NCBI GenBank assembly: GCA_942492995.1
Contig: OW818653.1
Location: 210,001 to 242,000, forward strand
Direction of reading: 5' to 3'
Length of the DNA: 32,000 nucleotides
Source of the DNA: an uncultured Erysipelotrichaceae bacterium
Lineage (GTDB): Bacteria > Bacillota_I > Bacilli_A > Erysipelotrichales > Erysipelotrichaceae
In this document: positions 1 through 32,000 of the stretch, piece after piece
Layout: each line of letters begins with the position of its first letter
Numbering within the stretch: position 1 is the first letter of the stretch
Notes under the pieces: generated by a model
What the model saw: the letters and a program-made list of their open reading frames with translations, nothing else
What the model was told of the DNA's origin: nothing
Database searches by the model: none
Position numbers and translations under genes: made by a program

Positions 1-2
1 TC

Positions 3-680
3 TTGATTTTATATGCGATTATGGCAATAAGTGGAATTATTCTTACAGGTATAACTATGCAGTTGTTTAGTGTAATTGATTTAGATATAGCAGAATTCTA
101 TTTCTCAAATATTGTGTTGATAGGTGCAAGTTCATTGTTTTTTGTCGCAGTGTTCTTAGTTATTAAGAGTATTAATCTAACAAAAAATATTGCGCCATAT
201 ATTGCGAAAATATTTAGTCCTTTAGTATTAATCACATTAGTTGTATACCTAATTACAGTTCTCATTATTGGTAAGAATCCATTTATAGACCGTGATTTCT
301 TATTAACATTTAATGTAATATTAATTCTTGTTTTAGCAATCACAATATTCTCAATTACTGAACGTCAATCTCAAAATAAGTCCCTATCAGATATGATTAA
401 TTTTATCTTAATTGTGATTGCGATTATTATAGATTCAATTGCTTTATCAGCTATTGTATTTAGATTAACATCCTATGGTATTACTCCAAATCGACTTGCA
501 GTTCTAGGAATTAATGTGCTTATATTCGTTAATCTAATTTGGATTGTGTTCGCGTATTTTGGTTATCTAAAAGACAATAAACAAATTGAAACAGTGCAGA
601 ATGCAGTTACGAACTATCTTCCATTCTATGGAATTTGGGCTGCACTTGTCACATTTATGTTTCCAATTGTGTTCAGATAA
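3..680 (+). CDS. C-terminal part of a polytopic membrane protein (5' end outside the window)
   Basis: The frame is open from the window edge. The protein is almost entirely hydrophobic helices (at least 6 TM-like segments). Stop TAA at 678-680. Family not recognised with certainty. Confidence 0.6.
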   Translation: MILYAIMAISGIILTGITMQLFSVIDLDIAEFYFSNIVLIGASSLFFVAVFLVIKSINLTKNIAPYIAKIFSPLVLITLVVYLITVLIIGKNPFIDRDFLLTFNVILILVLAITIFSITERQSQNKSLSDMINFILIVIAIIIDSIALSAIVFRLTSYGITPNRLAVLGINVLIFVNLIWIVFAYFGYLKDNKQIETVQNAVTNYLPFYGIWAALVTFMFPIVFR

Positions 681-799
681 ATCGAATATTAATTAATGTA
701 TATGTATTTTATTTAGGTAATATAATGATCATTTAAGAGGTTTATCATAGCGATTTCATGAAAACCATTATACAATTCTAGTTAGATAAGAGGATGATT

Positions 800-1825
800 A
801 TGAAACAGTTAACGATTGGGATTATTGGGAATGGAAAAAGTACAAATCGATATCAATTACCATACATTTTACAAAGGAAAGAACACTATAAAGTAAAAAC
901 TATCTTCCAAAGAGATATTAGTAAATCTGATTGGGCAAGAATAGATGGAATTAACTATACGGATAATTTGGATGATTTGTTAAATGAACCAGAAATTGAA
1001 ATTGTTATATTAGCTATATCATCTAATGCACACTATGATATGGCCAAGAAGGTATTAGCCGCAAATAAACATTGTATCGTCGAGAAACCATTTACTGAGA
1101 CAATAGAACAAGCAAAAGAATTATATGCGATCGCAAAAGAGAAAAATTTAATCGTGCAATGTTATCAAAATAGACGATTTGATAGTGATCTCTTAACTGT
1201 TCAGAAAGTAATGGCTTCAAATGTATTAGGAGATATCCAGGAAATTGAAATGTCATTTGATTACTTTAGACCTGAGCGATCTGAACAATCCACTTCGTTT
1301 AGTAAGATTAACTCTTTCTTGTATGGACATGCTTGTCATTCACTGGATCAAGTCATATCTGTTTTTGGAAAACCTGATCGAGTTGTTTATGATGTTAGAC
1401 AATTACTTGGGGAAGGAAGATTGAATGATTACTTTGACATTGATTTGTTTTATGGATTACTTAAAGTATCAATTAAATCTAGTTTCTTTAGAGTAAAACC
1501 TAGACCAAGTTATGTCGTTTATGGTAAAAAAGGGATGTTTATAAAAGAGACAAAAGATAAACAAGAAGAACATTTAAAATTATTTATTTGGCCAAATGTA
1601 GAAGGATTTGGAGTAGATACTGTTAAAGAGTACGGTACATTAACGTATGTGGATAATGACAAGAATTTTCATGAAGAGAAGGTTGTCTCAGAAGTTGGAG
1701 ATTATGGTCGATATTATGATGCTTTGTATAACACTATCGTTTATGGAGCTGAAAAATTAGTCAAAGATGAAGAAACACTTTGGCAGTTGGAAATTCTTGA
1801 GACAGGAATTAGTGGATTAAAATAA
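800..1825 (+). CDS. Gfo/Idh/MocA-family NAD(P)-dependent oxidoreductase
   Basis: N-terminal Rossmann loop IGIIGNGKS and the family-typical EKP motif (VEKPF). SD AAGAGGA lies 5 nt before the ATG at 800; the track ORF starts in-frame at 794, inside the SD. Confidence 0.8.
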   Translation: MKQLTIGIIGNGKSTNRYQLPYILQRKEHYKVKTIFQRDISKSDWARIDGINYTDNLDDLLNEPEIEIVILAISSNAHYDMAKKVLAANKHCIVEKPFTETIEQAKELYAIAKEKNLIVQCYQNRRFDSDLLTVQKVMASNVLGDIQEIEMSFDYFRPERSEQSTSFSKINSFLYGHACHSLDQVISVFGKPDRVVYDVRQLLGEGRLNDYFDIDLFYGLLKVSIKSSFFRVKPRPSYVVYGKKGMFIKETKDKQEEHLKLFIWPNVEGFGVDTVKEYGTLTYVDNDKNFHEEKVVSEVGDYGRYYDALYNTIVYGAEKLVKDEETLWQLEILETGISGLK

Positions 1826-1835
1826 AGATAAAAAG

Positions 1836-1858
1836 AAAGAAAACCATCGGTTTTCTTT
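1836..1858. terminator. Bidirectional hairpin terminator between convergent genes
   Basis: AAAGAAAACC / GGTTTTCTTT 10-bp stem with a 3-nt loop, flanked by an A-run on one side and a T-run on the other. It sits between the stops at 1825 (+) and 1884 (-). Confidence 0.6.
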
Positions 1859-1883
1859 TATATTAATTTATTTATTCAATTGA

Positions 1884-2732
1884 TTACTTTTTAGAGTAGT
1901 TCTCTCGTGTTACTATCGTATTATATACACTCACTGTTATTAAAACGATTAATCCACCAACAATCGCAAGAGGAGTAGGAATTTCACCTAACACAAGGAA
2001 TACCCAGAATGGATTAAGTATTGGTTCTAATGTTGCGATGATACTAGAAGTAGTGGCAGCTGTTTGTTTAATGCCAAGTGAGAAGAAGATGTATCCGAAT
2101 CCTAATTGGAATACACCCATGAGAATAATATATAACCATATCGTTGGACTTTGATTTTGGATAAAGCTTTGATCAAAGAAAATGAATGGAAGAATGAAGA
2201 TACTTAATAGATTCCCTAAATAAGTCGCATCAATCGGTGATGCATTTGGTAGTTTATTCGCAAAAAATACAGCCGCAAAGCTTAATCCAGATGCTAATGC
2301 GATTAAATCACCATAGTAGTTTCCACTCTTAAATTGATCAAAGAAGAAAATACTAATTCCAATAATTACACCAATAATTGCGAATATATCACGTTTACGA
2401 GGTTTTTGTTTATAAATAATAAGGGTTAATAGAATGATAAATACTGGGGATGTATATTGTAATACAATCGCATTCGCCGCACTTGTCATCTTATTTGCGA
2501 GCATAAATAGAATTGTTGTAATGGTTAAGCTTATGCCAGCTAATAGAATTGGTTTATTAAACTTAAAGTGAAAATTTCTACGATAGATAGCAATTGTGAT
2601 AGCCGCAAAGATACCACGTAATGCGGCTATAGTTAAGCCTGACCATGGTATAAGTTTGCCAAGCAATCCTCCAAAACTCCAAAATATAGCTGCTATAACG
2701 ATATATAATGGTCCTAAATTTGATATTCTCAT
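1884..2732 (-). CDS. EamA/DMT-superfamily transporter
   Basis: 282 aa with about 10 TM helices in two similar halves. The N-terminus IAAIFWSFGG and the overall pattern are typical of EamA-domain permeases. Confidence 0.8.
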   Translation of the reverse strand: MRISNLGPLYIVIAAIFWSFGGLLGKLIPWSGLTIAALRGIFAAITIAIYRRNFHFKFNKPILLAGISLTITTILFMLANKMTSAANAIVLQYTSPVFIILLTLIIYKQKPRKRDIFAIIGVIIGISIFFFDQFKSGNYYGDLIALASGLSFAAVFFANKLPNASPIDATYLGNLLSIFILPFIFFDQSFIQNQSPTIWLYIILMGVFQLGFGYIFFSLGIKQTAATTSSIIATLEPILNPFWVFLVLGEIPTPLAIVGGLIVLITVSVYNTIVTRENYSKK

Positions 2733-2823
2733 GTTCGAAATTATAACAGATATTTCCTATGAATGTTATAGTTATTTTGTGATAATAACTTTAAAATGAT
2801 ATCTCTAAAAGGGAGGGGAATGT

Positions 2824-3621
2824 ATGAAAAATATTGTGATTACAGGTAGTACAAGAGGAATTGGATTGGAAATGGCGAAAGAATTTCTTAGAAACAAATG
2901 TTATGTTACCTTATCCGGAAGAGGTCAAAGCTTGAGTGAAGAGGTTATAAATCAACTTAAAGATTTTGAAGGTAATTATATCTATGTTAAATGTGATGTT
3001 ACCTTAGAAAATAACATACAAATACTTTGGGATGAAAGTATAAGAGAATGGAAAACCATAGATATATGGATTAATAACGCTGGTCAAAATTCTCAACATG
3101 CATTTTCATGGGATATTGATTTTAGTGATACGAAATCAGTAATTAGTACAAATTTAATTGGTATGATTTATGGATCACAAATAGCCGCAAAAGAAATGTT
3201 AAAACAAGGTTTTGGGGCAATCTATAGTATGGAAGGTTTGGGTTCAAATAATATGATTCAATCTAAAACAATTCATTATGGGACAACGAAACATGCACTA
3301 ACCTACTATATGAAGGGATTAGCGAAGGAACTTAAAGGGACAGACGTTATTGCAGGTCGATTATCGCCAGGTATGATGTTAACAGATTTCATTACGAAAG
3401 ATAAAAATGGTCATGAATCTGATGTAATTTCGGATAAGAGATTTATCAAAATATTTAACATTCTTGCAGATAAACCTGAGACAGTTGCACGTTACTTTAT
3501 ACCAAGAATGCTAGAGAATACAAAAAATAATACTCAGATTACATGGTTGACTAATCAAAAGATACTAACTCGTTTCTTAGTTGCAGGATTTAGTAAAAAT
3601 AGATTATTAGAAATTAAATAA
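2824..3621 (+). CDS. Short-chain dehydrogenase/reductase (SDR)
   Basis: TGSTRGIG (TGxxxGxG cofactor loop), NNAG, and the catalytic Y-x3-K (YGTTK). Strong SD GGGAGGGG upstream. Confidence 0.85.
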   Translation: MKNIVITGSTRGIGLEMAKEFLRNKCYVTLSGRGQSLSEEVINQLKDFEGNYIYVKCDVTLENNIQILWDESIREWKTIDIWINNAGQNSQHAFSWDIDFSDTKSVISTNLIGMIYGSQIAAKEMLKQGFGAIYSMEGLGSNNMIQSKTIHYGTTKHALTYYMKGLAKELKGTDVIAGRLSPGMMLTDFITKDKNGHESDVISDKRFIKIFNILADKPETVARYFIPRMLENTKNNTQITWLTNQKILTRFLVAGFSKNRLLEIK

Positions 3622-3629
3622 GGAGTTTT

Positions 3630-4004
3630 ATGGAGAATTTCACATTTGATGAGTATAAGAATGCTAAAGAAGAACTAGAGAAGACGATAATTAAATGTGA
3701 GGTTATGTTTCCGAAGTTCAAGCTTGGAACATCTCAACATACATTATTAATTAATCGAATTAATGCATTAACTCTATGTAAAGATTTAATCGATAAGAAA
3801 ATTTCGAATAATGAAGAGTTGGATCAAGTTTATTCGATTAAAGATATTGATCAATCAATTAATCCAATAGAATCGATAATTCATAAATGTAAAAAAGCGC
3901 AAAGTAAGTATGAAATAGGTTCAACACACTATAATCGTTATATTAAAATGATAAATACAATGTATGTGTGTAAATCTTTAATAGAGAATGAGATGAAAAA
4001 ATAA
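3630..4004 (+). CDS. Hypothetical cytoplasmic protein (124 aa)
   Basis: SD AAGGAG 5 nt upstream of the ATG, tightly coupled to the SDR gene. No motif recognised. Confidence 0.6.
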   Translation: MENFTFDEYKNAKEELEKTIIKCEVMFPKFKLGTSQHTLLINRINALTLCKDLIDKKISNNEELDQVYSIKDIDQSINPIESIIHKCKKAQSKYEIGSTHYNRYIKMINTMYVCKSLIENEMKK

Positions 4005-4006
4005 AA

Positions 4007-4027
4007 AACCCTTATTTTCTAAGGGTT
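4007..4027 (+). terminator. Hairpin just after the last host gene (terminator-like, no clean T-run)
   Basis: AACCCTTA / TAAGGGTT 8-bp stem with loop TTTTC, starting 3 nt after the stop at 4004. Confidence 0.45.
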
Positions 4028-4147
4028 CTAATTGCGACTGGCGGAGGACATGAGATTTAAAAGAATCATTTTTAATTAATTCAATTCCTTTTAAAATAAG
4101 GGTTTTTCGTTGCTTTCCATACTCGTTTTTATATGGTTTTTTCGATT

Positions 4148-4169
4148 TGTATCACCACTGTATCACCAC
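4148..4169. repeat. Perfect tandem 11-bp repeat TGTATCACCAC x2 abutting the integrase stop codon (candidate arm-type integrase site)
   Basis: Read directly: 4148-4158 and 4159-4169 are identical. They lie between the host terminator and int. Confidence 0.6.
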
Positions 4170-4170
4170 G

Positions 4171-5226
4171 CTATTTTCTTCGAATCTGATTAAATACCTC
4201 TGCACTTTCTTCATCGATGTTTTTTAAAGCATGTGCATATACACGAGCAGTTACATCTACACTAGAATGTCCTAATCGTTTAGAAACTTTTATAAGAGGT
4301 ATATTTGCATCTAATAATAAAGAACCATTAGAGTGTCTGAATTCATGTAATGTGTATTCACGAAGTTTGGCTTTCTTTAAACCATCTTTCAACTTCCTAA
4401 CTATAGTTGATGTTGATAGTGGTTCATGTCCACCGAAAACAAATGGACCATCTTGGTTTATTAAAGGTACTAGATTCTCAAATAGTTCATCATCGAGTTT
4501 TAAGATTCTATAGCTCTTTGGAGTTTTTAAACTTGAGAGACCACGTCGACTACCTACTTGTCTATGTGGGATACTTTTATTAATTGATACAGTTCTATTT
4601 TTTAAATCTATATCTTCTTTTTGTATAGCTAAAGCTTCAGATCTTCGCACACCTGTAAAGTAACAAAATTCAAAGAATGTTTTATATACCTGGTTATCTA
4701 TTTCCTTAATAAAAATATCAAACTCATCATAATTCATTACATGCTTTTCTTTTTGTTCATCAAAAGGTTTTACGAAGGATTGCAATCCTTTAGCATTATC
4801 GGGAATATCATAATTTAAATATCCAAACTTCATAATTGCCTTGATTAGCTTGATTATAGAGTTTTTCGTTGTAGACGATAAATTAGTCGTTGCTATTTGA
4901 TTTCTCCAATTTATCCATGTTTTTGATTGAATTGGAAGGGGATTATCGAAGTGATTACCAACATACTTTTTGAGTTTATTGAATTGGTCTCTGATTGTAG
5001 CTTCATTCGCAATACCAACTCTTGTGTTAAAATATAAACTGCTTATTTCTCCAAATGAAAACTTTAGATTGTATGATGTGTCAAACTTTACCGATTTCTC
5101 CCAAGATTCAGCTGCTTTTTTAGTTAGAAATCCTCGTTTCTTATGTGATTTTATTTCTCCATTATTATCACGGAATCGAAGATCAACATACCATGTTTTA
5201 CGAACACTATCTTTATATATTGCCAT
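4171..5226 (-). CDS. int: Tyrosine-type site-specific integrase
   Basis: C-terminal catalytic pattern: GVRRSE (Arg I), HEFRHS (H-x-x-R), GHSSVDVTARVYAH (His/Tyr). N-terminal arm-binding-like MAIYKDSVRKTWYVDLRF. SD AAAGGAGG. Sits at the prophage edge. Confidence 0.92.
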   Translation of the reverse strand: MAIYKDSVRKTWYVDLRFRDNNGEIKSHKKRGFLTKKAAESWEKSVKFDTSYNLKFSFGEISSLYFNTRVGIANEATIRDQFNKLKKYVGNHFDNPLPIQSKTWINWRNQIATTNLSSTTKNSIIKLIKAIMKFGYLNYDIPDNAKGLQSFVKPFDEQKEKHVMNYDEFDIFIKEIDNQVYKTFFEFCYFTGVRRSEALAIQKEDIDLKNRTVSINKSIPHRQVGSRRGLSSLKTPKSYRILKLDDELFENLVPLINQDGPFVFGGHEPLSTSTIVRKLKDGLKKAKLREYTLHEFRHSNGSLLLDANIPLIKVSKRLGHSSVDVTARVYAHALKNIDEESAEVFNQIRRK

Positions 5227-5326
5227 TTTTGAAACCTCCTTTATACTTTAATAATTGAGGTACAGAAAAGATGCCTTGTACAGGTGTAATTCTGTATCTA
5301 ACTTCTGTTACAACTGATGTTTTATA

Positions 5327-6391
5327 TTAATAAATAAATTTAGCACTATTTTTAATATATTCGATACATACTTCCAAGTCATAATAATCACTATCTATAC
5401 TTATAATCTTTTCATATTTGAATTTAACAATTATTTCAGATGTTGTCTTATGTTGTTTTAATTCTTGTATATCATAGTACTCAATATCAATTAGAAATTT
5501 TATAACATTCTTTTCAAAAAACTTATAGTTTATATCTAAATAGAATTCTGAATTGTAACGTCCAGGAAGAATTTTACAATTTATATCTTGTAAGTTGATA
5601 TTTTCAAGATAATCATTAATTAATACTTGTGAAGGCTTATTAAAGCCGAAGTGGTGCTGCCAATACTTATAAACTTCGAACTTACTGAAAGATATGTTTT
5701 TTGCATGGTGTTCAGAAGTATTTAGGATTTCAAAGAAAACCGGGAAATTATATATCACCTCATTATCTTCTTCTTTTAAAAGATCACCAACTCCAAGTTT
5801 CTCATTAGACTTTTGAGATTTACTCTTTTTAATATTAGTTTCGATGTCAGAATGTTTTATATTGCTTTTCTTAGCAATTTCTGGAATTTGAACAATAACT
5901 ATTGGTATTGTTTGATATGCGAATTGATTCTTCAATTCTTGAGATTCTTCAATCCTAATATTCTTCTCATGTTTTATTGTGAATATTAGAGCTGTCATAG
6001 TAATAATACCGCCAAGTAGTGAACCTATAAATGAAAGCCACCCATCTGCTGTTCCTATCTTTACACCTTCAATATTCGATAATTGTCTACCTAACGATAG
6101 AATTCCGTAAGTTGCTGGAAACGAAAGAGTAACAAATATTGTTGAATAAATTAAAATGTTTCTATTTAAGTTATCATTGCTTTTTCCTATCCATAAAAAA
6201 TAAAGATAAATAGCTATGGATGCATTATAAGATATTTGTACACTAATAATGATAAAAAATTCTAATGGATGAGTTAATGATGTTACGTTTATATTTAATA
6301 AAGCGATAGATCCATAAATCAAATATATTGTTAGAATAATTTTGCTAATTATACCAAAGTTGATTTTAATGAAGTTTACTAATTTATTCAT
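5327..6391 (-). CDS. Membrane protein of unknown function (4 N-terminal TM helices plus a soluble C-terminal domain of about 200 aa); lysogeny-operon cargo
   Basis: ATG at 6391 with GGTGA 7 nt upstream. Same strand as the repressor, ImmA and int genes and lying between them. No recognisable motif. Confidence 0.75.
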   Translation of the reverse strand: MNKLVNFIKINFGIISKIILTIYLIYGSIALLNINVTSLTHPLEFFIIISVQISYNASIAIYLYFLWIGKSNDNLNRNILIYSTIFVTLSFPATYGILSLGRQLSNIEGVKIGTADGWLSFIGSLLGGIITMTALIFTIKHEKNIRIEESQELKNQFAYQTIPIVIVQIPEIAKKSNIKHSDIETNIKKSKSQKSNEKLGVGDLLKEEDNEVIYNFPVFFEILNTSEHHAKNISFSKFEVYKYWQHHFGFNKPSQVLINDYLENINLQDINCKILPGRYNSEFYLDINYKFFEKNVIKFLIDIEYYDIQELKQHKTTSEIIVKFKYEKIISIDSDYYDLEVCIEYIKNSAKFIY

Positions 6392-6465
6392 TTGAATTCA
6401 CCATATTTTATGTTTGGTGAATCTAAATTGGTTTTTTTAATCATGAAATTTCCCCCATTTGTAGA

Positions 6466-6777
6466 TTATGCGGTAATACCTAACAAATTGAAATGCAGAT
6501 TATAATCTTCAATTATTTTATGAACTTCTATTTCACACTTAGCTATATACACAGGTTCGCAGCTAAAGTGATTTTTCATGATGTGGATTATTTCGTGTAT
6601 CGTTGTTGTTTTTAATTGGAAGCCATTGAATCGATTGTTTAGAAATACATGGAATTCTTCACCATCATAATAACAAAAGCCTTTTATTGTAGATCCAAGA
6701 TTCTTTTTAATTTTAATAATAATTCCATGCTGAATACAAAACTCATTGAAATCCCCAACATCAAATTCCCCCATCAT
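6466..6777 (-). CDS. ImmA/IrrE-type zinc metallopeptidase (short form, 103 aa)
   Basis: HExxH motif HEIIH. Starts 6 nt downstream of the XRE repressor stop, the classic ImmR/ImmA arrangement. Confidence 0.75.
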   Translation of the reverse strand: MMGEFDVGDFNEFCIQHGIIIKIKKNLGSTIKGFCYYDGEEFHVFLNNRFNGFQLKTTTIHEIIHIMKNHFSCEPVYIAKCEIEVHKIIEDYNLHFNLLGITA

Positions 6778-6783
6778 AAGTAG

Positions 6784-7215
6784 TTAGTCTATGCCTCTTT
6801 CCTTTCGTATACCTTTAATAATTGTTAAGACCATTTCAAGGTCTTGTGGTGTTAGATCCTTTGCAGAATCGAATAATAACTGAAGTGTTTCACTTTCGTA
6901 TATCTGTTGATAAAGTTCAAGTAATTCGGGTTTATCAGAGAAATAGTCTAGATTGTCTTTGTGATTGCCATAAATATCAGATTTTTCTTCAACTCCAAAG
7001 TAACCTATCTCATCTGTAAATCCAGCTAACCAAGATTCACTAACATTTAAATATTCGGCTATTAATGATATTTTATCGTTTTTTGCTATTTGCTTTTCAT
7101 TCAAATATTGAGAAATAAGTGCTTGACTTAATCCTGTAGACGAAGCAAGATCAACTGGTTTCTTATAAGCTCTATTAAGTGCAAATTGAAGTCTTTCTGA
7201 GAAATTATATTTCAT
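6784..7215 (-). CDS. XRE-family HTH repressor (CI/ImmR-like)
   Basis: HTH_XRE sequence FSERLQFALNRAYKKPVDLASSTGLSQALISQYLNEK. I prefer the ATG at 7215 (SD GGGAG 8 nt upstream). The track start at 7236 touches the predicted -10 box and would lie upstream of the transcription start. Confidence 0.85.
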   Translation of the reverse strand: MKYNFSERLQFALNRAYKKPVDLASSTGLSQALISQYLNEKQIAKNDKISLIAEYLNVSESWLAGFTDEIGYFGVEEKSDIYGNHKDNLDYFSDKPELLELYQQIYESETLQLLFDSAKDLTPQDLEMVLTIIKGIRKERGID

Positions 7216-7236
7216 TTTCTTACTCCCTATAATCAT

Positions 7237-7264
7237 ATTATAAAGAAAACTTAATAAATAACAA
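7237..7264 (-). promoter_or_regulatory. Candidate repressor-operon promoter (minus strand)
   Basis: On the minus strand: TTGTTA (7264-7259), 16-nt spacer, TATAAT (7242-7237). The spacer contains one GAAAACTTAA repeat. Confidence 0.55.
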
Positions 7265-7303
7265 GTGATTTTAATAAAATATATAGAAAACTTAATTTTG
7301 GTA

Positions 7304-7332
7304 TTGACTTAAGAAAACTTAAGATTTATTAT
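7304..7332 (+). promoter_or_regulatory. Candidate early lytic promoter (PR-like)
   Basis: TTGACT (7304-7309), 17-nt spacer, TATTAT (7327-7332). The spacer is occupied by operator CTTAAGAAAACTTAAG. Confidence 0.6.
7308..7323. promoter_or_regulatory. Operator CTTAAG-AAAA-CTTAAG inside the PR spacer
   Basis: 16-bp dyad read directly. It is related to the copies at 7341-7356 and 7586-7601. GAAAACTTAA also recurs at 7245 and 7286. Confidence 0.6.
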
Positions 7333-7340
7333 ATTAATAA

Positions 7341-7356
7341 GTTAAGAATACTTAAG
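7341..7356. promoter_or_regulatory. Operator GTTAAG-AATA-CTTAAG overlapping the cro SD
   Basis: Same half-site spacing as 7308-7323, with one mismatch. Confidence 0.5.
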
Positions 7357-7369
7357 GAGAAAACAGAGT

Positions 7370-7600
7370 ATGCCAATCAAATTTGACTATTCAAAATTAC
7401 GAGGTCGAATAAAAGAAGTTTATAGAACTGAAACTGAATTTGCAAAAGAACTCGGAATATCGACAGTTTCACTTAGTGGAAGATTAAATAATAAATTGAA
7501 TTTCGAACAATCAGAAATGATAAAAATTGGTGACTTATTAATGATTGATAAAGAAGAATTACATAACTATTTTTTTACAAGGCAACTTAAGAATTCTTAA
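7370..7600 (+). CDS. Cro-like small HTH regulator
   Basis: 76 aa, divergent from the repressor. HTH segment TETEFAKELGISTVSLSGRLNNK. Confidence 0.8.
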   Translation: MPIKFDYSKLRGRIKEVYRTETEFAKELGISTVSLSGRLNNKLNFEQSEMIKIGDLLMIDKEELHNYFFTRQLKNS

Positions 7601-7601
7601 G
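7586..7601. promoter_or_regulatory. Distal operator CTTAAG-AATT-CTTAAG spanning the cro stop codon
   Basis: Perfect 18-bp palindrome ACTTAAGAATTCTTAAGT at 7585-7602, with the same architecture as the PR operators. Confidence 0.5.
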
Positions 7602-7900
7602 TTTAATATAAGAATACATGTATGCAGACTGCCATTCTTTTCTATCATATTCCCCCCACCCAAACATCAATGAAAGGGAAGGATGTCAGTTTAGATGCAT
7701 GTATTCGAAGTGGGAATAACCTATGTTAAGTCGTTGAAAGTAAATGCATTGAATATGTTAATTCTTATCAAAGGTAAAAAGTATGGAGATAAATAAAAAA
7801 ATACATGTATCTATGTCATTACCAATCACTCGGTGGGGGAATATAGCGATCAGTAACAACTTACATACATGTATTATGTAACCTTCTAATTTATCTAAAC
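7602..7900 (+). ncRNA. ORF-free structured spacer downstream of cro; candidate cis-acting RNA element or protein-binding array
   Basis: No ORF of 60 aa or more on either strand. Several long-range complementarities, some needing G-U pairs that only work on the plus-strand transcript. See findings. Confidence 0.35.
7614..7874. repeat. Four copies of the 10-bp palindrome ATACATGTAT (three perfect, one ATGCATGTAT)
   Basis: Perfect copies at 7614-7623, 7801-7810 and 7865-7874; one-mismatch copy at 7695-7704. Confidence 0.9.
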
Positions 7901-8203
7901 CTAAAACAATTCAATTATGAAATTTCTAAGTTCGACATCAGGATCTTCTAAATCACTTGAAGTTATAACACCGGAGAACTTCATATTCAGTTCATTACAA
8001 ATATTAGGAATTATATCGATATAATCTTCTACTTCTAGATCTAGTTTATAAATCAGTTCATTGACAAAAATAGTGTTTAAATTCTTTCCTCTAAATACTA
8101 AATCATGCTTATCAAATAACTTCATTGCAATGCGATCTGATTGATCCAAAGCAACAACATCATTACGAATTTCTATAAGTGTACGTTTAATCAAATTTCT
8201 CAA
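7901..8203 (-). CDS. Hypothetical 100-aa protein, paralog of 9107..9409
   Basis: Starting at TTG 8203 (SD GAGGGA 6 nt upstream) gives a gapless 100-aa alignment with 9107..9409 (about 38 identical positions by hand, including NEL-YKL, IP-IC-ELNMKF and a C-terminal LF). The track start at 8284 would run through the conserved leader. Confidence 0.7.
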   Translation of the reverse strand: MRNLIKRTLIEIRNDVVALDQSDRIAMKLFDKHDLVFRGKNLNTIFVNELIYKLDLEVEDYIDIIPNICNELNMKFSGVITSSDLEDPDVELRNFIIELF

Positions 8204-8230
8204 AGTAAATCCCTCATTTATTACCGAATT

Positions 8231-8261
8231 ATCATAACAAAGAAAGGTAGTTGTTAAAATG
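8231..8261 (+). repeat. Conserved leader copy A (ATCATAACAAAGAAAGGTAGTtgtTAAAATG)
   Basis: 17-nt core identical to the copies at 8854 and 9445. The ATG begins exactly 28 nt after the element start in all three. Confidence 0.9.
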
Positions 8262-8408
8262 GTAAAAATCATCTTTTGCATCATAGTTTATACATTTGCT
8301 CTTGTTGGAAATATAGCAATGCGATTAGTTGAACCTGATAATGTATGGTATTTAAAATATTCAATTTTATGTGTTGTGTTATTTACATTAATTATTTTAT
8401 TACTTTAA
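8259..8408 (+). CDS. Small hydrophobic protein (49 aa, two TM-like segments); below the ORF-track cutoff
   Basis: ATG preceded by conserved leader copy A. Translation: MVKIIFCIIVYTFALVGNIAMRLVEPDNVWYLKYSILCVVLFTLIILLL. Its 3' end overlaps the convergent gene 8392..8829 by 17 nt. Confidence 0.5.
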   Translation: MVKIIFCIIVYTFALVGNIAMRLVEPDNVWYLKYSILCVVLFTLIILLL

Positions 8409-8829
8409 TTATATTTTTGATTTTTGGAACAAGAGAATTTAATTTAGTAGCAGAATTTACTCTCCCATCTATTCCCCTCATTATACTGAAATTTAAATCT
8501 TGTACTTCTTTAGCTAAACTATCATCTAATCTAATTAATACTAAAGGATAGAACTTACCATAGTTGGTTAAATTCTCTGCAGAAAGATGCCAGATGAGTG
8601 AACTACATGAAGATAAATAATCGTAATAAAGTTGTTTCTCTTTTATGACATTAGCCTCGTATTCTGACATTTCTCTCTCATAAGCTCTTATAACATTGTG
8701 CTCTGCATATTCAGCTTTACGAATTTTGAAATTATAAATATTGTTTATGATTGCGACAAATATTGGTGAAAATATAGCGGCTAAAGCAATTATAACTGTA
8801 AAAGTTAAAGTAGCATCGATTTCTGGCAT
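8392..8829 (-). CDS. Hypothetical membrane-anchored protein (145 aa, one N-terminal TM helix)
   Basis: ATG at 8829 with SD GAGGGAAA. N-terminal segment TLTFTVIIALAAIFSPIFVAII. Confidence 0.7.
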   Translation of the reverse strand: MPEIDATLTFTVIIALAAIFSPIFVAIINNIYNFKIRKAEYAEHNVIRAYEREMSEYEANVIKEKQLYYDYLSSCSSLIWHLSAENLTNYGKFYPLVLIRLDDSLAKEVQDLNFSIMRGIDGRVNSATKLNSLVPKIKNIIKVIK

Positions 8830-8853
8830 AAGTTTCCCTCACTGATTATTTAA

Positions 8854-8884
8854 ATCATAACAAAGAAAGGCAATTAATAAAATG
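8854..8884 (+). repeat. Conserved leader copy B (ATCATAACAAAGAAAGGCAATtaaTAAAATG)
   Basis: See copy A. Confidence 0.9.
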
Positions 8885-9115
8885 AAGAAAGTAAGTGAAA
8901 GTGTATTACCAATTAAAGTTGAGGTTTCAATAGAAATTAATATTATCGGTTCTGAAGAAAAAAAAGAAAACATCACTACTGAGAATAGTGATGTTAAAGA
9001 ATCGTTTCATGAATTAAAGAAAAATATAGAAACAAAAATTACTAATGGAATTATTTCTATATCTGAAGCAAGAAATCTATTTAATGAAAAATATCCTGGT
9101 ACTTTCTCAAAATAA
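8882..9115 (+). CDS. Hypothetical acidic 77-aa protein
   Basis: ATG preceded by leader copy B. 3' end overlaps the convergent gene 9107..9409 by 9 nt. Confidence 0.6.
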   Translation: MKKVSESVLPIKVEVSIEINIIGSEEKKENITTENSDVKESFHELKKNIETKITNGIISISEARNLFNEKYPGTFSK

Positions 9116-9409
9116 CTTAATGCCATACATGCTTATTTTAGGATTTTTAAAATGACTATCTTCAACCAAAATGTATTCGTTAAATTTCATGTTTAATTCT
9201 CTGCAAATATCTGGAATTGATTCTAGATAAGAATCTTGAGGTAATCCTAATTTATAAAATAATTCATTTGAATATACAGTATTTGTTTTATCACCAAGAA
9301 TCAACATCCCATGTTTCTTCATTAATTCCATTATAGATTCTTCAGTGTTCGGAGTTTGAATTGCATCATCTCGTAATTCAATAAGTTTATTAATTATAGT
9401 TTGTCTCAT
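9107..9409 (-). CDS. Hypothetical 100-aa protein, paralog of 7901..8203
   Basis: ATG at 9409 with strong SD GGAGGGGGTGA. Paralogy as described for 7901..8203. Confidence 0.75.
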   Translation of the reverse strand: MRQTIINKLIELRDDAIQTPNTEESIMELMKKHGMLILGDKTNTVYSNELFYKLGLPQDSYLESIPDICRELNMKFNEYILVEDSHFKNPKISMYGIKLF

Positions 9410-9444
9410 TATTTCACCCCCTCCCCAGTTTAGCTACTATTCAC

Positions 9445-9475
9445 ATCATAACAAAGAAAGGTAGTACATAAAATG
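9445..9475 (+). repeat. Conserved leader copy C (ATCATAACAAAGAAAGGTAGTacaTAAAATG)
   Basis: See copy A. Confidence 0.9.
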
Positions 9476-10246
9476 AATGATTTACAAATATTTGAATTTG
9501 AGAATAAGAATATTCGAACAGTTGTTAAAGATAATCAACCTTGGTTTGTTGGGAAAGATGTCGCTGAAGTACTAGGATATACAAATTCACGTAAAGCAAT
9601 CGCCGACCATATAGATATTGAAGATAAGGACGTAACGAAACGTGACACCCTTGGTGGAAATCAAAGTTTGGTAATCATTAATGAATCCGGATTATATAGC
9701 TTAATCTTAAAATCTCAACTTCCAGCTGCTAAACAATTCAAACGTTGGGTTACTAGTGAAGTTCTTCCATCAATTCGTAAACAAGGTGCATACCTTACTG
9801 AGGATGTAATTGCTAAGACTATGCAGGATCCTAATTATATTCTAGGCATTATCCAGGCATTTAATGATGCGAAACAAGAATTAAAAATAAGTAATCAAAT
9901 AATAGGCGAATTAAAACCTAAAGCTGATTATTTAGATCTAATTTTAAAAGGAAAAAAATTAGTTACTATTTCTCAAATTGCTAAAGATTATGGTATGTCC
10001 GCTATGAAATTCAATGTAGAACTTCACAATCATCGAATTCAATACATCATAAATGGTCAATGGTTACTATACGAAAAATATCAAGCAAAAGGGTATACAT
10101 CTTCAATTAGTGTTGAGATAACTCGAACTGATGGTCGTAGAGAAGTCAAAATGAATACTCAGTGGACTCAGAAGGGAAGAATGTTCTTATACAACTTTTT
10201 AAAGGAAAAAGGATTGCTTCCAATGATTGAGAGGGATGTTCTATGA
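9473..10246 (+). CDS. Phage antirepressor (Bro-N domain plus KilAC/ANT C-terminal domain)
   Basis: N-terminus FEFENKNIRTVVKDNQPWFVGKDVAEVLGY...ESGLYSLILKSQLPAAKQFKRWVTSEVLPSIRKQGAY is canonical Bro-N. The C-terminal ADYLDLIL...TISQIAKDYGMSA resembles KilAC. Confidence 0.9.
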   Translation: MNDLQIFEFENKNIRTVVKDNQPWFVGKDVAEVLGYTNSRKAIADHIDIEDKDVTKRDTLGGNQSLVIINESGLYSLILKSQLPAAKQFKRWVTSEVLPSIRKQGAYLTEDVIAKTMQDPNYILGIIQAFNDAKQELKISNQIIGELKPKADYLDLILKGKKLVTISQIAKDYGMSAMKFNVELHNHRIQYIINGQWLLYEKYQAKGYTSSISVEITRTDGRREVKMNTQWTQKGRMFLYNFLKEKGLLPMIERDVL

Positions 10247-10464
10247 CATTAGATACTCATACTAAATACTATGTCACAAAGACCGATATTCAAAGATTAC
10301 TAGAATGTAGTTTTGAAAAGGCAAAGAAAATATTCGATGCTGCTAGAGAAACTGAATTAAAAAGTGGATTAATTCTAGCTCATGATAATAAAGTTTCTTT
10401 AAAAACAGTTTCAAAGCTTACCGGATTCGATATTAACTTATCTATTAAGTTAAAAGTTAAATAA
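10243..10464 (+). CDS. Small DNA-binding-like protein (pattern resembles DUF3173/excisionase-like proteins)
   Basis: ATGA start/stop overlap with ant. VTKTDIQRLLECSFEKAKKIFDAARE...VSLKTVSKLTG fits the small HTH pattern seen next to tyrosine recombinases. The assignment is tentative. Confidence 0.6.
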   Translation: MTLDTHTKYYVTKTDIQRLLECSFEKAKKIFDAARETELKSGLILAHDNKVSLKTVSKLTGFDINLSIKLKVK

Positions 10465-10468
10465 CATT

Positions 10469-10627
10469 ATGAATTTAATCAATGACATGAAACGCTTGGT
10501 TGATCATATCGTTACTGTTGCACTTATCAAGTCTACAGTGAATGATTCTAAATTAACTAATGGTGAAAAGGTTAATAAAATACTAATTCATTTAAATGAG
10601 TTAGATCGAAATTTATTGGAGGTTTAA
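10469..10627 (+). CDS. Small hypothetical protein (52 aa); below the ORF-track cutoff
   Basis: Fills an otherwise empty gap. Stop TAA at 10625-10627, 1 nt before the next ATG, with SD GGAGG for the next gene inside its 3' end. Confidence 0.5.
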   Translation: MNLINDMKRLVDHIVTVALIKSTVNDSKLTNGEKVNKILIHLNELDRNLLEV

Positions 10628-10628
10628 G

Positions 10629-11207
10629 ATGAAAAAACGAAGATTTAAAAAAGAAGTTAAGTTTTACTTCTATACAATAATTACTATTTTATTTCTTTGC
10701 TATTATGCCTTGTACATTAACGATTTAGAGGCACGTAGAGAGTTATTCAATGAGTCAGTAATAAATACTCAAGCGTATGATTCTTCGTTAAATGAGTCAC
10801 CTAATTGCTCAGTTAAAGACGAGTTTAATACAATAGATGTTTACTTTACGAACTACCATAATGGCGATGGATCAAGTGGAACTACTACCGCAAGTGGACT
10901 TCAAATAAAGGACTTCGAAGTCAATGAAGAGGGTATGTATACCTATGAGGGGAAAGTCGTTATTGCTTCAGCTAATATGACACGATTACCTCGTGGTATC
11001 ACTGAAGGATATAACAGTCATGATTTATTCGAGGAGTTTACTATTCGATTAAATGATAAAGAGTATCCAGCAATTGTATTGGATGTATGTGGAGCTTGTT
11101 ACGGAATGTTTGATGAATTCTTACAACGATACGATATCTTCGCAACTAAGAATGTTATTGGGAAAGTAATTGGACAAGTTTTAATCAAGACTGACCAAAA
11201 AAGATAA
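10629..11207 (+). CDS. Secreted or membrane-anchored protein with a 3D-domain-like (MltA/RlpA-type) C-terminus
   Basis: N-terminal KKRRFKK plus a hydrophobic anchor. C-terminus GDGSSGTTTASGLQI...VVIASAN...PAIVLDVCG...RYDIF resembles the three-Asp 3D domain. Confidence 0.65.
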   Translation: MKKRRFKKEVKFYFYTIITILFLCYYALYINDLEARRELFNESVINTQAYDSSLNESPNCSVKDEFNTIDVYFTNYHNGDGSSGTTTASGLQIKDFEVNEEGMYTYEGKVVIASANMTRLPRGITEGYNSHDLFEEFTIRLNDKEYPAIVLDVCGACYGMFDEFLQRYDIFATKNVIGKVIGQVLIKTDQKR

Positions 11208-11213
11208 TCAAAA

Positions 11214-12032
11214 ATGAATCGAAAACAATTAAAGGATGAGTTATCCGTTTTCGTCGACCAATTAAGGAATGATGAAAAGGCAAAAAATACAGTTCACGCT
11301 TACAAAAGAAACAATGAAATGTTCATTGATTCGATTAAACACGATAATCCAATCACTAAAGAAGATGTAATTTCATTCAAAGAAAAGATATCTGCAGAAG
11401 GTTATAGATCATCTTCATTGAATCAAATCGTTATATCAGTAAATAAGTATCTTCGATGGTTAAAACTCGAAAAAATGGTAGTTAAGAAATTTAAAACGCA
11501 GACTAAGAGTAGTTTGGAAACAGTCTTATCCAATAAAGATTTTGCACGGTTACAACGCTATGCAAAAGTTATGGGCTATGAAGACATTTACCTGGTATTA
11601 GATGTCCTAGTAACAACTGGAATACGTATCAGTGAGTTAACATTCTTCACTGTTGAGAATCTCAAATCATTCTATATAGAGGTCAATAACAAAGGGAAGA
11701 TGGGTGACATCATACTCACTCAACAACTGAAACGAAGATTAGTTAATTACGCAAAAAATAAACGAATAAAGTGCGGTCCAATCTTTGAACTAAATGATCG
11801 TCAAATACGATATCGATTAAAGAAAATAGCAGGACGAGCTAGAGTAAATAAAGCGATTGTATATCCACATAATATTCGACATTTATTTGCACTTAACTGG
11901 ATTGATGGTGGAGGTAGTTTAGCTGATTTAAAAGACATTTTAAGGCATTTGGACATAAAAACAACCGCGATTTATTTGCAAACTAGCAAAGAGAATAAAC
12001 GTAAAAAATTAGAAAATATGAGGGTTAGGTAA
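11214..12032 (+). CDS. Second tyrosine recombinase (XerC/D-like, 272 aa)
   Basis: N-terminal SAM-like core-binding region (NTVHAYKRNNEMF). Catalytic TGIRISE (Arg), HNIRHLF (H-x-x-R), LRHLDIKTTAIYL (His/Tyr). Confidence 0.85.
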   Translation: MNRKQLKDELSVFVDQLRNDEKAKNTVHAYKRNNEMFIDSIKHDNPITKEDVISFKEKISAEGYRSSSLNQIVISVNKYLRWLKLEKMVVKKFKTQTKSSLETVLSNKDFARLQRYAKVMGYEDIYLVLDVLVTTGIRISELTFFTVENLKSFYIEVNNKGKMGDIILTQQLKRRLVNYAKNKRIKCGPIFELNDRQIRYRLKKIAGRARVNKAIVYPHNIRHLFALNWIDGGGSLADLKDILRHLDIKTTAIYLQTSKENKRKKLENMRVR

Positions 12033-12325
12033 TGGATTTATTAGAGTTATATAAAAAATTAAATAACGAATTTCCAAGAATGAGATTTCATAGAGGGATG
12101 TTGTTCGGAAAAGAATGTGTTATTTCATCGTTTGGAAGAAAGCAGTTTATTTCAATAAAAATATCAATTAATGGTGAATTCAAAATTGATCATTCAGCAA
12201 TGTATAAATTAGGAATCCATTCTAGTGCAACGAACTACGAAATGTTGATTGGTACGATTGCATCGCTTATCAAAGTGAGTAATCCTGAATTATTGCCCAA
12301 TGCTCAAATGAAATTATCAATATAG
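12032..12325 (+). CDS. Hypothetical protein (97 aa)
   Basis: TAATG overlap with the recombinase gene; SD GAGGG upstream. Confidence 0.6.
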   Translation: MDLLELYKKLNNEFPRMRFHRGMLFGKECVISSFGRKQFISIKISINGEFKIDHSAMYKLGIHSSATNYEMLIGTIASLIKVSNPELLPNAQMKLSI

Positions 12326-12341
12326 TTTGAAATGATAAATT

Positions 12342-13676
12342 ATGAATCAACTTAACATATTCGAGTTAACGAATCAGAGATTTTATTTTAAATATGATGA
12401 AAAAATTAAGATATTTGAAGCTTTTTCTGGAATTGGTTGTCAGAGAATGGCTATGGAGAGATTAGGCATTGAGTTTGAATCAATTGGAATAAGTGAAATT
12501 GATAAACATGCAATAAAATCATACCAAGCAATCCATGGTGAAGTTAAAAATTGGGGTAATATCTGTGATATTAAAGGTGATAATTTAGCGCAAATAGATA
12601 TATTTACATACTCATTTCCATGCACTGATTTGAGTAAAGCAGGAAAACAGAAAGGTTTGAATAAAACAAGAAGCGGTTTGGTTTATGAGGTTTTAAGGAT
12701 ACTTCAAGAACTTAAAATTGAAGGCAGGCTACCGAAAGTATTAATCATGGAAAATGTCATTGATTTAATTCAAATTAAATTCGTAAGAGAATTTCAAATT
12801 ATTCAACTTGAATTAGAAAGATTAGGTTATTCAAACTATACGGAAACTCTGAATGCAAAAGATTTTGGAATTGCTCAAAACAGAGATAGGGTATTTATGG
12901 TTTCAATTCTTGGAAATTATTATTATGAATTCCCAAAACCGATAAAACTAGAAAATAGATTGAAAGATTATTTAGAGACTAATGTTGATTCGAAATATTA
13001 CCTTAGCAGTGAGCTTATTTCAAGAATTGGTAAGTGGAAGTCTCAACAAAATCCAATCGAAAACTCCAAAACAAATGAAGATATTTATATTCAATGTATT
13101 ACTGCTAAAGGGAATACAACTGATAATGCATCCATGTTATTGATACGTGAAAAGACTGTAAAAGGATATACAGAAGCGTTCGAAGGAGATGGAGTTTATA
13201 TTAATCGTCCTCATCAGAAACGAGGAGTAGTTCAAAATGGGAAGATTCAAACCCTCAAAACAAGTTGTTCATATGTAGGAGTAGTTGTTCCAATCGAATT
13301 AAGATCAGACGAAGGCATCAGGTATTTCAAAGATAACTTAATTGGGACTCTTAGAACTAAGGATTCCTGCGGGGATAAGATGATTATTTTTGATGATTAT
13401 AACTCATCAATAAGAGAAGATCAAAACACCATTGGTACACTTACAACAAATTGTGGGAGTAGTTCTGAACGGAATGGATATAAATTAATAGAAAATGGTT
13501 TAAGAATTCGTAAACTTACACCACTTGAATGTTGGAGATTAATGGGAATAGATGATCAATATTACTTTAAATCTAGTCAGGTTTGTTCTAGTACACAACT
13601 TTACAAACAAGCAGGTAATGGAATAGTTGTTAATGTATTTCAAGAAATATTAAGACAACTGATGGAGACAAAATGA
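12342..13676 (+). CDS. Orphan DNA (cytosine-5)-methyltransferase with an unusually long variable region
   Basis: Motif I FEAFSGIG, IV SFPCTDLS, VI ENV, VIII QNRDRVF, IX LTPLECWRLMG, X GNGIVVNV. About 200 aa lie between motifs VIII and IX. No adjacent endonuclease gene. Confidence 0.92.
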   Translation: MNQLNIFELTNQRFYFKYDEKIKIFEAFSGIGCQRMAMERLGIEFESIGISEIDKHAIKSYQAIHGEVKNWGNICDIKGDNLAQIDIFTYSFPCTDLSKAGKQKGLNKTRSGLVYEVLRILQELKIEGRLPKVLIMENVIDLIQIKFVREFQIIQLELERLGYSNYTETLNAKDFGIAQNRDRVFMVSILGNYYYEFPKPIKLENRLKDYLETNVDSKYYLSSELISRIGKWKSQQNPIENSKTNEDIYIQCITAKGNTTDNASMLLIREKTVKGYTEAFEGDGVYINRPHQKRGVVQNGKIQTLKTSCSYVGVVVPIELRSDEGIRYFKDNLIGTLRTKDSCGDKMIIFDDYNSSIREDQNTIGTLTTNCGSSSERNGYKLIENGLRIRKLTPLECWRLMGIDDQYYFKSSQVCSSTQLYKQAGNGIVVNVFQEILRQLMETK

Positions 13677-13867
13677 AGAATTACAAATTAATCATAGTAA
13701 AAAATAGAATTAAATATTATTTGTTTAGAGCTGCAACTGTAGTTTATACATTCTTAATATCTATTGGTTTTATTAAAACACTAGAGTGTCCGAATTGTGG
13801 ACGTAAGTATTACAAGTACCCAAAGTATTGTTCAGATTGTGGTAAGCGTTTATGGGGTAGGAAATAA
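13673..13867 (+). CDS. Small membrane-anchored zinc-ribbon protein (64 aa)
   Basis: Hydrophobic segment AATVVYTFLISIGFI followed by CPNCG...CSDCG. Confidence 0.6.
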   Translation: MKNYKLIIVKNRIKYYLFRAATVVYTFLISIGFIKTLECPNCGRKYYKYPKYCSDCGKRLWGRK

Positions 13868-14124
13868 TGCCTCGATGTAGATTTTGTTGGAATGCAAATC
13901 CACATGGAGATGCTGAACTTGAATGTGGGCAAACTGGCAAAATCATAAGTTATGATCAAGCCAATAGACAAACTAAGTGCAAGGATTGGGTGTTATGTCA
14001 ATACGAAGAAAAAAACTATATGGATATCTTTGCGGAAATACCATATAGAACTAGGCATGTTAAACCAAAGAATAATAATTTTGAAAAATTAAGATTATTC
14101 GATTTAAAGGAGGTTTCAAAGTAA
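13867..14124 (+). CDS. Cys-rich small protein (85 aa)
   Basis: CRFCW...ECGQ...CKDWVLC. TAATG coupling to the upstream gene. Confidence 0.6.
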   Translation: MPRCRFCWNANPHGDAELECGQTGKIISYDQANRQTKCKDWVLCQYEEKNYMDIFAEIPYRTRHVKPKNNNFEKLRLFDLKEVSK

Positions 14125-14282
14125 TGGGAGATATAAATTTAAAAATTGATGATATCGGACAGATTATGAACCAAACAGTAGGTATTGTTATAGCATCTTA
14201 TTTAACAAATAAACAAAAAGACGATCTTATAGAAAAGTTAAGAGTAATTCAAAAAATAGCCTTAGAAACACTTAAAAAATAA
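14124..14282 (+). CDS. Small hypothetical protein (52 aa); below the ORF-track cutoff
   Basis: ATG overlaps the preceding TAA (TAATG). SD AAAGGAGG upstream. Fills the gap up to the ATG at 14284. Confidence 0.55.
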   Translation: MGDINLKIDDIGQIMNQTVGIVIASYLTNKQKDDLIEKLRVIQKIALETLKK

Positions 14283-14283
14283 T

Positions 14284-14643
14284 ATGGAAGATAAAAGAAG
14301 TAATGTTGCAGTTATTGGTCACTGTTCGAATAAAAATGATTTATATGACCAAATTAAGATGTTTAGTAAAGATTTAAATCAATCAGATATAGAGAAGTTT
14401 CTTGATGAACAATATGGTATAAATCGAAATTCAATAGCTAAATTATATGCATCAATCAATCAAGTTTTACATCCAGTTTTTGATTCATTGATTGCATTTA
14501 GTTATTCAATTGAAGAATTTGCTAAACTCATTAAAAACAGTGAAAAAAGTAGGTCGATTTTATCAAAAACTATTGTTCTCAAGAAATCATCAAAAAAGCC
14601 TTATAAACAAAGGCGATATAAGCGATTTCAGAATCACCGATAA
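14284..14643 (+). CDS. Hypothetical protein with a basic C-terminus (119 aa)
   Basis: Coding-looking frame in the early operon. No motif recognised. Confidence 0.6.
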   Translation: MEDKRSNVAVIGHCSNKNDLYDQIKMFSKDLNQSDIEKFLDEQYGINRNSIAKLYASINQVLHPVFDSLIAFSYSIEEFAKLIKNSEKSRSILSKTIVLKKSSKKPYKQRRYKRFQNHR

Positions 14644-14702
14644 TATAAGGTTATTGACCAAACATTTTATACCCAATATTGACCATGAAGAGGAGCTAAA
14701 AC

Positions 14703-15410
14703 ATGAATAAAAGCATCACTGAAGAAATGCTTAAAAGCCGTGAAGAATTGAGAAGTCAGTTAATCGAAAAGATGAAAGAATGTGATGTTTCAAACAGTGA
14801 ACTTGCTGCACATGTAGGCAAATCAACTGGAATAATATCCGGTTTAAGAATTGGAAAGTCAATCTTGACTCCAATAATGTTTAATCGATTGATTAAGGCA
14901 ACTCAAGAGATTGTTGATCATCGTAACAAACCTAGAGGTCCAATTGAATTATCAGAAGAAGAAATTCAAAAGAGGATTTCTCGTAGAAATACACTTAATG
15001 AAGAAATGCTTAGAAACAACATAGATAATAAACAGTTAGCGACTCATGCGATGTTAACGAAATCAATGATTGAAAAGTTTAGAGATGGTTCTTATTCCAT
15101 AACCAAATCTAAATGGGAAATTATAACAACCGCTCTCGAGTCCATACGTTTGAAATCTAGCCACACAATGAATACCTATAAGAACAATCCGGTTATTATT
15201 GAAAAACTCTGTAATCATCGCACAAAACATGTAGAAGGCTATGTATTTCTTAATATTCAAGAAAAAGGTAACGCATTGATACCTAAGAAAAAATTTAAAG
15301 GACATGAGGAGCAAGTATTAAATGATTTGAGAGATTTTGGATTTGATTGTGAAGTTCATATTTTACCTGATGGTGATTATATACTTGAAAGGATTAATAA
15401 AAATGCGTGA
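14703..15410 (+). CDS. Putative DNA-binding protein with two HTH-like repeats (235 aa)
   Basis: SD GAGGAG. Two similar segments: NSELAAHVGKSTGIISGLRIGK and NKQLATHAMLTKSMIEKFRDG. Confidence 0.6.
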   Translation: MNKSITEEMLKSREELRSQLIEKMKECDVSNSELAAHVGKSTGIISGLRIGKSILTPIMFNRLIKATQEIVDHRNKPRGPIELSEEEIQKRISRRNTLNEEMLRNNIDNKQLATHAMLTKSMIEKFRDGSYSITKSKWEIITTALESIRLKSSHTMNTYKNNPVIIEKLCNHRTKHVEGYVFLNIQEKGNALIPKKKFKGHEEQVLNDLRDFGFDCEVHILPDGDYILERINKNA

Positions 15411-15639
15411 TCAAGTAATTGTGTTAAGACCGAATGGATTAAGAGAAGAAATAGATCTATGCGATATTTGTACAACCATCCAACCTCATGTTGGAGTTAT
15501 GAAACATTCAGATAGAAGTAAAAAAGCGTTTATAGATACAATTCTTGTTACAAAAAGACATATGTTTACTCTTGAAGGAATCGAGATGTTAAAAGAAATC
15601 AGTGCGCAATTAGATGTGCCTGAGGTGAATCATGGCTGA
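15403..15639 (+). CDS. Hypothetical protein (78 aa)
   Basis: The ATG at 15403 overlaps the upstream stop. The track start at 15337 is a TTG deep inside the previous gene. Confidence 0.55.
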   Translation: MRDQVIVLRPNGLREEIDLCDICTTIQPHVGVMKHSDRSKKAFIDTILVTKRHMFTLEGIEMLKEISAQLDVPEVNHG

Positions 15640-16411
15640 TGTGAAGTGGATCAAGATTGTAACCGATATCTTTGATGATGATAAAATTCGATACATTGAA
15701 TCAACTCCAAATGGTGATGAAACCATTGTTATTTGGTTCAAACTACTTTGTCTAGCTGGAAAGACAACAACGTCTGGATTACTTATGATGACTGATCGTA
15801 TTGCGTATACCGATGAAATGTTAGCTAGTGTATTCAATCGTAAACATAAATCAGTAATGTTAGCTTTAAATTTGTTTGAAGAACTAGAAATGATAGAACG
15901 CTTTGATAATAAAATTTTAATTGCGAATTGGAATAAACATCAAACACTAGATAAAATTGAAACAAAGAAAATTAAAGATCGCGAATATCAAAAAAATAGA
16001 AGAAACGAATTAAAAAAATCGTACGACAATCGTACGACAATCGGTGAACAAATTAGCGATAGTCGTTCACTAGAAGAAGAAGTAGATAAAGAATTAGAAA
16101 AAGATACTTTTAAAGATAAAGATTTAAGGTATATAGAAGATTTAAATGATGATCCAATTCCTCCAAGTGAAACGTATGATGAGATGTTAGGTCTAATTGA
16201 AAATGAATTTAAAAGAATTTTATCATCTTCTGAAATTAATAAATTTAATGATTTATTTTCCAAACATGGTTTCAAGAAAATTAAATATGCATTATTCGAA
16301 TCTGTGCTGTATCGAAAACTAAGTTTAGCTTACATGGAAACATGTTTGAACACTTGGGACAAGAAAGGATATACTGTTGAGCAATTAGGCCATGGTATAC
16401 ATAAGGTTTGA
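15632..16411 (+). CDS. Phage replisome organizer (N-terminal organizer domain plus DnaD-like C-terminal domain)
   Basis: MADVKWIKIVTDIFDDDKIRYIE...VIWFKLLCLAGK matches the replisome-organizer N-terminal pattern. C-terminus IENEFKRILSSSEINKFNDL...WDKKGY is DnaD-like. SD GAGGTG. Confidence 0.85.
   Translation: MADVKWIKIVTDIFDDDKIRYIESTPNGDETIVIWFKLLCLAGKTTTSGLLMMTDRIAYTDEMLASVFNRKHKSVMLALNLFEELEMIERFDNKILIANWNKHQTLDKIETKKIKDREYQKNRRNELKKSYDNRTTIGEQISDSRSLEEEVDKELEKDTFKDKDLRYIEDLNDDPIPPSETYDEMLGLIENEFKRILSSSEINKFNDLFSKHGFKKIKYALFESVLYRKLSLAYMETCLNTWDKKGYTVEQLGHGIHKV
16019..16043. repeat. Tandem 11-bp direct repeat TCGTACGACAA x2 (plus TCG) inside the organizer gene; ori-like
   Basis: Read directly. 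Followed by the inverted repeat GTGAAC/GTTCAC (16044-16070) and a purine/AT-rich tract. Confidence 0.7.
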
Positions 16412-16412
16412 A

Positions 16413-16829
16413 ATGATCAAGACAGATATAAAAGATGCTTTGATTAATTATCATCAGTTAAAAGTTGCAATTAAAATAGACAATCAAAATATAATTGCTA
16501 TTCGATGTTTAAAAAATAAAATTGGTGGATCAATAGCAACAATTCCACAAAATCCAATAGCTCGAGACAAAGTAATTATTAACAACATGGATAAGGAAGA
16601 TTTCTATTTATTAGAACTTGCTAATCATGAATATAAATTATTTATTGTTAATAAGTTCATTGATGAGTGTTCAGTTTTTCCAGTTGATATTAAGCAGTTT
16701 ATAATTGACTTATTTATTCAGAATATGCAAATGAGTGATGTTGCTGATAAACATAACTATGCAAAATCTTTCATATATAAAAAAATAGATGACGAAATAG
16801 AATTGTTTGTAAATAGAATGAATCAATAA
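16413..16829 (+). CDS. Putative late-gene regulator (ArpU/RinA/sigma-region-4-like)
   Basis: About 138 aa, positioned between the replication and packaging modules. C-terminal HTH-like MSDVADKHNYAKSFIYKKIDDEIELF. Family assigned by pattern and position only. Confidence 0.45.
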   Translation: MIKTDIKDALINYHQLKVAIKIDNQNIIAIRCLKNKIGGSIATIPQNPIARDKVIINNMDKEDFYLLELANHEYKLFIVNKFIDECSVFPVDIKQFIIDLFIQNMQMSDVADKHNYAKSFIYKKIDDEIELFVNRMNQ

Positions 16830-16853
16830 GTTTTTAAATTAATCATTCAAATT

Positions 16854-16862
16854 TGATATAAT
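16854..16862 (+). promoter_or_regulatory. Extended -10 promoter TGATATAAT for the moron cassette
   Basis: Exact TGnTATAAT match, 22 nt upstream of the ATG at 16885. Confidence 0.6.
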
Positions 16863-16884
16863 CTCTTTAATGAGGTGTGGGGGA

Positions 16885-17700
16885 ATGATTAATATAACGT
16901 TTAGTGCTTATCAAATGATTGTTGATAATAAATTGCCTAATAAAAAATTCTTTAGTGATTTAAGGAATGAAATAGACTCTCATAGCGGTAGAAATTCAAT
17001 GAAATCTCCAAATGGAGATATTCATGCTTATGTTAAAAAGGATCTTCTTTTTGAAAACGATTATTTCTATCTAAATTTTAAGATTGGTTCAAATGGCAAT
17101 TATGAACCATTTGTAATAGATACGGTTAACGATAATACGCAAAAGCCAAATCCAAAAAAATCAGAAGAAATTGAACCTAATGAAGAATCATATATATTCT
17201 ATGATTTCAAAAAAGAAATAATCTATATTTCCTCTTCTAGTAAGTCTGCATTTGAGAAATTATTACATTTTTATTTTTTGGACAAAATTATTGTTATTAA
17301 AAAACTATTTAAATCATATGATGAATTTATTAAAGGATTAAGAGAATTAGTTGAAATAAGACTGACTACATATGACAATAATGTATTTGCAAACGTAAGC
17401 GGATATACAGGGTTAATGAAAGATATTTATGGGTTTGACGATCCAGATTCTTTTGAACTAAAAGCATTATTTAATAAAAAAGTTCTAAAAGAAAAAGATT
17501 TTAATTTATTAAATAAGATTAAACAAAGGTTTGATGAACATGAGTTTGAGAAGTTTGTAGTTGTTGGAAATGATGTGGATGAAATTGAAAGAAGATTTAG
17601 TGCAGATAGATTCCAAGAAAAGTTTCAAATAGAGGTAAAAGATGAAGGCAAAAACAGAGAAATCATTATCAATGAGATTTTACGAAAGATTAGAAAATGA
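16885..17700 (+). CDS. Moron gene A: soluble 271-aa protein of unknown function
   Basis: SD GAGGTG 7 nt before the ATG at 16885. The track start at 16870 has no SD and abuts the -10 box. No catalytic motif recognised. Confidence 0.75.
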   Translation: MINITFSAYQMIVDNKLPNKKFFSDLRNEIDSHSGRNSMKSPNGDIHAYVKKDLLFENDYFYLNFKIGSNGNYEPFVIDTVNDNTQKPNPKKSEEIEPNEESYIFYDFKKEIIYISSSSKSAFEKLLHFYFLDKIIVIKKLFKSYDEFIKGLRELVEIRLTTYDNNVFANVSGYTGLMKDIYGFDDPDSFELKALFNKKVLKEKDFNLLNKIKQRFDEHEFEKFVVVGNDVDEIERRFSADRFQEKFQIEVKDEGKNREIIINEILRKIRK

Positions 17701-18163
17701 TTATTTATTTATAATTATCGTTATTTTAACAATGGCTATTAATGTATTTGGAATTAAAGTAGTAATTAGTAATGAAATTGTAGGTGTATCTATTACAATG
17801 TTTTCAATAATTTATGGATTCTTGGTTTCTTCTGTTTGTAATCTTTTTGGCAGAAAGATTACAAGTGCAATGAGCAAAAGTGTTGTTGGTAATCAAACAA
17901 CAGAACTTAGAATGTTTAGGAAATCACTAATAAAATTTGTATTCAAAGGAGTAATATTCATTCTTATATCAATTATGATATATATCTTGAGGTTATATAC
18001 TCTTCCAGAGGATATAAAATCAAGTATATATGTAACATATATTGAACTCGGTGTTAGCGGGTATTATGTATCACAATTGATTTACATAGCGTTTTCTATG
18101 TACTATTTCTTTATTGTTCTAGTAAACATGTTAGTAAATGAAGAATATCTAAATGGTAATTAG
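17642..18163 (+). CDS. Moron gene B: polytopic membrane protein (about 4 TM helices, 173 aa)
   Basis: SD GAGGT 5 nt before the ATG at 17642. Overlaps gene A by 59 nt out of frame (an alternative ATG is at 17672). Hydrophobic segments LFIIIVILTMAINVFGIKVVI, VGVSITMFSIIYGFLVSSV, GVIFILISIMIYILRLY and YYVSQLIYIAFSMYYFFIVLV. Confidence 0.7.
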   Translation: MKAKTEKSLSMRFYERLENDYLFIIIVILTMAINVFGIKVVISNEIVGVSITMFSIIYGFLVSSVCNLFGRKITSAMSKSVVGNQTTELRMFRKSLIKFVFKGVIFILISIMIYILRLYTLPEDIKSSIYVTYIELGVSGYYVSQLIYIAFSMYYFFIVLVNMLVNEEYLNGN

Positions 18164-18217
18164 AAATATGGCAAATTTATAAAGTGTGGACACGTCCACT
18201 AAATTTAAAGTGTATTA

Positions 18218-18226
18218 TGATATTAT
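18218..18226 (+). promoter_or_regulatory. Candidate extended -10 promoter TGATATTAT upstream of the late operon
   Basis: TGnTATTAT, preceded by the direct repeats TATAAAGTGT and TTTAAAGTGT (18177-18214). Confidence 0.35.
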
Positions 18227-18260
18227 AGAATAACTAGGAGATAGTAACTCCAGTTATTAG

Positions 18261-18284
18261 AAGAGACTTTGCGTCTCTTTTTTT
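18261..18284 (+). terminator. Rho-independent terminator
   Basis: AAGAGAC / GTCTCTT 7-bp stem, 5-nt loop and a T7 run. Lies 98 nt after gene B and 15 nt before the HNH ATG. Confidence 0.8.
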
Positions 18285-18298
18285 ATTGGTAAGAGTAA

Positions 18299-18640
18299 AT
18301 GAAAAGAACACTACAAGAGCTTATCGATATAATCCGTGGACCTAATCCAAATAAGTTCTATAAAACAATTGAGTGGCAAGAAATTAGAGTGGATGCACTC
18401 AAACGCGATCACTACAACTGTAAGCGTTGTTCTGGTGAATGGGATTCATCGTTCGACATTAAAAGAGTTACATACAAAGATGCCAAGTATGTGCATCATA
18501 TTAAATCATTGAAGGATTATCCGAATCTATGTATTGATCTTAACAATCTAGTGTCATTATGCTTCATGTGTCATGAGGTTGTTGAAGAAAGAAATAAAAA
18601 ATATGAGCATAAAGTACCACTAACAATTGAAAGATGGTAA
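18299..18640 (+). CDS. HNH endonuclease (packaging-associated)
   Basis: CKRCSGE...HHIKSL...NLVSLCFMCHEVVEE (H-N-H plus CxxC pairs). Sits immediately upstream of terS, as in cos/HNH phages. Confidence 0.88.
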   Translation: MKRTLQELIDIIRGPNPNKFYKTIEWQEIRVDALKRDHYNCKRCSGEWDSSFDIKRVTYKDAKYVHHIKSLKDYPNLCIDLNNLVSLCFMCHEVVEERNKKYEHKVPLTIERW

Positions 18641-18761
18641 TAGATTTCTAAATAATACCCCCCGGTTTAAATCCAATGTCATTTTAAAGAATGGTGGGAA
18701 CGGCTTAGGGGGTAGACTAAACGTAAAAAGTCCGCGCGTGTACATGAGAAGGAGGGGTAAT
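18641..18761. other. Candidate cos region (GC-rich island with inverted C6/G5 tracts)
   Basis: TACCCCC (18656-18662) versus GGGGGTA (18708-18714), plus GTCCGCGCGTGTAC. The locally high GC contrasts with the AT-rich genome. The location between HNH and terS fits a cos site. Confidence 0.45.
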
Positions 18762-19097
18762 ATGCCTTTCAAGATTAATAAATCCTTAAAAAAACGCATA
18801 CGAGACTCTCTTTTAAGTCAATTAAACGAGTCTAGTAAGTCAAAAGATTACTTTGAAAATATGATTGATGACTATATGTACCTTTGGGATCTCAAAGAGA
18901 AACTTCAATTTGATATTCTTGAAAACGGAATTCGGATTGAGACAACAAATGGTAATGGAATTAAAGTTTTAAAATCAAATGAATCCGTTCAAAACCTAGG
19001 TAAAGTCACATCTTCAATGTCTAAAGTATTATCCGATCTTGGTTTGTTTGAACCACCGGTTAAAAAGACAGAAAAGGTTAACAATGGCTATCTCTAA
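18762..19097 (+). CDS. terS: Terminase small subunit (P27-family-like)
   Basis: SD GGAGGGG 5 nt before the ATG at 18762 (the track start at 18627 is a TTG in the cos region). About 111 aa, directly upstream of and overlapping terL. Confidence 0.75.
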   Translation: MPFKINKSLKKRIRDSLLSQLNESSKSKDYFENMIDDYMYLWDLKEKLQFDILENGIRIETTNGNGIKVLKSNESVQNLGKVTSSMSKVLSDLGLFEPPVKKTEKVNNGYL

Positions 19098-20748
19098 GGT
19101 TGCTGAAGTACAAGATTACATTGAATATTGTGCAGCTTACCCTGAAAAGGTTAGTGATGAAGTACATCTATTAATAAAAAACATCGCTCTACCACTTTTT
19201 GAACATGAAGATCTCGTATTTAATGAGAAAATGTATCGTGATTGTATTAGTTATTGTGAAAAGTACTATGTAAAACTGTTTCCTTTTCAAAAGTTTCTAT
19301 ACTATTTTCCTTTTATTTTCATTAAAAACAATCCATATTTTAAAATGTTTTTTTACTACATGGGTCGAGGAAATGGGAAGGATGGAATCTTAAGTCCACT
19401 TCTAAATTTCTTACAAACACCTATGTATAATATTAAAAACTATCACATAGAGATTGTCGCTAATAGTGAGAAACAAGCCAATGATAGCTTTGATGTAGTC
19501 TACGATATGTTGGAAGAACATGAGTATCAGTTTGAAGGTAAATTTAAATGGAATAAAGAAACCATAACCAATTTAGATACTAAATCTAAACTTCAGTTCA
19601 ATACATCAAATGCTAAAACTAAAGATGGAAAAAAGATTGGTGCTATTTGGTTCAATGAATACCATGGCTATGAAACGATTGATCAAGTTAAAGTATTTAC
19701 TTCAGCGTTGGGTAAAATACCTCACGCTAGAACATTTATTACATCAACTGATGGTAATGTTCGCGATGGTGCATTAGATGAATTACTCAATGTTTCGTTA
19801 AGTATACTTAAAGGTGAAGAAAATTCGATTCGAATATTCCCGTTTCTATGTAGGCTTAAAGATGATAAAGAAGCTGATAATCCCAAATGTTGGATAAAAG
19901 CTAATCCAAGTATTGAATATCTACCAGATTTAAGAGATCAGATCGAATATGATTATATTCAAATGAAAAAGTTCCCAAGTCTAAGAATTGAGTTTTTTAC
20001 TAAACGAATGAATATACCAAAACGAGATGATGCTATTACGATTGCTTCTTGGGAACAAATTAAAAAAACTACTCATCTTGATAGTGAAATGAAGATTCCA
20101 AGGCCAATGCCTGAATTGAGAGATAGATCTTGTATTGTGGGTATAGATTTTGCAGATTTACGAGACTTCGCAACAGCGGGGTTTTTATTTGATGTAGATG
20201 GAGAACTTGTATGGATCAGTAAAACTTGGATATGTACACGATCACCATTCTTCAAAGATATTAAGTTTCCATTTGAAATGATAGGTCAACCTGGATATCA
20301 AGATTTTGAATTAGTTTATAGTCCATCAATCGATGCTCAAAAAGTTGTTGAATGGGTTTATCAAGAGATGACAAAGTATTATGTATTGAAAATTATTATG
20401 GATAGTTATCGATTTAGAATGATTAAAAAAATATTTGAATCATATGGACTAGAAGCAGAGGATCGTGATAATCCAAATAATTTAGTAAGAATGATTCGTA
20501 ATATGCCATCTATTAATGCGATGGTAGTTCCAATCATAGAATTTAATTTCGCAGAAAATAAAATAAACGCTGGGAACAGTGCTTTATGGCGATGGTCATG
20601 TAATAACACAGGTGTCCAAATTGATGGAAATGGGAACAAACGATATTTCAAAATTGAACCCAAGCTAAGAAAGAATGATCCATTAATGGCATTTATGGTG
20701 GCGATGAGTGAAGTAGATATGTTAGTACCTATTAACATCTATATTTAG
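19084..20748 (+). CDS. terL: Terminase large subunit
   Basis: Walker A-like GRGNGKDG. About 554 aa. Position between terS and portal. The ATG at 19084 overlaps the terS stop (the track start at 19039 is a TTG). Confidence 0.9.
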   Translation: MAISKVAEVQDYIEYCAAYPEKVSDEVHLLIKNIALPLFEHEDLVFNEKMYRDCISYCEKYYVKLFPFQKFLYYFPFIFIKNNPYFKMFFYYMGRGNGKDGILSPLLNFLQTPMYNIKNYHIEIVANSEKQANDSFDVVYDMLEEHEYQFEGKFKWNKETITNLDTKSKLQFNTSNAKTKDGKKIGAIWFNEYHGYETIDQVKVFTSALGKIPHARTFITSTDGNVRDGALDELLNVSLSILKGEENSIRIFPFLCRLKDDKEADNPKCWIKANPSIEYLPDLRDQIEYDYIQMKKFPSLRIEFFTKRMNIPKRDDAITIASWEQIKKTTHLDSEMKIPRPMPELRDRSCIVGIDFADLRDFATAGFLFDVDGELVWISKTWICTRSPFFKDIKFPFEMIGQPGYQDFELVYSPSIDAQKVVEWVYQEMTKYYVLKIIMDSYRFRMIKKIFESYGLEAEDRDNPNNLVRMIRNMPSINAMVVPIIEFNFAENKINAGNSALWRWSCNNTGVQIDGNGNKRYFKIEPKLRKNDPLMAFMVAMSEVDMLVPINIYI

Positions 20749-20760
20749 AAAGGAGTATCT

Positions 20761-21933
20761 ATGGGTTTATTCAGTTTTCTAATTGAAAATAGAAACGGTG
20801 AGCTAATTGATTTTGCATCTGGATTATATGATTTGAAGTTGAATCAAATAGCAGCTAAGGAATTAGCAATTGAGAAATGCATTGATTTAATATCAAAAGC
20901 AATCGCTAGACTTGAGTTTAAAGTTTATGAGAATGTTAATGGCAAGATTAATTCTATAAAAAATAATGTTTATTACCAGTTGAATATAAGACCAAATGAT
21001 AATGCTGATGGAACTACATTTTGGAAAGATGTAATTCGAAAGTTAATCAAAGACAAAGAAGCATTAGTTGTAATTATGGGTTCAAAATTATATTTAGCGG
21101 ATACATTTGATAAATCGAATGATGTGATTTATTCGAAAACATTTAAGAATGTTCATGTAAAAACGTTAAACAATGATACGTCTTATAAGTTAAACAAGAA
21201 TTTTAAAATGGATGATGTGTTTTATTTTTCATTAGGTGAATCAGAGATATCAAGACTAATAGATAACTTCTTCATTGATTATGGCAAATTGATTGCTTTT
21301 GCATCACTCGACTTCAAGCTTAAGAATAGTAAGAAAATTAGAGTTAAGTTTCCAGGTAATAATCCAAATGTCATCAGCAATGATGGAACAGGTGAAAAGA
21401 AATTTACTACAAAAGAGTATTTAGATTTAATTGCTAAGGATCTATTTTCGGATGATCCAGCATTGATTAGTATCCCAGGTAACATTGAACTAACCAATTT
21501 AATGGGTGACAATGCAAAAACATCAGAGGATTATAGAAAACTTATAGAAGGTGCGTTTAATACTGTCGCATCAGCTTTTAATATTCCAATCGATATTATG
21601 CTTGGAAACAAAACAGATAAATCGACTTCTACTACAGATCTTGTAACAAATGCTTATCTACCATTTATTGAGATCATTGAAGATGGTGTTAATTCTAAGA
21701 TTGTTACTAAAGAAGAATATTTGAATGGCAGTAAAGTTCGAATTGATCGAACTAAACTTCAACACGTTTCAATAATCGATATCAGTAAAGATAGTGAAGC
21801 ATTATTCAGAATTGGGTTTTCTCATAATGATATTCGCGAAATTGGTGGACTTGAACCAATCAATGAACCATGGGCGAATGAACATTATGTAACTAAAAAC
21901 TACACAAATGAGAAAGGAGGTGAGAATAAGTGA
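20761..21933 (+). CDS. Portal protein (HK97-family-like)
   Basis: 390 aa, immediately after terL and before the ClpP-like protease. SD GAAAGGAG. Confidence 0.85.
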   Translation: MGLFSFLIENRNGELIDFASGLYDLKLNQIAAKELAIEKCIDLISKAIARLEFKVYENVNGKINSIKNNVYYQLNIRPNDNADGTTFWKDVIRKLIKDKEALVVIMGSKLYLADTFDKSNDVIYSKTFKNVHVKTLNNDTSYKLNKNFKMDDVFYFSLGESEISRLIDNFFIDYGKLIAFASLDFKLKNSKKIRVKFPGNNPNVISNDGTGEKKFTTKEYLDLIAKDLFSDDPALISIPGNIELTNLMGDNAKTSEDYRKLIEGAFNTVASAFNIPIDIMLGNKTDKSTSTTDLVTNAYLPFIEIIEDGVNSKIVTKEEYLNGSKVRIDRTKLQHVSIIDISKDSEALFRIGFSHNDIREIGGLEPINEPWANEHYVTKNYTNEKGGENK

Positions 21934-22622
21934 AGAAATTCTATCAATTAGTGACATCAGAAGATGGGTTGAATACTGATTTGATTATACATGGTGATAT
22001 CACATCAATGAAATGGGAAGATTCAGATGTTGGATCTTACGATATTGCAAAAGATTTAGCTTCTGTAACCACTCCGAAATTGACTGTAAGAATCAACTCA
22101 TATGGTGGCGAAGTAAGTCAAGGTTTAGGGATATACAACTTGCTTAAATCGTTTAAAGGTGAAGTTATTACGATTAATGATGGATTTGCATGTTCTGCTG
22201 CATCAGTCATATTTCTAGCTGGTAAACAAAGAATTATGCCACGATCAAGTTTATTGATGATACACAATGCATGGACGTATACAGCTGGCAATTCAAATGA
22301 ATTGCGTAAAACAGCCGATATGCTAGACAAAGTCACTCAACCATCTGTCGAGATTTATCTTCAATCCAGTAATTTGTCTGAAAAAGAAATCAAAAAAATG
22401 TTGGATGAAGAAACATGGATATCAGCGGATGAAGCATTATCGTATGGATTTGCGACTTTAGTTTCTGATGATGAGCCAAAACAAAGTCTTGAAAATCACT
22501 TTCTCTATAAGTTGGTGGTTAAGAATAAAGAACTTGAAAAGGAAGCTCAATCAATTAAAAACAGTTTAGTACCTAAAGACTCTTGGAAGTCTTTTTTAAA
22601 TGGGAAGAAAGGAACCCTATGA
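21930..22622 (+). CDS. ClpP-like (S14) prohead maturation protease
   Basis: INSYGGEVSQGLGIYNLL...GFACSAASVIFLAG...LMIHNAW has the Ser/His context typical of ClpP-family head proteases. GTG start overlaps the portal stop (GTGA). Confidence 0.88.
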   Translation: MKKFYQLVTSEDGLNTDLIIHGDITSMKWEDSDVGSYDIAKDLASVTTPKLTVRINSYGGEVSQGLGIYNLLKSFKGEVITINDGFACSAASVIFLAGKQRIMPRSSLLMIHNAWTYTAGNSNELRKTADMLDKVTQPSVEIYLQSSNLSEKEIKKMLDEETWISADEALSYGFATLVSDDEPKQSLENHFLYKLVVKNKELEKEAQSIKNSLVPKDSWKSFLNGKKGTL

Positions 22623-23752
22623 AGTTACAAGATTTATTAAAACAAGCTAAAGAAAAAGCTTTAGCACTCATCAACAACGCAGAGGATAAACCAGCTGCAC
22701 TGTTGGAAGCGATGGATTTAATCGTTTCTGCTAGCCAAGAAGAATTAATTCAAAAGATTACAATGGAAGCTGCTCAAGCTGCTTCTGATGAGCAATTTGC
22801 AAAATCGTTAAATCTTCGCGTTTTAAATGAAGCTGAAACGAAATTCTACAATTTGCTTAAGTCGGGTTTAAAACAAGCGATTACTGCTGATCAAGTTGAT
22901 ATTATTCCTACTACGATTATTGATCGTACATTAGAGAATGTAAAAACTGGATCCAAATTACTACAACTAATTAACTTTGCGCCTGCTGGAGTAAAGAAAT
23001 GGCTTAGTGCTTCGAAGACTGGTAAAGGTAAATGGGGTGGGCTTACAGAGGCTATTACTTCAGAATTAAGTGCAGCTATTACTGCGTTAAATATGGAAGT
23101 TTCTAAATTCCATGTATTATTGCTTATACCAAAAGCGATTAGAGAATTAGGTTTGCCATTCGTCGATAAATACTTTATGGCGATTTTACAAGAAGCTTTT
23201 GAAGATGGTATCGAAGAAGGTTACTTAGTCGAAGATGGAAAAGATGCTCCAATCGGTATCTATAAACTAATCGGAAGTTCTACAGATGGTGTGCATGCTT
23301 CTAAACCAGTTAGTGCATTAATCACTAATTTTAAACCTAAGACTCTAGCTCCTGTAAAACTTGCTTTAACAAATAATGGACAACGTAAAATCGATAAGAT
23401 TTATTTGATTTGTAATCCTGCTGATGAAGCAAATTATGTTGATCCTGCATTATACAATGATGAAGGTAAAATGGTAGGTTCGTATAAGAATCTTGAAGTT
23501 ATTTCTACTCCAAACAATCCTCAAGGTGTTGCAGTGTTTACGATTGCTGGAGCTTATACGATGGGCTTAAATAGTTTTAGTCTTACTGAATATAAAGAAG
23601 TTAAAGCACTTGATGATCTAGATGCAATCGTCTTTAAAGCTTTAGGTAATGGACGTGCTGTAGATGATACTTGTGCGTTTGTATTTGATGTTACTAAGCT
23701 TGAAGAATATGTTCCTACTGTTAAATCTATTGCTGTTACTGAAGGCGCTTAA
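22619..23752 (+). CDS. Major capsid protein (HK97-fold, with N-terminal coiled delta-like region)
   Basis: Follows the protease with an ATGA overlap; SD GAAAGGAA. About 377 aa with an alanine-rich helical N-terminus. Confidence 0.8.
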   Translation: MKLQDLLKQAKEKALALINNAEDKPAALLEAMDLIVSASQEELIQKITMEAAQAASDEQFAKSLNLRVLNEAETKFYNLLKSGLKQAITADQVDIIPTTIIDRTLENVKTGSKLLQLINFAPAGVKKWLSASKTGKGKWGGLTEAITSELSAAITALNMEVSKFHVLLLIPKAIRELGLPFVDKYFMAILQEAFEDGIEEGYLVEDGKDAPIGIYKLIGSSTDGVHASKPVSALITNFKPKTLAPVKLALTNNGQRKIDKIYLICNPADEANYVDPALYNDEGKMVGSYKNLEVISTPNNPQGVAVFTIAGAYTMGLNSFSLTEYKEVKALDDLDAIVFKALGNGRAVDDTCAFVFDVTKLEEYVPTVKSIAVTEGA

Positions 23753-24051
23753 TGAAACACAAAGTAGTTTATAGATTCAAGGATCTAGAAACTGGCCATA
23801 TCTACAACGTGGGGGATTTATTCCCTCACGATGGTAGTAAGGTAAAAAAATCCAGAATTGAAGAATTATCAACTGAACAAAACAAATTAAAGAAAGTTTT
23901 AATTGTTAAATTCAATGAAAGTGATTCAACCAAAAACGAAACAGAAACAATAGAAACAGTTGTAGAAGATGTTGTTGAAGAAAAAGCTGATGAAGTAGTA
24001 GAAGCAGATGATGTTTTAAAAGCTAAAACAGAAGAAAAAATCGAGGAGTAG
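23752..24051 (+). CDS. Hypothetical head-module protein with an acidic C-terminus (99 aa)
   Basis: TAATG coupling to the capsid gene. C-terminal tract ETETIETVVEDVVEEKADEVVEADD. Confidence 0.6.
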   Translation: MKHKVVYRFKDLETGHIYNVGDLFPHDGSKVKKSRIEELSTEQNKLKKVLIVKFNESDSTKNETETIETVVEDVVEEKADEVVEADDVLKAKTEEKIEE

Positions 24052-24054
24052 AAC

Positions 24055-24357
24055 ATGTCAATGATACCAAGCCAATTAGATACCTTATTAATTGAAGTTA
24101 AAAGTGATTTGCAATTACCTAACTCATTCCCAAGTGATAATCTTTTACAAAAAATAAAAGAGGGTGAGTATTACTTGAATTCTTTAGTAATTGGTACTGG
24201 TGCTATTGATATTAATTTTGAGACTGATTTGAATGCTAGGACACTTTTAAAAGAGTACACAAGACATTCTTATTTTGGAGTTTTGGACGAATTCAAAAAG
24301 AAATATGAAGGTGAAATATTTGACACGCAAATTAAACGTATTCAGTCAATTACCTAG
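24055..24357 (+). CDS. Head-tail connector (gp6-like)
   Basis: Size, position and SD GAGGAG. N-terminal LLIEVKSDLQL pattern. Confidence 0.55.
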   Translation: MSMIPSQLDTLLIEVKSDLQLPNSFPSDNLLQKIKEGEYYLNSLVIGTGAIDINFETDLNARTLLKEYTRHSYFGVLDEFKKKYEGEIFDTQIKRIQSIT

Positions 24358-24694
24358 CTATACAGATGGATCATGCACATTACATGAGGTTTTATTTACC
24401 AGTGAATCGTTTCAACGCAAGTATATTAAACCTGGTATCGATATGAACTTCCGTGAAAAGTCCATCTACAATAAAACAAAAATTGAGTTCAAACAGATTG
24501 GTATTGATGTTGTCTATATGATAGTTTTTCCGTTTATAGAATTAAAGAGAGACACATTATATGCAATTGTGATTTCTAACGAAATATTTGAAGCTCAAAA
24601 CATTACTACAGTGATTAATCAAAATGGTTTCAAAGAATTAGAATTCACATTAAGTAAGTCTAGTATTATTTTGGAGGAAAATCTAAATGACTAA
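24305..24694 (+). CDS. Head-closure / head-tail adaptor protein (start uncertain)
   Basis: First ATG in frame is at 24305. A TTG at 24320 has a better SD (GAAGGTG). The track start at 24275 is a TTG. Assigned by position in the head-tail joining module. Confidence 0.5.
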   Translation: MKVKYLTRKLNVFSQLPSYTDGSCTLHEVLFTSESFQRKYIKPGIDMNFREKSIYNKTKIEFKQIGIDVVYMIVFPFIELKRDTLYAIVISNEIFEAQNITTVINQNGFKELEFTLSKSSIILEENLND

Positions 24695-25028
24695 ACAAGA
24701 GCTTGTTATTCTACTTGAGTCTATACTTCCAAATGTTAAGGAAGGTGTTGTTCCTCCAGTAGTGAAACCACCATATATTGTTTTTTGGGAAATAGATTGG
24801 GAATTTCAAACTTCAAGTGATGAAGTATACAACGATGTAGTTACTTATCAAGTTTCTTTTTTCTCAGACATACCTAGACATCCTAAATTATTGCTTTTAA
24901 TGAGTAAACTTCGTAAATTAAAGATTTTCCCAAACGTTAAACATGAATATGTGGATGATCTGAAATGCTTACATTCCGCGTTTACATTAGAAGTAATTGA
25001 GGATTTGTTGAATGGCATCGAAACCTAA
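24687..25028 (+). CDS. Head-tail joining / tail-completion protein (113 aa)
   Basis: SD GGAGGA. Position in the module. PPYIVFWE pattern reminiscent of tail-terminator-type proteins. Confidence 0.5.
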   Translation: MTKQELVILLESILPNVKEGVVPPVVKPPYIVFWEIDWEFQTSSDEVYNDVVTYQVSFFSDIPRHPKLLLLMSKLRKLKIFPNVKHEYVDDLKCLHSAFTLEVIEDLLNGIET

Positions 25029-25416
25029 GCGAAGAGATTACAGTGATGTTGATTATATTGTTGGAATTAATCATTTTGAATCATTACTCAAAGACTATCT
25101 TGATGTAGCGAATAATGCGATTGAAGCACTAGAAGCTGGAGCAAGTGAATTTGTAAATGATTTGAAGAAATTACCGAAACCATATCGAGAGATTCACAAA
25201 CCAGGAGCTGGATACATTCATCTTAGGGATGTTTTTACTTATAAAGTCAATAAAGATAGAAAAGAAGTAACGGTTGGTTGGGGAAAATATTACGGAGTTA
25301 TGCTTGAGTTTGGTGCCTTTAATTACAAAAAAGGTAAACAACCTCATATGTATCCAACTTACGAAAAGAATAAGAAGAAATACCAAGAAACAATGATAAA
25401 GACTTTAGGTCTTTAG
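25012..25416 (+). CDS. HK97 gp10-like tail-component protein
   Basis: VTVGWGKYYGVMLEFGAFNYKKGKQPHMYP resembles the gp10-family core (..vEfG..). Sits just upstream of the major tail gene. Confidence 0.6.
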   Translation: MASKPKRRDYSDVDYIVGINHFESLLKDYLDVANNAIEALEAGASEFVNDLKKLPKPYREIHKPGAGYIHLRDVFTYKVNKDRKEVTVGWGKYYGVMLEFGAFNYKKGKQPHMYPTYEKNKKKYQETMIKTLGL

Positions 25417-25426
25417 AAAGGAAATT

Positions 25427-26044
25427 ATGATTACAAAAAAGACTCCGAATATTAAACAGTCAGTCGGTGCGCAATATGTTTGTTTTGTTACAGATATCAA
25501 TCAATTGTTATTCTCGACAGATGTTGAAAAGACTGAAGTAGTTAAAAGTGTTGATACGAATGAATCTTCTGAATCAACTCCAATATATGCATCTGGAAAG
25601 TTGATTCAAAATGTATCGAATCAAGCATCTACTGAAATTAGTGTAGAAGTAATCGCGTTTGATCCTCTAACATTAGCTAAAATGAGAGCTGAAACAATGG
25701 AAACAGGTGGATTAGTTCTATCCGGTGCTGGATCTGAAAGACCATATTTCGGTTATGGAAAAGTAGTTAAACTTCAAAACAATAAATATCGTTTTGAATG
25801 GTTCCCAAAATGTCAGTTATCTTCCAATACGGATAGTGTTGAGACATCAGAAGGTTCGTTTAAAGAACAAAATGATACTTTAACGATTACTGCTATGCCA
25901 TTTGATGAAAGTGGAAACATTAAAGTTTATGTTCAAAGCGATATGGCGACATATCCAACGTGGTTAACTGAAGATTTATTCTTCTCTAAACCGATTTTAA
26001 ACCAGGTAATGCTAACAGCACTTGAACCTGCACCAGAAGGATAA
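25427..26044 (+). CDS. Major tail protein
   Basis: 205 aa, followed by a strong terminator and then the G/GT chaperone pair and tape measure gene, the canonical order. Confidence 0.8.
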   Translation: MITKKTPNIKQSVGAQYVCFVTDINQLLFSTDVEKTEVVKSVDTNESSESTPIYASGKLIQNVSNQASTEISVEVIAFDPLTLAKMRAETMETGGLVLSGAGSERPYFGYGKVVKLQNNKYRFEWFPKCQLSSNTDSVETSEGSFKEQNDTLTITAMPFDESGNIKVYVQSDMATYPTWLTEDLFFSKPILNQVMLTALEPAPEG

Positions 26045-26049
26045 GAAGT

Positions 26050-26071
26050 AAGGGTCACTCGACCCTTTTTT
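26050..26071 (+). terminator. Rho-independent terminator after the major tail gene
   Basis: AAGGGTC / GACCCTT stem, loop ACTC, followed by a T-run. Confidence 0.8.
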
Positions 26072-26092
26072 AAAGGGCAATAGGAAAAAAAT

Positions 26093-26419
26093 ATGAAATT
26101 TATTAAACTACAAGATGGTTCTGAGTTAGAAATTAAAGTTAATTTATTAACCCTAAATTTAATTGCTAAAGAGAAACATAATTTGAATAAAGATAATGAT
26201 AAATCTGATGTAAACGAACAAATTGAAATGATCTCAACTATGATCTACGCGATTATGTATTCGAATGGAAAACGAATCAGTAAGGAAGATGCACTTGCCT
26301 TAGTTCCTATCGATGAATCAGATACATTTTTTGATTTGTTGGGTGCGTTTCAAGATGAAGTTAATAAATTTCAAAAAAAAAGCCAAGATCGATTGAACTT
26401 ACTGAAAGTAGTGAAATAG
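26093..26419 (+). CDS. Tail assembly chaperone (gpG-like)
   Basis: 108 aa, directly upstream of the tape measure gene. Contains the slippery A-run near its 3' end. Confidence 0.8.
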   Translation: MKFIKLQDGSELEIKVNLLTLNLIAKEKHNLNKDNDKSDVNEQIEMISTMIYAIMYSNGKRISKEDALALVPIDESDTFFDLLGAFQDEVNKFQKKSQDRLNLLKVVK

Positions 26420-26556
26420 ACTGGGCAAAGTGCTTATACATAGCACACGTGATGGGGTTATCAGAAGCTGAATTCTGGAACTCTGATCCTATTACTTTTT
26501 ATAAAATGGTTGATTATCATAATGAACTAGAAAGGAGCAAACATGTCGCAAAGTGA
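26093..26556 (+). CDS. Tail assembly chaperone frameshift product (gpGT-like, -1 shift at about 26380)
   Basis: The -1 frame is open from the A AAA AAA heptamer (26374-26380) to the TGA at 26554-26556. It encodes ...EIDWAKCLYIAHVMGLSEAEFWNSDPITFYKMVDYHNELE, a typical gpT-like sequence. Confidence 0.7.
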
Positions 26557-28795
26557 TTTAAAAAGAGTTGGTCTCGTTTATACAGCTGATGGTGTGGCTG
26601 ATTTTAAACGTTCATTAAGTGAAGTGAATAATGTATTAGCAATTAATAAAAATGAATTTAAACGTACTACATTAGCATATGATGAGAATACAAAAGCTTC
26701 AGACAAATTAGCGAATCGTCAAAAGTTCCTATCTAAACAATTTGATTTACAAAAAGAAAAAATAAAAAGTTTAGAAAGAGAACTTGAAGACTATTCTAAG
26801 TCTGAGGGAGCCAATGAAAATCAAATTAAGAAGAAGACATTAGCACTTGAAAGAGCTAAGACAGAACTAGTTAAATATGAAGTTGATTTAAAATCTGTAA
26901 GTAAAGAAGTTGAAAAAGGCACTGCAGATTTCAAAGAATTAGCTAAGAAAATAGATGATGTCGGAGATAAGATGAAGGCGACTGGTTCGTCAATGTCTAG
27001 AAATATAACAGCTCCAATTCTTGGCGCTGGTGCTGCTTCAATTATTGCATTTCAGACAATCGATGAAGCATATGATAACATCATTACAAAAACTGGAGCA
27101 ACTGGCCAAGAGCTAGAAGGATTAACTGCAGTATTTGATTCAATCTATGGTAACTTTCCATTCGAAACTGCAGAAGTAAGTGAAGCAGTTGGAGAAGTAT
27201 CAACTCGATTTGGATTACAAGGTGATGAGCTTGAAGCTGCATCATTGAAGTTTCTAGAATTCGCGAATATAAACAATACGGATGTTACTACTGCAGTGGC
27301 ATCCGTTTCTCGTTCATTACAAGCTGCGAATGAACCATTATCCGAATATCAAACTCTTTTAGATATCGCAACTACTGCTTCTCAGAAATCGGGAATATCT
27401 GTTGATAGTTTGTTTGCTTCATATGAACAATATGGATCACAGTTAAGAACTGTTGGATTTGATATGGCTGAAAGTATCGCACTTTTAGCTCAAACTGAAA
27501 AGTCTGGGATGAATGTCGAGAATGTATTTGCTGCTTTAAAAACAGCTAATAAAAATTGGGCTAAATCTGGTAAAGATGCAAGAGAAGAATTTAGTTTATC
27601 TGTTGAAGCTATAAAAAATGCAAAAACGGAAACTGAAGCATTACAAATTGCGACAGAAACATTTGGAAGTAAAGCTGCTGTAGAATTTACAGAAAGTATC
27701 CGAACTGGACGTTTTGAAATTGATGATATGACGGATTCATTATCCGGATATGCTGATGCGACATCAACAACTTTTGATGCAACTTTAGATCCAATTGATG
27801 AATCTAAAATAGCGATGAATAATCTAACTTTAGCCGGAGCTGAATTAGGTAAAGAAATCCAAAATGCACTTGGTCCAATATTTGAAACATTATCTCAAAC
27901 ATTAAAAGATGTTACTGATTGGTTCAAAGGATTGGATGATTCTACAAAAAGAGTAATATTAATCATTTTAGCGATTGTTGCAGCAGTCGGACCAATATTG
28001 GTTATTTTTGGGACTTTAGCAAGCTCTATATCGAGTTTAATTGGACTATGGGGAATAATATCAGGTGTAATGTCGGGAACCGCTGGAGCTGCTTTTGTTG
28101 GACTCTTACCAATTATTGGAGGAGTTGTTTTAGCAGTAATGGCAGTGATTGCAATTGGTAAATTAGTTGTCGATAATTGGGAATGGATCAGTACTAAAGC
28201 TAGCGAAATATGGACAACAGTAAGCACATTCTTTTCGAATATGTTTACAAGTATAGGTACTATGTTTACTAACTTTTTGAATGCTGGAGTGAGTTTATTT
28301 ACAAAGCTTTGGGAAGGGATAAAGAATGTATTCATTTCGTTTATAAGTGGAGGTATTCCTGGATTAATAAATGATTATATTATGAAACCATTCTTTGGAA
28401 TCGATTTGTTTGAAGTTGGGGTAAATATAATTAACGGATTATGGAGTGGAATTAGTTCCATGGTTGGATCCTTATTTGATGGGATTAAAGGTATTGCTGG
28501 AGGTTTAATCGATTCAGCAAAACAAGCACTTGATATCAACTCACCATCTAAGGAATTTGAAAAGATTGGTGCTTTCACTGGTGAAGGATTCGCATTAGGT
28601 TTACAGTCATCAATAAGCGATTTAAATAACCAGGTATTTGCGATGGCAGATAATTCAATATCAGCTTTCTCTCAAGGGGAGGTTGTCCATAATCATACTG
28701 GTGTAATTCGTGTTGAAGGGATTGATAATCAAGGTCAAATTAATACAGTTGTTGATATCCTAATGGATAGACTTCGTAAAGAGGTACGTAAATGA
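26543..28795 (+). CDS. Tail tape measure protein
   Basis: 750 aa with an N-terminal coiled coil, a TP901-type core (AESIALLAQTEKSGMNVENVFAALKTA) and a Gly/Ala-rich hydrophobic block. Confidence 0.92.
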   Translation: MSQSDLKRVGLVYTADGVADFKRSLSEVNNVLAINKNEFKRTTLAYDENTKASDKLANRQKFLSKQFDLQKEKIKSLERELEDYSKSEGANENQIKKKTLALERAKTELVKYEVDLKSVSKEVEKGTADFKELAKKIDDVGDKMKATGSSMSRNITAPILGAGAASIIAFQTIDEAYDNIITKTGATGQELEGLTAVFDSIYGNFPFETAEVSEAVGEVSTRFGLQGDELEAASLKFLEFANINNTDVTTAVASVSRSLQAANEPLSEYQTLLDIATTASQKSGISVDSLFASYEQYGSQLRTVGFDMAESIALLAQTEKSGMNVENVFAALKTANKNWAKSGKDAREEFSLSVEAIKNAKTETEALQIATETFGSKAAVEFTESIRTGRFEIDDMTDSLSGYADATSTTFDATLDPIDESKIAMNNLTLAGAELGKEIQNALGPIFETLSQTLKDVTDWFKGLDDSTKRVILIILAIVAAVGPILVIFGTLASSISSLIGLWGIISGVMSGTAGAAFVGLLPIIGGVVLAVMAVIAIGKLVVDNWEWISTKASEIWTTVSTFFSNMFTSIGTMFTNFLNAGVSLFTKLWEGIKNVFISFISGGIPGLINDYIMKPFFGIDLFEVGVNIINGLWSGISSMVGSLFDGIKGIAGGLIDSAKQALDINSPSKEFEKIGAFTGEGFALGLQSSISDLNNQVFAMADNSISAFSQGEVVHNHTGVIRVEGIDNQGQINTVVDILMDRLRKEVRK

Positions 28796-29157
28796 TGCAA
28801 CTTAAAAACGCAGTGGATTTAATCTTATCGAGATTTATTCAAGAGATTACTCCGCTATCATTTGATTCAATAAAGATTAAAAATCGATTATTAGATGGTA
28901 CGTTTCACACGCAAACAATTGGTGAACCTCAACCATTTGTTGATGTTGAAATATATGTTAATGAGATCCAACTTGATGCAATAAATAGCGCACAAGCACA
29001 TGGAGAACAACTTATATTAATAAGTGAAGAAAATGAGTATGTAGGGTATATTGATGAACCAATTCAATGGATTAGGAAAACACCTAAAGTCAATAAAACG
29101 AGTGTTCTTTATTTTGGAACATTTAAATTTTTGATTAATGGAGTAGGAGAGTTATGA
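28792..29157 (+). CDS. Small distal-tail protein (121 aa)
   Basis: ATGA coupling to the tape measure gene. Occupies the position normally held by Dit but is much shorter. Confidence 0.55.
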   Translation: MMQLKNAVDLILSRFIQEITPLSFDSIKIKNRLLDGTFHTQTIGEPQPFVDVEIYVNEIQLDAINSAQAHGEQLILISEENEYVGYIDEPIQWIRKTPKVNKTSVLYFGTFKFLINGVGEL

Positions 29158-30554
29158 GAGAAATACCAGCTGAATTATTAAATAAGTTGATGTCTCAGCA
29201 TCAAACTAAATCTAATGGTAATGATCCTAAAATGAGTGTGATTATAGCGCGTGCCAAAACAACTGTTATGGATACAACGTATTTCACAACTGAAACGATC
29301 AGAACTAAAACTGGATTAGGAGATATTAGTTTAGCTGGTAGACGTTTAAAACCTTATGGTACACCGGATAGGATTTTTGAAATACACGTTGATAATGGAG
29401 TTGTAAAAACAGCCATTCGTGAATATCCAGATAAATTAAAGGATGGTTGGAAAGATCAATTTGTACTAGGTAATGGATCCTCAGTTGGTATTGCGTTTGA
29501 TGGAAACTGGATTCGATATCGTAAGTTTTGGAGGCTTATTACATCAGAAAAGCCTTTTATCTTTTGGGTTGATGATACAGGAATATTATGGTCACAAGTT
29601 TGGGATGATGTAAGTACTAAGTTTCAATTAGCGATTGATGTATATAAAGTCAAAGCTATTAGAGCATGGAAGAATGCAGCTTATCGAGATAAAGACCAAG
29701 GAGTTGTAGTTGGATTTATCAAAACAGATGGATCATTAAATTATAGAAGTTATTGTCAACAAATTGATTCAACCTATCAATGGGAGAATGAACAGTTAAT
29801 TGCTGAATTTACTGATACTGCAGTTTCTATAAATATGTTCATAACCAATGACTATCGAATGGGTTTTGTTGTAGAGAATAGTCTTGGTTCTATTAAATGG
29901 TTTGTTACACATAGGAATTGGGCGGGTATGGCTTCACCGGATGAATACTTAAAGTCGAGTATTCGCAATATTACAATGAATGTCTATCCTGTTTTATATA
30001 CTGGGTCATTTGCGGATGATGAATACATAAGTTCAACTATTAATCCTTGGTTTAATGTAGCAGAACCTATTTATCCATTACCGTTATTTGCAAGTAACGA
30101 AGATGAATTTCTAATAACATTGAAATTCAATTATGAGATTGATTTTGATTTAACTTCAGTTGCAAGTGCCTTCACGATTAAAGATTTTACGAATGTACAG
30201 TTTTCGATATTATCGACACAACCTGGAATAGATAATTCAGAGATTATATTTACTTTGAGTAATTTTGCCAGTGCAAGTGGTAATTTGTATATTTCTTATG
30301 ATCGAACAATATTAGAATTAGATAGTTTACATCAAGGAAGTCGATTTGCTATTGAAAGTTTTGTGTTTGATTTTACACCTGAATTAGTACCACCAGAAGG
30401 AAATGATTTTGAGAATATTACAATATCATTACCAGTAACGTTTGTATTAAAACAAGTGTTTTATTCAAGTGCATTTAATGGGAATGAAAACATTACATTA
30501 AGCTTATCGAATATAAGTTTTATAGTTACGAAAGTTGGAAGTAATCCACTATAA
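29154..30554 (+). CDS. Tail/baseplate structural protein (466 aa)
   Basis: Coupled to the upstream gene; SD AGGAGAG. Assigned by position after the tape measure gene. No enzymatic motif recognised. Confidence 0.6.
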   Translation: MREIPAELLNKLMSQHQTKSNGNDPKMSVIIARAKTTVMDTTYFTTETIRTKTGLGDISLAGRRLKPYGTPDRIFEIHVDNGVVKTAIREYPDKLKDGWKDQFVLGNGSSVGIAFDGNWIRYRKFWRLITSEKPFIFWVDDTGILWSQVWDDVSTKFQLAIDVYKVKAIRAWKNAAYRDKDQGVVVGFIKTDGSLNYRSYCQQIDSTYQWENEQLIAEFTDTAVSINMFITNDYRMGFVVENSLGSIKWFVTHRNWAGMASPDEYLKSSIRNITMNVYPVLYTGSFADDEYISSTINPWFNVAEPIYPLPLFASNEDEFLITLKFNYEIDFDLTSVASAFTIKDFTNVQFSILSTQPGIDNSEIIFTLSNFASASGNLYISYDRTILELDSLHQGSRFAIESFVFDFTPELVPPEGNDFENITISLPVTFVLKQVFYSSAFNGNENITLSLSNISFIVTKVGSNPL

Positions 30555-30562
30555 GGAGAGTT

Positions 30563-32000
30563 ATGAATTTAAAAAATAAAGTTAATATTCACAATCGATT
30601 TGACATCGAGATTAAAGATTCTATAACTGGAGAGTTAAAGAAATCGATTACTTCATATAATATAGTTTTAAATCAAATGTATACTCGTTTATGTGGTGGA
30701 TCTTCGTATTTTGTTAACATACATTTTGGATCAGGCGCAGGTACTTTAGCTGCATCAAGAACAACTTTGTTTAGTCATCTTGGTACTAAAGTAGCAGTTG
30801 ATGAAGAGATAATAAAAGCTATTCCTTTAAGTACTTGGAAACGCAAAGTCGTTTTAAATCCAGAAGAATTTGTTGGTAATACGATATCTGAAGTAGGTAT
30901 TGCTTATGGAGCAACAAACACAAATTTGGTAACTCACTCGTTATTAAAAGACAGTGAAGGCAATCCAATTTCAATTGTTAAGACAGACGTAGATATTATC
31001 ACGATTTATGCGACTGTTTTTGTTACTTTTGATAATACTAATCCGAATTTAACGTACTTAAGCATGCCAAGTAGTAATACATTAGTTAATTATCTAATCG
31101 GTGGAGCAACTGCACCGACTGGAGCTTTTAGTTTAAATGATACATTTTTAGCGAAAATTAAATTGGGAACAACATCAACCGTTACATGGACAAGTGATAC
31201 GGCTAACAAACAAAGAAAAACAAATATACCTAGATTTGCGACTACTTCTGGTAATGGACACGTGAAATTTTTAGAATTCACAAATATATTTAGTCTAGAG
31301 TTGCCTTATACACCTGTATTTACAGGTCAAGGATATACTGGAGTATCTTTAGGTATCGGTGATGGAGTAGAGGAAGAATTTCAATTACCATCTGCTAATA
31401 TTAAGGATGATAGCATAGTGGTTAAGAGAAATGGTGTTGTAGAATCGTTATCAAATTATGTTTTGAGTGATTTTATAGGCGAACATAGATCTTCTAAAGT
31501 TCAAGTATTATCAATTGGAGGTTATTCAATACCATCTATTGCAATCTCAGGTGATGGCAAAGTTGTAGCAATCCCTCTTAGTAATTCGAATAACATAAGT
31601 ATATGTGATTTTGATGGAGAAAACTTAATATCTAGGTTTGAATATAATACACTTGCTCAATCAACTTATGATATAGCATTGAGTTATGATGGAATGGTTG
31701 TTGCAAGATCGAGTGCAAACGGTTCAATAATAGGCAGTGTAAGTGGATTCGCCAAAGTGTTTGATGTTGTTGGAAGTACACTTATTCCAAGAGCAACATT
31801 ATCCGATACTAATAGTGTTGTTCAACATTTAGAACTTTCAAACGATGGAAATCGACTTATATATGCGCCAAACTCTAGCACTTTAAAGAGTGTATTATGG
31901 AGTGGAACAAGCTGGAGTTATCAAACATTCGATGAAGTAATTAATAGTGCAAATATTGTTCAATTGAAGATGAATAAGACAGGCAATGTGTTAGCTGTTG
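30563..32000 (+). CDS. Tail fiber / receptor-binding candidate with beta-propeller-like repeats (3' end outside the window; absent from the ORF track)
   Basis: SD AAGGAGAG 5 nt before the ATG at 30563. I translated the frame by hand and it stays open to position 32000. C-terminal repeats ISGDGKVVA, LSYDGMVVA, LSNDGNRLI and MNKTGNVLAV. Confidence 0.75.
   Translation, partial: MNLKNKVNIHNRFDIEIKDSITGELKKSITSYNIVLNQMYTRLCGGSSYFVNIHFGSGAGTLAASRTTLFSHLGTKVAVDEEIIKAIPLSTWKRKVVLNPEEFVGNTISEVGIAYGATNTNLVTHSLLKDSEGNPISIVKTDVDIITIYATVFVTFDNTNPNLTYLSMPSSNTLVNYLIGGATAPTGAFSLNDTFLAKIKLGTTSTVTWTSDTANKQRKTNIPRFATTSGNGHVKFLEFTNIFSLELPYTPVFTGQGYTGVSLGIGDGVEEEFQLPSANIKDDSIVVKRNGVVESLSNYVLSDFIGEHRSSKVQVLSIGGYSIPSIAISGDGKVVAIPLSNSNNISICDFDGENLISRFEYNTLAQSTYDIALSYDGMVVARSSANGSIIGSVSGFAKVFDVVGSTLIPRATLSDTNSVVQHLELSNDGNRLIYAPNSSTLKSVLWSGTSWSYQTFDEVINSANIVQLKMNKTGNVLAV

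Follow-up and report, generated by a model that had tools for sequence, protein, structure and literature searches.

The two genes described here lie in a prophage, within the 32,000-nucleotide stretch of DNA that was analysed (the window). They form a cassette located past the replication genes and a transcriptional regulator of the phage, directly before its HNH and terS genes. The features of the locus are given below, with their strand where it was recorded.

4171-5226: integrase of the same prophage
6784-7236: HTH repressor of the same prophage
16392-16829: transcriptional regulator (phrog_36), left flank of the cassette
16830-18175: the cassette of genes A and B (A+B)
16830-16884, forward strand: cassette-specific spacer of 55 nt at the left junction, directly after the stop codon of the regulator, without counterpart in related phages
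16833-16862, forward strand: promoter-like site TTTAAA-18 nt-TGaTATAAT with an extended -10; 10/12 matches, TG present; 22 nt 5' of the ATG of gene A
16873-16878, forward strand: Shine-Dalgarno GAGGTG of gene A, 7 nt before the ATG, by direct reading of the sequence
16885-17700, forward strand: gene A, an ORF encoding a soluble protein of 271 aa identical to the NCBI-called protein P0001
17632-17636, forward strand: Shine-Dalgarno GAGGT of gene B, within the gene A coding sequence and 5 nt before the ATG
17642-18163, forward strand: gene B, an ORF encoding a membrane protein of 173 aa identical to the NCBI-called protein P0002
18185-18198, forward strand: hairpin GTGGACACGTCCAC, part of the phage backbone and approximate right end of the cassette; aligns with its equivalents in the related phages L013 and L014
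18259-18284, forward strand: intrinsic terminator-like hairpin (18259-18281) and T-run, a backbone feature upstream of HNH
18299-18640: HNH gene, right flank, followed by terS and terL

Both genes, their Shine-Dalgarno sites and the 59-nt, out-of-frame overlap between them are placed as the initial annotation had them, with the NCBI calls giving the same two products. The genes are real, since each is 40-47% identical in an independent locus and is a member of a wider family. Moreover, GAGGTAAA at the Shine-Dalgarno of gene B is also kept in locus L001. As for the membrane topology of gene B, for which about four transmembrane (TM) helices had been claimed, hydropathy reveals four hydrophobic segments at residues ~22-38, 46-62, 100-116 and 149-165, and the AF2 model, although of low confidence (pLDDT 62, from a 3-sequence alignment), is composed of four long helices.

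The signals surrounding the genes had been read as those of an independent transcription unit. TGATATAAT at 16854-16862 provides an extended -10, which a weak -35 (TTTAAA) precedes by 18 nt, and the promoter-like site is well positioned, being correctly oriented, 22 nt ahead of the ATG and inside the 55-nt spacer that is specific to the cassette. However, TGNTATAAT is not enriched in the window (4 occurrences vs 4.6 expected by chance), nor are promoter-like sites enriched in the region (38 found vs 45.5 expected). Since the count of TGNTATAAT is no higher than chance, a promoter of gene A is plausible from position only. Likewise, the hairpin and T-run interpreted as the intrinsic terminator of the block are present and would end the cassette transcript, but they are not the cassette's own. 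Indeed, this terminator belongs to the backbone, as do the hairpin at 18185-18198 and the promoter-like stretch that separates the two, because all of them occupy the same place in aligned related phages without A and B, the equivalent terminator in L014 being at 9223-9242. On the other side, no terminator separates the cassette from the genes upstream (replication module and regulator). Since the cassette lies where the early region ends, at the regulator/terminase junction and ~9.6 kb from the repressor, with no terminator upstream, its expression may fall mainly in the lytic cycle and less in the lysogen. The structural genes come after the cassette, and the lysis module is not located here.

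The flanks proposed for the pair, regulator on one side and HNH/terS on the other, correspond to the phrog_36 regulator and to HNH, terS and terL, and comparison with related phages supports the reading of what lies between them as a moron. The nearest relatives compared, ranked by terL identity, are L014 (97%), L013 (82%) and L015 (67%). In all three, the regulator, HNH, terS and terL retain their order, tblastn detects neither A nor B, and the slot contains different cargo in each phage (four other ORFs in L014, two in L013 and many in L015). The boundaries are sharp. Homology to L014 and L013 in blastn ends at 16829, the stop codon of the regulator, and resumes after gene B, while the junction alignment has the relatives running straight from the regulator into a different ORF. 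The base composition of the cassette deviates too, as it is the lowest-GC kilobase of the window (25.3% vs ~31% for the window), and A+B is AT-richer than its flanks at most other loci (e.g., 25% vs 49% GC in L020). Since they are missing from relatives that retain both flanks and have other cargo in the slot, A and B are an accessory moron, carried by a temperate Bacillota-type phage in a slot whose content varies, and not a pair common to all related phages. In an unrelated prophage (L016), A+B is found in the same slot, just upstream of HNH/terS/terL.

That neither protein belongs to a recognisable family, as initially noted, holds at the sequence level. There is no match to A or B in Pfam, PHROGs, NCBIfam or PADLOC; scanning of 101 A-family and 11 B-family members against the family libraries produced scattered single noise matches only, and the A-family profile has no match among PDB sequences. 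While a word-indexed protein search with gene A returned only itself, an exhaustive HMMER search found a wider family of ~227 cluster representatives at E<=1e-3 (with clusters defined at 50% identity, the count is at least 227), nearly all of which are 257-284 aa long (median 267 aa). Neither megablast of the region nor tblastn of A and B produced a match among 50,697 deposited phages, and the same is true for three further diverse A members searched against these phages by tblastn and for two searched against plasmids. On viral contigs, single A proteins identified no related loci, and a motif of B had no match on genome and viral contigs. Judging from these searches, the A+B pair family appears to be so far unnamed at the sequence level.

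Genomic context was drawn from 10 independent lineages, in all of which (10/10) a homologous 4-TM partner is found directly downstream of A. The partner ORFs encode 144-178 aa with 3-4 strong hydrophobic peaks, the A/B junctions range from -65 to +4 nt, and the B proteins join into one family via significant pairwise BLAST matches. This shows that the pair co-evolves, A and B being always adjacent and in this order in the 10 lineages. Most of the A-family members examined are not in phages, but on bacterial chromosomes, inside restriction-modification (R-M) operons. The pair is within or beside type I R-M operons at several loci (L004, L005-7, L018/19, L020/21), it adjoins PARIS (AriA/AriB) at L001, and AbiJ (1e-19) and HEC-01 (5e-173) are found among its neighbours. 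The mobile contexts of the pair include integrases, resolvases and IS21.

At the fold level, in contrast to the sequence level, gene A can be assigned. Its AF2 model (pLDDT 87.7, pTM 0.73) was compared by Foldseek with the PDB, where the first-ranking structure is lambda RexA (8TWQ; prob 1.00, E 8.2e-4), with an alignment spanning the full length over 307 aligned columns. The second is RdgC (2OWL, prob 0.99), followed by CENP-L/N, whose yeast counterparts IML3 and CHL4 have the RexA/RdgC fold (PMC11077077). Its secondary-structure elements succeed one another as in the published RexA topology, with a split, beta-rich globular domain, a four-strand/four-helix domain in the middle (the dimerisation domain of RexA) and a helix at the C-terminus. 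The global TM-score vs 8TWQ is just 0.39, for which inter-domain hinge motion is a plausible reason. Gene A is thus predicted, from its structural model, to adopt a RexA/RdgC fold. In sequence, it has no Pfam match to the RexA family, nor is any match common to the 101 members scanned. With hhalign, the A-family profile scored a probability of 0.3 against lambda RexA, a weak test since the template is a single sequence. The viral matches include RdgC-annotated phage proteins.

The structural likeness to RdgC bears on the possibility that the pair serves the phage itself, A being a DNA-binding protein akin to RdgC/RexA that modulates recombination, replication or the lysis-lysogeny switch, and B a membrane tether or modulator, both expressed with the early genes. 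The second rank of RdgC among structural matches and the RdgC annotation of some of the viral matches would fit with this, as would the absence of a terminator between the cassette and the replication module and regulator that precede it. There is also a precedent in lambda RexA, which biases the lysis-lysogeny switch toward lytic growth and acts in this bistable switch independently of RexB (PMC11077077). However, near-identical phages do without the cassette, and most examined family members are chromosomal, in R-M operons. In addition, RdgC (2OWL/2OWY), although in the RexA fold superfamily, is encoded by a stand-alone housekeeping gene, is ~300 aa long, displays an extra tip domain and has no obligatory 4-TM partner, whereas gene A encodes 271 aa and is paired with a 4-TM protein in 10/10 lineages, and neither it nor any other of the 101 members scanned matches RdgC in Pfam. 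We therefore consider a role in the service of the phage improbable.

For gene B, the outcome of the structural comparison is different. While gene A has a confident model, that of gene B is weak, so that a fold search with it, which returned no significant structural match, is uninformative. The cytoplasmic loop of gene B that joins TM2 and TM3 is conserved and carries an NLFGR motif. None of the 11 B-family members matches RexB in Pfam, blastp against lambda RexB was negative, and hhalign scored a probability of 0.2, again in a weak test with a single-sequence template. In view of the poor model and lack of a structural match, the likeness of gene B to RexB rests on its size and four TM helices. 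Small membrane proteins with four TM helices are a common architecture. A different reading starts from the membrane protein, with B as a holin-like protein or injection blocker and A as its regulator, in a device for membrane-level superinfection exclusion or lysis timing that involves no abortive infection. Small polytopic membrane proteins of prophages are indeed often superinfection exclusion (Sie) proteins or holins, and the late region starts close to the cassette. Still, it is the structural genes that come next and the lysis module is elsewhere, there is no PHROG holin or Sie match, and neither holins nor Sie proteins need a 270-aa partner with a RexA fold. The chromosomal copies embedded in R-M operons further make a lysis role unlikely, so this reading seems to us highly improbable.

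With the predicted RexA/RdgC fold of gene A, the architecture of A+B matches that of lambda RexA/RexB, the classical abortive-infection (Abi) system. The lambda pair is also prophage-encoded, with the soluble gene first and then the membrane gene; it is similar in size (279 + 144 aa vs 271 + 173 aa here), and RexB, as gene B, has four TM helices (PMC11077077). There are also differences. In sequence, neither protein has a detectable similarity to its lambda counterpart; lambda Rex adjoins the immunity repressor, whereas A+B is 9.6 kb off, with genes that overlap by 59 nt; and the host of lambda is E. coli, whereas that of A+B is a low-GC Bacillota-type bacterium and many family members are chromosomal, in R-M operons. 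Unlike the pairs in lambda, CarolAnn and Pseudomonas putida P1, A+B is not in the immunity region near a CI-like repressor. A repressor-proximal location is not universal for RexAB-type systems, Sbash and Butters being exceptions.

Two other systems, both of which defend, were likewise recognised as RexAB-like by structure and not by BLAST or Pfam (PMC12894663; bioRxiv 10.1101/2024.07.02.601686). RexABpp (PP_5643/PP_5644) is a two-gene system of P. putida prophage P1, uninformative in BLAST, which was assigned via HHpred, a RexA-like predicted structure and a four-TM partner. It defends, and overexpression of its RexA leads to RexB-dependent growth arrest and membrane damage (PMC12894663). By description, it is set apart from A/B by its location near a CI-like repressor and by the HHpred match of PP_5643 to RexA (98%), whereas hhalign with a single RexA sequence as template does not detect the A family. 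Sucellos (SclA/SclB), found in a superintegron cassette of Vibrio cholerae N16961 just 5' of the run that ends at VCA0373, needs both genes, has a predicted pore in SclB and often occurs in prophages; its homologs by blastp are in Pseudomonadota, including Vibrio and Salmonella prophages (bioRxiv 10.1101/2024.07.02.601686). The A+B family, again compared by description, differs in being AT-rich and in including Bacillota-type prophages. As indirect tests of a link to Sucellos, the searches of deposited phages (four diverse A-family members, by tblastn) and of plasmids were negative. Rex-like pairs of actinobacteriophages (Sbash gp30/gp31, CarolAnn gp44/gp43 and Butters gp30/gp31) are prophage-encoded as well, combine a soluble RexA-like protein with a membrane partner, exclude heterotypic phages and vary in position relative to the repressor. 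Their hosts are Actinobacteria, and their RexA-like proteins, at 337-372 aa, are by description larger than gene A.

Kiwa is another two-gene defence system, composed of the four-TM KwaA and the soluble, DNA-interacting KwaB (DUF4868), with the membrane gene first. It was rejected for A+B, since A and B have no DUF4868/Kwa match in PADLOC or Pfam, nor is one shared by the family members scanned, and no Kiwa structure ranks high in the PDB search with gene A. The "RexAB" of Staphylococcus and Streptococcus is a mere collision of names, as it is an unrelated AddAB-type helicase-nuclease.

In Butters, the roles within the pair are reversed, the RexA-like protein being the effector, which is sequestered by its membrane partner (PMC12894663). 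This offers a precedent for the view that A+B mainly stabilises its mobile element, either as a toxin-antitoxin or addiction pair in which the toxin B is restrained by A, or as a reversed Rex in which the effector A is sequestered at the membrane by B, with defence being a by-product or exerted via release of A. As is typical of toxin-antitoxin pairs, A and B are strictly co-inherited, keep a fixed order and have overlapping frames, and integrases, resolvases and IS21 do occur in their mobile surroundings. Gene A, by contrast, is unlike typical small antitoxins with its 271 aa and DNA-clamp-type fold, and the repeated embedding in R-M operons, together with PARIS, AbiJ and HEC-01 as neighbours, points to defence over addiction. 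We consequently regard stabilisation as the main role to be unlikely. The toxin-antitoxin and defence readings are mutually compatible.

The reading that we prefer, to which we give somewhat better than an even chance, is that A+B is a RexAB-type exclusion (abortive infection) system, consisting of a sensor and a membrane effector, from a new sequence family. The initial annotation had proposed the pair as a candidate for abortive infection, and this candidacy is strengthened, by analogy, by the 10/10 pairing, the defence neighbours and the predicted RexA/RdgC fold of gene A. Such a system, with an anti-phage function, would be expressed in the lysogen from the promoter-like site at 16833-16862. 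By analogy with RexA, the gene A product would be a cytoplasmic, dimeric sensor with non-specific DNA-binding ability, which might detect a protein of the infecting phage or an intermediate of its replication or recombination. The overlapping and probably translationally coupled frames would provide a fixed ratio of B to A. Once alerted, A would activate B, and the membrane would be compromised by depolarisation or leakage. The membrane damage would then halt the cell, so that the superinfecting phage would be aborted and the lysogen population protected. For the host genome, one would thus predict protection of the lysogen from some heterologous phages.

Of the abortive-infection systems, Rex was the first to be described. 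We see it as evenly poised whether a pair family of at least 227 clusters, unrelated in sequence to RexAB, makes the combination of a RexA-fold sensor with a four-TM effector a widespread defence class. If it does, the design would extend beyond lambda and the few cases in actinophages and pseudomonads to prophage morons in Bacillota, and also to type I R-M operons that carry it as cargo, in Gram-positive and Gram-negative bacteria alike. If a distinct family of this size shares the fold and architecture, the design would be common, across phylum boundaries, and the family would add to the 2023 PADLOC models tested, from which it is absent. It would also provide new tractable models for what Rex systems sense, and could help address what triggers them and how RexA activates RexB. 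Comparing its conserved residues and natural diversity with lambda might reveal the essentials of the Rex mechanism. The gene A family has a nearly invariant signature, N89-P-[R/K]91 ... E97 ... F103, K139, G228-x-D230, which could mark a sensing or signalling site. Within this signature, K139 is at a domain boundary.

The window is a prophage, and its genome has a variable slot in which the A+B cassette (a gene for a soluble protein, A, followed by one for a four-TM protein, B) is carried as optional cargo. As first described, a regulator gene lies upstream of the pair and HNH/terS downstream. The prophage also encodes a Bro/ANT antirepressor, and its C5 methyltransferase is probably an orphan anti-restriction methylase. 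The closest named terminase is that of Erysipelothrix phage SE-1 (47%), which is consistent with a Bacillota host.

Main features of the prophage and cassette (window positions)
4171-5226, minus strand: integrase
6784-7236, minus strand: HTH repressor
11214-12032: second, XerC-like tyrosine recombinase, in the early region
12342-13676: C5 cytosine DNA methyltransferase, in the early region (Pfam E 5e-68)
15632-16411: replisome organiser, in the upstream flank of the cassette
16392-16829: phrog_36 transcriptional regulator, directly upstream of the cassette
16854-16862, plus strand: extended -10 motif TGATATAAT read in the sequence, with TTTAAA 18 nt upstream
16885 (ATG) to 17700 (stop), plus strand: gene A, 271 aa, GAGGTG ahead of the start
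17642-18163, plus strand: gene B, 173 aa, GAGGT ahead of the start
18259-18281, plus strand: terminator-like hairpin, T-run after the stem
18299-18640: HNH gene, then terS and terL

Evidence that the pair is a moron, as had been proposed, comes from synteny with three of the five relatives obtained by a terL search of viral contigs. In L014 (terL 97%), L013 (82%) and L015 (67%), the regulator, HNH, terS, terL and portal genes are in conserved order, with no trace of A and B by tblastn; the pair is therefore not conserved in all related phages. DNA homology with L014 and L013 stops at 16829, the final base of the regulator stop codon, and resumes at about 18180 in the alignment and at 18277 by BLAST. 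In L014 (7953-9238) the slot is occupied by four other small ORFs (158, 82, 96 and 66 aa), in L013 (8387-8935) by two (86 and 60 aa) and in L015 (3650-9200) by about 5.5 kb of other genes, among them ORFs of 508 and 378 aa. The kilobase holding the cassette has the lowest GC content in the window, 25.3% vs about 31% overall.

Immediately upstream of HNH, every related phage carries a conserved block (window 18180-18284; L014 9160-9250; L013 8870-8950; L012 1-70). It comprises a short hairpin, which reads GTGGACACGTCCAC in the window, then a promoter-like stretch and an intrinsic terminator whose stem varies in sequence, while its T-tail and downstream sequence are common to these phages. The block resembles a boundary between early and late operons and would mark where a cargo hotspot ends on its right side. 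Since related phages lacking A and B align with the window across the terminator, the 18185-18198 hairpin and the intervening stretch, these elements are phage backbone, and the cassette extends from about 16830 to 18175. Consequently, the terminator that the initial annotation assigned to the pair does exist, with its hairpin and T-run, but does not belong to it.

The two genes themselves are as originally described. Both products match NCBI-called proteins exactly, and sequence, hydropathy and modeling bear out both ORFs, their Shine-Dalgarno (SD) sequences, the 59-nt overlap in different frames and the four TM segments of B, seen as four hydrophobic segments and as four long helices in the predicted model. 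In L001, the closest relative, the long overlap is kept, and so is the internal SD GAGGTAAA; this supports the 17642 start and the suggested coupled translation. The claim of a separate promoter fares less well: the motif is present at 16854-16862, but it occurs four times in the window vs 4.6 expected, and promoter-like sites are not enriched, so that only its position makes it credible. The cassette could be expressed from its own promoter in the lysogen; alternatively, most of its expression could come during lytic growth, as transcription of the early operon reads through into it. In the second case the pair might act against competing phages during induction or have a part in the development of its own phage.

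Neither protein had been assigned to a family, and scans of Pfam, PHROGs, NCBIfam and PADLOC indeed returned nothing for either, but both have families of their own. While a word-indexed protein search with gene A retrieved gene A alone, an exhaustive HMMER search gave 227 cluster representatives at E<=1e-3 (62 at <=1e-10), nearly all of them full-length proteins (median 267 aa). The 101 aligned members have no consistent Pfam or PADLOC match, and their profile matches no PDB sequence. Their sharp signature includes N89 (100/101), P90, R/K91 (99%), E97 (100/101) and F103, followed by K139 at the domain boundary, G183, the invariant G228 and D230. We examined pairing in ten lineages, the window and nine further independent loci. 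In all nine, an ORF of 144-178 aa with three to four strong hydrophobic peaks lies directly 3' of A, including one in L020 (8782-9234) that the gene caller had overlooked; the two genes overlap by as much as 65 nt or lie up to 4 nt apart. The ten B proteins form one family, joined by significant pairwise BLAST matches. After TM2, on the cytoplasmic side, they share a conserved motif, which reads NLFGR in the sub-clade of the window. Identity to L001 is 40% for A and 47% for B. In L002 (74-508), a B homolog (50% identity) that has lost its N-terminus to a stop codon, with no A upstream and a terminator after it, looks like a decayed copy. By these comparisons, neither A nor B is an orphan, and together they make up a conserved module.

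Genomic contexts of the module
Window and L016: within a prophage, with a small gene upstream and HNH/terS/terL downstream
L009: in a neighbourhood of small genes without annotation; upstream, a gene distantly homologous to the regulator of the window
L005-L007: directly after hsdR-hsdM-hsdS
L004: downstream of hsdS and a DUF4365 gene
L018/L019: between hsdM plus a nucleotidyltransferase pair and hsdS-AbiJ-hsdR (AbiJ E 1e-19)
L020/L021: between hsdR and hsdS, then HEC-01 (E 5e-173) and hsdM; Gram-negative, lpx genes
L001: convergent with AriA/AriB (PARIS)

In L018 (2070-11021), and likewise in L019, the hsdM-hsdR interval of a type I R-M operon hosts three embedded passengers, namely a nucleotidyltransferase/NTase-substrate-binding pair, A+B itself and a gene resembling AbiJ (Abi_C). 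In L020 (5124-13860), A+B and the HEC-01 match (AAA_15 + DUF4276) both lie between hsdR and hsdM, with lpxD/A/I/B upstream. Integrases, resolvases or IS elements are near several loci, and the pair is AT-richer than its surroundings in most (25% vs 49% GC in L020). A spacer of 55-216 nt precedes A in 9/10 loci. The other phage-borne copies have strong terminators directly after B, and R-M-embedded copies look operonic. Together, these features are those of a mobile defence module, as seen in ten lineages, which are a sample and not a statistical survey.

The fold of A points to a known type of system. Its confident AlphaFold2 model, built from the 101-sequence alignment (pLDDT 87.7, pTM 0.73), has as its best Foldseek match among solved structures phage lambda RexA (8TWQ; prob 1.00, E 8.2e-4, whole-length alignment), followed by E. 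coli RdgC (2OWL; prob 0.99) and, at ranks 3 and 5-7, the kinetochore proteins CENP-L/N (E 1e-3 to 1.2e-2). The RexA structure paper (PMC11077077) reports one fold for RexA, RdgC and two yeast proteins, IML3 and CHL4, which are the counterparts of CENP-L/N, so the three groups of matches are mutually consistent. The published RexA topology is a split globular domain, a four-strand/four-helix dimerisation domain and a C-terminal helix; the predicted order in A, a beta-rich block (2-140), four helices and four main strands (145-239) and a terminal helix (258-270), fits it. The global TM-score against 8TWQ is only 0.39, plausibly owing to hinge motion between domains, and the A-family profile has no sequence signal to lambda RexA. 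Among viral structures, uncharacterised phage proteins match best, with RdgC-annotated ones next. A role of the RdgC/RexA kind that serves the phage itself, either in recombination or in the choice between lysis and lysogeny, would suit these matches; for a pair absent from close relatives, we hold it improbable.

B resembles RexB in its small size and four TM helices. Its model, from a three-sequence alignment, is weak (pLDDT 62), its fold search gave no informative match, and BLAST, Pfam and profile comparison found no sequence link to RexB, so the likeness is architectural only. A lysine/arginine-rich loop between TM2 and TM3 would, by the positive-inside rule, place both termini in the cytoplasm. 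A membrane superinfection-exclusion (Sie) or lysis function, which would not call for a RexA-fold partner, is very improbable. In BFVD, one uncultured phage, Myoviridae sp. ctgr818, has the third-best structural match to A (A0A8S5PCY0, 292 aa, E 2e-10) and a weak, nonsignificant match to B (A0A8S5PEF7, 156 aa), and may carry a structurally similar pair.

The candidate defence/abortive-infection pair can thus be described more sharply as RexAB-type, by analogy of the RexA fold match, four-TM partner and defence neighbourhoods. The pair would work as such systems do and has their architecture, with their fold in A; by sequence, A and B belong to none of RexA, RexB and RdgC, and the cassette does not lie next to the repressor as in lambda. 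Sequence-unrelated RexAB-type systems have been accepted on structure and validated, namely RexABpp (P. putida prophage P1 PP_5643/PP_5644) in 2026 and V. cholerae Sucellos (SclA/SclB) in 2024 (PMC12894663; bioRxiv 10.1101/2024.07.02.601686), so the concept is not new. A+B is best read as a RexAB-type pair that represents a probably new sequence family. Were it the Sucellos family, it would already be known; the Pseudomonadota range of Sucellos blastp homologs (bioRxiv 10.1101/2024.07.02.601686), together with the lack of a match to the AT-rich A family in deposited phages (tblastn, diverse members), argues against identity at blastp level. As a defence candidate the pair is a good one and open to testing: it would widen the range of a classical system, in both sequence family and genomic context, but would not be a system of a new kind.

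From the lambda RexAB, RexABpp and Sucellos systems we infer, by analogy, that A would act in the cytoplasm as a DNA-binding sensor, probably as a dimer. On detecting some component of an infecting phage, or one of its DNA-protein intermediates, it would activate B. Activated B would compromise the membrane, growth would stop and infection would be aborted, the overlapping frames setting the A:B ratio. Both genes are required in RexABpp and Sucellos (PMC12894663; bioRxiv 10.1101/2024.07.02.601686), such a ratio is critical for lambda Rex and RexABpp (PMC12894663), and SclB is a predicted pore former (bioRxiv 10.1101/2024.07.02.601686). In RexABpp, the overexpressed RexA-like protein damages the membrane via its partner (PMC12894663); a toxin-antitoxin/addiction pair, or a reversed system as in mycobacteriophage Butters, where the RexA-like effector is sequestered by its membrane partner, would share the two-gene arrangement, and seems unlikely here.

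Additional conserved, unannotated genes, with no PADLOC match, directly follow the pair in L022 (3310-4290, 326 aa) and in L005-L007 (276 and 364 aa; L005 9423-10253 and 10415-11509), and some sub-clades may have a third component. Within the window, the integrase-repressor interval, another classical moron position, holds two minus-strand ORFs of 354 aa (5327-6391) and 103 aa (6466-6777) that have no Pfam or PADLOC match and are a possible further candidate for accessory or defence cargo.
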